Part shown: piece after piece, positions 1 through 64,000 of the stretch
How the letters are laid out: each line of letters begins with the position of its first letter
Position numbering within the stretch: the stretch's first letter is position 1
Sequence record: LR756501.1
Direction: 5' to 3' (one strand)
DNA: 64,000 nucleotides
The notes under the pieces: generated by a model
The model's input: the letters and a program-made list of their open reading frames with translations, nothing else
Told to the model about the DNA's origin: nothing
The model's database searches: none
Translations under genes and position numbers: made by a program

Positions 1-1291
1 CAACAACAGTCTTTATAATACCTCTCCTTATACCCTTCTCTGATAAAAGTTCTACCAACTTCTCTTGCTTAACAATTTTCTCACCTAATTTATCAAACGC
101 TTTACTGTATTTAATGTTTTCACTTTCAAGTAGTTCCACATTTCTATTTAATTCTACGATAGATACTGAATCTGTATTTCTATCGTATTCGTTTCTAAGG
201 TCTTTAATTTTATCTTTAAGGTAATCAAATCTAATCTCTTTTTGATTAAGTTCGTTCATTACTTGTTTTCTTTCATCTACTTTGGCTGATACTTCTATTC
301 TAACTTCGTTGTAACTCTTTTTGAGTTCTATTAAACTATTCTTAGCTTCTTCGTATTCTTGAAGAAGTTTTTTAAGTTCTTTGTCGTGAAAATCGTCTGT
401 TAGTACAGAACCACAGAAAGGGCAACTGCCTTCTTTGAATATATCAATCTTCTTACTTAACTCACCTAATAAGAATTCGTCTTCTGTAATTTTACTTTTC
501 TTAATATTATAAATATCACTTTTACTTCTTATCTCTGGTATTAACCCACTAACAACCTCTTTCAAATCATTTATATCATTCTTTAACGGTATGAATTCAG
601 TCTTATATCCTGTAATTTCTTCTTTAATCTTCTGTTTATCAATACTTCCACTGTTCTCTAATATGATTTGAACGTTATTTTTATAAGTTCCTATTGTATT
701 TGTATTTGTAAGTATGAGTGATTCTAATTTTTCTTTTCTTTTATATGAGTTCTTTAATAGTTCTTTAGCGATGGATAAATAACTATCCATTTCATCTATG
801 TTAAATAATTTATTAAGAAGTTTCTTTTTAGTTTCAGTATCAAGATTAATGAAGTTTGCGAAGTCAGCCAGGTTGAGGGATACAAGAGATTTATAAGTAT
901 TATATTCTATACCAATTATATCATCTTTTTCTTGTTGTTGCATAACTTCATATCTATCAGTTCTATCTGCGCCGTTGATAGATATTTTGAAACCTTTAGG
1001 TGTAAGTCTTCTGTTTATAATAACGTTATCGTTGTTCCAGTTAACAAAATCAATTTCAGTTTCGAGATTTTTATTGGTTCTATTGGGTAGGATATAGTTA
1101 GGAACTCTTTTGGTATTTTTACCTCTAACTATATTAAAGAGGGCAAAGTCAATAGACTCAAGGAGGCTGGACTTACCTTTACCGTTGGTACCAGTAAGCA
1201 GAATAAGTGAGCCTTCTTCTGAGAAGGTTAATTTTTGTAAGTTATTACCATAACTTTTGAAGTTTCTTAACGATATTGAGTTTATTATCAT
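1..1291 (-). CDS. T4 gp46/SbcC/Rad50-like recombination nuclease ATPase subunit (partial, runs off window start)
   Basis: Missing from ORF track; translated by hand from ATG at 1291: MIINSISLRNFKSYGNN..., Walker A GTNGKGKSS, long coiled coil, zinc hook GSCPFCGS. Confidence 0.9.
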   Translation of the reverse strand, partial: MIINSISLRNFKSYGNNLQKLTFSEEGSLILLTGTNGKGKSSLLESIDFALFNIVRGKNTKRVPNYILPNRTNKNLETEIDFVNWNNDNVIINRRLTPKGFKISINGADRTDRYEVMQQQEKDDIIGIEYNTYKSLVSLNLADFANFINLDTETKKKLLNKLFNIDEMDSYLSIAKELLKNSYKRKEKLESLILTNTNTIGTYKNNVQIILENSGSIDKQKIKEEITGYKTEFIPLKNDINDLKEVVSGLIPEIRSKSDIYNIKKSKITEDEFLLGELSKKIDIFKEGSCPFCGSVLTDDFHDKELKKLLQEYEEAKNSLIELKKSYNEVRIEVSAKVDERKQVMNELNQKEIRFDYLKDKIKDLRNEYDRNTDSVSIVELNRNVELLESENIKYSKAFDKLGEKIVKQEKLVELLSEKGIRRGIIKTVV

Positions 1292-1550
1292 TTAATACTT
1301 TATCTATTAATTCTGTTCTAGTTTTATTTTTCCATTCACCAACCGAAATTAAACATTCACCTTCCCAACCACATTTACATGTATAATATATTTTAACTTT
1401 AGATGTTAAATTAAAAATGTAATCAACTGATCCACAAGACGGACAAACGTAATCTTCATTCTTAGCTAATACTGAATAACTTGTAAAAGTACCATCCGTC
1501 CACTCTTCGGGTTTATGTTTATTTAGCATACTATAATAGTCAAATTCCAT
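1245..1550 (-). CDS. Small Zn-ribbon protein with RTxLIDxxL motif
   Basis: CPSC...CKC; KTRTELIDKVL; its 3' end overlaps the gp46-like start. Confidence 0.7.
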   Translation of the reverse strand: MEFDYYSMLNKHKPEEWTDGTFTSYSVLAKNEDYVCPSCGSVDYIFNLTSKVKIYYTCKCGWEGECLISVGEWKNKTRTELIDKVLNDNKLNIVKKLQKLW

Positions 1551-1785
1551 CTAACACCTTGTCTATTAATTTTGTTCTCTTAATATTCTTATATACATTT
1601 TCATTCATTAATTCATTTCCAACGTGTCCACATCCTAAACATTCGTAACTACTTATAACATGAATTTTTACGTTGTCTCTTATTTCTTCCTTACTTTCGA
1701 ATTTCCATTCAGTAGATCCGCAAATAGGACAAACACTACCTACCATACCAAATATTTCAGCGAATAAATTATATTTTTTCTTCAT
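1540..1785 (-). CDS. Small Zn-ribbon protein with C-terminal RTxLIDxxL motif
   Basis: CPIC...CLGC; KRTKLIDKVL. Confidence 0.75.
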   Translation of the reverse strand: MKKKYNLFAEIFGMVGSVCPICGSTEWKFESKEEIRDNVKIHVISSYECLGCGHVGNELMNENVYKNIKRTKLIDKVLDGI

Positions 1786-2053
1786 TTAATACTTTATCTA
1801 TTAATTCTGTTCTTAATATGTTTTGAGTTTCCTCGGGGGTGTAAAAATGTTCGTATCCTTCTTGTTTTGAAAATACCCAATCTGGACCAGTTTTTTGTTT
1901 TATTAAAGTTGATCTATGATTAGGTAATCCCATTGATACAGCACCAGAATCAATATATTCAAATTCAACATCGTATAATTCACCTACTGTTAAAGGGAAA
2001 TAACATTTTCCCTTATAAAGTTTTTCATATGATTTTTTACACAAGGATTTCAT
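1769..2053 (-). CDS. Hypothetical protein with C-terminal RTxLIDxxL motif
   Basis: LRTELIDKVL; overlaps neighbours in a tightly packed array. Confidence 0.7.
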   Translation of the reverse strand: MKSLCKKSYEKLYKGKCYFPLTVGELYDVEFEYIDSGAVSMGLPNHRSTLIKQKTGPDWVFSKQEGYEHFYTPEETQNILRTELIDKVLNEEKI

Positions 2054-2318
2054 TTAGTGCTCTATCTATTAATTTTGTTCTTTTAGTGTTTTTAAATTCT
2101 TCTTCTGTATTAATAAGTTCACGATACTCACCGACCCATTTACATTCTGGGCAAGAGGTTGGGACTTTATCATAAATCCAATCACCTTTTTCATTTTTTT
2201 CTGTCGCTGGGTCTATAAATGTTGTTTCTTTTGAAAAACAATTTGGGCAATATTTACCAATCCATCCTCTAGTCGACATACCTTCTTCTGTTTTTCTATC
2301 TCTCCAATAACATATCAT
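2037..2318 (-). CDS. Small Zn-ribbon protein with C-terminal RTxLIDxxL motif
   Basis: CPNC...CPEC; KRTKLIDRAL. Confidence 0.75.
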   Translation of the reverse strand: MICYWRDRKTEEGMSTRGWIGKYCPNCFSKETTFIDPATEKNEKGDWIYDKVPTSCPECKWVGEYRELINTEEEFKNTKRTKLIDRALNEILV

Positions 2319-2541
2319 CTATTAATTGTGTTCTTTTTCTACACAACATTTCATCTCTATGCAACATGTCTCTATATTCACCTTCCCAATCACAATCATG
2401 ACAATTCACAATGCTACCGTTTTGAGTCTTAAAAAAATCATTACCTAAACAAATAGGACAATATTTGAAATGTCCAACAATTTTCAACATAATTTTCTTA
2501 TGTTCCATATTTATATTTCTCCAATAAACTATAAATAACAA
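2296..2541 (-). CDS. Small Zn-ribbon protein with C-terminal RTxLIDxxL motif
   Basis: CPIC...CHDC; KRTQLIDDML; true start probably the internal MEHKK. Confidence 0.7.
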   Translation of the reverse strand: MLFIVYWRNINMEHKKIMLKIVGHFKYCPICLGNDFFKTQNGSIVNCHDCDWEGEYRDMLHRDEMLCRKRTQLIDDMLLER

Positions 2542-3076
2542 AAGCGTGTCCCATTTTCATGTTAGGATCGTTACAAACCTCTGTTAAATTTTTACCCATT
2601 TCAATATGATTATAACCGTCAAAATCTATCAAATAAATATCTTTCTTTGTAGTACGATAAATCTGTAAAAGTTGTTTAAAAGCTTTCGTTTTTATACAAC
2701 CCCTTGCATATATTGGTATATATATCTTCTTCCTAGCTTCTATGTAAGTTAACTTTTCACCGTCCCACCACGAGTAAAGTGGTTTAACTCCTTTACCCAT
2801 TGGGTACCTGTGAGCGTAACTATCATTCCAAATTCTTTGCGCCCAAAGGAAATAATCTTTGGTTGGTGTGCCGTTGTTATCGTGTTGAGCGTAGACTTTA
2901 CTGGCTTGCCAAGCGTTTTCTACGTTTTTAGCGTAGTATTTACCGTAGAGATGACCACCTTCTATTATGAATGGAGAAAATCCTTTTGTCCAATTATCAC
3001 TTCTAGATGTGGTATCTATAATGATTGCTGTATCTGGCAATCTATCTTTGTTCCAATATTTTTCTACATATAACAT
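2498..3076 (-). CDS. NADAR/DUF6939-like protein (putative ADP-ribose-processing fold)
   Basis: FSPF...NVENAWQASKVY motif resembles the ExxWQxxK motif of NADAR-like proteins; recalled, not searched. Confidence 0.45.
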   Translation of the reverse strand: MLYVEKYWNKDRLPDTAIIIDTTSRSDNWTKGFSPFIIEGGHLYGKYYAKNVENAWQASKVYAQHDNNGTPTKDYFLWAQRIWNDSYAHRYPMGKGVKPLYSWWDGEKLTYIEARKKIYIPIYARGCIKTKAFKQLLQIYRTTKKDIYLIDFDGYNHIEMGKNLTEVCNDPNMKMGHAFVIYSLLEKYKYGT

Positions 3077-3498
3077 TACTTTAACATATTGTCTATCAAC
3101 AATGTTCTTTTCATATTTTTTATTTCGTCTTTATCCATGAACATGTGTTCACTTTTAAAATAGTAAGTCCAAGGTCTTCCAAAAGTTATAACTGGATAAG
3201 TTGTACCTATTGGTACATTTTTTCTAGATTCCTTTTCTTTTGTTACAACTGAAAATTTTAATATTATATTATTCTTATATTTAATATTATAACCATATCC
3301 AGTAAATCCTTTAGATATAAGATCTTCATGTGTTATTTTATTATAAAAAAACACAGGTAATAATTTAACAAATTCTTTATTTCTCCAAGTTATTCTCCTT
3401 AACTCTTTAAGAAGAGCAATTTTTACCTCTACTGTATCATTAATGTCTATAAAATCTGGGAAAGCCTTTAAAAATTTAAAGTAGTCTATTTGTTTCAT
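3076..3498 (-). CDS. Hypothetical protein with C-terminal RTxLIDxxL motif
   Basis: MKRTLLIDNMLK at C-terminus. Confidence 0.7.
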   Translation of the reverse strand: MKQIDYFKFLKAFPDFIDINDTVEVKIALLKELRRITWRNKEFVKLLPVFFYNKITHEDLISKGFTGYGYNIKYKNNIILKFSVVTKEKESRKNVPIGTTYPVITFGRPWTYYFKSEHMFMDKDEIKNMKRTLLIDNMLK

Positions 3499-3538
3499 TT
3501 CTATTATATGACGAAAATCAAAAATGGTTTATAAAAAA

Positions 3539-3548
3539 TAATATATAG
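3539..3548 (+). promoter_or_regulatory. Putative phage late promoter motif TAATATATA (representative of about 20 copies)
   Basis: Also at 9724, 11568, 13582, 15774, 16708, 19401, 20379, 22130, 22662, 29759, 41446, 50639, 55989, 61950 (+) and 5808, 33915, 36565, 41412, 43603, 54301, 59019 (-), usually 4-35 nt before a start codon. Confidence 0.75.
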
Positions 3549-3552
3549 GTTT

Positions 3553-4266
3553 ATGGATTATATGAAGTCATACAAAGACAAGTTAAATGAGGAAGTCAAT
3601 GATATGGATATTGGTTTTGATTTAACCACTATCTTCAATAAAATACCTGATGATCCTAAAAGTCCAGAGGTACAACGTCTTATTGAAATAGCCAAAAAAG
3701 GTAATCTCTATAAATATATCACTACCGGTGAAAGGAAACTCACCTTTGGTATGTTAAAAGCCTTACATGAAGACGCTTTGGCGTTCAAGAAAAAAAGAGA
3801 ATTAACACAAGGTGTAGAAAAAGCCTTATGGAGAATAGTTCCACTTATTCTTGCACCAATTTTCTTACCTATATGGGCAATATCATTCTTACTTGGTGGT
3901 GCTAGAGCTTTAAATAAGGTTATGGTTCAAGTTTCAAAAATGAATAATAGAACATACGATGGTTTCTTACATAATATTATAAATAAAACAATGGACCTAA
4001 CGGAAGGTGAGATTACAAGATTAACTAGTGATGACTGGTTCTATAAATCTTTTGCTATAGAAAAAGGTCTTATTAATATGGTAAGAAAAGAACACATTAT
4101 AGATTTTAGTTTTTATATAGTTAAGAAGATACAATATCAAGATGACTTAGCAATTGTGCCACCATATTTCGTTGAGAATGAATTTAGAAGATGGTTGAAT
4201 AAGAAATTTAGGTTTGAACCCCCATTACCGTTAAAGAAGAAGCCAAATAGGCACGAAAAATTCTGA
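3553..4266 (+). CDS. Hypothetical protein, CTS-like N-terminus, one hydrophobic segment
   Basis: MKSYKDKLNEE; TAATATATAG just upstream. Confidence 0.7.
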   Translation: MDYMKSYKDKLNEEVNDMDIGFDLTTIFNKIPDDPKSPEVQRLIEIAKKGNLYKYITTGERKLTFGMLKALHEDALAFKKKRELTQGVEKALWRIVPLILAPIFLPIWAISFLLGGARALNKVMVQVSKMNNRTYDGFLHNIINKTMDLTEGEITRLTSDDWFYKSFAIEKGLINMVRKEHIIDFSFYIVKKIQYQDDLAIVPPYFVENEFRRWLNKKFRFEPPLPLKKKPNRHEKF

Positions 4267-4305
4267 CGTACAGAGGCTACTTTAATATATAAAGATAAAA
4301 GCCAT

Positions 4306-4726
4306 ATGGGACTAGCACATTTTACAAACATTCACACAGCAAACTGTTATATTGAACCAATATACAAAGCTCTTGCTGAAGCAGAATTTTACGAAGAGAA
4401 TAAAATCAATCCAATTCCTTTATTCACAGAACAAATTTATAAGATAAATGATAATAAAATTTATTTCAATCTTAATTGGGACATTAAAGATAAATAAAGA
4501 GATTATACCACCTTTGGATAAAATTGTAGAATTAATAAAAAATGAAACACCATTAACCGTAAATGTTTCATTTCACGATAGAGAAGGTGTTATAATGTAT
4601 AAAACTAAAATGGAGAAATTCAAATTCACTAAAATTCTGAATGATTTAGATTTCGATTATAATCAAAAAGATTTCAAAGATTTAGTGGTAGAATATACCT
4701 ATGAAAGAAAGGAGATTTTAGTATGA
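4306..4726 (+). pseudogene. Tail-tube (gp19)-like paralog split by a +1 frameshift at about 4492-4497
   Basis: ORF 4306..4497 (MGLAHF...) and ORF 4448..4726 (...FHDREG...) together match neighbour 4723..5073 (MSPLAHF...FYDREG); removing one A in GAT AAA TAA joins them into 139 aa. Confidence 0.5.
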
Positions 4727-5073
4727 GCCCACTAGCACATTTTCCGGGAGGACCAAGATATTGGGGTGATGCCCAGATATACTTAAATCCAATAGTTTTA
4801 TGTTTCGATAATAAAGAATGCGATAAATTATTGAAAATTGAAATACCAAATCCAATAGATAAAAAAACTTCATCAATTAAAGCGTCTTTTAAAGAAGATG
4901 ACGAAATGAGAAATACTCTTTTAAAAGAAAATCCAAAGGATTTAAGAATAGAATTCTATGATAGAGAAGGTAAAACTATAAGAATCATTTACATGCGAGA
5001 ATGTAAATGTGTTGAAATGCCTAATAACGAGGTTGAAATTCAATTAGAATCTTGGGAAGATAAATATTTTTAA
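4723..5073 (+). CDS. Divergent tail-tube (gp19)-like protein
   Basis: IEFYDREGKTIRIIYMREC resembles the YxRxG...hxhxGxxP strand pair of T4 gp19-like tubes. Confidence 0.4.
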   Translation: MSPLAHFPGGPRYWGDAQIYLNPIVLCFDNKECDKLLKIEIPNPIDKKTSSIKASFKEDDEMRNTLLKENPKDLRIEFYDREGKTIRIIYMRECKCVEMPNNEVEIQLESWEDKYF

Positions 5074-5351
5074 TCTAAAGTTAAATCTCTAACGTCATCT
5101 TCGACTTGATCGTAAAAATCTGGATATTCGTCTTCTATAATAGATAGAATTTCGTCTGCTTTATCCATTCTATAATCTAAGTCGTCACTTCCAAGTAATT
5201 TATCTAATTTCTTGTCTATACTCTTGTTTTTCAGAAGTTTAAAGAATCTGATTATATTACCGTCGTATTCTATTTCACCTGACCATTTTTCTTCACCGTA
5301 AGGGTCTAGTTCGCTTTTATCTGCGTTTTCGTTAAATTTCTTTATTTTCAT
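5070..5351 (-). CDS. Hypothetical protein with CTS-like N-terminus and DPYGEExW motif
   Basis: MKIKKFNEN...ELDPYGEEKW. Confidence 0.75.
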   Translation of the reverse strand: MKIKKFNENADKSELDPYGEEKWSGEIEYDGNIIRFFKLLKNKSIDKKLDKLLGSDDLDYRMDKADEILSIIEDEYPDFYDQVEDDVRDLTLD

Positions 5352-5791
5352 ATATATGCTTCGTGTTTGTTGCCTTCTATATCGTAGGCAATTAATTTCA
5401 TACTACTTAAATAACATTTATCTTGAAAATCATTTTGAGGATCGTTTGGAGCGTTGTCTACAAGATCTTGTAAATCATCTTCTATTTCAACATCGGGTCT
5501 TCCACCCCTGTTACTAATAACATTTCTATATTCTCCATTAATTCTTCTAGAACGAATTCTACCACCGTAACTACCACAATCTAAAACTTTCTTGAGTCTT
5601 TTATATTTTTCAATTATTTCTTTGATTTCATCGGCGTGTTCGTCTATTTCAGAATATCTTATTCCCAATGAAATTTCTTCTGGGTGACGAGTATCAGCGT
5701 CTCCGCCTTCGTATAACAACCACAACCAAACTTGGTCTGTTTTACATCTTTCAACTTCTTTAAATTTGAAGCCTTCAAAATTTTTGATCAT
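5348..5791 (-). CDS. Hypothetical protein, CTS-like N-terminus
   Basis: MIKNFEGF; TAATATATA on minus strand at 5808-5816. Confidence 0.7.
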   Translation of the reverse strand: MIKNFEGFKFKEVERCKTDQVWLWLLYEGGDADTRHPEEISLGIRYSEIDEHADEIKEIIEKYKRLKKVLDCGSYGGRIRSRRINGEYRNVISNRGGRPDVEIEDDLQDLVDNAPNDPQNDFQDKCYLSSMKLIAYDIEGNKHEAYI

Positions 5792-5820
5792 AATTTGATT
5801 TTTATTTTATATATTAAAAT

Positions 5821-6411
5821 TTATTTATAACTTCCTCCACCTACCCATAGTACTAAACTTCTTCTACACCCTTTAGTTATTGGAGTAACTCTATGTAACA
5901 AGAAACTTGGAAAAAATATTCCACAACCTTTTATTTTTGGTAAAGTCTTAAAATCACCACCTGTCCATATATCAAAATTACCTCCTTCGTATTCAGATGA
6001 ATCAGATAATTGAATAGTAACACTTATCTTTCTATGATTTATAGGATAGGGTCCAATATCCATATGCCAATCGTAATGTCCACCACCCTCATAATATTCA
6101 GTATATTGAATAGAATCTACAATAGAATGTAAATTATAACCGTAACTCTTATTAGCCTCAATGAACAGATCTTTTAATCTTTCATATACCCAATAAGATT
6201 TATCGTCGTAATGAATCCATTTAATCTTAGATTTCCTAATAGGTTCAACCTCTTCAACTGGCGATCCAACAGTTGTGGCTGTTTGAAATGGGTATAATTC
6301 TTTTAAATTATTAATCCACATCAACTGCTCTTCGTTAAATACTTCATTGATAGCCACAAAACTTGTTTGGTCTATAGCGTTATCAAATTCAAATACAGGT
6401 CTAAAATCCAT
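5821..6411 (-). CDS. 2OG-Fe(II) dioxygenase (prolyl-4-hydroxylase-like)
   Basis: YDWHMD (HxD), EYEGG, LLHRVTPITKGCRRSLVLW (distal His and 2OG-binding Arg). Confidence 0.92.
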   Translation of the reverse strand: MDFRPVFEFDNAIDQTSFVAINEVFNEEQLMWINNLKELYPFQTATTVGSPVEEVEPIRKSKIKWIHYDDKSYWVYERLKDLFIEANKSYGYNLHSIVDSIQYTEYYEGGGHYDWHMDIGPYPINHRKISVTIQLSDSSEYEGGNFDIWTGGDFKTLPKIKGCGIFFPSFLLHRVTPITKGCRRSLVLWVGGGSYK

Positions 6412-9400
6412 TATTTAATCTTACTTTTTAATTCTTGTAACTCACTTAACCAAATAGATTCCTCACTGGTCTGTTCCAACTTCTTTAACTTCTCTCTCAA
6501 TTTATCGTATTCTTCCTTCAACTCCTGCAACCTATCTTTTGTGAAAGACATAATAGACATATTCAAAAGATAACCATATGATTCTTCTACTCTTTCAAGT
6601 TTATGTTTTTCTAAATCCTGCTCAACCAGATCTCTACTTCGCTTGTTAATTATGACTTCACCGTCTATAACCAACTTTAAAAATTTCATTCTATTTTGAT
6701 GTATTCTTATATCCTTTTTTAACTCCTCTAGTTGATAATTTTTTCTCTTCGTGTAATATTCTAATCTCACTTTATAGAAATCATCTATTATATTATATTG
6801 ATCAGTATATTTTTTAATTTTACATTCTTCATCAAAAAGATGCATGTTCTTTGTAGATAAATAAGTCTCCAAACTCAACTTCTTATAAACATTACCGTCA
6901 CCAAGTAATTCTTCCATTTGTTCTTTAGTAAGTATAATCTTTATATCTATAACCTGATCAGTACAATTCTTTACATAATCCTTTATTATCTTATCTTCAA
7001 TTAACTTATCTAACTTCTTAAAATACTCATCGTTCCACATTCCAATAGGAAGCTCAGTCACTCTAATCACATTAGCATTTGGCTTATCATATATACCTCT
7101 TGTTATATATCTTCCACCTTCTTCGTCTCTTATTATCTCACCCTTAAATCCTTTATAATATGGTAAAACTTCTTTTGTTTTCTTACCCTGTATTTTATTA
7201 GCTAAATATGAAATTATCTCTAAAGGATTATACATAGGTACATTACTAGAATATCCAGTTCCTAAACCAAAAGCACCATTCACTAAAACCATTGGTATAA
7301 TAGGAACGTAATATTTTGGCTCAATTGGAGCACCGTCGTCATCTAAATAATCAAGTACATCATTATCTTCTTTCCTAAAAATATAACCACTTATATCACT
7401 TAACTTTGTGAAAATATATCTTGGTGAAGCACTATCTTGTCCACCCTTTATTCTTGATCCAAATTGTCCCTTTGGTGATAATAAATTTATATTGTTTGTA
7501 CCTACAAAAGTCTGTGCCATTCCAACAATGGCTTCTTCGAGTGAAGTGTTGCCGTGATGATAAGCAGCAGACTCAATTACCGCACCAGAAAGTGAACTAA
7601 CTTTTATTTCATTCCTAATGTTCTTCTTAACAAGAGTATAGAAGGCCTTTCTCTGACTTGGTTTAAATCCATCTATTGAGTTCTGTATTTGTCTTACATT
7701 ACTATACATTGAATACTCAATATACTCATTATTAATGAACTTATCATAAGTCTGTTTCACACTAAACTTATCAATAAAATCCACAGGAGCATAAGTCTTT
7801 AACCATTCTTTTCTATCGTCTGCTCTCTTATCATTAAACAACATATCAAGAAGATCCTTAGTCTCAGGCTTATCGTAATGAAACCTAATAAGATGCTTAC
7901 TTATCTTCTTGAAAAACTCTTTCATTTCATCTGGTTGTATAGTGCCCAAACCTTTGTAATACTTTATAAACCAGTCTTTTGTATTAGTTTCAGATTTCCA
8001 TTTCTTGTAATCACCCAGTCTGTAAAAGTACTTATATACTTTACCTTTTTCAATTCTAACAATAGGTGTAATGAATTCGTAAATGAAATCAAGGTGAAGA
8101 AGTTCAGGCCAGAACGTATCAAAAATATTCATAAGTAATCCTTTGATATGTTTACCATCAGCGTCTTCGTCAGACATAAGAACAACTTTACCGTATCTAA
8201 GTTTCTTAGTATCAGTATATTTTTTACCAAATTCAAGACCTAGGATATTAATGATATTTTTAAGTTCGTCATTTTTACCTATGTCTGCCATTGAGGCTCT
8301 TCTAACATTTAGTCCAGATCCTTTTAATGGAAATATACCAAAATAATCAGAATCAACTTCTGAAAGACCAGCAACACAGGATGAAGCTGCAGAGTCACCT
8401 TCTGTTAAGAATAATAAACATTTTTCACTTTCGTTAGTGCCAGCTTTAGCTGCGTCGTCGAGTTTACCTATTTTAACTTTTGATTTGGCTATATCTTTCT
8501 TAGCGTCAAAATCTTCTTTAATCATCAGAAAACGAATTAGTTCGTCAATCATTGCTGATCCAGCGATCTTTTTAATTAGATTATCAGATACTTCTGGAGC
8601 AGTTACTTTACTTATTAAGTTCTCTTTAGATTGTGTGTCGAATAATGGATTAACAACTTTACAATTAACAAATATAAATAAGTGATTTTTAATATCATTT
8701 TGTTTTATATTAAGTTTCTTATTCTTCTTTAATAGGGTTTCAGCAACTTTTTTTGTAATTTGATTACTCACAGAGTTAACGTGGGTACCACCGTTATAAG
8801 TAGATATACCATTAACCATAGATACTTGGTTGAATGAATTATCAAGGGATCTTGATACACCAATTTCCCATTTATCGTCAAGTTTTTCGTAGAATGATTC
8901 TTGTTCACCAACGAACATTTCCATATAGGATTTGAAATTCTTTGTGGGTATATGTATGTTATTGTAATACACTTTAACTTTACTACAATACACGGAAACG
9001 TCTATACAACGTTTTACGATGATTGATTCGATCTCTTCATCTATACCATCTAATTCAAAACGTGCAAAATCAGGATAAAAGGTTATTTTAGTATATTGTT
9101 TCTTTGACGCCTTTATTTTAGGTTTGCCAATTTTATTCATATTGTTTTCGAACTCTTGATGATAATGTTTCTTACCGTCACAAGTTTCTAATATGAATTT
9201 TTTAGAAAAGATATTTGTTAATTTGGCACCAAGTCCGTTTTTTCCACCCCACACTCTATCTATTGTATCGTCAAAATTTTCTCCTGCAAGAAGATGTCCA
9301 AAGATAAGTTCGGGTATATAACATTTTTCTTTTGAGTGCATCTCAACAGGAATACCTGTGCCGTCGTTCTCAATTGATATTGAATCCTTTGTAACATTAA

Positions 9401-9659
9401 CTTTAATATATTTAACGTCACCACTACGTATAGAGTGGTCGGACGCGTTAGTAAGAATTTCGTCAAAAAGTTTTAGAAAGCCTGGATTGAAGTTGATAGG
9501 TTTATTAACTATTTTAATATTGTTTAAGTCCTTTGGATCTTCAACAACGAAGATATTTCTAGTTTCTGTAATGGTTGATCCGACGTATGTATCTGGCCTT
9601 AGAAGGACGTGTTCTTTATGAGTTAATTTTTGATATTTTTCCGAATTAGTTTTAACCAT
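6411..9659 (-). CDS. top2: Type IIA DNA topoisomerase, single polypeptide, eukaryote/NCLDV-like
   Basis: EHVLLRPDTYVGS, EILTNASD, GGKNGLGAKL, TEGDSA, PLKG, DEDADG, KYYKGLGT, DGFKPSQRK, YHHG, ASPRY active-site Tyr; 1082 aa. Confidence 0.97.
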   Translation of the reverse strand: MVKTNSEKYQKLTHKEHVLLRPDTYVGSTITETRNIFVVEDPKDLNNIKIVNKPINFNPGFLKLFDEILTNASDHSIRSGDVKYIKVNVTKDSISIENDGTGIPVEMHSKEKCYIPELIFGHLLAGENFDDTIDRVWGGKNGLGAKLTNIFSKKFILETCDGKKHYHQEFENNMNKIGKPKIKASKKQYTKITFYPDFARFELDGIDEEIESIIVKRCIDVSVYCSKVKVYYNNIHIPTKNFKSYMEMFVGEQESFYEKLDDKWEIGVSRSLDNSFNQVSMVNGISTYNGGTHVNSVSNQITKKVAETLLKKNKKLNIKQNDIKNHLFIFVNCKVVNPLFDTQSKENLISKVTAPEVSDNLIKKIAGSAMIDELIRFLMIKEDFDAKKDIAKSKVKIGKLDDAAKAGTNESEKCLLFLTEGDSAASSCVAGLSEVDSDYFGIFPLKGSGLNVRRASMADIGKNDELKNIINILGLEFGKKYTDTKKLRYGKVVLMSDEDADGKHIKGLLMNIFDTFWPELLHLDFIYEFITPIVRIEKGKVYKYFYRLGDYKKWKSETNTKDWFIKYYKGLGTIQPDEMKEFFKKISKHLIRFHYDKPETKDLLDMLFNDKRADDRKEWLKTYAPVDFIDKFSVKQTYDKFINNEYIEYSMYSNVRQIQNSIDGFKPSQRKAFYTLVKKNIRNEIKVSSLSGAVIESAAYHHGNTSLEEAIVGMAQTFVGTNNINLLSPKGQFGSRIKGGQDSASPRYIFTKLSDISGYIFRKEDNDVLDYLDDDGAPIEPKYYVPIIPMVLVNGAFGLGTGYSSNVPMYNPLEIISYLANKIQGKKTKEVLPYYKGFKGEIIRDEEGGRYITRGIYDKPNANVIRVTELPIGMWNDEYFKKLDKLIEDKIIKDYVKNCTDQVIDIKIILTKEQMEELLGDGNVYKKLSLETYLSTKNMHLFDEECKIKKYTDQYNIIDDFYKVRLEYYTKRKNYQLEELKKDIRIHQNRMKFLKLVIDGEVIINKRSRDLVEQDLEKHKLERVEESYGYLLNMSIMSFTKDRLQELKEEYDKLREKLKKLEQTSEESIWLSELQELKSKIK

Positions 9660-9737
9660 TGATATTAGTTTAGTTTTTCTTATATATAACTTCGACTGGG
9701 TTTTGTTTTTTATAAAAAAATTTTAATATATAGGAGT

Positions 9738-10253
9738 ATGATAAAAGATTATAAATTATTTAGAGTGTTCGAAGAACTGACCGAACCTTGGGACGAAGAA
9801 CCACCTCTTCAATATAATCAATATTTCACTAATAACTGGGTTGGTTTTAAACAGGAGTTATTAGATGATTTGAAACTCAAGTTGATAGGTAAAACAATTT
9901 GTATAGACGCAACAAGACAATATGATTGGAGAGTAAAACAAGAACCTGATCCTATTGATAATATAGTTATTAACGGTACACATGTAAAACCTATTTATAA
10001 AATAACAGTTAAGGATATTCAGTACGATGGTAGTCACAGGCAGGAAGTTTATTACGTTGATATTATAGATGACGAAGGTAAAAGATATAAATTAAAGAAG
10101 ATAGTTACAGATAAAACATATGCTAATTTTGCCAAGAAGGCTGGTAAAGAACTAGAAAGAATGGCGGAAGAAAAGAGAAAGAAGGAAAGATTGAAGTTGA
10201 AGCATTTATATCACGATCCTTACGCCGAAGAACTTTGGGATGAGGACGATTAA
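9738..10253 (+). CDS. Hypothetical protein with CTS-like N-terminus and C-terminal DPYAEELW
   Basis: MIKDYKLFRVFEE...HDPYAEELWDEDD; TAATATATAG at 9724-9733. Confidence 0.75.
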   Translation: MIKDYKLFRVFEELTEPWDEEPPLQYNQYFTNNWVGFKQELLDDLKLKLIGKTICIDATRQYDWRVKQEPDPIDNIVINGTHVKPIYKITVKDIQYDGSHRQEVYYVDIIDDEGKRYKLKKIVTDKTYANFAKKAGKELERMAEEKRKKERLKLKHLYHDPYAEELWDEDD

Positions 10254-10268
10254 AAATAATTTAAAAAT

Positions 10269-10706
10269 ATGATATACAATTTCGAAGAATTTTCATTGAA
10301 CGAAAAATATTACGACGATCTTACACCATATACATACGATGCTATAAGGTGGGCTAAAAATCCTGTTAATATTGGTTGGCTAGATAAAGGACAAGATTAT
10401 ACAAAAGGTGAAGTGCCTGCTGGATTTCTAAACAAATTGGGTAGTGCAGACACTTGTGGTAGGCATAAGGGAAGTCATAATTGTCCTTTCTGTGGGGGAT
10501 CTGATAGTAGTAACGTGTTGTATGTTCAAGGTAAAGGTGTAACTTATGTATTTCCTGAAATGTTATCTCATTATATAAGAAAACACGGATATAAACCACC
10601 ACAAGAATTTATTGACGCAGTAATGGCTTTACCCGATAAGGAAAAAGAAAGATATAAGGGTGGATTTCATCATGGATTCGGTAGTAATTCGCCATGGGGG
10701 TGGTAA
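10269..10706 (+). CDS. Zn-binding domain of unknown function (IGWL...CPFC...HYI..H.Y.PP.EFIDAV), CTS-like N-terminus
   Basis: Paralog of the C-terminal half of 10720..11559; resembles a bacterial DUF (DUF7919-like, from memory). Confidence 0.65.
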   Translation: MIYNFEEFSLNEKYYDDLTPYTYDAIRWAKNPVNIGWLDKGQDYTKGEVPAGFLNKLGSADTCGRHKGSHNCPFCGGSDSSNVLYVQGKGVTYVFPEMLSHYIRKHGYKPPQEFIDAVMALPDKEKERYKGGFHHGFGSNSPWGW

Positions 10707-10719
10707 AAAAATTTAAACT

Positions 10720-11559
10720 GTGAAGAATTATAAACAATTCGTAAACGAATATTACACATGGGATGATGATGTTACTGAAAAAACAATAGATCTTGGTGTT
10801 CTCTATGAACAACAAGAGGGAAACTCTGATCACATATTGCAAATTTTACAATATGAATTTAGACCAATACAATCAAATGATGAATATAAAGTTATCAATT
10901 TAGTCGGTAAGTATAGTAAAGTTAATTTAACATTGGATAATCGTGCGCAATATCCCGGAGGTATAGAAATGGATGAAAAAGGACTCCTATTCTCATCAAG
11001 ATTAAGAGACAGATTAACATTCAGACGTTTAACATTTGATCTTTTTCCCAGATTTCTTTTTAAAATTAAAATATTAAAAAGAAGATTTATCCCTGAAGAT
11101 CCATATGGAGAAGAAGAATGGGATATAAATGAATCCTATTATCCAGATTTATCACCATATAATTATAGTTGGGAGATGCCTGAGTGTGTTAATATTGGTT
11201 GGCTAGATGATAAACACGATTTTGAAAAAGGCGAAGTTCCTGAAGGTTTTGTAGATAAGTTGGTAAAAATGCCAAGGTTTGTACAACATTGTGGTTATCA
11301 CAATTGTCCATTCTGTGAAGGCGGAAGAGATACATGGAGCAGTAGTATTAAATTGGCTATAGGAGACGGTGTAGTTTACCTTTTCCCAGAATTGACGAAG
11401 CACTATATATCTAAACATCATTATAAACCACCACAAGAATTTATTGACGCTGTATTAAAAATGGAAAATATGTCTGATGGTGATGCCCATAGATACATGA
11501 ATAATATCATGTTAAGACATAAGGAACATTTTGATAAAATGTTCCATAGAAAGAGATAG
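10720..11559 (+). CDS. Two-module protein: unknown N-domain, DPYGEEEW linker, paralog of 10269..10706
   Basis: VNIGWLD...GEVPEGF...HCGYHNCPFC...HYISKHHYKPPQEFIDAV shared with the upstream gene. Confidence 0.75.
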   Translation: MKNYKQFVNEYYTWDDDVTEKTIDLGVLYEQQEGNSDHILQILQYEFRPIQSNDEYKVINLVGKYSKVNLTLDNRAQYPGGIEMDEKGLLFSSRLRDRLTFRRLTFDLFPRFLFKIKILKRRFIPEDPYGEEEWDINESYYPDLSPYNYSWEMPECVNIGWLDDKHDFEKGEVPEGFVDKLVKMPRFVQHCGYHNCPFCEGGRDTWSSSIKLAIGDGVVYLFPELTKHYISKHHYKPPQEFIDAVLKMENMSDGDAHRYMNNIMLRHKEHFDKMFHRKR

Positions 11560-11595
11560 ATGACTTTTAATATATACTAGAAAAAACATTTCTAA

Positions 11596-12315
11596 ATGAG
11601 AATAAGTTCACAAAATAATCAATTTATATTCCAATTACCAGTCGATTTTTTAAGTAAATACCTTTACGAAAAATTTCAAATATTTCTGGATAACCAAAGA
11701 ATGCCGTACGATAACGCACTTGATTATCTTAACTCTACAATTAAAGAGGTAGTATTTCCTTCTATTACTTACGAAAATGTAACACAGAGGTTATATGGTG
11801 GTAAAACAGTTGATTATAAATCAGCAAAGAATATATACGACACTTATCAACACGATTTAGATATAACATTTAGAAATGTAGATTCCCATACAAATTACTG
11901 GATGATGCAAGAAATCCTCGCTGAATTTTGGTTGAATACAAGAAAACCTTACGTGCCTTATTTCTCTTTATCAATTTTGGATAAAAACGGTGATTTAATT
12001 TATACTGTGTTATTTAAAAATATATTATTAAAAACACAAGGTGAGAATAGATTTCAATACCAGAAGCAGGACTTTGGTGAACAAACTTTTTCAATTACTT
12101 TCTCATATAACTATTTAGATATTATTTGGGAACTCAGAAAATCTCCAAAAGAAGAAGGTTCAAGTATATTCGATTTGCCTTACGGTCAAGGTTATTGGGA
12201 AAGACAGAGTAAACCAGATTGGGAAAATTTACCTGATATTTCAACAACAAAGGAAAGAAAAAATCCTATAATCTTTCCTGATGAGAGACCAACGTGGGGA
12301 TCGACACAGGTATAA
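11596..12315 (+). CDS. Tail-tube/tube-initiator-like protein (gp19/gp48/gp54 superfamily)
   Basis: LSILDKNGDLIYTVLFKNI...TFSITFSYNYLDI pattern; TAATATATA at 11568-11576. Confidence 0.5.
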   Translation: MRISSQNNQFIFQLPVDFLSKYLYEKFQIFLDNQRMPYDNALDYLNSTIKEVVFPSITYENVTQRLYGGKTVDYKSAKNIYDTYQHDLDITFRNVDSHTNYWMMQEILAEFWLNTRKPYVPYFSLSILDKNGDLIYTVLFKNILLKTQGENRFQYQKQDFGEQTFSITFSYNYLDIIWELRKSPKEEGSSIFDLPYGQGYWERQSKPDWENLPDISTTKERKNPIIFPDERPTWGSTQV

Positions 12316-12392
12316 TCATAAATATTTAATTACGCGCATTTTTTAAAACTTATGATTTTTCGTCGCCTATAAATCTGTATAAATCTAAAACT

Positions 12393-13559
12393 ATGATAGA
12401 AACATTAACGCAACCCAAAGGAATGGTCTTGGAGGACGATTTCTTTGAAAAATTAAAGAATGAAAACAAAGTTTTCAAGTACAAGAACAAAGACAAACAC
12501 GCTTCCCTAACCGATGATTACTTATTCTTCCTTAAAAAATTAGAAGAGTCAACGACTACTTTTAAACAAATTGAAGAAGGAGAAGTAGTTGAAGGTAACA
12601 TTGTTAGTATCGATAAGAAAGAAATTATTATTGATATTAATTTCAAAGATACTGTATTCGTAGAAACGAAAACTATTGACCAAAACATGTTTGATAACTT
12701 ACATGTTGGCGACCCTATTAACGTTATGATCACTGAAATTAGTGATACTCCGTACTTCATCAAAGGATCTCTTAACGATCTTCTAAAACTCAATATTTCA
12801 AATATTGTTAAGGAACATTTTAATGAGAACAGATGTTTGTACGCTACTGTGAAAGAATCACAACCAGCAGGTTATTATCTCAACTTAGAGGTTGAAGGAC
12901 AAATAATTGACGCATTTATGCCAAACACACTAGCTGGTGTTAATAAACTTCACGACCCAAGTGCCATTGTTGGACAAAGATTCGAAGTTATGATTGAAAC
13001 TTTGGAACAAGACAAAGGTATTTATGTTGTTAGTCGTAAAAAATTCCTTGAAGATCAAATTCCTGAGAAGATCAAGATTTTGAAAAAGGAATGGATTAAA
13101 GACAAAAATAAAGTCTATTACGGACATATCACTGGCACAACTCCATTTGGAGCATTTGTTGAATTCCAAGGCGAGCCTTTAACATGTATGATACATCGTT
13201 ATAACATTCAAGAAGACTGGCAAACAGATGAAAAATGGGCACAGTTGAAACCAGGAATGATGGTAAACTTTTATGTGAAGGATATTATCACACGTAAGAA
13301 CAAGATTATTTCAACTCAAATTCTACGTGATTCTTTATGGGACACTATTAAAGTTGACGATACTGTAAAAGGTAAAGTTATAGCTATCAAGCCATTCGGT
13401 GCACTCATTCAATTGGATGAAGAAACAAATGGACTTATACAAAATACCTATCTTCAAAAGAATAAGATTGAATTGAAACTTGGACAGGAAATTGAAGTGA
13501 AGGTAACAAGTATTATGAAAGATGAAAGAAAAATTAATTTATCTCTAGTGAGTAAATAA
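12393..13559 (+). CDS. rpsA: Ribosomal protein S1-like protein (multiple S1 domains)
   Basis: EGEVVEGNIVSI, DAFMPNT...VVSRKK, ITGTTPFGAFVEF, VIAIKPFGALIQL...ERKINLSL; 388 aa. Confidence 0.85.
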   Translation: MIETLTQPKGMVLEDDFFEKLKNENKVFKYKNKDKHASLTDDYLFFLKKLEESTTTFKQIEEGEVVEGNIVSIDKKEIIIDINFKDTVFVETKTIDQNMFDNLHVGDPINVMITEISDTPYFIKGSLNDLLKLNISNIVKEHFNENRCLYATVKESQPAGYYLNLEVEGQIIDAFMPNTLAGVNKLHDPSAIVGQRFEVMIETLEQDKGIYVVSRKKFLEDQIPEKIKILKKEWIKDKNKVYYGHITGTTPFGAFVEFQGEPLTCMIHRYNIQEDWQTDEKWAQLKPGMMVNFYVKDIITRKNKIISTQILRDSLWDTIKVDDTVKGKVIAIKPFGALIQLDEETNGLIQNTYLQKNKIELKLGQEIEVKVTSIMKDERKINLSLVSK

Positions 13560-13596
13560 GAAAAAACTAACATCTATACATTAATATATAAGAAAT

Positions 13597-13620
13597 GATA
13601 GCATATAATAATGTGCTATC
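13597..13620 (+). terminator. Hairpin after the S1 gene, followed by a T-tract
   Basis: GATAGCATAT-AATA-ATGTGCTATC then ATTTTTTT. Confidence 0.55.
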
Positions 13621-13671
13621 ATTTTTTTATATGAAATAAAATTCATAATTTAGCAAAAATAAATTAATTCA

Positions 13672-14154
13672 ATGAAAGACTTTAAACTTTTTGGTGGGCA
13701 AGAATTGAAGGACCTTGGTGAATATCTACGGGAATATTACGCATTATATCCTGATATACAGATATTTATTGGGACGGACTCTGCTCAACACGGTAAAGTC
13801 ACAAAATACGCTACTGCTATTTCTTTGTTACATCCAGGTAAAGGTGTGCATGTTATTTTCAATAGACATAATATCAAGAGGGAACGTGATATGTTTACAC
13901 GTCTATGGAACGAAGTAGAATATACACGTGAAGTAGCTGATTACGTTCACGATATAATGGTTGATATTTATCCACATAAGGAAGATACTAAAATTCCAGT
14001 ACTTCACTTGGACTTTAATAAACAACCACGTCATAAGTCAAACGTAGTTCACGACTTATCAGTTGGATATTTGAAAGGATTTGGTTACGAAGTTCATACA
14101 AAACCAGATTCATGGTGTGCTACGTTCTGCGCAGACATGTTAGTTAAAAACTAG
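13672..14154 (+). CDS. RNase H-like YkuK/DUF458 family protein
   Basis: IFIGTDSAQ, LWNEV, LHLDFN, KSN, TKPDSWCATFCAD. Confidence 0.88.
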   Translation: MKDFKLFGGQELKDLGEYLREYYALYPDIQIFIGTDSAQHGKVTKYATAISLLHPGKGVHVIFNRHNIKRERDMFTRLWNEVEYTREVADYVHDIMVDIYPHKEDTKIPVLHLDFNKQPRHKSNVVHDLSVGYLKGFGYEVHTKPDSWCATFCADMLVKN

Positions 14155-14173
14155 ATTTCCTTGACCTTGGCTA

Positions 14174-14202
14174 AAAAGGGGGCTTAACGCCCTCTTTTTT
14201 TT
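14174..14202 (+). terminator. Rho-independent terminator
   Basis: AAAAGGGGGC-TTAAC-GCCCTCTTTTTTTT. Confidence 0.8.
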
Positions 14203-14228
14203 GTTCAAAAATATTTATATATAGTGGC

Positions 14229-14927
14229 ATGAAAAAGTACAATGAATATCTTTTAGAGGAAAAATTTAATCAAACCAATACTGATCTAATTTTAGAAAAA
14301 TCCGCTTTCGCTGCTTATAAAGACGTTCAACACCTTGTGTTAAAACAATATGGATCACAACTTTATTTTATAGCAACATTCAATTCAGCTATTGTATCTT
14401 TATATCCTATTGTTAAACATGTAATATACAATTCAAATCTTGATATAAACATATCAACTTATCAAATAGCTTTATTAACTATATTTGCTATTGCTGAAAT
14501 CTTACACGTTAACAACGACGCTGTTAAAGATATTAAAAGAAAATTGATAGAAGATCATTTTCTTATTCACGTTCAGGCTGTTAAGAAAACATTATTCTCA
14601 GTAGAGAAAATAGTTAGAGTAGTAGCAAAAACAGTTGGTAAGACTATATCTTTATTTATTGATATGTTAGCGTATGTAACTATTCTTGTACCTATTAATG
14701 ATGCACTTATAGAAATAATAAATAAGGACGGATTAGATATGAATACTTTGCCACATAAGGTATTAGGATTAGGTATAGGATTAGGTATTTTGACTTTTAA
14801 AAATATAATTGTTAGGATATTAGATAAAATAGGATTACATACATCTATATCTAAGGTTGATGATGTTATAGAAGATGAAAAGAAGAATGTCTATCACAAA
14901 ATGAGAACCAAAGAAAAAATGAAGTGA
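14229..14927 (+). CDS. Hypothetical multi-pass membrane-like protein, CTS-like N-terminus
   Basis: MKKYNEYLLEE; several hydrophobic segments. Confidence 0.7.
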   Translation: MKKYNEYLLEEKFNQTNTDLILEKSAFAAYKDVQHLVLKQYGSQLYFIATFNSAIVSLYPIVKHVIYNSNLDINISTYQIALLTIFAIAEILHVNNDAVKDIKRKLIEDHFLIHVQAVKKTLFSVEKIVRVVAKTVGKTISLFIDMLAYVTILVPINDALIEIINKDGLDMNTLPHKVLGLGIGLGILTFKNIIVRILDKIGLHTSISKVDDVIEDEKKNVYHKMRTKEKMK

Positions 14928-14930
14928 TAG

Positions 14931-15776
14931 ATGAAAGTTAAGAAACTACAAGAATATAACACTAAAAGAATAATGGTCTTTAGTGGCTCAGCTAGATGTA
15001 TGGACAATTGTCCTGGTCAAGATGGTAAGACTAATTATATTGTAGAACAAGCAATTAAAGACTTACCAAAAGACATAGAAATTGATCTGGTTGATCTTTC
15101 AGTTGAAACTGATAAACCTATTATTCAACCTTGTAAGGGCTGTATATCAACCGCTGGTGGTGCTCACTGCCATTTTCCATGTGATTGTTACTTTAAAAAG
15201 AATAAAGATTATCCAGATTTAATGCACGATTTTGATATTTACAAAAGACTTTTAAAAGCTGACGCTTTCATAGTATTTACTCCTATTAATTGGTGGAGTG
15301 TACCTACACAAGTTAAAGCAATGTTTGATAGATTAGTATGTGGTTCTCTTACCATTACAGATAAACAAGCACAAGAACTTTGGCCCGATGACGTTAAGAA
15401 TCCTAAAAAGACAAAACCATTTTCAGACACAGAAAAATACAAAGAGATGGTAAAGAATCATTATGAAGGAAAGGTTGGAGCATTTTATGTTCACGGAGAT
15501 GACGGAGCGGATGATTACAAGAACAGAGAAATGCCAGACTCTTATAAGAAATATGAAATAGGTAAATTTGACGAACCTATAAATACTATTAAACCTATTA
15601 TCTGGCAATGTAGATATATGGGAATAGATGTACCTGATGAATTGGTTGAGGCTTTTTATATGAATGAAGATATAAGTTATAGTGACGCTAATGATAAGTT
15701 AAAGGAAGGTAAGTTGAATTTTGCTGTGAAGAAGGCTAGGAAATTAATTTTAGATACTTTTGATTATATAAAATAA
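14931..15776 (+). CDS. Iron-sulfur flavoprotein / NADPH-dependent FMN reductase family
   Basis: VFSGSAR, PCKGCIS...CHFPCDC, ADAFIVFTPINWWSVPTQVKAMFDRL. Confidence 0.9.
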   Translation: MKVKKLQEYNTKRIMVFSGSARCMDNCPGQDGKTNYIVEQAIKDLPKDIEIDLVDLSVETDKPIIQPCKGCISTAGGAHCHFPCDCYFKKNKDYPDLMHDFDIYKRLLKADAFIVFTPINWWSVPTQVKAMFDRLVCGSLTITDKQAQELWPDDVKNPKKTKPFSDTEKYKEMVKNHYEGKVGAFYVHGDDGADDYKNREMPDSYKKYEIGKFDEPINTIKPIIWQCRYMGIDVPDELVEAFYMNEDISYSDANDKLKEGKLNFAVKKARKLILDTFDYIK

Positions 15777-15787
15777 TATATAGTGAT

Positions 15788-16360
15788 ATGTTAACGAAAT
15801 TTGAATTATTTTTGGAAGGTAAATGGTTTGGAGGCGGTAGAGCAGCAAAGGCTGGCCCTAATGCTCCAGTTGTTGTTCCTAATCAAGAGCAAGCAAAGAA
15901 AAAAGTTTACGATAAACCAGATGATGATATAATAGAATGGATGATTAACTATCTTAAAAAGACTGGTGTTGATGAGACAAAATTAACTGATGATTATAAT
16001 TTATCTCCAAAAACTTTTGAACCTAAACAATGGTGGGAATATAAATTTATAAAACAAGGAAAGACTAATCCATTGGATCCTTACGGTGAAGAAGATTGGC
16101 CAGGAGCTACTGGTAATAAACAGATTAATATAAGAATAGAAAAGAGATCTCTACTTGGTGACAAATATGAATATTATTATAGGTTCAAAGTTAATGATAA
16201 TGATTTAGATGTATCTGAAAAATATATTAAAAGAATAGTAGAATTACTTGACGCCCCAAAAGAAGCAAGAAGGTTGGCGAGAGAAAAAAGGGAGGCTGAA
16301 GCTAAGAAATCCAAGAATGACGCAATAAGAAGAGATTTATTTGAAAAAAGATCGAAATAA
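15788..16360 (+). CDS. Hypothetical protein with CTS-like N-terminus and DPYGEEDW
   Basis: MLTKFELFLEG...LDPYGEEDW; TAATATATAG at 15774-15783. Confidence 0.75.
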   Translation: MLTKFELFLEGKWFGGGRAAKAGPNAPVVVPNQEQAKKKVYDKPDDDIIEWMINYLKKTGVDETKLTDDYNLSPKTFEPKQWWEYKFIKQGKTNPLDPYGEEDWPGATGNKQINIRIEKRSLLGDKYEYYYRFKVNDNDLDVSEKYIKRIVELLDAPKEARRLAREKREAEAKKSKNDAIRRDLFEKRSK

Positions 16361-16384
16361 TTTTTTTATTCGAACTCGTCGCAG

Positions 16385-16392
16385 TATCTTTG
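16385..16392 (+). promoter_or_regulatory. Bacteroidota-type -7 promoter element TAnnTTTG (representative)
   Basis: Also at 19144, 49915, 52202 (+) and 26776, 28431, 47412, 48131 (-), all intergenic and pointing into the downstream gene or RNA. Confidence 0.7.
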
Positions 16393-16411
16393 TGTTATCA
16401 AATCAAAAACA

Positions 16412-16687
16412 ATGGCTGGAGAGAAAATGTTTACCAACTTTCAAGTTTTAAGAAATAAATTCAACACCGTTGAAGATTTTGCAGACGGTTTGAAGAAAAT
16501 GACTAAAGATAAAGACGCTATATTTGTTAGTCCTGGCAAACGTCGTGAATCACGTGCTGGAAACAAATTTTGGGAACATAAAATTGATAGTGAAGATATT
16601 AGATTACAAAATAATGTTATTTGGGTATCCGATAAACATTATTTATCATTAAATGATTTAGATCAGTGGTACATTAGAATAAAATAA
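16412..16687 (+). CDS. Hypothetical protein
   Basis: Clean ORF downstream of TATCTTTG (16385-16392). Confidence 0.65.
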   Translation: MAGEKMFTNFQVLRNKFNTVEDFADGLKKMTKDKDAIFVSPGKRRESRAGNKFWEHKIDSEDIRLQNNVIWVSDKHYLSLNDLDQWYIRIK

Positions 16688-16738
16688 TTAAAACAAATTT
16701 CAATTATTAATATATAAATAAAAAAGGAGAAACAAACA

Positions 16739-17122
16739 ATGTCGTAGATTTACAAATTAATCGTAGTAACAAGACAAGATCTTACCCCTGGCTATCAAGC
16801 CACACAGGCAACTCACGCCGCATTATTATTCGCACAAGAATTTCCATAGATTTATGAGCAGTGGTCAAAAGACCCTTATTTAGCTTTGCTTTCTGTTAAG
16901 AATGAGCAAGAGCTTCGTATTCTCATATCCAAATTAGAAAAATCCAAAATCAAATTTTCAGTATTCAGGGAACCTGATATTAACAATCAGATTACCGCTA
17001 TCTGTATTGAACCTTCTGAAGCATCCAGAAAGGCTACTAGCTCTTTGCCCCAAATGTTAAGAGACTTGAAGACTGAGAATCAGATTGATAAAAATAATTA
17101 CGTAAAGGAGGAAGTATTATGA
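16739..17122 (+). CDS. PTH2-fold (peptidyl-tRNA hydrolase 2 / PTRHD1-like) protein with two in-frame amber codons
   Basis: AAAAGGAGA SD, ATG 16739; MS*IYKLIVVTRQDLTPGYQATQATHAALLFAQEFP*IYEQWSKDPYLALLSVKNEQEL...FREPDINNQITAICIEP; TAG at 16745-47 and 16847-49, in frame with track ORF 16886..17122. Confidence 0.82.
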
Positions 17123-17385
17123 AAGAAATTAAATGTTACACATGTAAAAGTAGAAACTTAGATCCTGTTCCAGAAGATTTACCGTGTGTTGATTGTTGGA
17201 ATGAAATGGACTATGTTAATTATGAACCTAAAACAACAGAAGAATTAAAAAAACAATTTGAAGATAGAAGATGGGATCTTTTAGATTGGTTGAACTCAGC
17301 GAGAGAAATAGACGATGAGGTATTAACAATATCAGATGAAATGGAATCAATATTAAACGAACTTAAAGAAAGGAAAACAAAATGA
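17119..17385 (+). CDS. Hypothetical protein (CxxC...CxxC)
   Basis: CYTC...CVDC; ATGA overlap; AAGGAGG upstream. Confidence 0.7.
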   Translation: MKEIKCYTCKSRNLDPVPEDLPCVDCWNEMDYVNYEPKTTEELKKQFEDRRWDLLDWLNSAREIDDEVLTISDEMESILNELKERKTK

Positions 17386-17729
17386 AAAAATTAGAATTAG
17401 AAATTAAGAATTGTAGTGGATGTCCATACTTGACTTATGATAGTCATTATTCAATGAGTAGAGATAGTGGATATGATTGTAAAAAATCACACAGAAGGGT
17501 TATTGATGATTGGGATTACAATAATACCAATAATCCTAAAAGATTAGTCCAAGATTGGGATAACAGTTATCCAATTCCATCGCCTGATTGGTGTCCATTA
17601 GAAGATAAATTGGAATTTGATTTTGGTAATCCAATGGAAGGAAAAGAATTAGAAATATTAAAAAAGACAGCAAGTAGATTGATTTCAAATAAACCAACAA
17701 CATTAAATAAAAAGGGGGAAACAAAATGA
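17382..17729 (+). CDS. Hypothetical Cys-rich phage protein
   Basis: IKNCSGCPY...DC...IPSPDWCPL. Confidence 0.7.
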   Translation: MKKLELEIKNCSGCPYLTYDSHYSMSRDSGYDCKKSHRRVIDDWDYNNTNNPKRLVQDWDNSYPIPSPDWCPLEDKLEFDFGNPMEGKELEILKKTASRLISNKPTTLNKKGETK

Positions 17730-18190
17730 AAACTTATAAAGAAAAAACAACAACTTACGTCCCTAAAGAAATTGAGGTAGATGTTTGGAAAACAGATGAT
17801 GGTAGAACTTTCAGAAATGAAAATGAAGCTATTAAACACGAAGAATGGCTCAACAAAAGAAAATCAATATCAAATAAATATAAATGTAAAGATATTTATA
17901 CAGACGATTATGGTATCTCAGTTGATAGTGGTTGGGAAACATCAGCAAAAATGATGTACATTGAAAAACTTGACGATGAAACTATTAAAGATTTGATGGA
18001 ATTATATGAATATTTAAAATATAATGGAAGACAATTAAAGGATATGAAACCAGGTTGGAATATTTTTGTCGAATCTGAATATGATTCAAACTCTTGTAGC
18101 AGATGGGGAGGTTATGATTTAAGTATCTATAATGTTAACGATGTTATGGAACAAAAAATAAAACAAATAGAAAGGTTAAAAGAATTATGA
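17726..18190 (+). CDS. Hypothetical protein
   Basis: WKTDDGRTFRNENEAIKHE, a common phage N-terminal motif; ATGA overlap. Confidence 0.7.
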   Translation: MKTYKEKTTTYVPKEIEVDVWKTDDGRTFRNENEAIKHEEWLNKRKSISNKYKCKDIYTDDYGISVDSGWETSAKMMYIEKLDDETIKDLMELYEYLKYNGRQLKDMKPGWNIFVESEYDSNSCSRWGGYDLSIYNVNDVMEQKIKQIERLKEL

Positions 18191-18567
18191 AAGAATTAGA
18201 AAATGTTAAAATGTTGTATGGGTCAGGTTGGTGGGACGGCCCTTTAAGTGGGCTTTGTGAATATGAAAATAAAATGTATTGGTTTAGTGTTCATCAAGAA
18301 GAAGAGTATGACGAAGAGAAAGAAGAATGGGGATATAGAATTCACAAACTTATTGAAATAGAACCTTGGCAATTAGCTTATGAATTATATTGGCATAGTG
18401 TGTTTGTGAGTAATGTTTACAGAAATGCAAAATGCAGAACTCAATTTGAAGAAAATCTAAAAAATGAAAGATTCTATATGAAAGAAGATTTCTACAAGAA
18501 AAGGAAAAAAGAACATAAAGAGATAGATTATAGTAATAATAATGTTATTGGAACATTTAAATTTTAA
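18187..18567 (+). CDS. Hypothetical protein
   Basis: WWDGPLSGLCEYENKMYWF; ATGA overlap. Confidence 0.7.
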   Translation: MKELENVKMLYGSGWWDGPLSGLCEYENKMYWFSVHQEEEYDEEKEEWGYRIHKLIEIEPWQLAYELYWHSVFVSNVYRNAKCRTQFEENLKNERFYMKEDFYKKRKKEHKEIDYSNNNVIGTFKF

Positions 18568-18583
18568 AAGAAAGGAGAACGAT

Positions 18584-18607
18584 ATGTCGTAGAGTAGGCC
18601 GCCTTAA
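18584..18607 (+). promoter_or_regulatory. Amber-containing leader mini-ORF (M-S-amber-S-R-P-P-ochre)
   Basis: AAAGGAGA SD at 18571-78, then ATG TCG TAG AGT AGG CCG CCT TAA; same first 10 nt as the PTH2-like gene. Confidence 0.7.
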
Positions 18608-18640
18608 AGGTGATACAGAAAACCAGCAAAACAAGTTTAA

Positions 18641-18671
18641 TCACTATCGACTTGTAAATAAAAGATAGTGA
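18641..18671 (+). promoter_or_regulatory. Hairpin downstream of the amber leader, with competing pairings
   Basis: TCACTATC(18641-48)/GATAGTGA(18664-71); ACAAGT(18631-36)/ACTTGT(18650-55); GGTGAT(18609-14)/ATCACT(18640-45). Confidence 0.5.
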
Positions 18672-18703
18672 ATATAAAACAACAAAAAATAAAATATAAA
18701 ATT

Positions 18704-19120
18704 ATGGAAACAACATTAAAAGCTGGTGTTACGTACACCTATAATAGAAGTGAATTAGACAAGAAAATCTGTGATACTATTAATTTTATCAAAGAAGTAA
18801 TCGCGAAGAATGATTACCAAGTAAAAGGAAACATTGAAGAACTTTACGTTCTTGAGTACCCTAACTTATCAATGAATCAGATGAAGAAGATTCAGAAATA
18901 TTGTTACTGGATTCAGAGGAATCCTTCTTTGAAGAAGATCAATACTTTCTTTAGTTTATTATCAAAACTCTTTGGGGTTGAGAGAGTACAAGTGAAAATT
19001 TCTTTGAAAGAAGAAGCTATCCAGAAAGCTAAGAAAGAATGGATCAAATCTAGAAATGAAGCCGATAGACTTTTAAAGGCTTATAAGGATGAAAAAGGTG
19101 ATTTTTACAAAAGAAAATAA
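18704..19120 (+). CDS. Hypothetical protein behind the amber leader
   Basis: Probable start METTLKAG at 18704 (track GTG at 18668 lies inside the hairpin); C-terminal EEAIQKAKKEWIKSRNEAD...EKGDFYK helix. Confidence 0.75.
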   Translation: METTLKAGVTYTYNRSELDKKICDTINFIKEVIAKNDYQVKGNIEELYVLEYPNLSMNQMKKIQKYCYWIQRNPSLKKINTFFSLLSKLFGVERVQVKISLKEEAIQKAKKEWIKSRNEADRLLKAYKDEKGDFYKRK

Positions 19121-19147
19121 TTTTTTAGTTTAAAAATTATATGTATA

Positions 19148-19172
19148 TTTGTGGAGTGAAATTCTCCACAAA
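19148..19172 (+). promoter_or_regulatory. Perfect 9-bp hairpin abutting the first tRNA, overlapping a TAnnTTTG element
   Basis: TTTGTGGAG-TGAAATT-CTCCACAAA; TATATTTG at 19144-19151. Confidence 0.6.
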
Positions 19173-19173
19173 T

Positions 19174-19246
19174 CCCTCGTTAGCTCATTTGGAAGAGTGT
19201 CAGATTCTAGCTCTGACGGTAGTAGGTTCGAATCCTACACGGGGGT
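19174..19246 (+). tRNA. Amber suppressor tRNA (anticodon CUA), copy 1
   Basis: Acceptor CCCTCGT/ACGGGGG, D arm GCTC/GAGT, anticodon arm TCAGA-TTCTAGC-TCTGA (CTA at 19207-09), T arm GTAGG-TTCGAAT-CCTAC. Confidence 0.9.
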
Positions 19247-19251
19247 CAAAA

Positions 19252-19326
19252 CGGATAGTAGCTTAGCCAGGCCAAAAGCATCGGTCTCTAAAACCGATAT
19301 CGAGGGTTCAAATCCCTCCTATCTGA
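19252..19326 (+). tRNA. Amber suppressor tRNA (anticodon CUA), copy 2
   Basis: Acceptor CGGATAG/CTATCTG, D arm GCTT/AAGC, anticodon arm TCGGT-CTCTAAA-ACCGA (CTA at 19288-90), T arm GAGGG-TTCAAAT-CCCTC. Confidence 0.92.
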
Positions 19327-19418
19327 CTAAAAATAATCACCCTGATTATCAACGTCTTCTTACGTTTGCCCCCATTTTAGAAAAAACTAGTAAAAAAGTT
19401 TAATATATACTCAGGTAT

Positions 19419-20342
19419 ATGATTAAGCGTACTTTATTCAAAACAAAAAAGCCAGGTGTATCTCAAAGGGATAAATCTGGTTTTTTTATTGCGAACAAAA
19501 AAACATCAGTTACTATGGGAAAACGTAAGAACAACATGCTTTCACCAATCAACGCTGACGAAGATGTCCTTGATGCTGTTTGCAACCACCGACGCTTTAC
19601 ATCAGATGCTATCTTTACCAAGAAACAATACGGTGAAGTCCTTCTTAAAAAAGTAAATTTGAAATGTAAAAATCAAAAACAGAAGGAATTCGTCAACATG
19701 ATCGAGGAAAAAGAGATCATCATCTGTGTAGGAGAATCGGGTGTGGGTAAAAGCTATTTATCAATAGCTAAAGCATTAGAGTTATTAAAAGACTCGTCTA
19801 AGGGGTATGAAAAAATCTTCATAATCACGCCAATCGTTGAATCAGAAGATAATATTGGGTTTTTGAAAGGATCACTCACAGAAAAAATGGATCCTTATTT
19901 ATACTCAATCTATTATCTTATTGATAAAATGGTAGGTGAGGATACTAGAAAAAAGTTGGTTGATAACGAAATTATTGCACCATTGTGTATATCATACTTG
20001 AGGGGGGTGAATATAGACAACGCTATTTTAATTTCAGACGAAACGCAAAACATGACCATAAAAGGAATTAAGACATTACTTACACGTATAGGTTTTAATT
20101 CGAAGTTTATTCTTTCTGGGGATATTAACCAGATAGATAGGTTTAAAAATGAGAACGAGTCAGGTCTAAAATATGCTTATGAGAATTTGAAGGATATTGA
20201 AGGAGTCGGTCTATTTGAATTTACCAAAGAAGATATTGTGAGAAATAAAATCATAGGTCAAATTCTAGACAAATTTAAACCAAAACCCATTGAAGTAACA
20301 CCACCTGTGGTAGTCAAAAAGAAAAAGGAAAAAATAGAGTAA
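19419..20342 (+). CDS. phoH: PhoH family ATPase
   Basis: GESGVGKSYLS, YLRG, ISDETQN, LTRIG, SGDINQID, DIVRN. Confidence 0.93.
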   Translation: MIKRTLFKTKKPGVSQRDKSGFFIANKKTSVTMGKRKNNMLSPINADEDVLDAVCNHRRFTSDAIFTKKQYGEVLLKKVNLKCKNQKQKEFVNMIEEKEIIICVGESGVGKSYLSIAKALELLKDSSKGYEKIFIITPIVESEDNIGFLKGSLTEKMDPYLYSIYYLIDKMVGEDTRKKLVDNEIIAPLCISYLRGVNIDNAILISDETQNMTIKGIKTLLTRIGFNSKFILSGDINQIDRFKNENESGLKYAYENLKDIEGVGLFEFTKEDIVRNKIIGQILDKFKPKPIEVTPPVVVKKKKEKIE

Positions 20343-20344
20343 GC

Positions 20345-20372
20345 AAAAGGGGAGAAAAAATTCTCCCCTTTT
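20345..20372 (+). terminator. Rho-independent terminator
   Basis: AAAAGGGGAGAA-AAAA-TTCTCCCCTTTT. Confidence 0.8.
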
Positions 20373-20392
20373 CTTTTTTAATATATAATACC

Positions 20393-20770
20393 ATGATAAC
20401 AGAATTCACCCAATTTAAAAAGACTATCACTATACCCAATCTAGAAAAGTTCATTGGTAAATCTAGAGATGAAATTACTGAGAAAGCCATAGTGTACCTA
20501 CAAAATAAATTCAAAGAGAGAATTAAAGGTCAACAAGTCAAAATCAAAACATTATGGGATCAAGATATAGAAGGAAAAGTAGTCAACGTTATTTTCCACA
20601 TTCACTCAAATAGAGATATGGGTGTTATAAATAGAATTACTGTTAAACTTTATATGGAAGATGGTAATAATCATAATGTTAGACAGGGTGGTAAAATGTA
20701 TATTATTCCAGAACCACCACCTAGAATAAGATGGTTTAATAGAGGAGAGTTAGGAGAAAGAAATTGGTAA
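20393..20770 (+). CDS. Hypothetical protein
   Basis: TAATATATA at 20379-87; MITEFTQF start. Confidence 0.7.
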   Translation: MITEFTQFKKTITIPNLEKFIGKSRDEITEKAIVYLQNKFKERIKGQQVKIKTLWDQDIEGKVVNVIFHIHSNRDMGVINRITVKLYMEDGNNHNVRQGGKMYIIPEPPPRIRWFNRGELGERNW

Positions 20771-20771
20771 T

Positions 20772-21209
20772 TTATACTACCTTTGTGTGTGTTCTACCGT
20801 CCTGCCAGTAATTATCACCACCGTAATAAGTACAAATCTCTTCGTCTTTTTTAATATCTTTAATAGAAGAAAAAACAAATAATTCATTTTCAACGTCTGT
20901 TTCCCAAGTTGCGTTTGGTGTATTGGAGTGATTATAAATACAAGCAAATCCAAAAGGTATGGTTTGATATTTCCAATTAGTTCTAGGAAAATTAAATCTA
21001 TAATCTATGAATATGGAAGAGCCTTCGTTCTGAGCTGTTGGTATTTTTAAAAAATAAATCTCTTCTAAAATTTCACCAGCTTTTATATCACTGGTGGCAA
21101 ACACTCCCCAACCGTGTATAGGAGAACGTCTAACCTCCATATTCTTATTAAAAATTAATTTATCTTTCATTTTAAAAGATGATTTTGTTTTTTTATATAT
21201 AGCAAACAA
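20772..21209 (-). CDS. SET-domain lysine methyltransferase
   Basis: SPIHGWGVFATSDIKAGE, IYNHSNTPN, DIKKDEEICTYYG. Confidence 0.92.
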   Translation of the reverse strand: MFAIYKKTKSSFKMKDKLIFNKNMEVRRSPIHGWGVFATSDIKAGEILEEIYFLKIPTAQNEGSSIFIDYRFNFPRTNWKYQTIPFGFACIYNHSNTPNATWETDVENELFVFSSIKDIKKDEEICTYYGGDNYWQDGRTHTKVV

Positions 21210-21239
21210 GGTGATTGTTTTAAAAAAAGTGAAAATAAT

Positions 21240-22112
21240 ATGGCATTCGAAAAATTTGAAGACGCTAAAGAGTTTGGTAAATTGTTTGGAAACCCAAGAT
21301 TTAAAAGATCTTATTCAGACTATATCAACGGACTAATGCAAAGATTATACCAAAAAGAAGGTAATTGGGGAAGACTTCTTGGTATAGAAGGAAATTACGG
21401 TATTATTAACACAAATTACTCATTAGCCAAAGCCCCAATGAGCAAAGAAATTAGAGAATTTTACTTAACAGTACATGATGATATAGATCCTAAATGGTCT
21501 TTATTAAATTACGTTAATACACACTGGACCAGTTTCATGCACGTTGTGAATACAATAAATTACTGGATTTCAACTAATCAAGTAAAGAATGAAGAACCAT
21601 TCACATTTAAGAACGATCATATGAAAGAACTTGATAGACTTAAATCTGTATTAAATAGAACAGGACAATTTATATTTATGCCACAAGAAAACCTAAATGT
21701 CTTCTGGAAAATAATGGGGGCAATTGCCACGTCAACTTATATTGGTAATTTAGGGGAATGTATGACTCTTGAAAGTTTGACTAACCTGGGTGACGTAAGT
21801 GATGTTATAAAGAGTAAACCAGGTCAGAGAGTTGATACACATGGAGGTGTGGATATAAGTTTTAAACTTGATGGAGTAAATAAAACTCTACAATGTAAAT
21901 CTTTCACAAGTGCAGAGCTCAGAGACGGTCAGTATATATTTAGTAATATAAGTAACTCAGGTTATTATAACGTGGATTTCTTCTCATTTGTAAATAGAAG
22001 AAATGTATATGTATTTGATACAAGGAAGAACGGATTAGTTTACAGGTATAATGAAGGATCTCAATCTTATATTTTTGATCAAAGGTTATTAAAATATAAA
22101 TTAGATGTATGA
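21240..22112 (+). CDS. Hypothetical protein with possible PD-(D/E)xK nuclease-like C-terminus
   Basis: GNLGE...DTHGGVDISF...LQCK pattern. Confidence 0.4.
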   Translation: MAFEKFEDAKEFGKLFGNPRFKRSYSDYINGLMQRLYQKEGNWGRLLGIEGNYGIINTNYSLAKAPMSKEIREFYLTVHDDIDPKWSLLNYVNTHWTSFMHVVNTINYWISTNQVKNEEPFTFKNDHMKELDRLKSVLNRTGQFIFMPQENLNVFWKIMGAIATSTYIGNLGECMTLESLTNLGDVSDVIKSKPGQRVDTHGGVDISFKLDGVNKTLQCKSFTSAELRDGQYIFSNISNSGYYNVDFFSFVNRRNVYVFDTRKNGLVYRYNEGSQSYIFDQRLLKYKLDV

Positions 22113-22143
22113 AAAAAGAAAATAAAAATTAATATATAGTGGT

Positions 22144-22650
22144 ATGGAAAACTTAAAGAATTATAACGATTTTAATAAAATCAACGAAGAATTCCAAATC
22201 TTCGGAATGGATGTAGTCATCACACTTGGAGAATTAGTGGGAGCAGCCACAACTTTATTTGCTATTGCAGGAGTTGGAGCATTTTTTGGTTACATTAGTT
22301 TGAAATCGTGGATAAGAGAATTATTATCAGATAGAAAAAGAATCAAAGCCTTGAAAAAACTTGGTATGTTCTTAGAGAAATATAAAGACGAAACTATAAA
22401 TGATTATATGCATACTATTAATACTCAAATACATAGAATAAAAAAAGATATGGGTAGAGATAAAAGTATTGAGAATTATTATACAAAGTTGGCTACGTAT
22501 TTAAGAGAGAAAATGACGGATGAAGATAAGATGGAATATGACGCTCTTATGGATGAAATTGGAATGTGGAGTAGGGATTATAAAGTAGGAAGCGAACAAG
22601 GTAAAGGTAGATATTCACATCTTCCTAATAATTTTGGAGGTTCTTTTTAA
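22144..22650 (+). CDS. Hypothetical membrane-anchored protein, CTS-like N-terminus
   Basis: MENLKNYNDFNKINEE, then one hydrophobic helix; TAATATATAG at 22130-39. Confidence 0.75.
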   Translation: MENLKNYNDFNKINEEFQIFGMDVVITLGELVGAATTLFAIAGVGAFFGYISLKSWIRELLSDRKRIKALKKLGMFLEKYKDETINDYMHTINTQIHRIKKDMGRDKSIENYYTKLATYLREKMTDEDKMEYDALMDEIGMWSRDYKVGSEQGKGRYSHLPNNFGGSF

Positions 22651-22676
22651 TAAATAAAATTTAATATATAGAGTAT

Positions 22677-23180
22677 ATGGAAATTAAAAATTGGTCAAAA
22701 TATTTTGAAAGTTTAGTAATACCAGGACTCCAAATAGGTGAGTTCTTAAATGGTTTAGAGCCAGCTGGTAAAGCACACAAAAATATACTGTCTATATTCT
22801 TCAACACTTACGAGAATTATGTTGATTTAGATGATCCTCAAAAACACATTTTCAAAGTAAATGACCTCACTGGTGATATACTTGGAAATGGTAGAGTTCA
22901 ATTTAACGCTATGGTTTTTGGAAAACAAGAATTAGAAACAGTTGTACGTAACAACATTGTTAATCTTGCTATGATTGAATTTTACAGTAATTTACCTAAT
23001 AATATCAATATTTATGGCATAGATATAAAACCTATATCTTTCATACACAAAGACGATTTAAAGTTCACTTTCGAAAACATGTTAACCATAGATGAGCTTA
23101 AAAGAATAGTAACAGCAGTTTCAGGCTATACCTTTAGTGGTGAGCGTGATGGTTATTATATTTGGAGAAAGAATCTCTAA
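22677..23180 (+). CDS. Hypothetical protein, CTS-like N-terminus
   Basis: MEIKNWSKYFES; TAATATATAG at 22662-71. Confidence 0.75.
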   Translation: MEIKNWSKYFESLVIPGLQIGEFLNGLEPAGKAHKNILSIFFNTYENYVDLDDPQKHIFKVNDLTGDILGNGRVQFNAMVFGKQELETVVRNNIVNLAMIEFYSNLPNNINIYGIDIKPISFIHKDDLKFTFENMLTIDELKRIVTAVSGYTFSGERDGYYIWRKNL

Positions 23181-23492
23181 TCACCACTTATCCTTTATTT
23201 TCACTACAACTTCAACAAGCCCGTGTATTTGTGCGTACTGATGTAACGCGTCGTAGGCTTGATCCCTTGAGCTAAAAGTGGCAATCTCTTTACTAAGGAC
23301 GTAATCACCGTAATTGGTTAAATCACCAATGAATTCGTTTTTGGTCATTGTCCTCATTTCGTAAAGAGGAGGCAGTAACCAAGCTTTACGCTTGATTACG
23401 TACCTCTTAACTCCTTCTCTTTCTATCTTAAACTTTGGTATCATCTTTCTTTGTAAAAGAAGACTTAATAACCCAAACCAGTGATCCCACAC
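23181..23492 (-). CDS. Hypothetical protein
   Basis: ORF in minus-strand operon; true start probably the internal MIPKF. Confidence 0.6.
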   Translation of the reverse strand: MWDHWFGLLSLLLQRKMIPKFKIEREGVKRYVIKRKAWLLPPLYEMRTMTKNEFIGDLTNYGDYVLSKEIATFSSRDQAYDALHQYAQIHGLVEVVVKIKDKW

Positions 23493-23613
23493 AAAGCATG
23501 ATCAATCCTAAGAGGATCAATACTGGCATAATGAAACTGACGGTCTTAACAAAAACGTAACACAGTATGATAATAACTAAAATCAACACTGCAATAGTTG
23601 TTCCTTTTTTCAT
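23428..23613 (-). CDS. Small two-helix membrane protein
   Basis: Two hydrophobic segments. Confidence 0.65.
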   Translation of the reverse strand: MKKGTTIAVLILVIIILCYVFVKTVSFIMPVLILLGLIMLCVGSLVWVIKSSFTKKDDTKV

Positions 23614-23625
23614 GTTTTTAATTTA

Positions 23626-23838
23626 TTAGAAGTTAAATTTTTTGTCCTTTTTCTTTGGTTTAAAATCATCACTCTTTAAGAGATCAATAGCCGACTTGAG
23701 AGACATAGCGTCCGATACAAGATATTTACCAGCTATAATTCCGTAAAGTCCGCTGACTTTTTCGTTCTTCATAAGAGGAACCACTTTGTAACCTTTGTCT
23801 TTGAATTCGACTCTTCCGAATTTTTTTGCTTTTCCCAT
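23626..23838 (-). CDS. Small basic hypothetical protein
   Basis: Clean ORF, Lys-rich. Confidence 0.65.
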   Translation of the reverse strand: MGKAKKFGRVEFKDKGYKVVPLMKNEKVSGLYGIIAGKYLVSDAMSLKSAIDLLKSDDFKPKKKDKKFNF

Positions 23839-23840
23839 TG

Positions 23841-24329
23841 TTAATTGTTTTTTAAATTGTTGTTTTTACTTTGTTTGTTTTTCTTATTATACTCTTTTAA
23901 AGTTTCCTTTTCCTTGTCTGTTAAAGAATTGAAACCAGAGATTTTCATTTTTTGAACTAACACATTAATCAAAGAAGATTTATTTTTAGCGACGTACATT
24001 ACTGCTTCATTACTATTATCAAATAACATTCTATCACCTTTATCATTTAATATAACCCCTCTTTCGTCGTCTTTAATCCAATATTGATGAATATTAAAAT
24101 ACACTTCACCTGTTTCGTCGTCTTCAATAAAGATTTCTAATCTATAAATGGTACCTGTTCTTAAATGAACACCCGTGTGAATATCAGCTTGAACGTAACC
24201 AGCGCATGGTAATTCTTCTTCTACTTCTTTATAGATAGTTCCCATAGGTTGAAGTCGCGTTGTACCAATTAACGTAATTATCGAATGTATAGGTATATGT
24301 ATCACCTGTATGTTCACCGAAGTAAACAT
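23841..24329 (-). CDS. Hypothetical protein
   Basis: C-terminal KISGFNSLTDKEKETL motif; true start probably downstream of the track start. Confidence 0.6.
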   Translation of the reverse strand: MFTSVNIQVIHIPIHSIITLIGTTRLQPMGTIYKEVEEELPCAGYVQADIHTGVHLRTGTIYRLEIFIEDDETGEVYFNIHQYWIKDDERGVILNDKGDRMLFDNSNEAVMYVAKNKSSLINVLVQKMKISGFNSLTDKEKETLKEYNKKNKQSKNNNLKNN

Positions 24330-24374
24330 ATACTGTCTTATTTCCTGTTGTTGTATAAGAATATCCCCACATAA

Positions 24375-24782
24375 TTATAGTTTATTTTTTAGTTTATTTA
24401 TAATTCTTTCCTGTTCGTCAATTAATCTTTCACGTGCTTTTCTTTCTTCATACATATCAGTTAAAATTTCGTTCACCTTAGCCATAATCTCTGATTTTGT
24501 ATTATAACCATCTGGTGATATATTATATGGTCTGATGGTTTCGGGATAAAGTCCTATAAAATCAAGATATGGATGAATTGTATCTAACTCTTCGTCCCAG
24601 TTTTCCTCACCGTAAGGATCTTCTTTAGATGCATGTCTTTTAAGAGATCTTAAAGCAATTTGTCTAATTTCTTCAGCGTTAGTAATAAAACCAAGTTCTG
24701 GGTCGAACGGACTAACACTATCAACTCCTCTTTTAATTTTGAGGATTTCCATTCTTCTTTCTAATGTTTCTCTTCTGTCCAT
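24375..24782 (-). CDS. Hypothetical protein with internal DPYGEENW
   Basis: SKEDPYGEENWDEE. Confidence 0.75.
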   Translation of the reverse strand: MDRRETLERRMEILKIKRGVDSVSPFDPELGFITNAEEIRQIALRSLKRHASKEDPYGEENWDEELDTIHPYLDFIGLYPETIRPYNISPDGYNTKSEIMAKVNEILTDMYEERKARERLIDEQERIINKLKNKL

Positions 24783-24952
24783 TATTCGTCGTTTAGTCTT
24801 TTCAAATAATCTTTTTCGGATTCAATCCATTTTTGTAGATTATATTTTAATCTTTCTGAAATTTCAAATTCGTATTTTTCCATACCAATTTCAAGAATCT
24901 CAATGAATTCTTCAAGATATTCTTCCTTTATTGCTAATGTTTCGCTTGCCAT
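24782..24952 (-). CDS. Small acidic protein (56 aa, not in track)
   Basis: MASETLAIKEEYLEEFIEILEIG...; TAATG overlap with the next gene. Confidence 0.65.
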   Translation of the reverse strand: MASETLAIKEEYLEEFIEILEIGMEKYEFEISERLKYNLQKWIESEKDYLKRLNDE

Positions 24953-24955
24953 ATT

Positions 24956-25126
24956 TTATAAAAATTTCCAATGATTAGTATGCCAACCACATTTCTTACA
25001 ACGCATGTAAACTTTTCTGTCTGTCTTTACAAACCTACCGTTATTAGTAATTTCTACTTGATTTTCGTCTACTATAAAATCGTGTTTACAGAATACCTGT
25101 CTAAAATATTGTACAATTGTTCTCAT
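24956..25126 (-). CDS. Small Zn-finger protein (56 aa, not in track)
   Basis: VFCKHDF...MRCKKCGW (CxH...CxxC). Confidence 0.7.
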   Translation of the reverse strand: MRTIVQYFRQVFCKHDFIVDENQVEITNNGRFVKTDRKVYMRCKKCGWHTNHWKFL

Positions 25127-25359
25127 ATATTTTCTTTTATTATTTGGTAACCGTTGAATATATCAACTTCATCACTCCATTCGTCTTTTATTGAAATAGC
25201 GTCTTCGTACCTTGCCGCGTCATATCCTTCCCAAAACAATTTAGCTTCACGTGATCCTTCAAAATAAGGACAGTCATTAATGCGCATTTTATACCTTTCT
25301 ATTCCTTTAAGAATAGGATCTACATCTTTTAACGATATTGATAGTATAATTTTTGGCAT
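25123..25359 (-). CDS. Hypothetical protein
   Basis: ATGA overlap; NDCPY...WEGY. Confidence 0.65.
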   Translation of the reverse strand: MPKIILSISLKDVDPILKGIERYKMRINDCPYFEGSREAKLFWEGYDAARYEDAISIKDEWSDEVDIFNGYQIIKENI

Positions 25360-25364
25360 TTGTT

Positions 25365-25790
25365 TTATGTTACATCGTAATAAGTACTACCTCTTGTTGA
25401 CTCATATATTATTATAGGTTTAATAGCTTTCTTTATTGTTTCTACGTCATTATCGTCGTAACAATAACAACCTACAGCATTAGACCATTTAATCAATTTC
25501 TTTCTTTTTAACTTACGTAATTTACTTCTATCAACGTAAAAGATTTCACCACTTGGGAATCCTACAACATAAATCTCGTACCTTACTTTTATAATAGTTT
25601 CTTCGTAATCTGGATAACTCAATTGAAACCATCCTAATCTTGTACACGTATAAATGTTTACTAACCAATCTAAAAAATTTATACCAAGAGATATAAGTGT
25701 TAAAAATAACACAGATAAGCTAATAGTAAAAATTATAGCCTTTGGTATAGTGATCTCACCTATTACATTATATAACCAATCTAACATCAT
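25365..25790 (-). CDS. Membrane protein with C-terminal GxPSGE domain
   Basis: N-terminal TM helix; VVGFPSGEIFYV. Confidence 0.7.
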   Translation of the reverse strand: MMLDWLYNVIGEITIPKAIIFTISLSVLFLTLISLGINFLDWLVNIYTCTRLGWFQLSYPDYEETIIKVRYEIYVVGFPSGEIFYVDRSKLRKLKRKKLIKWSNAVGCYCYDDNDVETIKKAIKPIIIYESTRGSTYYDVT

Positions 25791-26185
25791 TTAGCGTCAT
25801 TATAATCTGTAAGCTTTTCGATATTTTTATCACTATCCCAATGTTCTTTACCGTCTCTCCAAAGGACCTTTCCGTTCTCATCTACAACAGGGAAAAAATT
25901 GACGTAATTTTGAATTATTCTATAAATCATCCAAGAAGGAATAAACAAACAAAGAAGGGTTATTCTAACCCACATGTGTTCAACGGGATTGAACATGTGA
26001 AAAGCGTAGACAAAAGGAGATACATCCCATTTTATCAACGCGATAATAGAAGTAATAAAACCAGAGATAAAAATAAATACCTCCATAATAGTTAACCAAT
26101 ATTCAAACGTGCATCTTAACGCACCGCGAAAAGAGTTGAAATATTCTCTCTCCTCTACTTTAGTCATGTCTTTAAATTTCTTCAT
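25787..26185 (-). CDS. Hypothetical membrane protein
   Basis: Two hydrophobic segments; ATGA overlaps. Confidence 0.7.
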   Translation of the reverse strand: MKKFKDMTKVEEREYFNSFRGALRCTFEYWLTIMEVFIFISGFITSIIALIKWDVSPFVYAFHMFNPVEHMWVRITLLCLFIPSWMIYRIIQNYVNFFPVVDENGKVLWRDGKEHWDSDKNIEKLTDYNDAK

Positions 26186-26406
26186 TTTTCCCAGTTTTCT
26201 TCCCCGTAAGGGTCTTCTTTTGAAATAACTCTTTTAATTTCTTTCTTTTTTGGTTCTTCTTCTCTTCTACGGTGTTCTCTTTCTCTTTCAAAATCTGCTC
26301 TCTCGAAATCACCACGTCTAAGTTTTTCGAAATAAATATCCACAATCATCCACGTCATATAAAAGACAACAGGAAGAAATAATAATAACCATATCATATC
26401 GTTCAT
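26182..26406 (-). CDS. Small membrane protein with C-terminal DPYGEENW
   Basis: TM helix, charged linker, KRVISKEDPYGEENWEK. Confidence 0.75.
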   Translation of the reverse strand: MNDMIWLLLFLPVVFYMTWMIVDIYFEKLRRGDFERADFEREREHRRREEEPKKKEIKRVISKEDPYGEENWEK

Positions 26407-26754
26407 TTATTTATCCCAATCTTCTTCTCCGTAAGGATCTTCCTTAGTGAATACCCTTTTTATTGATTTAGGAACACTCCACCCGTAAGGATTATCAACA
26501 ACAACATCATTAAAATTTAAAATAACCCTATTATGAGCGTTTCTTTCCCTTTCTCTTTCCATTTTTCTTTCTTTATTATATTCACTAATAGCAGTCCCAA
26601 ATGTAACTACAAGGAATAAAACTATTAAAGACGAAATGAAAATAATACCAGTTAAAGCATAATTATTACCGATAAAGTGAGAAGCAACGAAGAATGGTAT
26701 TAAACCAAACAGTATCACTAATAACTTACCTAGTGTAGTTAGCTTGTTCCACAT
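26407..26754 (-). CDS. Membrane protein with C-terminal DPYGEEDW
   Basis: Two TM helices, KRVFTKEDPYGEEDWDK. Confidence 0.75.
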   Translation of the reverse strand: MWNKLTTLGKLLVILFGLIPFFVASHFIGNNYALTGIIFISSLIVLFLVVTFGTAISEYNKERKMERERERNAHNRVILNFNDVVVDNPYGWSVPKSIKRVFTKEDPYGEEDWDK

Positions 26755-26808
26755 TTTATATAAATTTTAAGAGAACAAATATATGAATAATTTTTAGAAA
26801 TAAAAAAA

Positions 26809-27849
26809 TTATTGATGAAATATGCTGTCTTTTGTGTCCCACTTTGTATAAAGATGGCAGTCACTCCTTAATATGAGATACCTTATATCCCCAGGATTTG
26901 TTTCAGCCATACAATCTTTATCTAACACAACAGTCAAATTTCCCATTTGATATTTTGGATAATGCCCACCCAAGTCTTTACCTCTATCTAAACAATACAT
27001 TTCAATATCATCTATAAACCTATCAGCAACCTTATTACCCTTTATCCACCTACTTATTTCACTATCATCGTGCCCAGCCCAAAGAACTCTGAAAGTAGCC
27101 TGATCTACACCTAACTCCTGTAATCTATTAATAACTTCTTCTGGTGACTTTTTATCGTAAACATTCACAAGATTTAAACTCAATCTCAATATAAACCCTT
27201 TCTGTTTAATCCTTTGGCATAAATCCTTCATATTAAACTGAACCCTTGGATGCATTCTTATAATACCAGCATTTGATTTATCATCAAATATATCTGATAC
27301 TGAAAGAGATATAAGATAAACACCAACTACATGTCTAAGAAAATGTAAATTATCATCGTTGAGCATTACACCACTTGTTTGTATTTCAAGTTTAAATGGT
27401 TTTTCAAGTCTGTTATTCATTTCACCTATCATTTTAAGGAAAGGTTTATTTTGAATAGGTTCGCCTGTACCTGTGAGGATAGCGTAATCACAACCCATTT
27501 TTCTTACTTGTTCGAACTTTTTGAAATACATTTCAGTAAAAAGTTCTTCATTAGATTTATCTTTATAAGTATCTTTTAACTGTGATATTTTAGATACACA
27601 AAATTTACAAGAATTAATACAACCGTGTGTTGGAACAAGAATAGACATACTCCTAACATCCACATTATATCGCGGCATTTCTCTTCTGTGATGCCTTGTT
27701 TTAGATTTAACTACAACTCCTAAATCTTTATCATCCTCAATATCAACGCTTTCAAAGACACCGTTAGTTTTCAACATATCTAAATAGTTATTAAGACAGT
27801 ATGGGCAGATTGTATTTTTATTAATATATTGGTTGAATTTGTCTATCAT
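26809..27849 (-). CDS. Radical SAM enzyme with N-terminal extension
   Basis: GCINSCKFC (CxxxCxxC), LTGTGEP, IQTSG. Confidence 0.9.
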   Translation of the reverse strand: MIDKFNQYINKNTICPYCLNNYLDMLKTNGVFESVDIEDDKDLGVVVKSKTRHHRREMPRYNVDVRSMSILVPTHGCINSCKFCVSKISQLKDTYKDKSNEELFTEMYFKKFEQVRKMGCDYAILTGTGEPIQNKPFLKMIGEMNNRLEKPFKLEIQTSGVMLNDDNLHFLRHVVGVYLISLSVSDIFDDKSNAGIIRMHPRVQFNMKDLCQRIKQKGFILRLSLNLVNVYDKKSPEEVINRLQELGVDQATFRVLWAGHDDSEISRWIKGNKVADRFIDDIEMYCLDRGKDLGGHYPKYQMGNLTVVLDKDCMAETNPGDIRYLILRSDCHLYTKWDTKDSIFHQ

Positions 27850-27855
27850 TCATAT

Positions 27856-28380
27856 TTACTTTAATTTTAAAACACACAGGGCTAGTAGTGTTTTACCGTC
27901 AACGAAATCAGTTCTTTTGATTTCTTCTTTTGTGAGTTCGACTATTTCAATTTCTTCGTTTTCACTTTCTAATCCACCACCTTGTCCAATCTTTTTTGAT
28001 ACTGTAGCGAAGAAAGTGGACATTCTTTCGTTTGTCTTACCTGGTGTAGTGTAATATGTTTTGACTATATTATTAATGGTATCAACGGCGTAACCGAGTT
28101 CTTCTTCAATTTCCCTTTTCATTGTTTCAACTTCGTTTTCACCAGCGTGATCAATCATTCCTGCTGCTAGTTCTATAATTTTCATTTTAGGACCAGGACG
28201 GAATTGTTTAACAAAGATATATTTATTCTTCACAGTATCAAAGACTACACAACAAACAGCGTCTTTAGAATTAAGATATTCTCTATTAACTTGTTGACCT
28301 TTTTTACCTTGTAAAGTTAGAGTATGAACTTTCATGTAACCTTGCTGGTTGGCAGGTGGGTTATCTGATATGATTTTCAT
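27856..28380 (-). CDS. Nudix hydrolase, ADP-ribose pyrophosphatase-like
   Basis: VKQFRPG, ELAAGMID...REIEEELGY Nudix box, YTTPG, EEIEIVE. Confidence 0.92.
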   Translation of the reverse strand: MKIISDNPPANQQGYMKVHTLTLQGKKGQQVNREYLNSKDAVCCVVFDTVKNKYIFVKQFRPGPKMKIIELAAGMIDHAGENEVETMKREIEEELGYAVDTINNIVKTYYTTPGKTNERMSTFFATVSKKIGQGGGLESENEEIEIVELTKEEIKRTDFVDGKTLLALCVLKLK

Positions 28381-28442
28381 AAGGAAATATTAGTTTTATG
28401 CTATATATAAAATTTCAATTTTAATTATCGCAAAGATAAGAA

Positions 28443-29615
28443 TTATTCTTTTACAAAAATAATTCTATCTGGAAATCTTTTATAGTACTCTTTTTCATCA
28501 GCTACAAAACATAAATTATATTCCTGATTAAACATAGCCTCTCCACCAACCATTGCAGTTTCTTCTTCCCTCCAATTAGTTATATGTGCTATATCACTCA
28601 AAGGAACACGATTCATATCTATCTGTCTTATATTCCAAATGTGTGTTTTTTCGTTATCTGCTACATATTTAATGAAATAATAAGTATCTGTTCCTATAAT
28701 TCTCTCGTAAATATCTAACCCCATATCTTTTAAATTTTCTAACACCCTTTCTTTAGTAATCCCGTATCTATTTAATTTAATATCAATGAATTTGAATTTA
28801 GTATCTTGTCTACCAGGCACTTGCCACCAATATAATCTCGATGTTTTGAACATATTTTTATCTGGGTGTGGTGAAGGTAGTTCTGATCTTTGGATTAAAT
28901 CGTAGAAGAAATTGAATCCGTTTGGTCCTGATGCTATTATAAATTTAGCACTTTCTTTCATATATTTAATTATATCTAAATAGATAGGTACGATAATATG
29001 TTGTGGAATATGTGAAAATTCATCAATATAAATTACGTCACCTTCTTTATAGATAGGATTTGGTTCAATCGATCTGGACATTGCTTGAATTCTTGAACCA
29101 CTTTCAAATACTATTTGTTTCTCGTTCCAGCAAGTTACACCTTGTTTCAAATAGAAAGGTAATAATTTATAAATATCTTTGAACTTTCTCATTATTTCTT
29201 TTGCTGTTTCACCCTTGTTAGCCATTAAAATAATGCTCTTGTTATCGTTAAATAAAAGAAAATGTAAAAATAACATACATAGGGCAGCAGTTATACCCAT
29301 TTGTCTGCTTTTGAAAATAATAGAATACTTATTATCAAACTGTTTTAGTATCTCTTTTTGGTAATCTCTTAATTCAACTCTACCAATACTACCGTCAAGT
29401 TGTTTTATCTTACAAAAATTATCAACAAAATATTCAACACTATTAGCACACCTAACGTACTCTCTTAACTCGTGTCCGTCTAATAAAAACTTAATACCAG
29501 CCTTTCTTGTACCTGGTATATTCTGAAACCAGATAGTCTCAGATCTGGATAGTTTCTCAGCATTTTTATACTTTTCCTCTATCTCTAAAATATCTTTTGT
29601 CGTGTAAACTTTCAT
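28443..29615 (-). CDS. Terminase large subunit (T4 gp17-like), ATPase domain only
   Basis: LRDYQ adenine motif, KSRQMGIT, MANKGETAKEIM, YIDEF Walker B, SGPNG, FNQEYNLCF; ends where the nuclease domain normally begins. Confidence 0.85.
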   Translation of the reverse strand: MKVYTTKDILEIEEKYKNAEKLSRSETIWFQNIPGTRKAGIKFLLDGHELREYVRCANSVEYFVDNFCKIKQLDGSIGRVELRDYQKEILKQFDNKYSIIFKSRQMGITAALCMLFLHFLLFNDNKSIILMANKGETAKEIMRKFKDIYKLLPFYLKQGVTCWNEKQIVFESGSRIQAMSRSIEPNPIYKEGDVIYIDEFSHIPQHIIVPIYLDIIKYMKESAKFIIASGPNGFNFFYDLIQRSELPSPHPDKNMFKTSRLYWWQVPGRQDTKFKFIDIKLNRYGITKERVLENLKDMGLDIYERIIGTDTYYFIKYVADNEKTHIWNIRQIDMNRVPLSDIAHITNWREEETAMVGGEAMFNQEYNLCFVADEKEYYKRFPDRIIFVKE

Positions 29616-29772
29616 AGCAATTTCTTTTTATGTTTATATATTGAACAAATTAAGTCCAAAACTTACAAAATTAGAATAAAATGAGATTATTTTGTACATT
29701 TTTAATACACAGTGAAATTATATACTGTTTTAGAATTAAAAAAATTGTTTTTTTAGTTTAATATATAGGGTT

Positions 29773-30780
29773 ATGAAGATGGAATTTTTAAAAACTTACG
29801 AAGAGTTTAATTTCAAGAATTTTGATCATTTATTCAAAAAAAGGGCTTACACTTTTGGTGGTAAGTACGACACAATATATTTATCTAATAATGTATTGAA
29901 CGCTATGCAGAACGTTGAGAATAATTCTATATCTTCTTTATTTATATCGTTGAAAAATATATCTAAAGAAAAACTTGTTGATGGTTACGCTAATTATTTG
30001 GATTTAGATGAGAAGGGCACTATATCTTATTTGGATGGTAGATATTTAAAAGAAGAAACAGAATATAAAGGAGCTTTCTTCACAGACCAAAGAAGACAAA
30101 ACATTAAAGTTACTAAGGTTCTTGCAAAAATATTAAAGCCTGAATATTTACCAACTAATCAAGTTGATGTTGAAAGATTTGCAAATGCTTGGAAGGTAAT
30201 ATTTGATAATAGATTTAGAGTAGAAGAAATGATAGGTGAAGAACTTTTAAGGGCATATAACTACAAAGATGAAGTTAAAAACTCTGGTGGTTCTTGTGCT
30301 TTATTCCCTAATTGTGGAAGTGTAGGTAGATTTGATATATTAGTTAAAAATCCAGATATTTTTTCAGCTATGGTAGTGTTTGACGGTCCTGATATTATAG
30401 GTAGAAGAATTGCAGTAAAAGGTACACAAATAAAAGATCAAGGATATTTCAAAGAAGGACAATATTACAAATTCTTAAACAATTACTACGGGCAAGGTGG
30501 ATCTGGATCAGCTGTAGATCAAATGATTTTAAAATTCGCTAAGAACGTGGAATTTGACGCTGGTTGGGGATATGACGGATTATATAGTTATAAAGATGAT
30601 AAAAAATTAGATCCTGCTAGAGATATATTCAGAATAAAATTACCAAATTTTAAACAAAAAGACAGGTACCCATCTTTTGATATATTCAGAGTTAATTTCC
30701 AATTAGAAGAAATAGCTTCAAGTAAACCAGCAGGAGAAGTAGGCTGGCAAGATTTCTACGGTGCCTATCCTCCACAATAA
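29773..30780 (+). CDS. Hypothetical protein, CTS-like N-terminus
   Basis: MEFLKTYEEFN; TAATATATAG at 29759-68. Confidence 0.75.
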   Translation: MKMEFLKTYEEFNFKNFDHLFKKRAYTFGGKYDTIYLSNNVLNAMQNVENNSISSLFISLKNISKEKLVDGYANYLDLDEKGTISYLDGRYLKEETEYKGAFFTDQRRQNIKVTKVLAKILKPEYLPTNQVDVERFANAWKVIFDNRFRVEEMIGEELLRAYNYKDEVKNSGGSCALFPNCGSVGRFDILVKNPDIFSAMVVFDGPDIIGRRIAVKGTQIKDQGYFKEGQYYKFLNNYYGQGGSGSAVDQMILKFAKNVEFDAGWGYDGLYSYKDDKKLDPARDIFRIKLPNFKQKDRYPSFDIFRVNFQLEEIASSKPAGEVGWQDFYGAYPPQ

Positions 30781-31716
30781 TTAAATCAAATTACAAAGTA
30801 CTAATTCGTCGTAGGTAGATTTTATACCTTCTTCTAAACTTATTTTAGGCTTCCAACCTAACTCTCTAAGTTTTGTACTATCTATGAACTTTCTTGGTGT
30901 ACCATCTGGATATTCAGAGTTAAATTTAACTTCACCTTTATATCCCACAATATCTTGTATAATCCAAGCTAATCTTCTAATACTAACTTCTACACCACTA
31001 CCAACATTAATTATATCTCCACTTTTATAATTTTCCATCAGGAACAAAGCAGCGTCAGCCAAATCAGACACGTGAAGGAATTCTCTTAATGGTTTACCAG
31101 TACCCCACAATTCAACAGATTCAGCGTTGTTCATTTTAGCGTCGTGAAATTTACGTATCATACCTGGTAAAACGTGTGAATTCTTTGGATCGTAGTTATC
31201 GTTAATACTACCGTAGAGATTCGTAGGCATTAATGAAATGAAATTAGTACCGTGTTGTTTATTATATTTTTGGCACATAATAATACCAGCGATTTTTGCT
31301 ATAGCGTAACCGTCATTAGTCTTCTCTAAAGGACCACTTAAAAGATATTCTTCTTTAATTGGTTGAGGACAATCTCTGGGATAAATACAAGAACTACCTA
31401 AGAATAAGAGTTTTTTAACACCGAATTCATGGCAACTATTAACAACGTTGCATTCAACCATAAGATTATCATAGGTGAAGTCTGCTGGGTATGTTGAATT
31501 AGCGTAGATACCACCCACTTTTGCTGCGGCCAAAAACACGTAATCTGGACGTTGAACATCAAAGAAATGTTCTACTTCATTTTGACGAGTAAGATCTAAT
31601 TCTTTATGTGTTAATGTAATTATATTATTAAATCCGTTTTCTTTGAGTTTCTTTACTATTTCAGAACCAACTAATCCTCTGTGTCCTGCAACGTAAATCT
31701 TATCAGTCTTATTCAT
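30781..31716 (-). CDS. fcl: GDP-L-fucose synthase
   Basis: VAGHRGLVGS, AAAKVGGIYAN, LGSSCIYP, YAIAK, PTNLYG, REFLHVSDLA, DGTPRK. Confidence 0.96.
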   Translation of the reverse strand: MNKTDKIYVAGHRGLVGSEIVKKLKENGFNNIITLTHKELDLTRQNEVEHFFDVQRPDYVFLAAAKVGGIYANSTYPADFTYDNLMVECNVVNSCHEFGVKKLLFLGSSCIYPRDCPQPIKEEYLLSGPLEKTNDGYAIAKIAGIIMCQKYNKQHGTNFISLMPTNLYGSINDNYDPKNSHVLPGMIRKFHDAKMNNAESVELWGTGKPLREFLHVSDLADAALFLMENYKSGDIINVGSGVEVSIRRLAWIIQDIVGYKGEVKFNSEYPDGTPRKFIDSTKLRELGWKPKISLEEGIKSTYDELVLCNLI

Positions 31717-31733
31717 TCCATAATTCTTATTTT

Positions 31734-32153
31734 TTATCTTATAGTGTCCATCATTTCGTTGTACCTGGTTTGATTGATTGTACCTTCAGCCAATAAATTA
31801 TTAAGATACACTATATATTTATCAATTTGTTCTTGTTTTCTTTTACTTGGTGGTGTTGCTTGCTCACAAGATTGTTTTAAAGTTGCAATAATCTTTTTTT
31901 CGGCATCTGATAAACTCTCTGTATATTCATCAGTTTTTTTCTGTATATATTCTTCTTGTTCTTTAGTTAATTTTATTTCACTATAATGAATAGCGTCAAA
32001 ATATACTTCGTTCCATAATCCTGCTGTATCGTCGTTTGTTTTAAAACTTTCACCAACGTAATATTCTCCTAATCCTACAAATTTATCACCGTGTCCTTCT
32101 TTTTCAAGAAATTCTAATTGTGATCTCATTTGTGATACTGTTGTTCTTTCCAT
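31734..32153 (-). CDS. Hypothetical protein
   Basis: Clean ORF in operon. Confidence 0.65.
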   Translation of the reverse strand: MERTTVSQMRSQLEFLEKEGHGDKFVGLGEYYVGESFKTNDDTAGLWNEVYFDAIHYSEIKLTKEQEEYIQKKTDEYTESLSDAEKKIIATLKQSCEQATPPSKRKQEQIDKYIVYLNNLLAEGTINQTRYNEMMDTIR

Positions 32154-32157
32154 AATA

Positions 32158-32610
32158 TTAAATTAATTTTTCTGCTGATTTTTCGAAATATTCTTCAGCA
32201 CTCGTAAAATTACCAGATTTCACTGCGGCCTTCATTTCTTTAACTTGTTCTAAAGGTCTCTTTGTCCATCCACTGTTCCAATAATCATCTGGGTATTTAT
32301 GTTCTTTTTCTTGTTTAACCACTCTTTTTTGAATTCTATTAACAATATCCCTATTGGATAAAGCGATCTTTCTAGATTCTTCGTAATTCTTATTGTCCAT
32401 ATTATCAATTAGATATAATAAATACCACTCAACATTTTCTATAACATCAAATTTATGTTGTTTACAATAGTTTATAAAGTTGATAATATTATCAACGTTA
32501 TGCTTACATAAATTCACACCGTGTAGGCTGTAAATCAAATCTTTTAACTCTTGTCTTGTTGGCTCTTCGTCAATAGCGAATGTACCATCTAATATTTCCT
32601 GTGTCGTCAT
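32158..32610 (-). CDS. Hypothetical protein
   Basis: Clean ORF in operon. Confidence 0.65.
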   Translation of the reverse strand: MTTQEILDGTFAIDEEPTRQELKDLIYSLHGVNLCKHNVDNIINFINYCKQHKFDVIENVEWYLLYLIDNMDNKNYEESRKIALSNRDIVNRIQKRVVKQEKEHKYPDDYWNSGWTKRPLEQVKEMKAAVKSGNFTSAEEYFEKSAEKLI

Positions 32611-33002
32611 TATTCAAATTTATTAAGTTTCTTCATTTCGTTCTTTAAATCTTCTTCGTAGAATTTTTCAAGATATTTAATTTCGTTATCACTCAGTTCT
32701 TCTCTCTCTTTTATAGCGTTGTAGTTACTTTTCTTAGATGCTTTAGTTACCTTTCTATCTTTAGGATCCCAGTACCACCCTGGCAATTTACTGCCTCTAT
32801 AATTTTTAAAATGTTCAGCCCACATATCAATAGCAGAAGCTTTATCGACGTTTTTATGATTAAACTTCTTTGCTATTTCTGGGTATTGTTTACCAAATTT
32901 ACGGTTGATCTTGAAGAACGCAGCAATTTTGTCCTCATCAGTTACTTGCTGGTAAAGGTCTTTATTAAGAAAAATTCTATCTACTATTTGTATGAAATCC
33001 AT
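32610..33002 (-). CDS. Hypothetical protein
   Basis: TAATG overlap. Confidence 0.65.
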   Translation of the reverse strand: MDFIQIVDRIFLNKDLYQQVTDEDKIAAFFKINRKFGKQYPEIAKKFNHKNVDKASAIDMWAEHFKNYRGSKLPGWYWDPKDRKVTKASKKSNYNAIKEREELSDNEIKYLEKFYEEDLKNEMKKLNKFE

Positions 33003-33041
33003 TAGACATTATATCGGAGAGATAATAAATTGTTTGAAAAA

Positions 33042-33485
33042 TTACATATGAACATTTCCACTAAATGACTTGTAAGAGAACACATTTTTCTTTTCTTTTG
33101 GTGGTGGTTCAATCAATCCCTTTTTAATTTTTAATTCTATTTCTGCTTTTTCTCTATCTTCTTTTGTTCTTCTATACATAAATTCATCAATTTCGTAAAG
33201 ACAATCCCTGAGACATGTAACTTTCTTTTCAATGATGATAGGATTAAATGGACCACTAACATCTTTTCTTATTCTATATAAGAAATCGTTAGATTTATAT
33301 TTATAAATTGAAATTATATATTTTACTGATGTACATATAGCTTTATTTTTTAAAACTATCTTAAATTTAAAACCCTCATTGTTTTCAAGCGCTGATATCT
33401 CTCTTGGCGTAAAATTTTCCTGTGGTTCTTCCTTTTGTACCTTCATTTCATATATAAAGTTGTTATATTTTTTTATATTATCCAC
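33042..33485 (-). CDS. Hypothetical protein, CTS-like N-terminus
   Basis: MDNIKKYNNFIYE. Confidence 0.65.
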   Translation of the reverse strand: MDNIKKYNNFIYEMKVQKEEPQENFTPREISALENNEGFKFKIVLKNKAICTSVKYIISIYKYKSNDFLYRIRKDVSGPFNPIIIEKKVTCLRDCLYEIDEFMYRRTKEDREKAEIELKIKKGLIEPPPKEKKNVFSYKSFSGNVHM

Positions 33486-33501
33486 AACTCTATATATAAA
33501 A

Positions 33502-33870
33502 TTATTTTAATAAAATTTCGAAATTGTAACCTTTGATTACGAAGTTCAAATATAGAATATCTCTGTATGAACCTTCGTATAGATCTATTGTGAATTCGTA
33601 TCCTAATTCATTCAACTCTGGAATGTATGTTGTAATTTGATCTACTACTAAACTTCTTATATCTGATACTGGCACTTTAGTTTCCCATAAAAAATATTCT
33701 AAATTACTACCAAGATTTGGCTCACCGTATAGAGATCCTTTATTTACAAATAATACCATTTCTAATTTTTGAACGATAACCTCAACAATATCATCTTCTA
33801 TAATTCTATCAGAATGAAATCTTGGATGGCCTTCGTATTTGATATACATATCTTTAAAATCTAGTACCAC
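33502..33870 (-). CDS. Baseplate wedge protein gp25/GpW-like
   Basis: EMVLFVNKGSLYGEPNLGSNLEYFLWE...ITTYIPEL; TAATATATA on minus strand at 33915-23. Confidence 0.75.
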   Translation of the reverse strand: MVLDFKDMYIKYEGHPRFHSDRIIEDDIVEVIVQKLEMVLFVNKGSLYGEPNLGSNLEYFLWETKVPVSDIRSLVVDQITTYIPELNELGYEFTIDLYEGSYRDILYLNFVIKGYNFEILLK

Positions 33871-34210
33871 ATCAATATATTATTTTTTGGAAAAAACGAA
33901 CTCTCATTTAACTATATATATTAAAAACACAAGCACCGAAAAAGTGGTAAGTATATCAGTAATCGATTATATAGGTAAAGTTAAAGAAGGAGTAGCAATA
34001 CTAATGTCCATCAATATAGATGATACAATATACCAATTCGTCTTCTGGTTCAATAAAGAATGTAAATACGTTTTATCAGTAGAAGAGAGACTCACAAAAC
34101 TCTTGAAAGTCAATACTATATATGAATACGAACATTTAGAAGAACTACTTAAAAAGATATTCTTGGCACTTCCTCCTGTTAAGGAATTATTCGAAAAATT
34201 CGAAATTTAA
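33839..34210 (+). CDS. Hypothetical protein
   Basis: ORF; true start probably downstream of the overlap with the gp25-like gene. Confidence 0.55.
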   Translation: MIYISLKSSTTSIYYFLEKTNSHLTIYIKNTSTEKVVSISVIDYIGKVKEGVAILMSINIDDTIYQFVFWFNKECKYVLSVEERLTKLLKVNTIYEYEHLEELLKKIFLALPPVKELFEKFEI

Positions 34211-34233
34211 ATAAAATCTATTATTTAAAAAAT

Positions 34234-34947
34234 CTAAATATATTCTATTTTCCACCCTTTATGGGCATTAGATTTTCCGCAAAGAACGTAACAAACATTT
34301 CTTCTGCATAAATTGTGATCTTCACAGAATTGTTTAACTGAATGTTCCTCGATGTAAATATTACCATCCGGATCAGTAAATCTAACAGGTCTAACTGTGG
34401 AGTTTGTAACTTTTTTTAAACTTTCAATTCTTTTCTTTTTATGTTCTTCTGACTGTTTCTTGCCTTTCAAATGATCATTTTCTTTCTTCTTTAAAGACAT
34501 TTTAATTTTAGATTCATCTGAATGGTGGAAATTCAGCTTTTTATGTGATTCTGATATATTTTTTTTATGTTCTTCTGTTAAATTTTGACCTCTATTCCAT
34601 CCCATTTTTAATCTAGATTCATCGGATGGTGGAACATAATCCCATTCACTTGCTCCACCTGGTTTTATATTATAACCCTTATCTGTTTGAGTGGTTTCAA
34701 ACTTTATGATATATTCTTTTTCTTTTTCATTTAATAGATATTCAGGAAATTCAAATTCATCAATTTTGAATCCATCTATTCCATATTTTTTAATGGCCCT
34801 ATGAAATGGAAGTTTGCTTCTTTTAACATCTTTAACGTGATCCTTTATTCTCTCATCAACAGTTCTTCTTGTTTGACCTACATATTTTTTATTATTAGTA
34901 AGATTTGTAGCCAAATATATAAATCCAATTTTATTACATATATCCAT
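34234..34947 (-). mobile_element. Free-standing GIY-YIG homing endonuclease with NUMOD3-type repeats
   Basis: GFIYLATNLTNNKKYVGQT...GYNI; TEEHKKNISES, SDESKIKMS, SEEHKKK repeats. Confidence 0.9.
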
Positions 34948-34980
34948 GTGATTATATATAATAAAAAAATAATCATATAT

Positions 34981-36021
34981 TTACAATTTATAATTAACTA
35001 TTTTACCATCGAAACTTTTCAATTTTATGTAATTATCATCTCTACTAATAATATTATCTGGGTAAACTGGAATTTTACCAGACTCAGTATCAATTATAAA
35101 AGTAGGTATAGCATAACCAGAAGTCCATCCACGTAAACCATTTATTATATCAATACCTTTATCTATTGTTGATCTAAAATGTGAAGAACCTATTATTTTA
35201 TCTGTTTGGTAAATATAATATGGATTTACTCTGTTAATTAACAACTTATGCATTAAATTTTTCATTGTTTCGATGTTATCGTTTATACCTTTGAGAAGAA
35301 CTGTTTGGCTTCTCATTACGATACCAGCGTTAGCAATTTTGTTTAACGCTTTAGAGCACTCTTCTGTTATTTCATCTGGGTGAATGAAATGAATAGAGAA
35401 ATAAACAGGATGATATTTTTTAATCATAACAAGAAGTTTATCAGTTATACGTGATGGTAGAACCACAGGCACTTTAGTGCCAATTCTAATCATTTCAACG
35501 TGTGGTATTGCTTTGAGTTTACTTAATAAGTATTCAAGTTTATCATCTGGTAAAGTAAGTGGATCACCACCTGATATGAGGACGTCTCTGATCTCTGGAT
35601 GCTGGGATATATATTCGATACCTTCGTCCCATTGATCTGTTTTATAATTCTTTTGGTCAAATATTCTTGATCTGACGCAATATCTACAATTAGTAGAGCA
35701 GAAGTTTGTTACTATGAACAGAACTCTATCTGGGTATTTATGTATGATGCAGTCAGTCTTTTTGTAGCGGTCTTCCGCTAGGGGGTCTTCCGCCTCTTCG
35801 GGAGATATATTAAACTCTTCCACACTAGGAACCACAGTTCTTCTAAGAATATCATTATTCTTAATAACGTCTAAAAAATATGGGGTGATTCTAAGTGGGA
35901 GATTCTTTACATCTGTTTTTTCTTCTTTCCTTAATTCTAATCTTTCTTTTAATTGTTGCGTGTTCTTTATCGAGGTGGCAACTTCTTTGAGCCAGACGTC
36001 CTCAGCATCAATTGTTTTCAT
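34981..36021 (-). CDS. kamA: Lysine 2,3-aminomutase family (KamA/EpmB) radical SAM enzyme
   Basis: HKYPDRVL, FCSTNCRYC, LISGGDPL, HFIHPDE, QTVLLKGIND, PYYIYQ, SGYAIP...GKIP. Confidence 0.92.
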   Translation of the reverse strand: MKTIDAEDVWLKEVATSIKNTQQLKERLELRKEEKTDVKNLPLRITPYFLDVIKNNDILRRTVVPSVEEFNISPEEAEDPLAEDRYKKTDCIIHKYPDRVLFIVTNFCSTNCRYCVRSRIFDQKNYKTDQWDEGIEYISQHPEIRDVLISGGDPLTLPDDKLEYLLSKLKAIPHVEMIRIGTKVPVVLPSRITDKLLVMIKKYHPVYFSIHFIHPDEITEECSKALNKIANAGIVMRSQTVLLKGINDNIETMKNLMHKLLINRVNPYYIYQTDKIIGSSHFRSTIDKGIDIINGLRGWTSGYAIPTFIIDTESGKIPVYPDNIISRDDNYIKLKSFDGKIVNYKL

Positions 36022-36221
36022 TTAATGTATGTTATCTCTCCTTTCATTTATTTTTATTAATGTTTCGGTAGTTATATACCAAAATTTTTAAAAGTTGTGC
36101 GTATATATCTCAATCAATATATCATTTTTTTCCAAAATTTGATACAGCATCAACCGTTATACCAATAAAATCAATGATTGTATTAAAATATTAGACGTAA
36201 AAAAAGTGAAAAATTTTCACT

Positions 36222-36542
36222 TTATTTTGATGTAAATTCGTCGTAATCGTCCAAGTTACTTTCCTCTTGTGGGTTATCTTTTTCGAAGTATATTCTATCC
36301 ATTAAGACTCTATAAAAAAGTAGATCATATACTTGACTTTCAAATGATATAGGATATTTACCTTCGTCGTATATGTGTTTTAAATCACCGAGACCCATTA
36401 AAATTCTTTTGAAATTTTTTTTAATCAGAAAATATTTCCTAATTTCGTCAGACTTAAGTCCCTTTTTTCGATAAATACCATCAACTATATGTTTAATCCT
36501 ATTATATAACTCTGTAATTGTTGAATCGCTCCTGCCTATCAT
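36222..36542 (-). CDS. Hypothetical protein
   Basis: TAATATATA on minus strand at 36565-73. Confidence 0.65.
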   Translation of the reverse strand: MIGRSDSTITELYNRIKHIVDGIYRKKGLKSDEIRKYFLIKKNFKRILMGLGDLKHIYDEGKYPISFESQVYDLLFYRVLMDRIYFEKDNPQEESNLDDYDEFTSK

Positions 36543-36621
36543 TTAAACTTACGATTTTTTTACTTATATATTAAATAAATATTATAAGATTTTTATATAT
36601 ACTCAAAACCAATATAACGTT

Positions 36622-37848
36622 ATGAATATTAGAGAAATGTTTTTGAATTTAACAAAATTCACAGTTCCACACGGTTACGAAGATAGCCTTAAACAATACA
36701 TGCCTAAAGGATCAACAAGAGACGAATTTGGCAACTATTCTATCACAATAGGCAATAGTGAAACTCTTTTTACTTCCCATCTCGATACAGTTAGTCGTGA
36801 AGTAGAAAAGGTAAATCATATCATAGAAGGTGATATTATTAAAACTGATGGTACAACCATACTCGGTGGAGATAATAAAACTGGTGTCTGCATATTGCTT
36901 AATATGATAGAACACAACATACCTGGCACATATTATTTCTTCGCTGGTGAAGAACCTACCGCTAAAGAAGGTGGATTATACGGTTCGAAACACGCTTTAG
37001 CAGCCAACCCTGATTTCTTTAAGAAATTTAAAAGAGCAGTTTGCTTCGATAGAAAATATCAAGGTTCAATTGTTACAAGACAAATGGCTAGGTTCACTTG
37101 TAGTAACGAATTCGTTGACGCTCTAATAAAAGAATTTGCAGGACAAGGATTACCATTTCAACCAGATGAAACTGGTTGGTACACAGATACAGCAGTATTT
37201 ATTAACGTTATACCAGAGGTTACTAACTTATCATCAGGCACTTATAAAGAACATTCCCCAGAAGAATATGTTGATATGAGTTATCTTGAGAAGGTTGCTG
37301 ACGCCGCTCTTCATATCGATTGGGAGAATTTACCAACAGTAAGAGTCGCAAAAAGAGAAACATCAAGAACTGAGAACGCTGTACATAAATTTGATAAGTT
37401 CAAAAATTTAAAATCAGATCAGAAAATCTTTAATATCATTAACGGTTACTTGAGTAATTTCAATTATCTTTGTTTGAACGACGACGAATTCGAACCAGGA
37501 CTTAACATGATATTCTCACAATGGCACAAAGAACAAAGAGTTCTAGTTAAAGTCCAAGACGGTATCATTTCCCTAAACAACGAAAGAATAGGCAATCTGA
37601 AAGAATTCGAAGAATACGTTGGAATTGGTTTCGAACAAAAGATTGATGTTGAACAACTTATGGAGATAATAGATAATTTATCTGATAAGTTAGAGACTGA
37701 TACATTCAGTATTGATAGGTTGGCTAAGGTGTTTGCTCATTTCAACGTGACTATTCAGGATTTTGCTGATTATATGGTTAGTAAAGACTGCCAGTTAAAG
37801 GATTATTTAAGATATAATCCAAGGACGCAAAAAGTAACACTTAAATAA
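36622..37848 (+). CDS. M28/M20-family zinc peptidase with C-terminal extension
   Basis: TSHLDTV, LGGDNKTG, FAGEE, FDRK, YTDT, EHS. Confidence 0.82.
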   Translation: MNIREMFLNLTKFTVPHGYEDSLKQYMPKGSTRDEFGNYSITIGNSETLFTSHLDTVSREVEKVNHIIEGDIIKTDGTTILGGDNKTGVCILLNMIEHNIPGTYYFFAGEEPTAKEGGLYGSKHALAANPDFFKKFKRAVCFDRKYQGSIVTRQMARFTCSNEFVDALIKEFAGQGLPFQPDETGWYTDTAVFINVIPEVTNLSSGTYKEHSPEEYVDMSYLEKVADAALHIDWENLPTVRVAKRETSRTENAVHKFDKFKNLKSDQKIFNIINGYLSNFNYLCLNDDEFEPGLNMIFSQWHKEQRVLVKVQDGIISLNNERIGNLKEFEEYVGIGFEQKIDVEQLMEIIDNLSDKLETDTFSIDRLAKVFAHFNVTIQDFADYMVSKDCQLKDYLRYNPRTQKVTLK

Positions 37849-37861
37849 ACTTTTCTAGTTT

Positions 37862-37919
37862 AATTTGATATATTTTCTAAATGGTGCTTAATTGTGCTAT
37901 TTAAAAAATATATCAAATT
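37862..37919 (+). promoter_or_regulatory. Long hairpin immediately 5' of the polymerase start codon
   Basis: 15-bp perfect inverted repeat AATTTGATATATTTT/AAAATATATCAAATT plus imperfect inner stem; ends 3 nt before ATG 37923. Confidence 0.6.
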
Positions 37920-37922
37920 TTA

Positions 37923-39623
37923 ATGGCTGATGTTGCTTTAACTAACAGGACATATAATGAAACTATAAAGCGTGCTGATCAATACTGTAAAAGTAAAGAG
38001 TATGACGAAGCATTAAGCCTGTATAAGAAAGCTTACACCCTCAAATCTGATTTAGAATACGCCCCAAAACAAATTGCTAAACTCAATAGAATTTTAGAAT
38101 TAAAATCTAAAATATCAGAGAAGTCTGCTTCCTACTCTTACAACAAGGCAATGCAAATGGCACTTAAAACAGTGCTTAACGCCACATACGGTGCATTTGC
38201 TAACAAATATTTCGTACTTTCTAATTCAAAGATCGCCAACGCCATCACAGCTATGGGCAGAGATCTTATTAGATATATGATTATTTGCTCAGAAGATTAT
38301 TTCTATAATAAATGGCACCTTGATATTGATAAACATTCTTTACTTGGTATGGAATACATCGCCAAAGGTAAAACAGATGGTAAGTATTATTTTCTCAATA
38401 AAGAATACAAGAAAACAGATAGACCTTATTCGTCTTTTAATACAAACGAATTAGGTGATATTCTTTTATCTAGAAAAATTTCAATAGATAGACTAAAGAA
38501 AATAGAAGGAGAAGTTGGTGATTACGAGTTAATGTACGAATACAAAATATTCGACCTAACAGATATTAAACCACTAGACCTAAAACCTAAATGGAAACAC
38601 GATTTAGATAATGGTGTTGATTTCTATGACGGTCCTAATAAAATTAGTATGTACGGAGATACTGATTCCTATTACCTTTCATATAAACCTATTATGGATT
38701 CGGTTGGATATAAAGGCGACGAGCTTGAGTTTATTCTTCACTTTGATAAGATTGTTATGAAGAAGATTCACGGTGAGTTCTTACAGATCTATGCTGATAA
38801 ATACGGTGTTGTTAATAAACAAGACTTTGAGTTGGAAACCATCAGTAAATCAATTCTTTTCTTTGAGAAGAAAAACTATCTCAAAAACGTAGTGTGGGAA
38901 GACGGTATATTTTTTGAACCTTTATCTTACTTCTCACCAACAGGTATTAGAATTGTAAGAAGTGAAACTCCACCATTTGTGCGTGGTAAAGATCAGAAAG
39001 GTGGAGTCTGGGAGTTTATAAAATATTTGTTTATAGACCCCGAGAACTTAAATATCAAGGACATTCTAAAGATTGTAAAACAAATTAGAAAAGAATTTGA
39101 TTTGGAAGAGATTGATAATATATCAAGTCAAGTAGGATGTTCGAATTACAGGGATAAGATTATTAACGATACAACTGGTATTGAAGTGGTGGATCACGCA
39201 CACTACGCTGTAAAGGCTGCAGGTTTCTACAATTACTTATTGAATAAGAACTCTGAATATAAAACAAAATACGATATGATTAGAGGCGGTGGTAGAATAA
39301 AATATTACTACTGTAAACACGACAAACACAACGTGTTTGGATATTTAAGAGGAATGCATCCAACAGAGATAACTGAGAAAGAAGCAGTTATGTTTGATTA
39401 CGACGCACAATTTGATAAGACTGTACTTTCTATTTGTAATAGTTTCTTGAAGGCTTTGGATTTACCGATGATTAATAAGAGAATGTCTATTCTTGGATCG
39501 TTATTTGCTTTCAAATTAAAACAACCTAAAATTGAAGATCCACAAGAGGAAGATGAAGGACCAGTAGTAGGTATGTTATTTGACGCCGATGATTACGTAG
39601 ATGAGGATGATTTATTAGATTAA
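37923..39623 (+). CDS. Family B DNA polymerase, C-terminal subunit of a split enzyme
   Basis: Motif B QMALKTVLNATYG, motif C YGDTDS, KKNY; no exonuclease motifs or motif A. Confidence 0.9.
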   Translation: MADVALTNRTYNETIKRADQYCKSKEYDEALSLYKKAYTLKSDLEYAPKQIAKLNRILELKSKISEKSASYSYNKAMQMALKTVLNATYGAFANKYFVLSNSKIANAITAMGRDLIRYMIICSEDYFYNKWHLDIDKHSLLGMEYIAKGKTDGKYYFLNKEYKKTDRPYSSFNTNELGDILLSRKISIDRLKKIEGEVGDYELMYEYKIFDLTDIKPLDLKPKWKHDLDNGVDFYDGPNKISMYGDTDSYYLSYKPIMDSVGYKGDELEFILHFDKIVMKKIHGEFLQIYADKYGVVNKQDFELETISKSILFFEKKNYLKNVVWEDGIFFEPLSYFSPTGIRIVRSETPPFVRGKDQKGGVWEFIKYLFIDPENLNIKDILKIVKQIRKEFDLEEIDNISSQVGCSNYRDKIINDTTGIEVVDHAHYAVKAAGFYNYLLNKNSEYKTKYDMIRGGGRIKYYYCKHDKHNVFGYLRGMHPTEITEKEAVMFDYDAQFDKTVLSICNSFLKALDLPMINKRMSILGSLFAFKLKQPKIEDPQEEDEGPVVGMLFDADDYVDEDDLLD

Positions 39624-39625
39624 AC

Positions 39626-39655
39626 AAAAAAGAGGACTTAGAGTCCTCTTTTTTT
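39626..39655. terminator. Bidirectional terminator between convergent genes
   Basis: AAAAAAGAGGACT-TAG-AGTCCTCTTTTTT. Confidence 0.85.
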
Positions 39656-40748
39656 ATTTTTTCACATTTAAAATTGGCTTACCAGCCATTTTATTTATTC
39701 CTTTCTTAACTTTAGTTGATAATCTTCTATCATAGTCAAGTTTATTGTTAGTGTGATAACTACCACCCATATCTTCCCATCCAGTATCTAATTTTCTAAA
39801 ATCAGCCTCAACAGAAGAAACAAAATTATAAAGCGATCTCTTAGGATTGAATGGTTTATAATCATACCACCATTCTTTTAATTGCCAGTCTGGTGAGTCT
39901 CTTAAAACTTGTTCTGATCTAAAGGGTTGATCTTCTAAATTCATTAGGTAATTTATAATTTTTTCTTTCTTTTCTGGTTCTAAAACCAAATCGTAATCTA
40001 ATCTTCTTCTTGAAAGACGACTGGCTCCTAAATCTATCTCTTCAAACATTTGAAATGATTGAACGTGATTAAGACTATCAAAAACGGATGAATCAGTAGA
40101 ATATCTAATTTTATCAGTTTTATATCCGCCTTTTATACCACCAACTTTATCTTCTCTATAAGCGTCTTTCTGTTGCTTTAGTTTCAATAGAAATTTAATA
40201 ACGCTTTCAAAATCGTGACGATTCATAGCTTTTGGATTACCAAGTGGATCACCAGCTGGTTCTATGTTTTCTCTATGTGGGAATTTTTCAATTTTTTGAT
40301 GTTTCATAATTTCTTTCCTATCATCCATAACCATATTCTTTCCTAGATTCTTTCTACCTACTTCCATATAAGGAGGTAAGTATCTGATTTCATCATAACC
40401 CCTCTTTCTAAAACACACCATTATTCTATATCCATCAACACACCAAGTATAAGAATTAAGATCGGGATCGTTAGTTCTATTAACTATTATATCAGAAGGG
40501 TTTAAATGAATATCAGATAAAATCTTTTTGGCTTCTATAAATTCATCGTAATCTATTCCTACTGGCGCTAACATTTCAGTAGTATCTTTCTTCGTTTTAT
40601 AATCCCATTTATTTTTTATAAAAAATGGTTCGTTTGGATCTTTTACATTTTTTTTAGTTGGATCTAAAACAGATCCAATAGGAGATCCAAGATATTGATT
40701 AGTTCCTTTAAAATATCTATATTCTTCGTTTGTTTTAACGTGGTTCAT
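39654..40748 (-). CDS. Hypothetical multi-module protein starting MNHVKTNEE
   Basis: Start reassigned to 40748 by identity with the start of the upstream paralog. Confidence 0.75.
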   Translation of the reverse strand: MNHVKTNEEYRYFKGTNQYLGSPIGSVLDPTKKNVKDPNEPFFIKNKWDYKTKKDTTEMLAPVGIDYDEFIEAKKILSDIHLNPSDIIVNRTNDPDLNSYTWCVDGYRIMVCFRKRGYDEIRYLPPYMEVGRKNLGKNMVMDDRKEIMKHQKIEKFPHRENIEPAGDPLGNPKAMNRHDFESVIKFLLKLKQQKDAYREDKVGGIKGGYKTDKIRYSTDSSVFDSLNHVQSFQMFEEIDLGASRLSRRRLDYDLVLEPEKKEKIINYLMNLEDQPFRSEQVLRDSPDWQLKEWWYDYKPFNPKRSLYNFVSSVEADFRKLDTGWEDMGGSYHTNNKLDYDRRLSTKVKKGINKMAGKPILNVKK

Positions 40749-40764
40749 AATGGTGTTATTTTTT

Positions 40765-41388
40765 TTATCTGTGTTTAGATTTATATCTGTAAGAATCAAA
40801 GGCTGATTTATCCATTGAATGTTCGTCATCTAATGGTGGTTCGTCTTCTGTTGTTAGGTATTTATATCTATCACTTTTTCCTTTTTTTCTTAGTTCAACG
40901 TATTCAGATCTTTTATTTTTTTCTAAATTAATTAAATAGTTAGCAATAGTATTTAAATCTGGTTTCCCATCATAAATTCTATTTTTAAATATCTTCTTTT
41001 TACCTCCGATTGTAACAGTAACTATATTTTTATCTGGGATAAAGAAAATACGTTCGTCTTGGTCTTCATTTCCAGTTAAATACGTCCAATAATATTCACT
41101 ATTACTATCATATGTTCCTATTCCTTTATCATTCCATAATTTTGCGCCTCTGATTGAGTAATAAAAAACTCCTACATCTTCACAGAATTTTTCAAATTCG
41201 CTGTAAGACATATTCAAAGCGGCACAAATTTCTTCTTGATCTTTTTTTCTTTTGTAAGCCCCTTTATTCACATTAAAAAATGGTTCATCTGGATCTTTTA
41301 CATTAGGTCTTGGATTAGCCCATGAAGTATCATTGGTTGATTTAACTTTGAGGAATTTATATTCTTCGTTTGTCTTAACGTGGTTCAT
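40765..41388 (-). CDS. Hypothetical protein starting MNHVKTNEE (paralog)
   Basis: Shares MNHVKTNEEY and NVKDPxEPFF with 39654..40748. Confidence 0.75.
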   Translation of the reverse strand: MNHVKTNEEYKFLKVKSTNDTSWANPRPNVKDPDEPFFNVNKGAYKRKKDQEEICAALNMSYSEFEKFCEDVGVFYYSIRGAKLWNDKGIGTYDSNSEYYWTYLTGNEDQDERIFFIPDKNIVTVTIGGKKKIFKNRIYDGKPDLNTIANYLINLEKNKRSEYVELRKKGKSDRYKYLTTEDEPPLDDEHSMDKSAFDSYRYKSKHR

Positions 41389-41472
41389 ATGTCTGGATAT
41401 TATTTTTTATGTATATATTAATTATATTTTTTGATTTTTTTAATTTAATATATAAAAGAAAAATATAATTCA

Positions 41473-42210
41473 ATGCCGTTAACATTTCAAAAATTCTTTG
41501 AAGAATATACTAACTACCATTCTTTTATAGATTTACTTAATTTCTGTAAAGAAGTGGCTGACTACGTTTATAATAATCAAATCACCAAAAGTGATTTCTT
41601 TGATGAGTTTAAAGAAACAGATAAAGGGTACGAAATTATTTTTAACAGAAGTGGTAAGAAGAATTATTTTGTTGACGCTAAAAAGGAAAAAGTAAAAGAC
41701 GAAAAAGGTGACGATCAATTAATTGATAATGTATATCAAGACATTGAAACACTTTATAATATAATTAAAAATTACGAAATTGAAATAAATATAAAACAAA
41801 TAGACGAAGAAGTGAAAACATTTAATCAAATTATTCCAAACGAACCTTCTGTAAATGAAGGATTTGATGATGAACTTAAAGGTAAATTATCAGATAAATA
41901 CACCAGTCTTAAAAGGGGTATATTAGAATTACTTGATAAGACATTGAATGGTGATACTACAAAACTACAAAGTTTTATAGATGCTTACGTTGATCCAAAT
42001 TCAGATGAAATACTTGATGGATTTGTAGAAGACGCAGACATATTTGATTTTTATTTAAAATATCAAAGTGACGTAGACCAAATTCTTCTTGATCAAAATT
42101 ATTACGAAGATTCCCCAGAGGTTGAGAGTCTATATGATTACGTAATAGACGGCACATTTGACGCTGTCGTTTATTGTATGGAGGATATGCAAAAAGAAAT
42201 ATATGGATAA
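41473..42210 (+). CDS. Hypothetical acidic protein with CTS-like N-terminus and internal SVNE|G site
   Basis: MPLTFQKFFEE; TAATATATA at 41446-54. Confidence 0.75.
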   Translation: MPLTFQKFFEEYTNYHSFIDLLNFCKEVADYVYNNQITKSDFFDEFKETDKGYEIIFNRSGKKNYFVDAKKEKVKDEKGDDQLIDNVYQDIETLYNIIKNYEIEINIKQIDEEVKTFNQIIPNEPSVNEGFDDELKGKLSDKYTSLKRGILELLDKTLNGDTTKLQSFIDAYVDPNSDEILDGFVEDADIFDFYLKYQSDVDQILLDQNYYEDSPEVESLYDYVIDGTFDAVVYCMEDMQKEIYG

Positions 42211-42212
42211 AT

Positions 42213-42240
42213 AAAAAACCACTCATTTGAGTGGTTTTTT
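42213..42240. terminator. Bidirectional terminator
   Basis: AAAAAACCACTCA-TT-TGAGTGGTTTTTT between convergent genes. Confidence 0.85.
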
Positions 42241-42243
42241 GTT

Positions 42244-42645
42244 TTAATTAGGATTTATTTTTGTTTCTGGTGGGCCTCCTCCTGATGGAGTTAATCTAAC
42301 AATCATTAACTTTTTGATACATAACATATCACCGTCTTCTGATCTATATCTCTTTTCTGGATTTGTTAAATAACGAATCATAGCGTCTATTTCGTCTTGA
42401 GCTTTTTCTTCTGTTATAAATAATTTTATTTGTTTATAACCCACCTCATTATCTCTAACAATGTTATCATTATTGTTGGGCCTTGGCATTCCAGCTAAAT
42501 AACCTTGTCTATCGGGTGACCAAATTGCGTATAACGGAAAAGGGAGTCCTCCAAAATTATCCATTCCTGGTTTTACTTTTAAAGGTGCTTCAACGTAAGT
42601 AGCGTCAAATTTTTCTTTTTCTAATAGATTCTTCATATTAACCAA
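42244..42645 (-). CDS. Hypothetical protein
   Basis: Clean ORF; true start probably MKNLL at 42636. Confidence 0.65.
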   Translation of the reverse strand: MVNMKNLLEKEKFDATYVEAPLKVKPGMDNFGGLPFPLYAIWSPDRQGYLAGMPRPNNNDNIVRDNEVGYKQIKLFITEEKAQDEIDAMIRYLTNPEKRYRSEDGDMLCIKKLMIVRLTPSGGGPPETKINPN

Positions 42646-42811
42646 TCATTTCAGAAGTCCATTTCATTTTCTTCTGTTTCTTTTCTTTCTTCTTTTTCTT
42701 ACCACAAGAGCAAGCCGGCATATCACCTGAACCCATTTCCTCAAAAGTTTTTACGCTATTTTCTTCTTTGAGATCTTTTCCCCATTCTTCGTACATCTGT
42801 AAATTATTCAT
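42638..42811 (-). CDS. Small basic protein (57 aa, not in track), CTS-like N-terminus
   Basis: MNNLQMYEEW...VKTFEE...CSCGKKKKKEKKQKK. Confidence 0.65.
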   Translation of the reverse strand: MNNLQMYEEWGKDLKEENSVKTFEEMGSGDMPACSCGKKKKKEKKQKKMKWTSEMIG

Positions 42812-42813
42812 AG

Positions 42814-43137
42814 TTATACTTTATATTTTTCGTTTAAACTATCAATATGTTCATTGATGTTTTTAACATTGAAAGAACCAATTGCAGCATTAAGTTTCAC
42901 TTGTTCGAGAGTTAACACTTCTTGTTTGGCTTTTTCTTGTTGAACGTAGTTATAAAGAACGTCTGTGAGTTCTTCAAAACCATCTAAAGAAATATCAGGT
43001 GTACCATCGATATAACCAACGTTACCATCAATTTTAACTGTGATATTTTCTTTTATGAAAGTGTAGATATCGTTCTTGGTTTTATCCGTGAATTTACGTT
43101 CATCAAACTTTCCAATTTTCTGTGTGAATTTATCCAT
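42814..43137 (-). CDS. Hypothetical protein
   Basis: Clean ORF. Confidence 0.65.
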   Translation of the reverse strand: MDKFTQKIGKFDERKFTDKTKNDIYTFIKENITVKIDGNVGYIDGTPDISLDGFEELTDVLYNYVQQEKAKQEVLTLEQVKLNAAIGSFNVKNINEHIDSLNEKYKV

Positions 43138-43163
43138 TGTATAAATGTCTTATTTTTTGAAGA

Positions 43164-43580
43164 TTATTCTTTATCTTCTTTTTCCTTTTTACCTTTTTTG
43201 CCCTTATTGATCATTTCCATAAACCTAGCTCTTGCTGCTTTTTGTTTAGCTGAAGCTGCCTTCTTTTCAAGAACTAAACTTTCGTTTTCTTTCTTTTCTT
43301 CTTCTGGTTGTGCTTCTGGTTTTTCAGCTTTTTCAGTTGGTTTACCTGTCTTAACCTTATTCATACCAATAAGTTTCTTCAACTTCTTAGGTGATAAGTT
43401 TTTCAATTCTTTCTTGCTTTTGCCCGATTTTTGAGCAGCGAGTTTAATGAGTTCTTTTACTGAAACTCCTTCTAACACTGCAAAACCACCAATTTCAGTA
43501 TTCTTTGTTGGTTTTTGGTGTGGTTGAAGATGATCGTATTCAGTGAACTTCAATAAATTATTTAATTTGTCTTTTGCCAT
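43164..43580 (-). CDS. Lys-rich putative DNA-binding internal protein
   Basis: NNLLKFTEY, VLE|G and VLE|K sites, very basic; TAATATATA on minus strand at 43603-11. Confidence 0.65.
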   Translation of the reverse strand: MAKDKLNNLLKFTEYDHLQPHQKPTKNTEIGGFAVLEGVSVKELIKLAAQKSGKSKKELKNLSPKKLKKLIGMNKVKTGKPTEKAEKPEAQPEEEKKENESLVLEKKAASAKQKAARARFMEMINKGKKGKKEKEDKE

Positions 43581-43633
43581 GGCTTTAATCTTATTTTTTA
43601 TGTATATATTAATAATTTAATTCAAAATATTTC

Positions 43634-43777
43634 TTAATCAGCAATACCCTTTTTATTTGTTACTCTCATCAACCAATCTCTCTCACCTTCTACTCTGTAC
43701 ATCACATAAAGAATGTAAGCAATAGATAAAAATCCAACAAATATAATTGACGCTAATATAATAAGGAAAGTAATCAT
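43634..43777 (-). CDS. Small membrane protein (47 aa, not in track)
   Basis: MITFLIILASIIFVGFLSIAYILYVMY... Confidence 0.55.
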   Translation of the reverse strand: MITFLIILASIIFVGFLSIAYILYVMYRVEGERDWLMRVTNKKGIAD

Positions 43778-43904
43778 AAGGTATAGTATTTTTGTTCTAT
43801 ATATTATTTATTAAAAACCGATTTTTTTAAACTCGATAAAAATGTGGGCATATAATATTAGAGAGATGATTAATTAATAAGTACTAATTTTAAACTAAAC
43901 AAAG

Positions 43905-44198
43905 ATGGAAAACAAAGATTTAATGCTAGATGTAGTTGAAAAATGGGGAGAAGAAGCACAGATGGATATGATTATCGAAAAGAGTCTCCTCTTAGCTATT
44001 GCTATCCAAAAGTTAAAAAGAGTCGAACGCAGAGAAGATCAATTATCGTACAACACTTCATATAACGAAGTATGCGAAAGAGTTGCCGATATGCGTTTAA
44101 TGGTAGAACAAGCTGAATTCTTATTCAACACAACTGAAATTAACAACCATTACAAAAACAAGGTGGAACATCTCATCCTAGCCTTGAATGAGTTTTAA
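43905..44198 (+). CDS. MazG-like all-alpha NTP pyrophosphohydrolase fold with degenerate acidic motifs
   Basis: KWG...Q...IIEKSLLLAIAIQK...ERVADMRLMVEQ versus canonical EExxEL...EExAD. Confidence 0.55.
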   Translation: MENKDLMLDVVEKWGEEAQMDMIIEKSLLLAIAIQKLKRVERREDQLSYNTSYNEVCERVADMRLMVEQAEFLFNTTEINNHYKNKVEHLILALNEF

Positions 44199-44201
44199 CA
44201 A

Positions 44202-44236
44202 TTAAAAGAGGGAGACTAAACCACTCCCTCTTTTAA
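44202..44236 (+). terminator. Terminator-like hairpin
   Basis: TTAAAAGAGGGAG...CTCCCTCTTTTAA. Confidence 0.7.
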
Positions 44237-44246
44237 TAATCTAATT

Positions 44247-44933
44247 ATGGCACAATCAAATAAACATTTACCAAAAATGATAAGTAATTTCAATGAGTTT
44301 GAAGGCGAAATCATTAAATATTCTGATTACGTTGGTGAAACACTAGACGCAAGTTTAAATCAATTAAACGAAGTTCCTCAAAAAACATGGACTGTTGAAG
44401 ATAGCCAACAACTATCCTCACAATTAGTTGGTGTTAAACACCCCTGGACAAGAGACCAATACGAAAAATTCGCTCATCCAGACGTTAAAAAAGATATAAA
44501 CTACGAAGCTTATATAGCTATGTGGAACACACATGCCCCAGAAGATCAAAGAGTTATTCTCGAGAAATCACCAGCCAGAGGGTTTAATGTTGATAGAAGA
44601 CCTAAAAATGAAACACAGAAACCAACCCCAAAACAAAAAAGAGAAGCTGGTAAAACAAATCCATATGGGAGTTATCCTGTGAGTTATGGCACAGGTGGTT
44701 ATGGTACAAGTGGTGGTTCAGGTGTAATCGATGATTTTGAAAAGAAATATCCAGCTCCTGCTTCTTATCCATATACTTATGAAAAATCAAATAAAGAAAT
44801 AGAAAAAGTGAAAGATAGTTCTGAAACATCAACGTGGAGTAAAATTAAAATCGAAACACGTATAATGATAGTAACAATGATTATAGGTGTTATATTATCT
44901 TTTATAACAGTTTTAATTTTAATGCTTAAATAA
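44247..44933 (+). CDS. Hypothetical protein with C-terminal TM anchor
   Basis: STWSKIKIETRIMIVTMIIGVILSF tail. Confidence 0.7.
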   Translation: MAQSNKHLPKMISNFNEFEGEIIKYSDYVGETLDASLNQLNEVPQKTWTVEDSQQLSSQLVGVKHPWTRDQYEKFAHPDVKKDINYEAYIAMWNTHAPEDQRVILEKSPARGFNVDRRPKNETQKPTPKQKREAGKTNPYGSYPVSYGTGGYGTSGGSGVIDDFEKKYPAPASYPYTYEKSNKEIEKVKDSSETSTWSKIKIETRIMIVTMIIGVILSFITVLILMLK

Positions 44934-44934
44934 A

Positions 44935-45165
44935 ATGAGTGCTTACGACGAATACCTCAGAGAAGAAATGAATAAAACAAGGGCATATTCAGAATATGTT
45001 GCTAGTTATGTTAATCAATTAGTAGATAAAAAAGAGACTAAAATTAAACAATTGAAAACTCCCAATCAGTCAATTTGGGACAGACTTAAAATTGAAGCCA
45101 AAATATCAATTATCATTGGTATCGCTGGCCTTGTATTATCATTCTTAACACTTATTACAAAATGA
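44935..45165 (+). CDS. Short paralog of 44247..44933 with C-terminal TM anchor
   Basis: SIWDRLKIEAKISIIIGIAGLVLSF tail; YSEYV resembles YSDYV. Confidence 0.7.
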   Translation: MSAYDEYLREEMNKTRAYSEYVASYVNQLVDKKETKIKQLKTPNQSIWDRLKIEAKISIIIGIAGLVLSFLTLITK

Positions 45166-45362
45166 ACTTAAATGAATTAGATCCTTACGGGGAAGAAAAT
45201 TGGTCTGATGAATTACGTCAAGAACCAGATTATAAAGGAATATGTCTTCACCTTGAAGAGTGGGAAAAGAAAGGAATTCCTCATAGTTTATCAGATATGA
45301 TATATTTAGCCAATAAATATAATATTCCCGTTCCAGTTAAAAAAGTAATTAGATATATATGA
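45162..45362 (+). CDS. Small protein with N-terminal DPYGEENW
   Basis: MNLNELDPYGEENW. Confidence 0.7.
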   Translation: MNLNELDPYGEENWSDELRQEPDYKGICLHLEEWEKKGIPHSLSDMIYLANKYNIPVPVKKVIRYI

Positions 45363-45856
45363 AAAATTTAAATATAATAGTGTCCATAGCCAAAAATAGT
45401 TGTATTGGTGGTAACAATACTCTTCTATGGAAACAATCAAACGACCTTAAAAGATTTAAAGAATTAACAACCAATAAAGTTGTTATAATGGGACAAAATA
45501 CCTACGATTCTTTACCTATTAAACCACTACCAAATAGAACCAATATAGTGATCACAGATGATACAGAACAAGTGTTCGAAAATTGTATTACAGCACATTC
45601 AATCGAAGACGCTATTCAGAAATCAATATATCATACTGACGGTGAAGTATTTGTAATAGGTGGTGGATCAATTTATAAACAATTCATGCCTTACGCTAAT
45701 AAACTTTATATTACTAGGATAGATGCTGATATAGAGGGAGATACTTACTTCACAGATATAGATGAGGACGAGTGGACTATAATGTTCAAGGAGCGACACG
45801 AAAAGGACGAAAAGAATCAATATAATTACACTTACGAGATTTACGAAAGAGCATAG
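45359..45856 (+). CDS. folA: Dihydrofolate reductase
   Basis: IGGNNTLLW, DLKRFKELT, VIMGQNT, KPLPNRTNIV, VIGGGSIY, GDTYF. Confidence 0.96.
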   Translation: MKNLNIIVSIAKNSCIGGNNTLLWKQSNDLKRFKELTTNKVVIMGQNTYDSLPIKPLPNRTNIVITDDTEQVFENCITAHSIEDAIQKSIYHTDGEVFVIGGGSIYKQFMPYANKLYITRIDADIEGDTYFTDIDEDEWTIMFKERHEKDEKNQYNYTYEIYERA

Positions 45857-46630
45857 TTAGTATATTTCTTTGTACATTAAAGATGAATCTTCTATGAAAT
45901 TTATAATCTCTTCCATCACTGATCCTCTATTATTTTGATATTTATCATCGCTTATTCTTAGTAATTTAATATTGTTTATATTACAATATTCTTTTAACAA
46001 TCTATCTTTTTCAATTACTTTTTCAAAAGATTTATCTTTTGTTATTATCTTTTTATATAATTTATCATTGAAATGCCATTCACCATCATATTCGATGATT
46101 GTGTTATATTTTTTAATTGTTATATCTACAGCCTTTAATTTATCATCAGATAGTTTAACAATTCTATGTGCGCTTACATTTTCATCACCATAGATTTTTT
46201 TCAAAGTGTTTCTTATTTCTCTTTCGCCTTTACTGGAAAATCTATCGTTTTTCATTCCATTTTTTATGCAGGAGCGAGCGTAAGATTCGTCTTTCCATTT
46301 CTCTTTATTACCATTACTTATTTTAATTAGAGTTTCAATACTATGTTGCCTAGAATTGGCACACCCCCTAGAACAATAATATTTTTCTTTCTCTGGAAAT
46401 CTTTTACTTCTTTCTTTGATTTGAAAGATTTTTCCACAATTTGCACATTTTACATCAAACTCCTGGAAATCGCCAAATTTTTTAATATAAACATTTTTAG
46501 TTGATTGACTCATTGTGTCTTTAAAATCTATATAATATTGATCGTCTTTATGCTTCCATCTCATGTGATTAGCATATAAACCATGATTATCAAATTCTAA
46601 ACCACATATTTTACATTTCAATTCATCCAT
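45857..46630 (-). mobile_element. Free-standing homing-endonuclease-like gene (C2H2 finger, Zn ribbon, Vsr/DUF559-like nuclease)
   Basis: CKICG...H...H, CANC...CSRGC, VDITI...IIEYDGEWH...KDRL...LLRI. Confidence 0.8.
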
Positions 46631-46649
46631 ACCATTATATATAAAAACA

Positions 46650-46714
46650 AAAGGGGGAGAAAATCTTTCGATCTCTCCCCCTTTAAATTAAAACCTCACC
46701 CACTTGGGATGAGG
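46650..46714 (-). terminator. Two tandem hairpins downstream of the tmRNA
   Basis: CCTCATCCCA-AG-TGGGTGAGG-TTT and AAAGGGGGAGA...TCTCCCCCTTT on the minus strand. Confidence 0.7.
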
Positions 46715-46722
46715 AAATTAAG

Positions 46723-47337
46723 TGGACCCGCAGGGATTCGTGAAATACTATTAATTTCTTAATAGACTAGACTATATCATCAACCATTACTGGTTGTTGG
46801 GAGCTTATGTGGTTATTAAGAAGACTATACTTCTCCACTAGTCGTTGAACCTTCATAAAGTGTACTCTATGCTTGGCTGCTGATTGCCATATATCTTACG
46901 ATACTTAGGGTTCCAGCAATTCACCCAATTTTCACATCTATGTTACCATAGAAGTGGTCCGATTTATCAAACCCTGTTCCAACAAAACTTTTAAGAAATG
47001 TACTACAAGTTTATTTGATTTTTCTGAATCAACAAAATATTAAGTTTGATAGATCTAACTTAAAAACCCCGAATCCGTTATGTTTAAGAACTCCCAACGG
47101 AATTTATCAAATGGAGTTTAACTGAATTTTGCTTCGGCTTACGCTAAAACAAGATCTTCGACAAAAGATTCAGTTGCAACTTTGCCTGTCAAAGAAGTTG
47201 GGATACTCATCATATCCTCAGCGTTCATTTTATAGTCGCCATTTATTGTTTACCTACATATTTATTAATCGTATTATAGACATTACGATACTTGCAATTT
47301 CGCTATTACACATTGCTGTCTAAAGCCTGTCGAGCCC
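46723..47337 (-). ncRNA. ssrA: tmRNA (one-piece) interrupted by a group I intron
   Basis: 5' GGGCTCGACAGG; 3' CGGGTCC-A giving G3:U70 and A73 Ala identity; T stem CAGGG/CCCTG; ATAAAT resume context and tag frame 47139..47240 ending VLA*. Confidence 0.92.
46741..46969 (-). mobile_element. Group I intron (229 nt, no ORF) in the tmRNA T-loop
   Basis: P AATTGCTGGAA, Q AATCAGCAGCC, R GTTCAACGACTAG, S ATGATATAGTCT, P9 CTATTAA-GAAA-TTAATAG; P1 GGUU/GACC with U.G at the 5' splice site. Confidence 0.9.
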
Positions 47338-47444
47338 ATATCTTCAAAGAACGTTTTATTGTGAAATTTATATATTGTTTATTTATACCCTGTTTTTTCC
47401 ATTTTGTTTTACAAAGATATAAATAATTTTTCAATTAAAAAAAT

Positions 47445-47663
47445 TTATTCGTTATCAATTTCCTCTACTTCACCGTAAGCTTCATTTACATATTCCATTG
47501 CTTCATCAAATGATTTGAATTCATCGACGTAGTCCCAATCAGTAACGTAGGCTTCTCCACCTTCAAATGGATCGTGCCACACAGTATATGCTTTCTTACC
47601 GTTCTCTTGTATTGATACCCCTTGTTCGGAGTTATTTACCAGTTTATAAATCCAAATCTTCAT
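47445..47663 (-). CDS. Small acidic hypothetical protein
   Basis: ATGA overlap with the YqeY-like gene. Confidence 0.65.
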   Translation of the reverse strand: MKIWIYKLVNNSEQGVSIQENGKKAYTVWHDPFEGGEAYVTDWDYVDEFKSFDEAMEYVNEAYGEVEEIDNE

Positions 47664-48106
47664 GATAACATATTTTTAACAAGTCCACCAACCATTTTCA
47701 TATCAGCCTTACCAAGTAATTCCTTATTAGCAATAGCCATCACTTTACCCATATCACGCACTGATGTAGCACCAACTTGAGCGATGAAATCTTTTACTCT
47801 GAAAGTAACTTCATCTTCTGAAAGTTGTTCGGGTAAATAAGTTTTGTAAACAGTAGCGTTGAACATTTCTTTATCAACCAAGTCAATTCTTCCACCCTGC
47901 GCGTACTGCACAGCGGATTCAGTGCTTTGACTAACTAATTTCTGAATAATTTTAGTAACTTCAGCGTCAGTAAGTTCGTCCTTACCTTCTTTAGCCTTTT
48001 CTACTTGAATAGCAGATTTAATAAGACGAATAGCGTCAAGGGTTTCCTGACGTTTTTCAAGCATTGTTCTCTTGATTTCTAAATCAATAATTTGTTCCAG
48101 TTTCAT
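47660..48106 (-). CDS. GatB/YqeY domain protein
   Basis: IRLIKSAI, QYAQGGRIDL, YLPEQLSEDE, DMGKVM, GKADMK. Confidence 0.92.
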   Translation of the reverse strand: MKLEQIIDLEIKRTMLEKRQETLDAIRLIKSAIQVEKAKEGKDELTDAEVTKIIQKLVSQSTESAVQYAQGGRIDLVDKEMFNATVYKTYLPEQLSEDEVTFRVKDFIAQVGATSVRDMGKVMAIANKELLGKADMKMVGGLVKNMLS

Positions 48107-48161
48107 TTACGTGTGTATTAAAGTACATTACAAATATACGAACATTTAATGAATAAAAAAA

Positions 48162-48494
48162 TTAAAAATTAATTTTAAGTTTAAAATTTTGGAGATTCTC
48201 TCCTGTGAAAGTAACTTCATCAACAGTTTGAAGAGGATCTAAAAATACCTGAAAATTTAACAAGTTTCCAACTTTAGTCACCTCTTTTATTTCGTCCAAT
48301 ATACCAACACCAGCAGAATATACAAAATTAATCTCTGTTATATAATCTAATACTTTTAGATTCATTATAAGTGATTTATAATCAATTGGTTCGTCTATGA
48401 ATAAAAAATCATCTCTAATTTCGTATATTTTAGTAACAATATGATAACCTATCATATCTTCTTTAATATCTTTAAGATCAAGTATTTCTTCCAT
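48162..48494 (-). CDS. Hypothetical protein
   Basis: Clean ORF. Confidence 0.6.
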   Translation of the reverse strand: MEEILDLKDIKEDMIGYHIVTKIYEIRDDFLFIDEPIDYKSLIMNLKVLDYITEINFVYSAGVGILDEIKEVTKVGNLLNFQVFLDPLQTVDEVTFTGENLQNFKLKINF

Positions 48495-48496
48495 AT

Positions 48497-48850
48497 TTAA
48501 AATTTAATTTCCATCAAATGAGGTATGAGCTCTTTTTGTACGTCTTCTGTTGTTAACGTTGGGTGTTTCTCTTTTATATTATCAAAGAGTTTATCAGCGT
48601 CTTTTTCAAGTTGTTTAATTTTAACGTTGTATGGTTCTAATATTTTCTCTATGGCTTTGATATTTTTCTCTACTTGAACAAGTTTTTCGTGAATTGTTTG
48701 ATCGTCCATTTTATCACTTAGTTCGTCGTGAATTTTATTAAGATCTTCTTTATAGATTATAATTCTTTCTTCACACTTAACTATTTCCTTAGCGTTCTTT
48801 ATGAACTCACGTCTTATTTGTTTAGCTTGTTCTATAAATATTTTATCCAT
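48497..48850 (-). CDS. Hypothetical coiled-coil protein
   Basis: Heptad-like helix. Confidence 0.65.
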   Translation of the reverse strand: MDKIFIEQAKQIRREFIKNAKEIVKCEERIIIYKEDLNKIHDELSDKMDDQTIHEKLVQVEKNIKAIEKILEPYNVKIKQLEKDADKLFDNIKEKHPTLTTEDVQKELIPHLMEIKF

Positions 48851-48869
48851 ATAGATTTATATATTATTT

Positions 48870-49820
48870 TTACTCAACTCCAGGACCAAGTCTTTCTCTA
48901 TCTTGTTTTGGAACTGGTGGAATTGTAATCTTTTTCTTTGGTGCTGGTGAAGGTTTTTTAGTAGCTTTTGTGGTTCTTGGTTTCTTCTCTTTCTTTTCTC
49001 CATCCATAAATACTATTTCTCTTAACTTATCATAAATCTTATTTTCCAAGAAACCAGGATCGTTGTAGATTCTATTCATAAACTCTTTTGTATAGAATTT
49101 AATAATATCACCCTTATAATTTACAGCCATCATCTTAATAAAACCAGGTTCTGCAATCTTTTCATCGAAATCAACAGATAATTTAATAGGATATATCTTA
49201 TTGAAAGATTTAAAAAACTTAAAAGATTCTTCCTCTGGTGATACATAAGAAGGAATCATATCACCTTGTGGTTGTTGATATTGTGGTTCTTGATATTGTG
49301 GCTCTTGATACGGTTGCTGAGGCTGTTGATATTGTGGTTCTTGATATTGTTGCTGAGGTGGTTGTGGACGAGGCCTTGTAGGAGGTGGAGCTTGTTGAGT
49401 TCTTCTTTCGAAATCATTTGCAGCGTCATCGTCATTTTCATATACTTTATACTGCGATAAATCTTTATGAGATTGTTCTTGTTCGAATCTACGTAATAAC
49501 ATTTCTCTGTATTCTGGTGGTGCAGCAACTTGTTCACTTATAGCTTCTTGTCTATATTTAACAGTTGGTGGTATTTGTCCACCAATATCTGGAACATTTC
49601 TTGTGTCTAATGACTTCATTTGTTCTGTTAAACTTTGTAAACCAGCCGCTGATTGTTGTTGAAAGAAATTGGTTGCGTCAACCATTTCTGAATATTTTTG
49701 AAAGAAAATATCTTTTTTAATGTTTGCACCGTTACTTAAATTATAGAAAACACCATTGTCTGCCATTACTGTAACAATTTCTTGTGTTTCATTACTTTGA
49801 AATCTTTTGTTCTGTAACAT
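48870..49820 (-). CDS. Hypothetical protein with Gln/Pro-rich repeat linker
   Basis: PQQQYQEPQYQQPQQPYQEPQYQEPQYQQPQ. Confidence 0.75.
   Translation of the reverse strand: MLQNKRFQSNETQEIVTVMADNGVFYNLSNGANIKKDIFFQKYSEMVDATNFFQQQSAAGLQSLTEQMKSLDTRNVPDIGGQIPPTVKYRQEAISEQVAAPPEYREMLLRRFEQEQSHKDLSQYKVYENDDDAANDFERRTQQAPPPTRPRPQPPQQQYQEPQYQQPQQPYQEPQYQEPQYQQPQGDMIPSYVSPEEESFKFFKSFNKIYPIKLSVDFDEKIAEPGFIKMMAVNYKGDIIKFYTKEFMNRIYNDPGFLENKIYDKLREIVFMDGEKKEKKPRTTKATKKPSPAPKKKITIPPVPKQDRERLGPGVE
49267..49365. repeat. Coding tandem repeat, about 15-nt unit (YQEPQ)
   Basis: Repeated TTGATATTGTGG(T/C)TC units. Confidence 0.8.
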
Positions 49821-49938
49821 AGTTATACGTTTATTTTCTTGTATTTATATATAAATCAAGCTAAAGTTTAAATTAATTTATTTTCAGATATTATTTTCTT
49901 AACAAAATTTTTTGTATATTTGTAAAAATTAATGCAAA

Positions 49939-50424
49939 ATGCAATATTTTAAACAAGAAAAAGACTATACTTGTGGTTGTGCCTGCTTCAGAATGGTACT
50001 ATCCGCCCAAGGTTTGTCCGATGTTGACGAGCAAACTCTTGAGGACACTATGGGTACAACCTGGGACTCGGGCACGTCTTACGATAAAATGGTCGCTGCT
50101 GGAGATAAATTTGGTTTAACTACACTTCACGGACAACGAGTTACATTAGATTTTGTTGATCAATTAGCAAAAGGTGGTTGGACAGTTGTACTGGCTTATA
50201 GTCTTGATGTTCCTCATTACTCACTTTTTACTAAACTTGATAGTGGACAAGTGTTCCTTTGTGATCCTCATTTGGGTGAAAAAGTTACATTCCCAACGCA
50301 TAAATTCGAAAGGGCTTTATGGTCAATCGAATTATCAAAGTATAAAAGTGCTATAGCAGATCTTGATTTAAAATTTGACTCAAGTGACGAATCCAAATGT
50401 TGGTACGTTGCTTATAAAAAATAA
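49939..50424 (+). CDS. Papain-like C39 family cysteine peptidase
   Basis: KQEKDYTCGCACFRMVL (Q...C), PHYSL (H), FLCDP (D). Confidence 0.82.
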   Translation: MQYFKQEKDYTCGCACFRMVLSAQGLSDVDEQTLEDTMGTTWDSGTSYDKMVAAGDKFGLTTLHGQRVTLDFVDQLAKGGWTVVLAYSLDVPHYSLFTKLDSGQVFLCDPHLGEKVTFPTHKFERALWSIELSKYKSAIADLDLKFDSSDESKCWYVAYKK

Positions 50425-50428
50425 TAAA

Positions 50429-50641
50429 ATGAAAACATATTGCATTCATACAGACTACGAATACATCGGGGAAATAACAGGTGAACTAAAGGGAAATGGT
50501 AAATTTCCTGATCAATGGGGCATCTTTTGGTACGGTGGAAGACAGTTAGATAAATTACCTTATCACTATTGGAACGATAAAGATAAGATAGTCATTATCA
50601 CAGAAGAAGATAGAAACGATTTTATGGAAAATAAAATTTAA
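50429..50641 (+). CDS. Small hypothetical protein
   Basis: Start reassigned to MKTYCIH. Confidence 0.6.
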   Translation: MKTYCIHTDYEYIGEITGELKGNGKFPDQWGIFWYGGRQLDKLPYHYWNDKDKIVIITEEDRNDFMENKI

Positions 50642-50672
50642 TATATACAATAACAATTAAAAAGATAAAATT

Positions 50673-51008
50673 ATGGCAAAATTTGTAGCATACATTAAGC
50701 AGGCAGGTGATGGTTGTGATTACACAATCGCTTGTGGTTATAAACTAGTTCATTTGAAATCTGATAATTACGACGACGCAATGTTGGAAATCAGAAAACT
50801 CTTAGGTGAAGACGGTCAAGAAGACGCTTACACTGGTGATATTGCTTTAGAGAGTGTTCGTCTTATTGAAGTGGCAAACTCTTGGAAAGTAGATGTAGCT
50901 AAAATCTACGGGGAAATCGCCGCTGTTGAAAAGACTAGGAAAGATGAAGCCAAACGTCTCAGAGATTATAATGAATACCAGAGACTTAAAAATCAATTTG
51001 AGAAATAA
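50673..51008 (+). CDS. Hypothetical protein
   Basis: GDGCDYTIACG motif; TAATATATA at 50639-47. Confidence 0.7.
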   Translation: MAKFVAYIKQAGDGCDYTIACGYKLVHLKSDNYDDAMLEIRKLLGEDGQEDAYTGDIALESVRLIEVANSWKVDVAKIYGEIAAVEKTRKDEAKRLRDYNEYQRLKNQFEK

Positions 51009-51026
51009 AAAATAAGTAAATATGAA

Positions 51027-51572
51027 GTGAAAAGATACAAAGAACTAAAGTTCGAAGACAAAACATATACTGAAGCTTATAAGATTGATGAAATCCTCGT
51101 CAAGAATAAGTTTGAATGGTTCCTTGATTGTGAGGTAGAAAACGCCAGAATAGAAATTCTTAAAAACACTTTAGTGTTCAACTCAGGTGTATTCTTCAAT
51201 GGTACATGGGTTTACGGTGTTTTCAGAGACGGTCAGTGGAAATATGGAACATGGGAAGGTGGTGTTTGGTATAATGGAACTTGGTACAACGGTATCTTTA
51301 AAAACGGTATCATCTTCGGTGGTAGATTTATTGCAGGTAAAATAGAAGGCGGTGAAATTAGAGGCGGTGAAATATTTGACGTTCAAATTAGTCAAGACGT
51401 CGTAAACAATACCATATCTAAAATGGAACAACCAAAGAAAGCACAAAAAGGAGAACCCCAAAATAGGGGAGTACAACAAAAAGAACCTCAAGCAGAATTA
51501 CCACAGGTAATACAACCTGAAAAAATAGAAGAATCTCACAGAATTAAAAGATTTAACGAATATGCAGGATAA
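51027..51572 (+). CDS. Protein with Gx(W/F)xx pentapeptide repeats (beta-helix-like)
   Basis: SGVFFNGTWVYGVFRDGQWKYGTWEGGVWYNGTWYNGIFKNG. Confidence 0.75.
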   Translation: MKRYKELKFEDKTYTEAYKIDEILVKNKFEWFLDCEVENARIEILKNTLVFNSGVFFNGTWVYGVFRDGQWKYGTWEGGVWYNGTWYNGIFKNGIIFGGRFIAGKIEGGEIRGGEIFDVQISQDVVNNTISKMEQPKKAQKGEPQNRGVQQKEPQAELPQVIQPEKIEESHRIKRFNEYAG

Positions 51573-52170
51573 TATATTTGATAGAGCTTATAGATATGTA
51601 TTAGCAAACAATACAGGAGACTCTAACCCTTACCATAACAATAAACACTTACTTTTTGTTTTCGAACAATCTGTATTTGTTTTATTCGAAAAATATAGAA
51701 AACAATACGGTCTTAAATCAACTGATAAAATTGAACTAGGACTAGCAGCTATATTCCACGATTTTAACCACTCAGGAGGTAAATTAAAAGACTCAGAAAA
51801 TATTGAAATAGCAATATCTGGTCTAAACGATTTCTTAGACGAAAATCCTGATATTGATGTAAATAGAGAAAATATAGCCAATATAATTAGAGCCACAGAG
51901 TACCCCCATAAAGATATGGAACTCAACGAATTACAAAAGATTATCATGGATGCTGATATGATTGGTGGTATATCTGATAATTGGTTTGATATTATAAATA
52001 GGATGGCTAGTGAGTTTGGTAAAACTCTTATAGATTTTATTCCAATACAGATAGGGTTTTTGGACGCTGTTAAGTATAACACACCTTATTGTAATATCCT
52101 TCTAAATGAAAGGAAAGAAAAGATTAAAAAAGATCTCTTGAAGATACAGACAGACTTGATGTTCCAATAA
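51562..52170 (+). CDS. HD-domain phosphohydrolase, class I PDE-like
   Basis: NPYHNNKH, LAAIFHDFNHSG, ATEYPH, IMDAD. Confidence 0.85.
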   Translation: MQDNIFDRAYRYVLANNTGDSNPYHNNKHLLFVFEQSVFVLFEKYRKQYGLKSTDKIELGLAAIFHDFNHSGGKLKDSENIEIAISGLNDFLDENPDIDVNRENIANIIRATEYPHKDMELNELQKIIMDADMIGGISDNWFDIINRMASEFGKTLIDFIPIQIGFLDAVKYNTPYCNILLNERKEKIKKDLLKIQTDLMFQ

Positions 52171-52232
52171 AAATTTAATTTTTTATCAGGAAAAATTGTT
52201 GTATCTTTGTACTAATCTAAAAACTAAAATAT

Positions 52233-52709
52233 ATGCCAAATAATATTTCAACGACCTTGAATGAGTTCGTAAATGAGAATATTAACAAGACTAAAAGAGT
52301 GAATAAAACAGACGTTAAATTAGCAGTGTTAGAGTGCTTATCTAAATCAGATAAGAAACTAAACATGAGCGAAATATCAAAACTTACAGGTTTCAAAACA
52401 GATAATATCTACGTTGCTATTACTGAAATAAAAGAAGCCAAATCCAAAAAAATTAACGATATATCTTATTGGTACATCAATGAGAACCAGGTAGATCCAG
52501 CTAAAAAAGTTGTTGTTGGGGCTAAGACTGTTGATCCTATTTTCATGCAAATATATGAGGATGATAAGAATAATCCGTCTGGTAGAAAGATATTTTTATC
52601 AATGGAAGAGCACAAGGCTTATGTTCAGAAACAAAACGGCATTACTGTTAAACCAAGAGAAAAGAAAACTGCCACCAAAGGTGTGAGCAGAACCAGAAGG
52701 AAAAAATAA
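52233..52709 (+). CDS. Putative winged-helix DNA-binding protein
   Basis: AVLECL...LNMSEISKLTGFKTDNIYVAITEI; basic tail; TATCTTTG at 52202-09. Confidence 0.55.
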   Translation: MPNNISTTLNEFVNENINKTKRVNKTDVKLAVLECLSKSDKKLNMSEISKLTGFKTDNIYVAITEIKEAKSKKINDISYWYINENQVDPAKKVVVGAKTVDPIFMQIYEDDKNNPSGRKIFLSMEEHKAYVQKQNGITVKPREKKTATKGVSRTRRKK

Positions 52710-52726
52710 TATATAAAGGAAAAAGA

Positions 52727-52924
52727 TTGTTGATGAAATACGATCTCTCACTTGAAAGAGTAAACGCATTAATAAACAATTTACAAGGATTATATAATAT
52801 TTTAGAAACCAGTAATCATTCTACTGAACATATTAAAACTTCCACAACGCTTCTAAAGAATTCTATATTGGAGTTAAAGAACCATAGAACAAAATTAAAG
52901 AAAATGAATGAAGACAAAATTTAA
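52727..52924 (+). CDS. Small helical protein
   Basis: Clean ORF. Confidence 0.55.
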   Translation: MLMKYDLSLERVNALINNLQGLYNILETSNHSTEHIKTSTTLLKNSILELKNHRTKLKKMNEDKI

Positions 52925-53615
52925 AGAATATTCTAATGAAGTGATGAAATCTACTGTTATAATTTCAGAAGTAGTTCAATTCGAATATTTCCATTTTCAT
53001 CATCTATTTAAAGGTAAACTTAAAGCCTTGTATGAAGGTTACGCCAAGTTAGTAGATGATATTAATGAAGAATATAAAGATGTTTTTTACGTTCCAGGTG
53101 AAACCGTTGCCTTCTCCACTCAATTCGCAATAAAGGGAAAAAATTTTAAATTAGCAAAAGAAATAGCCGATAAACTATATAGTTTCATTAAAGATAGAGC
53201 ACCAGAATTAACTTTTAAGATTGGTATTGGTTACGGTGATGTAACTGTGTTTGGTAAAACTTCTATACATCTTTCTAACGGACCTGTTTGGTGGAAGGTA
53301 GGAAGATCAGTAGATAGTAGAAAAACTGACGGTATAGAGATAATTGAAGGAGAATGGAACGCTGAGAATATGAAAGATCAAAAACTGAAAAAAAGACTTC
53401 TCTCAGTAGTTGACGAAAAAACTATGGAAGATACTATATCTATCATAGACAAATTTAATAATAACGAAAATAAAGACACTTACTTAAATTTAATGAAATT
53501 CGTTGACGATACTATAAAGAAAATCAAAAAAGAAAACGATAAAGATTATTACATGAGTCTTATATGGAGAGAAACTGGACTTGACCATAAGAACGAGTTC
53601 GAAAAATATGATTAA
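52908..53615 (+). CDS. SatD-like / class III nucleotide cyclase fold, divergent
   Basis: IISEVVQF, PGETVAF, FKIGIGYG, NGPVWWKVGRSVD align to the SatD pattern GDIV/GDE/RIGIG/GPA. Confidence 0.5.
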   Translation: MKTKFKEYSNEVMKSTVIISEVVQFEYFHFHHLFKGKLKALYEGYAKLVDDINEEYKDVFYVPGETVAFSTQFAIKGKNFKLAKEIADKLYSFIKDRAPELTFKIGIGYGDVTVFGKTSIHLSNGPVWWKVGRSVDSRKTDGIEIIEGEWNAENMKDQKLKKRLLSVVDEKTMEDTISIIDKFNNNENKDTYLNLMKFVDDTIKKIKKENDKDYYMSLIWRETGLDHKNEFEKYD

Positions 53616-54096
53616 ACCCCTCAAAAGACTTCACTATATTTTCCTTTTGTGTACCACCCATAGCACATTGATATGCGTATTTTGTTGGTGGCCATTCTAA
53701 TACAATACCCAACTGTTTCATTGTTTCTGTTATATTTACACCCATAGCCTCAGGTCCAGTAGTAACAACAAGATCAGGATGTTCCTCTTTAAACTCTTCT
53801 ATATTTTTCTTTAACTGTGCTCTTGCTGTTCCTTGCCAGTAAAGTACACATCTTAACTGGTAATCAGTCCAATCTGGATGATTGGATCTTGTTTTTTCTA
53901 TGTGCTTACCAATATCAAATCTATTCCATATCATATAGAGTGGTTTAGTAGTATCAAAGAAATCTTCTAACTTTGGAAGTTTTGGGGGACATTTATCCTT
54001 ACCCCAATTAGGACAACCTTTTGGATGATTATGATAAGGTTTTCTACATAAACCTCTAACCGCGTAATCTATAACTGGATCTACTCTAGCGTACAT
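53560..54096 (-). CDS. DUF2284-like predicted metal-binding protein
   Basis: GLC...GCPNWG...CPP, PEAMGVNITETM. Confidence 0.72.
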   Translation of the reverse strand: MYARVDPVIDYAVRGLCRKPYHNHPKGCPNWGKDKCPPKLPKLEDFFDTTKPLYMIWNRFDIGKHIEKTRSNHPDWTDYQLRCVLYWQGTARAQLKKNIEEFKEEHPDLVVTTGPEAMGVNITETMKQLGIVLEWPPTKYAYQCAMGGTQKENIVKSFEGFNHIFRTRSYGQVQFLSI

Positions 54097-54279
54097 TTAA
54101 AATGGTTGATTCTTCCAAATCTTGTAAGCTAAGAGACCAAGAAATGATACTCCAATTAATAAAGCAACAGCCCATTTTGGTAGAAAAACAACAATACATA
54201 TTAAAGCAATTACTATTAATAAGGTTGCTAAGAAGTTGTTTAGATGTTCTTTAAACCAAGTTTTAATTTTGTTCCACAT
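54097..54279 (-). CDS. Small two-helix membrane protein
   Basis: Two TM segments; TAATATATA on minus strand at 54301-09; holin-sized, function unsupported. Confidence 0.65.
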   Translation of the reverse strand: MWNKIKTWFKEHLNNFLATLLIVIALICIVVFLPKWAVALLIGVSFLGLLAYKIWKNQPF

Positions 54280-54314
54280 AACGTAAGATTTATTTTTAAC
54301 TATATATTAAAAAT

Positions 54315-55934
54315 TTATCTCAGGATTTTTATCGCGTCTACAAAATATTTTGGCATCATCTTTCTATTAAATTTTAACAAATCCCCGAACGAACTATCCA
54401 ATATAAAAGTGTGACTCCAATCTGTTTCACTCCTTGTTGACCTACCATAAGCCTGCACTATATCAACAATAGTTCTCCAAGTGTACCACTTCTTATTAGA
54501 AGCCTGCCTAGCCTTAACCTTATTACTGGAAATATTTGGATAAGGAACCTTCATCAATACCTGAAATCTACTCAAATCTTCATCCATTGATATACCAGAA
54601 ACCATTGAAGGTGAAACAATTATACCGTTCTTTTTCTTTTTCATCTTATCTAATTGTTCTTCTCTGTTCTCAGTTTCGTGGAATATGAGTCTTTTATCTT
54701 TTACAGCGTCGTGTAACCATTTGGCTATCTCGTAGTTTGTAGTGTGTATGATTCCTCTATTGTCTTTATATTTCTTTAATATTTTTTCTATAACTAGTAC
54801 TTGTTTTTTGAAAGTCGCTTCTCTTTGGTCGTAAGTCATTTTACCAGATTGTACGTAATATAGAGGTCTATTAGCAACTGGGAATGTAGAATCTACTTCG
54901 TAATAATCTGTTAATTCTTCGTCAAATCCGTTAAGATAAGAGAACATGTTTTTATCAAGAATTGATCCACTCATAAATATAACGTGGTCGTACATTGACC
55001 ATATAACGTCGTCGAGATAAACATTGCCCCAAATAGGTTGCATATTAAGTTCGACTTCGTTTGTTTTTGATTTAGTTATATCAAGAGTCCAATTATATTC
55101 ATTCTTTTCAAAATCTTTAAGTAATCCATCAAATTTTTCTACAGCGGTATCAATGTTATCAATATAACCAACATATACTTGTTTTAACTTCTCATTTGGA
55201 GCGTCATTCAAAGAATCTTCGAATTGTTGTCTTACTTCAGCAATATAAGGGATGAAGTCATTAGATATGAAATTTATGAAATTACCAGCAGTTTTAATAT
55301 CACTAAATTTTCTCTCATATACTTCTATCATTTGTTGTTCTATACCGTAATTCTTTAATATTCTTGGACTTAACTTAACTGAAATGAAATCACAAAAAAC
55401 AGATTCAAAATCGTGTGCTTCATCTACAATAAGCACATTTGCCCCTCTTTCTATTAAAACTGATTGTACGAAGAAGGCAAAACTATTAAAGAGGTGAAAA
55501 TTTGTAAGACTCACGTCGCCATCTATCCAAGCGTCTCTAGCTGCGTCGTACGGACAACTGCCACATGGCATTTGTTTAGCAGCCTTATTTAATTCCTTTC
55601 CTGTTCTACAATCTGTGTGATGTCTGGCGCATTTATAATTTGATTGTCCTCTAAGGTCTTTTATAATATCAAATTCGTCTTTATATTGTTGTTGTAGGAG
55701 TTTACTGTTAGTTATAATATCGAATTTGGCGGAAGTATTAACGTAATTTTTGTACCAATTCATAAACATCATAGCGAAGTATGATTTCCCACTACCAGTG
55801 GGGGCGTTAAGCAGTACAAACTTCTTACCATTATTTATGGACTCTTTGGTCAAATTGAATATTTCAATTTGTTGGTCACGTGGTTTGAATTTTAGGGGAT
55901 AATAAATCTTTAGTTCTTCGTCAATAGAAATCAT
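54315..55934 (-). CDS. DinG/YoaA/XPD-family SF2 helicase
   Basis: NAPTGSGKS, Fe-S cysteines (C..H..C...C..C), VDEAH, MSGS, QAYGRSTRS; probable start MISID at 55934. Confidence 0.88.
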   Translation of the reverse strand: MISIDEELKIYYPLKFKPRDQQIEIFNLTKESINNGKKFVLLNAPTGSGKSYFAMMFMNWYKNYVNTSAKFDIITNSKLLQQQYKDEFDIIKDLRGQSNYKCARHHTDCRTGKELNKAAKQMPCGSCPYDAARDAWIDGDVSLTNFHLFNSFAFFVQSVLIERGANVLIVDEAHDFESVFCDFISVKLSPRILKNYGIEQQMIEVYERKFSDIKTAGNFINFISNDFIPYIAEVRQQFEDSLNDAPNEKLKQVYVGYIDNIDTAVEKFDGLLKDFEKNEYNWTLDITKSKTNEVELNMQPIWGNVYLDDVIWSMYDHVIFMSGSILDKNMFSYLNGFDEELTDYYEVDSTFPVANRPLYYVQSGKMTYDQREATFKKQVLVIEKILKKYKDNRGIIHTTNYEIAKWLHDAVKDKRLIFHETENREEQLDKMKKKKNGIIVSPSMVSGISMDEDLSRFQVLMKVPYPNISSNKVKARQASNKKWYTWRTIVDIVQAYGRSTRSETDWSHTFILDSSFGDLLKFNRKMMPKYFVDAIKILR

Positions 55935-56003
55935 ACACCATATACGTCGAAATATATTTTTTGTTTTTTTAAATCTGTTTTTAATTTTTAATATATAAGG
56001 AAT

Positions 56004-56525
56004 ATGATAAAAACTTTTGAAGCTTTCGAAATGGACAATAGTAAAGTCTATATTATTGGAATACCAAGTGGGGAAGCTTTGCAAGTAAAAAGAGACGACC
56101 TCGAAGCATTATATAAAGAAGGATTAATAAGATATGATACGTCTTACGTACAAACTGGATTTTACGCTTTTGACGACATTGATGTTGATATTGTTATGAG
56201 ATATGTTGAAAAACCTTTAAAAGTGGTCCCAGCAGGTAGAAAAGCTAATAAAGATATTACTATATTTGATCACGAGTTTGACGAAATAATGATTGACGCT
56301 ATACTTGGTATGATTGATCAATATCCAAACGATATAGAGATATATATTCAAGAAGATTGTATGGGTATATCTTACGGTGATTTTTACATGGAAATAACTA
56401 TGAATTCTACTATTAACCCGAAATATAAATTTATAAAAAGACATAAGGGAAAAGTTATAGATAAATATGGAATTGTAAATGACTCAATGTTGGTAAATCG
56501 AATAGACCACGAGTTATATAACTAA
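56004..56525 (+). CDS. Protein with CTS-like N-terminus and GxPSGE domain
   Basis: MIKTFEAFE...IIGIPSGEAL; TAATATATA at 55989-97. Confidence 0.75.
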   Translation: MIKTFEAFEMDNSKVYIIGIPSGEALQVKRDDLEALYKEGLIRYDTSYVQTGFYAFDDIDVDIVMRYVEKPLKVVPAGRKANKDITIFDHEFDEIMIDAILGMIDQYPNDIEIYIQEDCMGISYGDFYMEITMNSTINPKYKFIKRHKGKVIDKYGIVNDSMLVNRIDHELYN

Positions 56526-56551
56526 AAACCCAGACTTTCATCTGGGTTTTT
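56524..56551. terminator. Bidirectional terminator
   Basis: AAAAACCCAGA-CTTTCA-TCTGGGTTTTT between convergent genes. Confidence 0.85.
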
Positions 56552-56555
56552 TATT

Positions 56556-57263
56556 TTATAGATTTTGAAACATTTGTATTAACTCTGGTTGAGGCATCAT
56601 ATCTGATTTATCTGGTCTATAACTAACATGTGTCCAAACACCTGGTTTGCTTCCCAAAGCATTTTTAGAAACGTCCCACATATCGGGATTATAAGCCTTA
56701 GGTATTCCAAATTTATCACATAAATAAACAACCATTCTGTTTATTGATAAAATCTGCGCTGGTGTGTATTTCTCAAAATATAAGAAATCTCTAAATGGTT
56801 TAGGGAAACTTTGTACGTTCTCTTCGGGTATAGTTACCTTCATATAAGGAACATATTTCTTCAAAGTTGTGTCCCACTTAGCAGGATGGAAAGTGCCGTC
56901 ATCAGCTTTAACCAAACCACCCCAGTTACAAACTTCTATACCTACTGTACTCTTATTCAATAAAGTATTTCTTGTTCCGTAATCAGCGAATCCTAATTTC
57001 TTTAAAAAGTCTGCTTTTACTCCAAGATGATGTGCCCAATATTTACTAGAGTACAATTGGAAAATTGTACCATCAGCCTGAATTATAAAATGTGTTGCAA
57101 TTCTCTGTGGATCAGTGTTCCACCAATCTATAACACCTTGTGCAAATCCACCCGAAACTGTGTGGTGTACAACCACCTGGTTCTTAGGTGTTTCTTCTCT
57201 ATAATATTGAGTTTCAGAGAAATCAACTTGCACTATTTCTGATAAGTTTAAAGGTTCAGCCAT
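56556..57263 (-). CDS. N-acetylmuramoyl-L-alanine amidase (Amidase_2), probable endolysin
   Basis: VVVHHT, THFII, WAHH, GIEV, WTHVSYRPDKSD. Confidence 0.9.
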   Translation of the reverse strand: MAEPLNLSEIVQVDFSETQYYREETPKNQVVVHHTVSGGFAQGVIDWWNTDPQRIATHFIIQADGTIFQLYSSKYWAHHLGVKADFLKKLGFADYGTRNTLLNKSTVGIEVCNWGGLVKADDGTFHPAKWDTTLKKYVPYMKVTIPEENVQSFPKPFRDFLYFEKYTPAQILSINRMVVYLCDKFGIPKAYNPDMWDVSKNALGSKPGVWTHVSYRPDKSDMMPQPELIQMFQNL

Positions 57264-57267
57264 AATT

Positions 57268-57774
57268 TTAATATTTATTTTTGTAAGGGTTGACGTTCAT
57301 TTTAGCCATTTCTTCCCTCATTTCCCTGTGTTTTTGTATGAATTCACCTTGTGGAAGATCCTTATCCATTCTAAATTCTATATCTTCTTCGAGATTCATA
57401 CTTAGATTAACTGGTACAATTTCTTCATTTAGTATTTTATCTAGTAAGTCTGATAGATAAGCTCTTACGTCACCTGTATTTTTATAAACAAATTCGTATT
57501 CTCTATCTTCGTCGTATATCGCAAATTTATCACCAGACATTGAATTATCTACAAAGAAACTAAGTGATCCAATATTGCCTGCTTTAACTATATAGTTCTC
57601 TTTTTCAAGACTATATCTTTTAACGAATGGGTCTTTAATTTTAATAACAATTTGACCTGGGCCTTTGTTTCCTTCTTTTTGAACTTCGTTTGTTTTGGAT
57701 ATACCAAGGTCCATAGTAAATTCTTTTATTGTTCTGAATTTACGCATGACCAAACTGGATGCTACAACTTCCAT
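57268..57774 (-). CDS. Hypothetical protein
   Basis: Clean ORF upstream of the amidase. Confidence 0.65.
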   Translation of the reverse strand: MEVVASSLVMRKFRTIKEFTMDLGISKTNEVQKEGNKGPGQIVIKIKDPFVKRYSLEKENYIVKAGNIGSLSFFVDNSMSGDKFAIYDEDREYEFVYKNTGDVRAYLSDLLDKILNEEIVPVNLSMNLEEDIEFRMDKDLPQGEFIQKHREMREEMAKMNVNPYKNKY

Positions 57775-57811
57775 AAGATGTTTTTATTGTATATATAATT
57801 AAGGTGTTGGC

Positions 57812-58372
57812 TTAATCGTCACTATCACTATATTTTCTATAATGTTTAGTATTTGGTTTTTCACCAGTATATAAAGTATTGATAGACATTTCTTTAAAAG
57901 ATGGAATACATTTTTCGTAACCGTTCTCCATTAACCATTGACCTAATACCTTTTTAAATTTGATTGCGTCTTGTCTGTTTGTGAATAAACGGTGTGTAGT
58001 TTCTTCACCGTCAAAATCGCTAGATGAAGAGCTAAAATGGAAACTTTCATCTCCGTTACTTTCGATGTAAACAAACTCAAACTTATCGTCATTAAAATAT
58101 CCTTCTCTGGCTATATCAGTAAAAGTAACGTCGAAATAAATCAAACTGTGCTTCTCTTTTGCTGTAATACTTTTCAATTTCACTGGCGAATCTGGCCATA
58201 TGAAATATTCTGCGTCATTTTTCAATTGATTTCTCTTCATATCTAACGCATGGTTAACTAATTCTTTGGCTCTACCTTCGTGCCCGTGAGCATTTAATCT
58301 CTTGGCTGCGTTTGTATATGTGTCGAACTTTAGTTCTTCGTTAAACTTATCAAATTTTTTAAGGTTGTTCAT
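57812..58372 (-). CDS. Hypothetical protein, CTS-like N-terminus
   Basis: MNNLKKFDKFNEE. Confidence 0.75.
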   Translation of the reverse strand: MNNLKKFDKFNEELKFDTYTNAAKRLNAHGHEGRAKELVNHALDMKRNQLKNDAEYFIWPDSPVKLKSITAKEKHSLIYFDVTFTDIAREGYFNDDKFEFVYIESNGDESFHFSSSSSDFDGEETTHRLFTNRQDAIKFKKVLGQWLMENGYEKCIPSFKEMSINTLYTGEKPNTKHYRKYSDSDD

Positions 58373-58389
58373 CTCTCTTATTTTATTTT

Positions 58390-58995
58390 TTAAAAAGTTG
58401 GTGGTGCTTGTGCTCCACCTGCTGCTGGTTGTGGAAAAGCTCCAGCCTGTTGTGCTGGTGGCATTTGTGCTCCTGGAGGAGGAGCCATACCGCCTTCTGG
58501 TGGTGCGCCTCCTGCTGGGGGTGCTCCTTGTGCTGGTTGTTGTGCTTCTTTCTCTTTAGGTACATCTATCTTATTCTCATCTGGATTTTCACTATGATCG
58601 TCATCCATTTTCGAAATCTTTTCTGTAATAAAGTCTTCTTTAATATCGTCTATTTTAACTTGTTTATCGTTTGTTAATTCTATTGTCCAGATTGGTTCAC
58701 CACCGTTAGTTTCGTCTATTTTAGCAGGGTCGTATTTCTTAATAATTACGTCACAATTTTCTAAGTCTTCTATATTAAATCTGATTATCATTTGAAAATA
58801 GAATTCAGCACTGGCAAAATTTGTAATGATTGATCTCTTTGCGGCGTTAGGAGTAGAACTTTTAGATTGATCAACTGGCATAGAGCTTAAAGAAAATGAA
58901 CCTTTCTGAAACCAATATGTGATACGCTCAATTACCTTTTTAATGATTTGGTCCATTTCATAGTCTGCCTGCATGAACTCTTCGAACATTTTCAT
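58390..58995 (-). CDS. Hypothetical protein with CTS-like N-terminus and Pro/Gly/Ala-rich tail
   Basis: MKMFEEF...QGAPPAGGAPPEGGMAPPPGAQMPP. Confidence 0.75.
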   Translation of the reverse strand: MKMFEEFMQADYEMDQIIKKVIERITYWFQKGSFSLSSMPVDQSKSSTPNAAKRSIITNFASAEFYFQMIIRFNIEDLENCDVIIKKYDPAKIDETNGGEPIWTIELTNDKQVKIDDIKEDFITEKISKMDDDHSENPDENKIDVPKEKEAQQPAQGAPPAGGAPPEGGMAPPPGAQMPPAQQAGAFPQPAAGGAQAPPTF

Positions 58996-59045
58996 ATTTT
59001 AACGATTTTATTTTTATATATATATTAAAAGAAATAAACCGAAAA

Positions 59046-59300
59046 ATGAAAAGAGTAATTACATTTACAGAATACCTTAATGAGAGTGATGGAGGCGGTG
59101 GAGTGGCTTTTGCTACAGCTAACGGAAACGGTATGGGAAATATTGTAGCACCTACTGTTGGTTCTGTCCCAGGTTCTGTAAGTCAAAATGGATCAGGTAC
59201 AGTGGGTAGTGGTGATAAAGTGGCATATGACTACAACATGGGATATAAGTATATGAATAAAAAGAATAAAAAGAAAATTAAAAAGAGCTTCAAAAAATGA
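59046..59300 (+). CDS. Small Gly-rich protein, CTS-like N-terminus, basic tail
   Basis: MKRVITFTEYLNES|DGGGG. Confidence 0.75.
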   Translation: MKRVITFTEYLNESDGGGGVAFATANGNGMGNIVAPTVGSVPGSVSQNGSGTVGSGDKVAYDYNMGYKYMNKKNKKKIKKSFKK

Positions 59301-60064
59301 TATTAACCGAAAAAGTTTCAATGTTTATTAATTATAGATATGTTAAATATTATATAGATTTGGGGTATAACGTTAAAGGTGGTGAGATTATAGATGTACT
59401 AGTTAATCATTTATCTAGAAATAGTCACGCAAAAATTGATGTAAAGTGCGATATCTGTAATAAAACAATGAAAAAAACATATCAGAACTATACATCTAAT
59501 ATTGAATATGACGGGAAATATTATTGTTCAAAATGTTCAATAATAAAACAACAAAATGTCATGATAGATAGACACGGTGTTAAAAATCCAATGTTTAAAA
59601 AAGAATTTAAAGATAAAATTGTTAAAACCAATTTGGAAAGACATGGTGTAGAATACCCATCGCAAAATAAAGATATTTATAATAAAACAAAGAAATCATT
59701 TTTTGATAAATATGGTGTAGAATATATTTCTCAAAGCGAATATTGGAGAGATAAAATAGGATTTTTAGAAGATAATAACAATTTCTATAAATATAAAAGG
59801 CTTATTAAAAATTTAACCCATAGAGTGAAAGAAGAATTATTTGAGAAATGGGACGGAAAAGATTATTACGATGGAGAATACATTAAAGATAATTTAATAT
59901 TAAATTATAATCATATATTGTATCCAACTATAGATCATAAAATTAGCATCTTTCATGGGTTTAAAAATAATATTAGTATCGAAACCATAGCCAATATTGA
60001 TAATTTATGTATAACTAAAAGAACTACAAATTCTTCTATGAAAAAAGATAAAATATCACTATGA
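59297..60064 (+). mobile_element. Free-standing HNH-type homing endonuclease-like gene
   Basis: CDIC...CSKC, GVKNP/GVEYPSQ/GVEYISQ repeats, TIDHKISI...NLCITKRTTN; ATGA overlaps on both sides. Confidence 0.75.
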
Positions 60065-60498
60065 TCAAAAAATTCAATGAGAATTGGGATACCTTTCAAG
60101 ATTTTTTAGACGCTAACGAACCAAGAAGTAATCCTAATATGGACGGTGAAATTGAAATGGATACAATAGCGGATTACGCTAAACGTAAAAACATTAGTTA
60201 CGACCACGCTAAAACACTACTAGCCACTAAAATAACATCAGAAATAAAACCAAACGAACTAACAAGAAAAATTGAATGGGATAACGGTTATGAAGTCATT
60301 GGATTACCAAGCGGTCAAGTTATATATATGAGTACTAAACAAATAGCTTATTTCAAAGCAAGAAATCTTGTAATGTGGAAAGCAACTTGGAAGAAACCTT
60401 TAGCTGGTGGATTTGTGCCAATTAAAATAGAAAAACATTGTTTTGAAGACAAACTACTTCCAAATATTTTAGATCAAATGAATTTAATAGTATGGTAA
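60061..60498 (+). CDS. Protein with CTS-like N-terminus and GxPSGE domain
   Basis: MIKKFNEN...VIGLPSGQVI. Confidence 0.75.
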   Translation: MIKKFNENWDTFQDFLDANEPRSNPNMDGEIEMDTIADYAKRKNISYDHAKTLLATKITSEIKPNELTRKIEWDNGYEVIGLPSGQVIYMSTKQIAYFKARNLVMWKATWKKPLAGGFVPIKIEKHCFEDKLLPNILDQMNLIVW

Positions 60499-61121
60499 TA
60501 AAGAGCTTTAAATTATTCGAACGTGGAGACGGTATTGAAGACGAAGATGATATTCCAACACATCGTCAAATGGTACTGGATTTAGACGGTAACTACACGC
60601 TGAAAAAACAACCAGAAATAGCTATGGATTATATACTTGGTGTACCTAGTGGTGAAGTTGTTTTAATAGATAATATTAATGATTTTAAAGCTGTGGTAGA
60701 TAGAAAGTTAGCTCATTATACTTATTCATTTAGAGGTACAATATTAAATTGTTATTGTGCACCAGATAATAATCTTAAAGTCATAAAATCTTTTGTTAAT
60801 GATTTACAGATAAGTAAGACTGGTGAAGAAAAATACGATATGATCTGTAAAGATTACAGACAAGAAATGAGTAGAATAACTAAAAAGAAACACGTAGTAG
60901 CATATATTCCAAAATTAAATGGTGTAGATTATTATTATATTATACTTCCAGATCTAACAATGAACAAAGCTTTTTATAAAGCTAAAATAAATGATATGGT
61001 TGGAGTAACTAAAATTATGAAAATGAAACATCCTGATTCAGTTTTTTCTTTCACAGAAAGATTAACCAAACCAGGAATTGAAGTTAAATATTACGGATTA
61101 CCCAAAGCTTACGTAGATTAA
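60492..61121 (+). CDS. Protein with CTS-like N-terminus and GxPSGE domain
   Basis: MVIKSFKLFE...ILGVPSGEVV. Confidence 0.75.
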   Translation: MVIKSFKLFERGDGIEDEDDIPTHRQMVLDLDGNYTLKKQPEIAMDYILGVPSGEVVLIDNINDFKAVVDRKLAHYTYSFRGTILNCYCAPDNNLKVIKSFVNDLQISKTGEEKYDMICKDYRQEMSRITKKKHVVAYIPKLNGVDYYYIILPDLTMNKAFYKAKINDMVGVTKIMKMKHPDSVFSFTERLTKPGIEVKYYGLPKAYVD

Positions 61122-61897
61122 GGATTACTAAATGGTTCTTGATTCACTGAACCGACCGATCCATTAATTCCACCAGTTCCAAACCCCTGTCCTTGTAGTA
61201 ATGTAGGATCTTTCTTAAAATCTTCGATTATTTTATTCCATTTTCTTTGGTCAAAAATAACTAAATCGTCTGTTACTTTTTGTTCTTCGATTTGTAATTG
61301 TTGTTCTTCTACTTTTTGTTGTTCGTTAATCTCTTTATGTTCGTATTCGTCTCTTAATTCTTTATAAAAAGATTTCATTTTAGTAGATAAATCATTTATC
61401 ATTTTCGAACTATCTCTAATCTCTTTCTGGTAAGCATTTACAGCCACGTGCATTTCGGGGTCGTTTGCACCAGCATCTATTTGTTTCATACAATTTACAA
61501 GTCCTCTTTTAGCACAAGATAACGAGAATTTAATATCACTAATGGTTTCAGCGTCATTTTTAATGATACTCATTACGTTCTTCTTTCTCATTAACGTATC
61601 ATTGAGGTATAAACTGGATAGACACTCTAGGGTTTCTGCGGCGTCTTCTTTTATCATTTCTATATCTTTTTCGTAGTCGTATTTTGAGTATTCAAAATCA
61701 AGACCAGGTAGTAAGTCCTTTGGTGGGATTAGGTCTTGTGGTAATGTATCTATCTCATCTAACATAGAATTTATTTCGTCTTGTAGATTTGATATATTTC
61801 CTAATTTTTTATTTATGTATTCTTTTTCTTCTGATTTATCTGTCCAAACCTTTTCTGTTTTTTCTGTTTTCTTTGGACGACCTCTTTTTCCTGGCAT
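61118..61897 (-). CDS. Hypothetical helical protein with N-terminal AT-hook-like motif
   Basis: MPGKRGRPKK; coiled-coil core. Confidence 0.7.
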   Translation of the reverse strand: MPGKRGRPKKTEKTEKVWTDKSEEKEYINKKLGNISNLQDEINSMLDEIDTLPQDLIPPKDLLPGLDFEYSKYDYEKDIEMIKEDAAETLECLSSLYLNDTLMRKKNVMSIIKNDAETISDIKFSLSCAKRGLVNCMKQIDAGANDPEMHVAVNAYQKEIRDSSKMINDLSTKMKSFYKELRDEYEHKEINEQQKVEEQQLQIEEQKVTDDLVIFDQRKWNKIIEDFKKDPTLLQGQGFGTGGINGSVGSVNQEPFSNP

Positions 61898-61982
61898 AAC
61901 GTATTCTTATTTTTTGAATAAGTATATATAGAAATATAAATTGTAATTTTAATATATAGCATTATATAAAAAAAACCAACCA

Positions 61983-63692
61983 ATGTTTAATATTTTAACC
62001 TTTAAGCAGTTATTCGAAAACGAAGCAAAACCTTTTTACTGGAGACCTGTTCCTTTACCACAAGTATATCCAAGTAGAAATCAAGTAGATGTATGGATAA
62101 ATAATAACGAAGATTTGAAAGATAATATGATTAGATTCATGGCTAAAGATTGGGACTTCAAAACAAATGATTACGAAATAGATCCAATTGAAAAAGTCAT
62201 AGTTGATATGTACGAAGGTGAAGGTTACATATATTTCGTTGACGAAAATTACAAGACATATAAAATAGAAGGCGAAGAAATAGAAGTTAAAGTAAACGGT
62301 GAGAGAAAATTCAATAAAGAAGACCCTTACGGAGAAGAGGTCTGGGAGAATAAAAGATTGAATGAAATCTTTGATTCTAATGTTACTTACGAATATAAAT
62401 TCGTAAAATCTAGAAAAATGGTACAATTTACTGATCTTGTTTATACATTCACATCAAAAGATAATGTCGAATATTTTGTTACTGTATCTTATAATAAAGA
62501 TTTTCACTCAATGAGTGTTAAATTTACAGATAAGGCTAATTTCAAAGGATTAATGAATAAAGTAAAAGATAAATATGTCGATCTTGAAAACTTTGACGCC
62601 ATTAATGTTCTGAATACAGTTGTTAAGATATGTAAAGATTTTTACGATAAGAACATGGATAAAGTTAAAATGTTTACCACTTCTACTTTAGATGAAAAAA
62701 GATTAAGAGTATATAAATACATATTAAGAAAATATTTTAAAGGGTGGGAAGTTGATTCATATGTTGATCCAAGAGGTGATATAGTAATTGAAGCGGAGCC
62801 ACCAAAGGAACAAGTGAATGAAGGTTGGAAATTTCAATTAGGTGAATTAGCTTTATTCTTAACTTATTTATTTAGTAGTATTGGTAGTGATGTTAGTCAT
62901 AAACGTTTTACCCGTGAGTATTTTGATCATTACGCTAAAACAATGAACATTGCTAATAACAATCAAATTGTTCAAATGGTTGTGAAAGATTTTAAAGCCA
63001 AGATTGCTACAGATCCTAAAATAATGAATAAACAAGAAGTTTATAATGTGATAGACAATACTCCTATTGTATTTAGAAAGAATGACGAAGTATGTTATAT
63101 TTTATATAATCAAGCAAGACTTAATAATCCAGGTATAACTCCGAGCTGTTGGTGTACAACAATGTTAAAAGACGGTGAGAAAACTAAAAAGGGCGGTAAG
63201 TCTGTTATATTTTTAGCTCAAAACGCTTCTTATAGTGATATTTTACACGAGTTATCACACGCCATTGAAACAGTAGTTGAAGTAGATCCTAAGATTTTAG
63301 ATATGTTCAATTTCAATTATACTTTTAAACAACAGGGACTTTTATATATGATGCTTACTAATTTTGAATACGAATTGAAAACTCCTGTTAACGCATCTAC
63401 GATAACATATTTAAAAAATCCAAGTGAAGTTTATTCAAGGTTGAACAATCTTAAAATGTTTTTATTTAAGAATGGTAAACTAAGATCTGTCGGTCAGGAA
63501 ATATCAGAAGATCTCTTGTATAGTTTAATAACTGGACAAGTTTATAAGTCTTTAAATGAAAAGGCAAAGGAAGAATATAGAAAATCTGATTTTATGGAAA
63601 TATTAATGTTTATAAGTGTAAAGAAAAGTAGAAAGATAAATCAATACGTTCAAAACGTATCACAATCAAGATTAAAAAATAATATGGCGTAA
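61983..63692 (+). CDS. Putative multi-module polyprotein (CTS-like start, DPYGEEVW, xNE junctions, HExxH)
   Basis: MFNILTFKQLFEN...EDPYGEEVWENKRLNE|IFD...EQVNE|GWK...ILHELSHAIE...EVYSRL. Confidence 0.75.
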   Translation: MFNILTFKQLFENEAKPFYWRPVPLPQVYPSRNQVDVWINNNEDLKDNMIRFMAKDWDFKTNDYEIDPIEKVIVDMYEGEGYIYFVDENYKTYKIEGEEIEVKVNGERKFNKEDPYGEEVWENKRLNEIFDSNVTYEYKFVKSRKMVQFTDLVYTFTSKDNVEYFVTVSYNKDFHSMSVKFTDKANFKGLMNKVKDKYVDLENFDAINVLNTVVKICKDFYDKNMDKVKMFTTSTLDEKRLRVYKYILRKYFKGWEVDSYVDPRGDIVIEAEPPKEQVNEGWKFQLGELALFLTYLFSSIGSDVSHKRFTREYFDHYAKTMNIANNNQIVQMVVKDFKAKIATDPKIMNKQEVYNVIDNTPIVFRKNDEVCYILYNQARLNNPGITPSCWCTTMLKDGEKTKKGGKSVIFLAQNASYSDILHELSHAIETVVEVDPKILDMFNFNYTFKQQGLLYMMLTNFEYELKTPVNASTITYLKNPSEVYSRLNNLKMFLFKNGKLRSVGQEISEDLLYSLITGQVYKSLNEKAKEEYRKSDFMEILMFISVKKSRKINQYVQNVSQSRLKNNMA

Positions 63693-64000
63693 TGGATGGT
63701 TGTATGGATGGCGGTATGAATGTTATAAGACACGACCCCGCAAACGATTTAATGATAATGAATGATTTTCAAAGTAACGTTAATTTGGTTATTAACGGTG
63801 AAGTATTAACACAAGAACAACTTGTTAATAAATTATACTACGAAAATAACGGTTACGATAGAATGAGAAATAACGAATTTGTAGCCAATAAACAAAGACC
63901 TAAGAAAATTCACGAAATTCCAGATGAACCTAAACCAATAGAGCCAGGACAAGTTGATCCTGCTTCGTTCTTTGGTAATAGTATGAAAGGTTTGTTTTAA
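63692..64000 (+). CDS. Hypothetical protein
   Basis: TAATG overlap; TAA at the window end. Confidence 0.6.
   Translation: MDGCMDGGMNVIRHDPANDLMIMNDFQSNVNLVINGEVLTQEQLVNKLYYENNGYDRMRNNEFVANKQRPKKIHEIPDEPKPIEPGQVDPASFFGNSMKGLF

Follow-up and report, generated by a model that had tools for sequence, protein, structure and literature searches.

A conserved leader peptide with an in-frame amber codon as a candidate sensor of stop-codon suppression in giant phages

Phages that carry suppressor tRNAs are thought to change how a stop codon is read during infection, but how that change is timed or monitored is an open question, and the main survey of recoded phages describes no cis-regulatory sensor (Borges et al., bioRxiv 10.1101/2021.08.26.457843). 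We asked whether such a sensor may exist in a 735-kb phage, in a window of 64,000 nucleotides from record LR756501.1, where a mini-ORF encoding M-S-amber-S-R-P-P-stop precedes a gene of unknown function and two tRNAs with anticodon CUA. The original prediction was that the ribosome leaves at codon 3 if UAG terminates, whereas under suppression it stalls at Arg-Pro-Pro-stop, covers GGTGAT and switches competing hairpins ahead of the downstream gene and possibly of the tRNA pair. Our literature searches for a described amber-containing leader in phages found none.

Conservation of the leader and its module

The observation itself proved exact, including every coordinate that had been given for it. 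A Shine-Dalgarno (SD) sequence AAAGGAGA at 18571-78 is followed after five bases by ATG at 18584, then TCG, TAG, AGT, AGG CCG CCT at 18596-604 and TAA at 18605-07. ATGTCGTAGA also starts the PTH2-like gene at 16739, and these are the only two exact occurrences of ATGTCGTAG in the window and the only two GGAG-N(4-10)-ATG-NNN-TAG sites. The three pairings that had been named, GGTGAT with ATCACT, TCACTATC with GATAGTGA, and ACAAGT with ACTTGT, are all present. Taken alone, however, the local fold is not exceptional (MFE −19.2 kcal/mol, z = −1.66), as 11 of 200 shuffles fold as well, and a loose version of the mini-ORF pattern also occurs once by chance inside a gene in this window, at 15823.

What places the element far beyond chance is its conservation at the orthologous position. 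The lack of a conserved leader upstream of homologs of 18704..19120 had been named beforehand as an outcome that would overturn the idea, so we collected homologs of this gene, here called the METT family, giving 81 non-redundant loci at 29-74% identity. In 66 of them a mini-ORF of the form M-x(1-5)-UAG-x(1-6)-(R/K)-(P/G/S)-P-stop lies 41-164 nt upstream on the same strand (96 nt in the window), against 0.135 expected from shuffled sequence (maximum 1). Its density in these upstream regions is 3.2 per kb, compared with 0.01 per kb in the rest of the same loci. About eight more loci carry variants, and further variants and contig-truncated copies were seen by eye. The leader is thus conserved in dozens of very different giant phages. 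In contrast, the clade without a leader (loci L070, L071, L073 and L074) gives METT its own SD.

The UAG and the (R/K)-P-P-stop ending are the conserved parts of the leader. As a TAG was required by the search pattern, its presence in all 60 distinct leaders is by construction, but the base that follows it is A in 47 and G in 11. The last two residues are PP in 44 of 60, GP in 9 and SP in 5, the residue at −3 is R or K in 52 of 60, and the stop is TAA in 54 and TGA in 6. Pro is the last residue before the stop apart from a trailing Thr in the RGPT group, although a final CCN was also part of the pattern. The basic residue is coded by AGA, AAG, CGA, AAA or AGG and the Pro codons use all four third bases, suggesting selection at the level of the peptide. 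Initiation signals follow the clade, with AAGAAAGGAGG in near relatives and A-rich sequence without SD in distant ones.

The leader belongs to a recurring module composed of a tRNA(CUA), a PTH2-family gene with its own UAG at codon 3-6, the leader, and a UAG-free 140-aa orphan protein (Table 1). A tRNA(CUA) lies on the same strand within 600 nt downstream in 53 loci, and upstream within about 2 kb in many others. For the PTH2-like gene, a profile of 39 homologs, built from the part after the early TAG, hits the solved Pth2 proteins 2zv3 (E = 2.2e−10), 24bt (3.1e−09) and 1rzw (2e−08), covering 4-104 of 115 profile positions. The single piece in the window is only weakly similar to Pfam PF01981 (E = 0.0079, below the cut-off); catalytic residues were not examined. 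The METT family comprises at least 211 clusters, all hypothetical. Searches with Pfam on 54 members, with a profile against PDB, and with Foldseek against PDB and BFVD using an AF2 model (pLDDT 86.8) gave no hit or structural neighbor, and PHROGs on the window copy gave one weak match to a family of unknown function.

Table 1. Features of the leader locus, in window coordinates
Position	Strand	Feature	Supporting observation
16739..17122	+	PTH2-family peptidyl-tRNA hydrolase homolog; in-frame TAG at codon 3 (16745-47) and codon 37 (16847-49); same SD core and first 10 nt as the leader	Early in-frame TAG in 51 of 52 distinct homologs
18571..18579	+	SD of the leader (AAAGGAGAA), 4 nt after the stop of gene 18187-18567	AAGAAAGGAG(G) conserved before the leader ATG in all near relatives
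18584..18607	+	Leader mini-ORF M-S-UAG-S-R-P-P-UAA	Orthologous mini-ORFs in 66 of 81 loci
18590..18592	+	In-frame amber codon (putative sensor codon)	Followed by a purine in 58 of 60 leaders
18596..18607	+	Arg-Pro-Pro-stop, putative termination-arrest site	A C-terminal Pro-Pro motif impairs termination (PMC3834316)
18609..18614	+	GGTGAT, inside the footprint of a ribosome at the leader stop; can pair with CGCC of the Pro codons or with ATCACT 18640-45	Pairing with 18640-45 only weakly conserved
18631..18655	+	Stem S1, ACAAGT(T) 18631-37 with (G)ACTTGT 18649-55 (named pairing 18631-36 with 18650-55)	RNAalifold consensus; 7 of 7 sub-lineage sequences pair, without variation
18641..18671	+	Stem S2, TCACTATC 18641-48 with GATAGTGA 18664-71	One C-G to U-A compensatory pair and G-U changes; not statistically established
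18672..18703	+	A-rich, SD-less 5' leader of the downstream gene	Unpaired probability 0.75
18704..19120	+	METT family gene: 138 aa, basic (pI 9.6), helical, C-terminal YKxEKGDFYK; function unknown	No TAG codon
19144..19171	+	TATATTTG (TAnnTTTG, a Bacteroidota-type −7 box) and hairpin TTGTGGAG/CTCCACAA just before the tRNAs	Motif in 13 of 34 METT-to-tRNA spacers, against 5.8% background
19174..19247	+	tRNA with anticodon CUA (amber suppressor 1)	ARAGORN; Rfam tRNA 57.8 bits
19252..19327	+	tRNA with anticodon CUA (amber suppressor 2), the type found next to METT genes in relatives	ARAGORN; Rfam tRNA 63.8 bits

Predicted pairing between the leader stop and the downstream start codon

We next asked what a ribosome on the leader might do to the RNA. 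In 50 of 66 relatives the stop region of the leader is predicted to pair with the METT start codon. The mean duplex is −9.7 kcal/mol against −3.7 for random segments of the same locus, with 50 of 66 loci at or below the 5% level and 38 of 66 at or below 1%. Part of the CCA-UAA/UUA-UGG complementarity is built into 'Pro-stop' and 'AUG-G', so that non-cognate pairs also score well, but cognate pairs average −9.74 against −7.62 for non-cognate pairs, with 0 of 10000 permutations as low. Folding under a ribosome-footprint constraint, which had been suggested as a check, gave an unpaired probability of the start region of 0.41 for free RNA, 0.41 with a ribosome at the UAG and 0.66 with a ribosome at the leader stop. 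The rise exceeds 0.3 in 32 of 66 loci for the stop and in 0 of 66 for the UAG.

The original prediction is only partly supported. The anti-start helix is absent from the window (duplex −2.2 kcal/mol against a control mean of −3.3), where the start region is 75% unpaired in every modeled state. The helix is likewise absent, and modeled accessibility unchanged, in the rest of its sub-lineage (loci L044, L046, L014, and weakly L018, L054 and L059), although the leader is conserved there, so the helix cannot be the whole story. Whether a stalled ribosome frees a sequestered start is thus predicted for most relatives but not for this sub-lineage, and the modeling does not decide the matter for the element as a whole. 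The hairpins originally named have only weak support. Covarying stems had also been proposed as a criterion, and only TCACTATC/GATAGTGA shows any covariation, with one compensatory pair plus wobble changes in 7 sequences, a score equaled in 48 of 500 shuffles. By eye, locus L051 has a different pairing sequence here, GCATAAT with GTTATGC. GGTGAT/ATCACT is not supported as a conserved switch arm, since 79% of cells are paired, about as many as with the partner slid by +3. S1 and S2 have the order of an H-type pseudoknot and could form together rather than compete.

No terminator-like site or promoter was found in 18568-18703 and the hairpins are followed by A-rich sequence, so the element is not a classical attenuator of the trp/his type. 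An Rfam search of 18000-19600 at a permissive threshold returned only the two tRNAs and nothing on the leader or spacer. Fusion of the leader to METT by read-through, bypass or a prfB-type frameshift is rejected, because five in-frame stops separate the two ATGs in the window and spacer length is a multiple of 3 in only 21 of 60 leaders. Control of the tRNA pair is also unsupported, as the tRNAs have their own promoter-like box and hairpin.

A proposed reading and its alternatives

Taken together, these data suggest that the element is most likely a translated leader ORF that reports whether UAG is being decoded, a reading we hold with reasonable though far from complete confidence. What the comparisons themselves show is the conserved architecture: a start signal suited to each clade, 1-5 codons, an in-frame UAG followed by a purine, and 4-7 more sense codons ending in (R/K)-(P/G/S)-P and a stop, upstream of a UAG-free orphan gene beside tRNA(CUA) genes and a UAG-gated PTH2 homolog. 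The mechanism is inferred. Without suppression, RF1 would end translation at codon 3 and the ribosome would leave; with a charged suppressor tRNA, it would read on to Pro-Pro-stop, where termination is slow, and dwell there. In most relatives, as judged by complementarity, cognate versus non-cognate comparison and footprint modeling, the stalled ribosome would cover one arm of the long-range helix that otherwise hides the METT start codon, so that METT would be made only when suppression works. A C-terminal Pro-Pro arrests termination in all contexts tested (PMC3834316), and RAPP, RGPP and RAGP arrest cores are known (PMC12992588). Nothing here is experimental, and translation, stalling and suppression are all inferred. 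As METT has no known function, the sign and purpose of the regulation were not checked. In the window the sensor half is intact and still under selection but the masking helix is missing, so the output there must differ or be relaxed. The S1/S2 hairpins or pseudoknot, Rho access, and mRNA stabilization by the stalled ribosome are candidates among which our data do not choose.

The best-surviving alternative, possible but clearly less favored, keeps the sensor and changes the output. As in the tna operon, a ribosome stalled at Pro-stop may block Rho from the RNA just downstream, or protect the mRNA from decay, so that transcription or stability of METT is controlled. This could be the main output in the sub-lineage of the window, which keeps the leader without the helix. 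The leader ends in Arg-Pro-stop-like sequence, the 96-nt spacer 18608-18703 is long, A-rich and little structured (A53 C11 G11 T21), and a synthetic switch with a UAG placed in a tna-type leader works this way (PMC6412442). However, the spacer is not C-rich and lacks a terminator-like site, and the strong, covarying helix in 50 of 66 relatives points to a translational output there; Rho utilization and Rho dependence were not tested.

It would seem unlikely that the logic is inverted, with the regulatory state being a ribosome waiting at a 'hungry' UAG because RF1 is low or inhibited and the suppressor scarce. The UAG does lie very early in every leader found, as in the PTH2-like gene, but the conserved residues follow it, so translation beyond the UAG is under selection, and a modeled ribosome at the UAG opens the start region in none of the 66 loci. 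Slightly less likely still is a minigene or decoy whose short peptidyl-tRNA drops off, or whose translation is itself the point, for example by supplying substrate for or working with the phage PTH2 homolog, without cis control of METT. Short ORFs are prone to drop-off, as in the lambda bar minigenes, and a PTH2 homolog is part of the module, but this does not explain the fixed position upstream of METT, the complementarity to its start, or the SD in the leaderless clade. A chance ORF, untranslated RNA motif or remnant of the PTH2-like gene's start is very unlikely: the element is only 24 nt long and shares its first 10 nt with that gene, but it is conserved with changing codons and has no Rfam match.

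More speculatively, and as a tentative possibility only, the leader, METT, the UAG-gated PTH2 homolog and the tRNA(CUA) may form a portable, self-checking 'genetic-code switch' cassette, in which the leader measures UAG read-through and METT, released only when suppression works, reinforces or exploits the new decoding state, for example by antagonizing RF1 or licensing late functions. This would give a bistable, timed switch and be the first natural regulatory circuit whose input is the meaning of a codon.

Related systems and the genomic setting

The element resembles arrest-peptide leaders that unmask a downstream start site, such as SecM-secA, MifM-yidC2 and ApdA/ApdP/ApcA with RAPP/RAPG cores (PMC12992588, PMC10951233, PMC7897499), in that a small upstream ORF ends in an Arg-x-Pro-Pro-like sequence and, in most relatives though not in the window itself, the stalled ribosome is predicted to melt a helix over the next gene's initiation region. 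Here, however, the input would be read-through of an in-frame UAG rather than protein export, and the motif abuts a stop codon, so arrest would occur at termination rather than elongation. RPP/KPP lacks the middle residue of RAPP: the window has S-R-P-P, and across leaders the endings are xRPP/xKPP (the majority), RxPP (6 of 60, as RYPP, RHPP and RNPP) and IRGP/IRSP/IRAP (10), which are similar but not identical to the published core and do not settle whether the leaders belong with these peptides. The peptides have only 7-12 residues, far shorter than those arrest peptides, and published RAPP-type arrest needs an adjacent N-terminal region in the exit tunnel (PMC12992588), so any stall, which was not assayed here, must rest mainly on Pro-Pro or Pro-stop termination.

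TnaC also ends in Arg-Pro-stop, with regulation resting on slow release-factor action on peptidyl-tRNA(Pro) at a stop codon (references in PMC6412442). TnaC senses free tryptophan through conserved Trp12/Asp16 and acts through Rho, whereas here there is no such peptide, the conditional step would be decoding of a UAG, and in most relatives the output looks translational. In prfB autoregulation an early in-frame UGA likewise serves as a kinetic sensor of termination against an alternative decoding event, but prfB senses RF2 through a +1 frameshift within one ORF, while here the alternative event is suppressor-tRNA decoding and the leader is a separate ORF whose frame is unrelated to the regulated gene. 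The element is also a natural counterpart of the synthetic 'unnatural amino acid transcriptional switch' (PMC6412442), in which downstream expression requires translation beyond a UAG inserted into a leader. That device was engineered from the tna/trp leaders, while this one is widespread in phage metagenomes and has its own architecture.

Phage 'code-change modules' of suppressor tRNA, aaRS and release factor similarly cluster a suppressor tRNA with protein-coding genes that avoid the recoded stop (Borges et al., bioRxiv 10.1101/2021.08.26.457843), but the text of that paper does not mention leader, attenuation or peptidyl. Here the module has a PTH2 homolog and METT instead of an aaRS or release factor, plus a sensor ORF, and the 735-kb phage is essentially standard-code. 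Suppressor tRNAs in phages may therefore serve a regulatory circuit even where bulk recoding is absent. The leader is a concrete, testable candidate for a sensor, and the leader, METT and the UAG-gated PTH2 homolog are three targets for further study. No second SD-bearing leader was found in the whole 735 kb. Of other apparently UAG-gated genes in the genome, the 'early TAG' ORFs in L126 and L127 are mis-called starts, and two ORFs with 54 and 47 TAGs in L132 are wrong-frame artifacts of a repeat gene. Compared with the 27 tRNAs found in one 50-kb piece of the genome (record 150001-200000), the two suppressor tRNAs have no clear parent, with best matches of 66% and 75%.

The mini-ORF and its conservation

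The window forms the last 64 kb of LR756501.1, a 735,411-bp uncultured phage (100% identity), with a G+C content of 30.8% and no N. All of the coordinates and pairings listed in the original prediction were found to be exact, so the observation itself holds. The leader reads ATG TCG TAG AGT AGG CCG CCT TAA and starts five bases after its Shine-Dalgarno (SD) sequence, AAAGGAGA. It is separated by an A-rich spacer from a gene we call METT, after the N-terminus of its protein, and two tRNA genes with anticodon CUA lie 57 nt after that gene. The same SD core and the same ATGTCGTAGA open the gene at 16739, and these are the only two SD-ATG-NNN-TAG sites in the window. However, the local fold on its own is unremarkable (z = −1.66), an Rfam search returned no match to the element, and no terminator-like site was found.

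Coordinates of features in the window and in the phage record
Feature	Position	Strand	Detail
PTH2-family homolog	16739-17122	+	in-frame TAG at codons 3 and 37
SD of the leader	18571-78		AAAGGAGA
Leader mini-ORF	18584-18607		amber at codon 3
Spacer			96 nt, A-rich
Two spacer stems	18631-18671		possible H-type pseudoknot
METT gene	ATG 18704		138 codons
TAnnTTTG box	19144-51		TATATTTG
TAnnTTTG box and hairpin	19144-19171
tRNA(CUA), first	19174-19247
tRNA(CUA), second	19252-19327
ORF with TAG stop and nearby TAA	10720-11595
ORF with TAG stop and nearby TAA	13672-14187
ORF with TAG stop and nearby TAA	34225-34947	minus
ORF with TAG stop and nearby TAA	45359-45880
DPYGEE-x-W motif	11098; 16076; 45180; 62322	+
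DPYGEE-x-W motif	26439; 26214; 24620; 5306	minus
27-tRNA cluster	record 150001-200000
Proline-rich repeat region	record 403661-408904		3661-8904 of L132, a piece of the phage record

Conservation upstream of homologs of the downstream gene had been named in advance as a test of the original prediction. To carry it out, we used the METT protein and its upstream neighbor as queries and recovered relatives from viral and metagenome contigs, giving 124 sequences in all counting the window and 81 non-redundant upstream regions. These relatives (loci numbered with the prefix L) range down to 29% identity and come from contigs of up to 636 kb, many of them above 100 kb. The mini-ORF was already present in the first five relatives read by eye, for instance, MS-amber-IKPP in L002, MY-amber-VKPP in L004, MS-amber-RNKSP in L005 and MKPYL-amber-IIRPP in L001. 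We then searched for a strict pattern consisting of ATG, 1-5 sense codons, TAG, 1-6 sense codons, CCN, an optional ACN, and TAA or TGA. This pattern occurs in 66 of 81 upstream regions, while shuffled sequences gave 0.135 regions (maximum 1) and the rest of the same loci, on both strands, gave 7 hits in 700 kb, all inside genes and without the motif.

Most of the 15 misses are explained. L045 was a mis-called gene start and its leader is MT-amber-TKPP, while L009 and L112 are cut by the contig end but show CCG CCC TAA and CCC CCG TAA, respectively. Five other loci carry longer or variant forms: L103 ends in I-R-S-P and then uses TAG itself as the stop, L027, L116 and L042 continue for 2-13 codons past the RSP/RGPT motif, and the fifth is L037. 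In L091 (Ga0180438_10405857), a leader-like ORF about 130 nt upstream of METT has TAA in place of TAG (ATG AAA GAA CGC TAA GTA CAA ACA CGA GGT CCG TAA), and is either a dead copy or a hint of an ochre-reading relative. L084 and L097 show no leader. The clade of L070, L071, L073 and L074 also lacks the leader, and there METT follows AAATAAGGAGAAAAAAC, that is, it has its own Shine-Dalgarno sequence (AAGGAG), although the same clade still has a tRNA(CUA) downstream.

Leader anatomy and neighboring genes

Among 60 distinct leader sequences, TAG is codon 3 in 36 and codon 5-7 in 24, and it is followed by a purine in 58, which is the context that favors amber suppression. The next residue is Ile or Val in 48 leaders, and four to seven sense codons separate the TAG from the stop, which is TAA in 54 and TGA in 6. 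The last two residues are PP (44), GP (9), SP (5), AP (1) or DP (1), with Arg or Lys at −3 in 52 and the remaining leaders being R-x-P-P. The basic residue is coded by AGA, AAG, CGA, AAA and AGG, and the Pro codons use all four third bases; selection therefore acts on the peptide and not merely on the RNA. Further, the initiation signals follow the clade, with AAGAAAGGAGG in near relatives and A-rich sequence without an SD in distant ones.

The genes around the leader form a recurring module. METT genes never contain TAG, and about 62 of 65 end in TAA. A tRNA(CUA) lies on the same strand within 600 nt downstream in 53 loci, and in many others it lies 0.2-1.7 kb upstream. A homolog of the window's gene at 16739 is present in 85 loci, and 51 of 52 distinct copies carry an in-frame TAG near the start (codon 3 in 33, codons 4-6 in 14, and codons 9-16 in 4), so its synthesis appears to be gated by amber suppression. 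The style of that N-terminus tracks the leader's in each clade (M-S-amber or M-K-x-x-amber), and the identity of the first 10 nt pointed out in the original prediction is therefore part of a general pattern. A profile of the parts after the TAG hits solved Pth2 proteins at E = 2.2e-10, so this gene is a genuine PTH2-family member. METT itself is a family of at least 211 clusters, all annotated as hypothetical, with no Pfam domain. It is basic (pI 9.6) and confidently predicted as helical (pLDDT 86.8), and no structural neighbor was found in PDB or BFVD.

A proposed readout of amber decoding

MFE folds of all loci showed one recurring feature. In distant clades the end of the leader itself (CCA UAA N) pairs with the METT initiation region AUUAUGGAAAC, while in near clades a box, GUUUCCAUAAU, 2-5 nt after the leader stop does the same. 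The duplex energy between the leader-stop region (−9 to +18) and the start region (−12 to +12) averages −9.7 kcal/mol, compared to −3.7 for random segments of the same locus, with 50 of 66 loci at or below the 5% level and 38 of 66 at or below 1%. Cognate pairs beat non-cognate pairs (−9.74 against −7.62), with 0 of 10000 permutations as low. The arms therefore co-vary beyond the shared CCAUAA/UUAUGG core, for instance, CCAUAACUGUG with ACAGUUAUGG, CCAUAAUUG with CAAUUAUGG, and UCCAUAAUGGUGUG with CACACCAAUAUGGA. In partition-function models with a ribosome footprint blocked, the start region is 0.41 unpaired when free, 0.41 with a ribosome whose A site is on the UAG, and 0.66 with a ribosome at the leader stop. 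The rise exceeds 0.3 in 32 of 66 loci for the stop and in 0 of 66 for the UAG.

Published work shows that a C-terminal Pro-Pro impairs termination and arrests ribosomes in every context tested (PMC3834316), and RAPP/RGPP/RAGP cores are known arrest motifs (PMC12992588). Given these data, we infer that without suppression the ribosome is released at codon 3, the helix stays intact and METT is off, whereas with suppression the ribosome would reach and dwell at Pro-Pro-stop, the helix would melt and METT would be translated. Of this scheme, our analysis demonstrates the conserved anatomy, the complementarity and the modelled accessibility, while translation, suppression by the neighboring tRNAs, the stall and the sign of the effect are inferred. 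The original interpretation, a leader that senses amber decoding and switches competing structures ahead of METT and possibly the tRNA pair, is supported only in part.

The element works like the arrest-peptide leaders (SecM, MifM, ApdA/ApdP) in the output predicted for most relatives, like TnaC in placing Pro at a stop codon, and resembles prfB in using an early in-frame stop as a kinetic sensor. It is not a member of any of these families: the peptide is too short for the RAPP class, there is no intrinsic terminator, and there is no frame link to the regulated gene. Full-text literature searches found no description of this element, and the survey of recoded phages describes code-change modules but no leader. 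An engineered switch with a UAG placed in a leader peptide does exist (PMC6412442). We therefore consider the element to be a regulatory leader ORF whose probable input is the decoding of a stop codon.

The window's sub-lineage and genome context

The window is an exception to this pattern. The box is missing in the window and in L044, L046 and L014, and it is weak in L018, L054 and L059. The duplex is −2.2 kcal/mol against a control mean of −3.3, and the start is 0.75 unpaired in all modelled states, although relatives only slightly more distant (L045 and L058) keep the box. The leader is still under selection in this sub-lineage (S-R-P-P, V-K-P-P and I-K-P-P, with the TAG and PP-stop kept), so the sensor half is secure here while the output half in this phage was not resolved. 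The spacer instead carries the hairpins of the original prediction, whose covariation had likewise been proposed as a check. ACAAGT(T)/(G)ACTTGT is invariant and is the RNAalifold consensus, and GGTGAT/ATCACT is weakly supported. TCACTATC/GATAGTGA shows one compensatory C-G to U-A pair plus G-U changes and by eye has an entirely different pairing sequence in L051, but with 7 sequences this is not significant (48 of 500 shuffles). From the order of the arms of the first and third of these stems (S1-5′, S2-5′, S1-3′, S2-3′, with loops of 4, 1 and 8 nt, the third A-rich), we infer that they fit an H-type pseudoknot rather than competing hairpins, an arrangement specific to the window's sub-lineage and L051.

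Control of the downstream tRNAs is not supported, as they are preceded by a TAnnTTTG box and a hairpin of their own. This box occurs in 13 of 34 METT-to-tRNA spacers in relatives, against 5.8% background, about 30 nt before the tRNA, and is followed by a hairpin that ends just before the tRNA 5′ end. It looks like a Bacteroidota-type promoter plus a processing or terminator hairpin, which hints at the host phylum. The two tRNA(CUA) genes are quite different from each other, and neither resembles any tRNA of the 27-tRNA cluster elsewhere in the record (best 66% and 75%); the amino acid that each inserts was not identified.

We also read the rest of LR756501.1 and found that, of 501 ORFs of at least 150 aa with TAG read as sense, only 7 have a central TAG. 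Two of these are wrong-frame artifacts of a repeat gene, leaving about 5 with a possible internal TAG. The artifacts arise in a long proline-rich repeat region (VPDVPLVP) where several frames stay open, and the real gene is probably the 1900-aa ORF on the minus strand. Twenty ORFs have TAG only near the C-terminus followed by a close TAA, where TAG is simply a stop with a backup, and ORFs with an early TAG elsewhere are mis-called starts. Only the two tRNAs in the window have anticodon CUA, out of 59 tRNAs. This phage is therefore essentially standard-code, and the leader and the PTH2 homolog are the only clear clients of its suppressor tRNAs. Finally, the peptide motif DPYGEE-x-W recurs 103 times in six-frame translations of the phage genome, in many otherwise unrelated-looking small proteins.

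What the first reader, a model, noticed from the sequence alone, without database searches (positions are those of the whole stretch)
46741..46969. Group I intron in the T-loop of a phage tmRNA, apparently ending in A instead of omega-G
Seen: 229 nt split the T-loop CAGGG-TT|...|CGAAT-CCCTG. P, Q, R and S core elements, a GAAA-capped P9 and P1 (GGUU/GACC with the U.G pair) are all present. P10 (exon CGA with IGS UCG) puts the 3' exon start at CGAAU, so the last intron base is A (...UAUUUCA). The P7 G-C guanosine-binding pair is intact. Established: a group I intron in the tmRNA T-loop was reported in Clostridium botulinum; almost all group I introns end in G, and omega-A variants are rare. Inference: splicing is needed to make an alanylatable tmRNA, so the intron could gate rescue activity. 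The omega-A implies an unusual second step, an alternative junction or a crippled intron.
Basis: partly seen in the sequence, partly recalled or inferred. Interest (0 to 1): 0.74.

Follow-up and report, generated by a model that had tools for sequence, protein, structure and literature searches.

The report
Phage tmRNA intron ending in A
A 735-kb phage carries a ribosome-rescue RNA (tmRNA) gene split by a well-formed self-splicing group I intron whose last base is A, not the near-universal G; a second, diverged phage shares the A, so either this ribozyme tolerates a rule-breaking 3' end or the gene is crippled.

Summary
Rfam calls a group I intron (96 bits). Removing 46969..46741 lets ARAGORN call a 387-nt tmRNA with a canonical T-arm, G3:U70 and a 33-aa tag. 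The junction UU|CGAAU is fixed by P1, a 3-bp P10, intron-less alleles in related phage contigs and one filled/empty pair. This is T-loop "subsite 3", published for bacterial class Bacteroidia, and the phage's predicted host phylum is Bacteroidetes.

Fifteen distinct related subsite-3 introns all end in G. Only the window and two metagenome contigs end in A. Those contigs come from a phage about 9% diverged in flanking genes, so the A is not a sequencing error. The ribozyme core is intact and the G-binding G-C pair is unchanged, with no compensating change. The tmRNA-intron block differs at 2 of 719 positions between the two phages, against 21% at neighbouring third codon positions.

Best reading (about 0.5): a G-to-A substitution at omega, with splicing still occurring at the canonical junction, probably slowly. 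The main rival (about 0.3) is a crippled allele recently exchanged between phages. T-loop tmRNA introns are known, and one Coxiella intron is published as lacking omega-G. A homing-endonuclease-like gene lies beside the intron.

The parts
46970..47337 (-). tmRNA exon 1: acceptor 5' strand GGGCUCG (47337-47331), body, and 5' half of the T-arm ending CAGGG-UU
   Evidence: ARAGORN on the in-silico spliced sequence; partial Rfam RF00023 match; direct reading
47139..47240 (-). Tag reading frame: resume codon GGC, 33 codons GDYKMNAEDMMSIPTSLTGKVATESFVEDLVLA, stop UAA
   Evidence: ARAGORN coding part 98-199 of the gene; the EDMMSIPTS motif is shared with other phage tmRNAs
46741..46969 (-). Group I intron, 229 nt, no ORF, with a P7.1 extension
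   Evidence: Rfam RF00028 96.1 bits; covariation on 8 family members: 96% of cells paired, 34 pairs with compensatory changes
46956..46973 (-). P1 hairpin GGUU|UGA-UAAA-UCGGACC; internal guide sequence UCGGACC at 46962-46956; splice-site pair U46970.G46959
   Evidence: Rfam alignment places the consensus U.G here; U.G invariant in 8/8
46887..46909 (-). P5 with a CCUAAG...UAUGG motif (the canonical 11-nt GAAA-tetraloop receptor sequence) flanking P5a UAUC-GUAA-GAUA
   Evidence: Direct reading; assignment as receptor for the L9 GAAA loop is inference from established group I architecture
46839..46845 (-). P7 5' strand A-(C bulge)-GACUA; G46843 is the guanosine-binding G
   Evidence: (pair col 143-219 G-C in 8/8)
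46769..46774 (-). P7 3' strand UAGUCU; C46770 pairs with G46843
46748..46765 (-). P9 CUAUUAA-GAAA-UUAAUAG; G46748 closes the stem and is not omega
   Evidence: Compensatory changes at 6 of 7 P9 pairs; closing pair C-G 7/8 and U-G 1/8
46741..46747 (-). 3' tail UAUUUCA; A46741 sits at the omega position, where all 15 relatives have G
46723..46740 (-). tmRNA exon 2: CGAAU (rest of T-loop), CCCUG (T-stem), CGGGUCC (acceptor 3' strand with U70), discriminator A46723; CCA is not encoded
   Evidence: Direct reading; the T-stem covaries across the family
46641..46722 (-). 3' trailer with hairpin CCUCAUCCC-AAGU-GGGUGAGG and a G+C-rich hairpin followed by a U run (terminator-like); identical in the diverged phage
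   Evidence: Direct reading; conservation
45857..46630 (-). Free-standing homing-endonuclease-like ORF (257 aa, weak N-terminal zinc-finger match) immediately downstream of the tmRNA gene
   Evidence: PHROG hits phrog_559 'HNH endonuclease' 1.1e-13, phrog_9084 'homing endonuclease' 2.5e-7, phrog_7140 'intron encoded nuclease' 3.5e-6; homologues beside intron-bearing tmRNAs in L009/L010, L019, L030

Best explanation
This is a subsite-3 (UU|CGAAU) group I intron in the T-loop of a tmRNA gene of the 735-kb Mahaphage. It belongs to an intron family found in Bacteroidota tmRNA genes and, as shown here, in many phage tmRNA genes. In this lineage the terminal guanosine has become A, most simply by one G-to-A transition. 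Shown: the ribozyme core, P1 with the U.G pair, a 3-bp P10 and the G-binding G-C pair are all intact. Inferred: the first step (attack by free GTP after U46970) should proceed normally. Inferred: the second step must use A46741 in a pocket built for G, so exon ligation at GGGUU-CGAAU is expected to be slow or to need help, but it still yields enough mature, alanine-chargeable tmRNA for the gene to stay useful. Splicing would then be a rate-limiting gate on phage tmRNA maturation.
For: Identity and anatomy: Rfam 96 bits and family covariation. Junction: P1 and P10, the canonical T-arm after removal, 13 ARAGORN-called intron-less family alleles reading GGGUUCGA.. at the site, and the filled/empty pair L040 versus L049/L054. 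The A is real: it is present in LR756501/LR756503 and in L020/L023, which are only 79-96% identical per 150-nt bin in the flanks. Retained function: 67/68 modelled pairs are intact and a perfect GAAA-receptor motif is present. The tmRNA plus intron block differs at 2/719 positions, against 3.4% at first and second and 20.9% at third codon positions of five neighbouring genes (P about 5e-9). A vertically inherited dead gene could not stay that similar. Precedent: the title of a J Bacteriol 2007 paper on Coxiella burnetii states that one of two self-splicing introns lacks the canonical omega-G (reference lists in PMC5423948 and PMC11270868).
Against: Omega-G is near-universal. Boundaries with omega-G were found for all 883 intron-form tmRNAs (PMC11915505), and 98.5% of raw calls in the 5,292-intron tRNA survey had U(-1)/G-omega, with the exceptions attributed to C(-1) or errors. 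All 15 relatives here end in G. From my memory of the Tetrahymena literature (Been and Perrotta 1991; Price and Cech 1988), an A at omega with a G-C pocket blocks or greatly slows exon ligation. No compensating change was found: the A-U plus bulged-C variant of P7 also occurs in L025/L029, which keep omega-G, and the other lineage-specific changes lie outside the pocket, one of them creating a UxU mismatch in P3. The near-identity of the block is so extreme, including loops, tag third positions and the 3' trailer, that recent lateral exchange rather than selection could explain it. In that case it says nothing about function. No RNA data were available.
Confidence: 0.5

Rival explanations
1. 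Crippled allele. The G-to-A change at omega blocks exon ligation, so the precursor is at best cleaved at the 5' splice site and no functional tmRNA is made. The allele is young and occurs in two phage lineages because the roughly 720-nt block was recently moved between them by recombination.
For: Established group I chemistry requires omega-G in the P7 pocket for step 2 (described in PMC10964413), and omega-G is universal in tmRNA introns. No compensating pocket change was found. There is an extra UxU mismatch in P3 unique to this lineage. The block's 0.28% divergence is about 12 times lower than even first and second codon positions of neighbouring genes, and it covers loops and helices that vary freely among relatives. 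That fits recent exchange better than ordinary RNA constraint.
Against: It needs an additional event: a dead allele replacing a live one and becoming the consensus in two phage populations. The identical block ends almost exactly at the limits of the transcription unit (15 nt upstream of the 5' end, and the end of the terminator-like hairpin), as expected for selection on the RNA. Everything else in the ribozyme and tmRNA is intact. Relatives of this tmRNA are widely kept in phages.
Confidence: 0.3
2. Alternative junction. The ribozyme uses a nearby G as omega, either G46748 at the end of P9 or G46739 inside CGAAU. The mature RNA would then have a non-canonical T-loop of 14 or 5 nt, or UUUGAAU if the 5' site also shifts to after G46968.
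For: From memory, model introns with a mutated omega-G can switch to cryptic 3' sites at other G residues. ARAGORN still accepts several of these products as tmRNA.
Against: None of these sites has P10 pairing. G46748 is the conserved closing base of P9 across the family. The products lose the UUCGAAU loop that every intron-less relative has. The UUUGAAU option needs a G-C pair instead of U.G at the 5' splice site.
Confidence: 0.08
3. Artefact. The A is a sequencing or assembly error, or a minority variant, and the real base is G.
For: The window derives from a metagenome-assembled genome, and raw reads could not be inspected.
Against: The same A is in two GenBank records and in two separately assembled metagenome contigs. 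Those contigs belong to a phage about 9% diverged across five flanking genes.
Confidence: 0.02

Closest known systems
Intron-form tmRNA genes, T-loop subsite 3 (class Bacteroidia), in the 2025 tmRNA database (PMC11915505)
   Same: Same host gene, same internucleotide site (after the second loop U), same -1 U in a U.G pair, same guide sequence UCGGACC. The bacterial examples recovered here (Marinoscillum, Ekhidna; L031, L032, L036, L037) share the core sequence. The phage's predicted host phylum is Bacteroidetes (PMC7162821).
   Different: The gene here is phage-encoded, with a 33-aa tag instead of GESNYAMAA. The intron is short (229 nt versus about 640) and ends in A, whereas the paper reports omega-G boundaries in every one of 883 sequences.
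Clostridium botulinum-type tmRNA intron (T-loop subsite 7, the first one described; cited as ref. 11 in PMC11915505)
   Same: [quoted passage not shown]
   Different: Different subsite (7 versus 3), a mainly Bacillota distribution, and canonical omega-G.
Coxiella burnetii 23S rRNA intron lacking the canonical omega-G (Raghavan et al. 2007, J Bacteriol 189:6572; only the title was seen, in reference lists)
   Same: A natural bacterial group I intron without a terminal G, described as self-splicing and sitting in an RNA that must be spliced to work.
   Different: Different host gene and organism. The paper was not readable here, so which base replaces G and how well the intron splices rest on my memory, not on a checked source.
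Tetrahymena ribozyme with a re-engineered nucleoside pocket (P7 G-C changed to A-U, with omega-A; Been and Perrotta 1991, from memory)
   Same: Shows that a group I intron can ligate exons with a terminal A.
   Different: That case needs the pocket base pair changed to match. Here the pocket pair stays G-C (8/8 in the family), so the rescue seen there does not apply.
Collaborative (trans) homing: ORF-less intron plus adjacent free-standing homing endonuclease, e.g. cyanophage psbA (reviewed in PMC3984707)
   Same: An ORF-less phage intron with a homing-endonuclease-like gene right next to the interrupted gene, syntenic in several phages. The intron core resembles the S-PM2 psbA intron at about 71% identity.
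   Different: The endonuclease's target site is unknown, its nuclease family is unresolved, and no mobility has been shown.

Membership tests
Group I intron (Rfam RF00028) | Conserved catalytic core (P3-P8 with the P3/P7 pseudoknot) scoring above the family threshold | tested here: met
   96.1 bits versus gathering 50; P3, P4, P6, P7, P8 supported by covariation
Group I intron (Rfam RF00028) | 5' splice site after a U in a U.G wobble pair in P1 | tested here: met
   U46970.G46959; U.G in 8/8 family members
Group I intron (Rfam RF00028) | Guanosine-binding G-C pair in P7 | tested here: met
   G46843-C46770; G-C in 8/8
Group I intron (Rfam RF00028) | Terminal guanosine (omega-G) before the 3' splice site | tested here: not met
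   A46741 precedes the only junction that restores UUCGAAU and forms P10; 15/15 relatives have G
Group I intron (Rfam RF00028) | Self-splicing activity | not testable with these tools
   Needs an in vitro splicing assay or RNA sequencing
tmRNA (RF00023 / ARAGORN) | tRNA-Ala-like acceptor stem with G3:U70, and a T-arm | tested here: met
   GGGCUCG/CGGGUCC with G47335.U46726; T-arm CAGGG-UUCGAAU-CCCUG after in-silico splicing
tmRNA (RF00023 / ARAGORN) | Internal tag reading frame with resume codon and stop, ending in a hydrophobic Ala-rich tail | tested here: met
   33 codons ending LVLA*; homologous tags in 20+ phage contigs
tmRNA (RF00023 / ARAGORN) | Full-length match to the covariance model, including pseudoknots | tested here: inconclusive
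   Only 21 bits on the interrupted gene; the spliced sequence could not be given to Rfam
tmRNA (RF00023 / ARAGORN) | SmpB partner available | not tested
   SmpB is reported in huge phages generally (PMC7162821) but was not searched for in this genome
Intron-form tmRNA, subsite 3 (PMC11915505) | Intron between T-loop nucleotides 2 and 3, with -1 U and reconstitution of the loop | tested here: met
Intron-form tmRNA, subsite 3 (PMC11915505) | Omega-G boundary | tested here: not met
   A46741
Collaborative homing pair | Free-standing homing endonuclease gene next to an ORF-less intron | tested here: met
   PHROG hits down to 1.1e-13 and synteny in four lineages; Pfam and PDB give no nuclease assignment
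Collaborative homing pair | The endonuclease cleaves the intron-less allele at or near the intron insertion site | not testable with these tools
   Needs a cleavage assay on GGGTTCGAATCCC-containing DNA

The most novel reading that the evidence does not exclude
A natural group I ribozyme that completes exon ligation with a terminal adenosine in an unaltered G-C guanosine pocket. It would be kept by selection in huge phages as a slow step that times or throttles maturation of a phage-encoded tmRNA, whose long conserved tag (EDMMSIPTS motif) marks stalled host or phage proteins during infection.
Probability: 0.3. Interest if true: 0.7.

Novelty: new variant of a known kind. Interest (0 to 1): 0.5.

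Why it matters
Omega-G is treated as a defining rule of group I splicing and is used by annotation pipelines to place intron boundaries. A well-formed natural intron that breaks the rule in a gene that must be spliced to work gives a clean test case. The question it tests is how much the second step depends on G when P1 and P10 are strong. The intron is only 229 nt, has no ORF, and has 15 G-ending relatives as built-in controls.

It also shows that the largest known phage genome carries a tmRNA that ARAGORN did not call in this window, the tool used in the original study. Intron-interrupted tmRNAs turn out to be common in a family of phage tmRNAs with an unusually long conserved tag. If the A merely marks a dead gene, the result is ordinary decay of an accessory phage gene.

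Tried and rejected
1. ARAGORN could not pick the junction. It accepts 16 of the 24 junction combinations tried, so it is not discriminating.

3. A compensating change in the G-binding pocket was rejected. The window's A-U plus bulged-C layer under the pocket looked suggestive, but L025/L029 have the same variant with omega-G. Other lineage-specific changes lie outside the pocket.

4. A deletion between CGAAU repeats, suggested by L002's ...CACGAAUAAAACAAAUG|CGAAU, was not supported. The short relatives have tails of about the same length ending in G, so a single G-to-A transition is simpler.

5. Sequencing error was rejected.

6. G46748 as omega, where the Rfam model ends, was rejected. It is the conserved closing base of P9 and has no P10.

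7. L002, L022 and L026 carry the same kind of intron with an antisense LAGLIDADG-like ORF. No tmRNA 5' part was found in L002 or L022 after splicing, and L026 ends inside the intron and could not be spliced. They may be 3' fragments and were not pursued.

8. The nuclease family of the 257-aa ORF could not be assigned from Pfam at E up to 10 or from PDB sequences.

9. The Coxiella omega paper and its follow-ups are not held in the library, so only its title is cited.

10. L011, L013, L016, L017, L018, L033 and L034 appear to be chance matches to the search pattern; L035 was left unresolved (no S element or 3' exon found). L008, L021, L024 and L026 are cut by contig ends before the 3' junction.

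Full report
**What is there.** The feature lies on the minus strand. Rfam's group I intron model matches 46979..46748(-) at 96.1 bits (gathering score 50, E 1.5e-23). A weak, interrupted tmRNA match covers 46977..47320(-). ARAGORN finds no tmRNA in the raw window. After 46969..46741 is removed, it calls a 387-nt tmRNA with the tag GDYKMNAEDMMSIPTSLTGKVATESFVEDLVLA*.

Reading the strand directly gives these elements:
- The acceptor stem is GGGCUCG/CGGGUCC with the G3:U70 alanine identity pair, and the discriminator is A46723. CCA is not encoded.
- Exon 1 ends CAGGG-UU (46970) and exon 2 starts CGAAU-CCCUG (46740). The spliced T-arm is therefore the canonical CAGGG-UUCGAAU-CCCUG.
- P1 is GGUU|UGA/UCGGACC, and Rfam places the consensus splice-site U.G on U46970.G46959.
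- P10 is CGA/UCG.
- P9 is a 7-bp stem with a GAAA loop, and P5 carries the CCUAAG/UAUGG motif of the canonical GAAA-tetraloop receptor.
- The P7 pair G46843-C46770 is the guanosine-binding pair.
- After P9 come seven bases, UAUUUCA, so the last intron base is A46741.

**Where it comes from.** The region is 100% identical to LR756501.1 and LR756503.1, "uncultured phage" records of 735,411 bp. This is the 735-kb genome of Al-Shayeb et al. 2020, placed in the Mahaphage clade and predicted to replicate in Bacteroidetes (PMC7162821). That study assigned tmRNAs with ARAGORN and never mentions introns. ARAGORN does not call this interrupted gene, so it was probably not annotated.

[quoted passage not shown] Subsite 3 lies between loop nucleotides 2 and 3, the site used here, and is reported only from class Bacteroidia. 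The authors state that boundaries with -1 U and omega-G that rebuild the T-loop were found in every case, except for 15 sequences with -1 C. In the companion tRNA survey, 98.5% of the 5,292 raw intron calls had a U(-1)/G-omega pair, and the exceptions were 72 C(-1) introns plus four errors. An intron in a tmRNA T-loop is therefore a known kind. A non-G terminal base is not part of that picture.

**Relatives.** Pattern scans recovered the same intron family in viral, metagenome and genome collections. The sources were:
- Bacteroidota genomes of Marinoscillum and Ekhidna (L031, L032, L036, L037), with the tag GESNYAMAA;
- huge-phage contigs of 348 and 344 kb (L009 and L010, which match L027 and L028);
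- several smaller viral or metagenome contigs (L002, L012, L014, L015/L019, L022, L025, L029, L030, L038, L040).

In all 15 distinct sequences whose 3' junction is present, the base before the T-loop remainder is G. Examples are AUAAAAAAG|CGAAU, AGUAUUG|CGAAU, GGAAUAG|CGAAU and UUAUAG|CGACU.

Thirteen further contigs carry uninterrupted tmRNAs of the same phage family that ARAGORN calls directly, and these read GGGUUCGA.. across the site. L040 (with intron) and L049/L054 (without) are near-identical tmRNAs, and they give an exact filled/empty pair, GGGTT^CGACT. Together with P1 and P10, this fixes the window's junction at UU|CGAAU and places A46741 at omega.

**The A is real.** Two metagenome contigs, L020 and L023, have the same intron end. 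They are not the same genome as the window. Flanking sequence is 79-96% identical per 150-nt bin, and the upstream promoter region is replaced. Five neighbouring genes differ at 20.9% of third codon positions and 3.4% of first and second positions. The block 46634..47352 (tmRNA, intron, trailer and terminator-like hairpin) differs at only 2 of 719 positions, one in the tmRNA body and one in the L8 loop. The binomial P is about 5e-9 even at the first-plus-second-position rate. A sequencing error is excluded. A vertically inherited pseudogene is excluded as well.

**State of the ribozyme.** An alignment of eight short family members supports the fold:
- RNAalifold finds compensatory changes at 33 of 66 predicted pairs.
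- With P1, the P7 pseudoknot, P10 and the T-stem added by hand, 96% of cells pair and 34 pairs show changes on both sides. No shuffle out of 500 reaches these values, and slid controls pair only 31-45%.
- The U.G pair, the G-binding G-C pair and the first P10 pair are invariant.

In the window, 67 of 68 modelled pairs are intact. The structure was derived from the window itself, so this count is somewhat favourable to it.

Where the other six aligned members all agree, the A-lineage departs at these intron or tail positions:
- 46955, the base 3' of P1;
- 46933, in J2/3;
- 46802, which turns a P3 U.G into UxU;
- 46791, in P8;
- two tail bases, 46747 and 46744;
- omega itself, 46741.

One search also lists a difference in exon 1 (46977) and an alignment gap (46967). 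None of these positions lies in the guanosine pocket. The layer beneath the pocket (A-U plus a bulged C, instead of G-C plus a bulged A) looked like a candidate compensation. It also occurs in L025/L029, which keep omega-G. So there is no detectable compensation, and one G-to-A transition is the simplest history.

**Mechanism.** Shown: an intact core, a canonical 5' splice site, strong P10, a G-specific pocket and A at omega. Inferred: GTP attack at the 5' splice site should be normal. Exon ligation needs the terminal nucleotide in the same pocket (mechanism as summarised in PMC10964413), so an A there should bind poorly. From my memory of the Tetrahymena work, a mismatch between omega and the pocket blocks ligation, and ligation returns only when both are changed together.

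On the other side, a published Coxiella burnetii paper states in its title that one of two self-splicing 23S rRNA introns "lacks the canonical omegaG" (reference lists in PMC5423948 and PMC11270868). I could not read the paper itself.

The evolutionary evidence leans towards retained function. A dead allele needs an extra, recent transfer between two phages, and the identical block ends almost exactly at the limits of the transcription unit. The identity is nevertheless so complete, including loops and helices that vary freely among relatives, tag third positions and the trailer, that recent exchange may well contribute, and that would weaken the argument.

My estimates are:
- about 0.5 for slow or assisted splicing at the canonical junction;
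- about 0.3 for a crippled, recently exchanged allele;
- about 0.08 for a cryptic junction;
- about 0.02 for an artefact.

**Surroundings.** The 257-aa ORF at 45857..46630(-) lies immediately downstream of the tmRNA gene and matches PHROG families annotated as HNH endonuclease, homing endonuclease and intron-encoded nuclease (E values 1.1e-13 to 3.5e-6). Homologues lie next to the intron-bearing tmRNA in L009/L010, L019 and L030. An ORF-less intron with an adjacent free-standing endonuclease gene is the layout described as collaborative homing in phages (PMC3984707). The endonuclease's target and its nuclease fold remain unknown. A YqeY-domain gene lies upstream.

**Verdict.** The intron is a new, phage-borne member of the known subsite-3 tmRNA intron group. 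Its one exceptional property, a terminal A shared by two diverged phages, departs from the omega-G reported for every intron in the published tmRNA collection, and I know of one published natural precedent elsewhere. Whether the intron splices can be settled by a simple in vitro assay.

Noticed in passing
window 19174-19247 and 19252-19327 (+): Two adjacent tRNA genes with CUA anticodons (amber suppressors; ARAGORN labels them tRNA-Pyl only because of the anticodon). They suggest TAG read-through or recoding in this phage. The tmRNA tag in relative L009 ends at a TAG stop.
   Followed up: no
window 45857-46630 (-); L009, L010, L019, L030: A free-standing homing-endonuclease-like ORF with a weak N-terminal zinc-finger match sits beside the intron-bearing tmRNA gene in at least four phage lineages (31-47% identity). 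This layout resembles collaborative homing.
   Followed up: partly
window 47139-47240 (-); L008, L019, L030, L038-L059: A family of phage-encoded tmRNAs with unusually long tags (about 29-34 aa) shares a conserved internal motif, N-x-ED(M/I)MSIPTS(I/L/V)T, and an Ala-rich end. It was found in more than 20 viral contigs, some with and some without the T-loop intron. The motif hints at a specific recognition partner.
   Followed up: partly
window 46634-47352 versus L020/L023: The tmRNA, intron and 3' trailer block is 99.7% identical between two phages whose flanking genes differ by about 9%. Immediately upstream (47353-47367) the sequence is replaced by a non-homologous stretch of roughly 240 nt in the other phage. 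This is either very strong constraint or a recent exchange.
   Followed up: yes
window 46691-46722 (-): A conserved hairpin, CCUCAUCCC-AAGU-GGGUGAGG, lies in the 3' trailer between the tmRNA end and the terminator-like hairpin. Its role is unknown, possibly 3' processing.
   Followed up: no
L002 5175-5856 (+); also L022, L026: The same kind of subsite-3 intron carries a roughly 450-nt insert after P9 holding an antisense ORF with a LAGLIDADG-like FLDTDGS motif. The T-arm and acceptor 3' strand are identical to the window's, but no tmRNA 5' part was found in L002 or L022 (L026 ends inside the intron). The loci may be 3' gene fragments, for example attachment-site copies of an integrative element.
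   Followed up: partly
L046 and L051 (viral contigs): Two members of the phage tmRNA family read GAGGG-AGUCGGAG-CCCUC or similar in place of the usual T-loop, and ARAGORN does not call them.
   Followed up: no
window 47660-48106 (-), 45359-45856 (+), 49939-50424 (+): Neighbouring genes include a YqeY-domain protein (Pfam 4e-39) just upstream of the tmRNA gene, a dihydrofolate reductase (9e-59) and a C39-family peptidase-like protein (1e-9).
   Followed up: no
L025/L029: This intron-bearing tmRNA has an atypical ARAGORN tag call ending ...TLKYH* rather than an Ala-rich tail. The resume codon may be miscalled, or the tag may be divergent.
   Followed up: no
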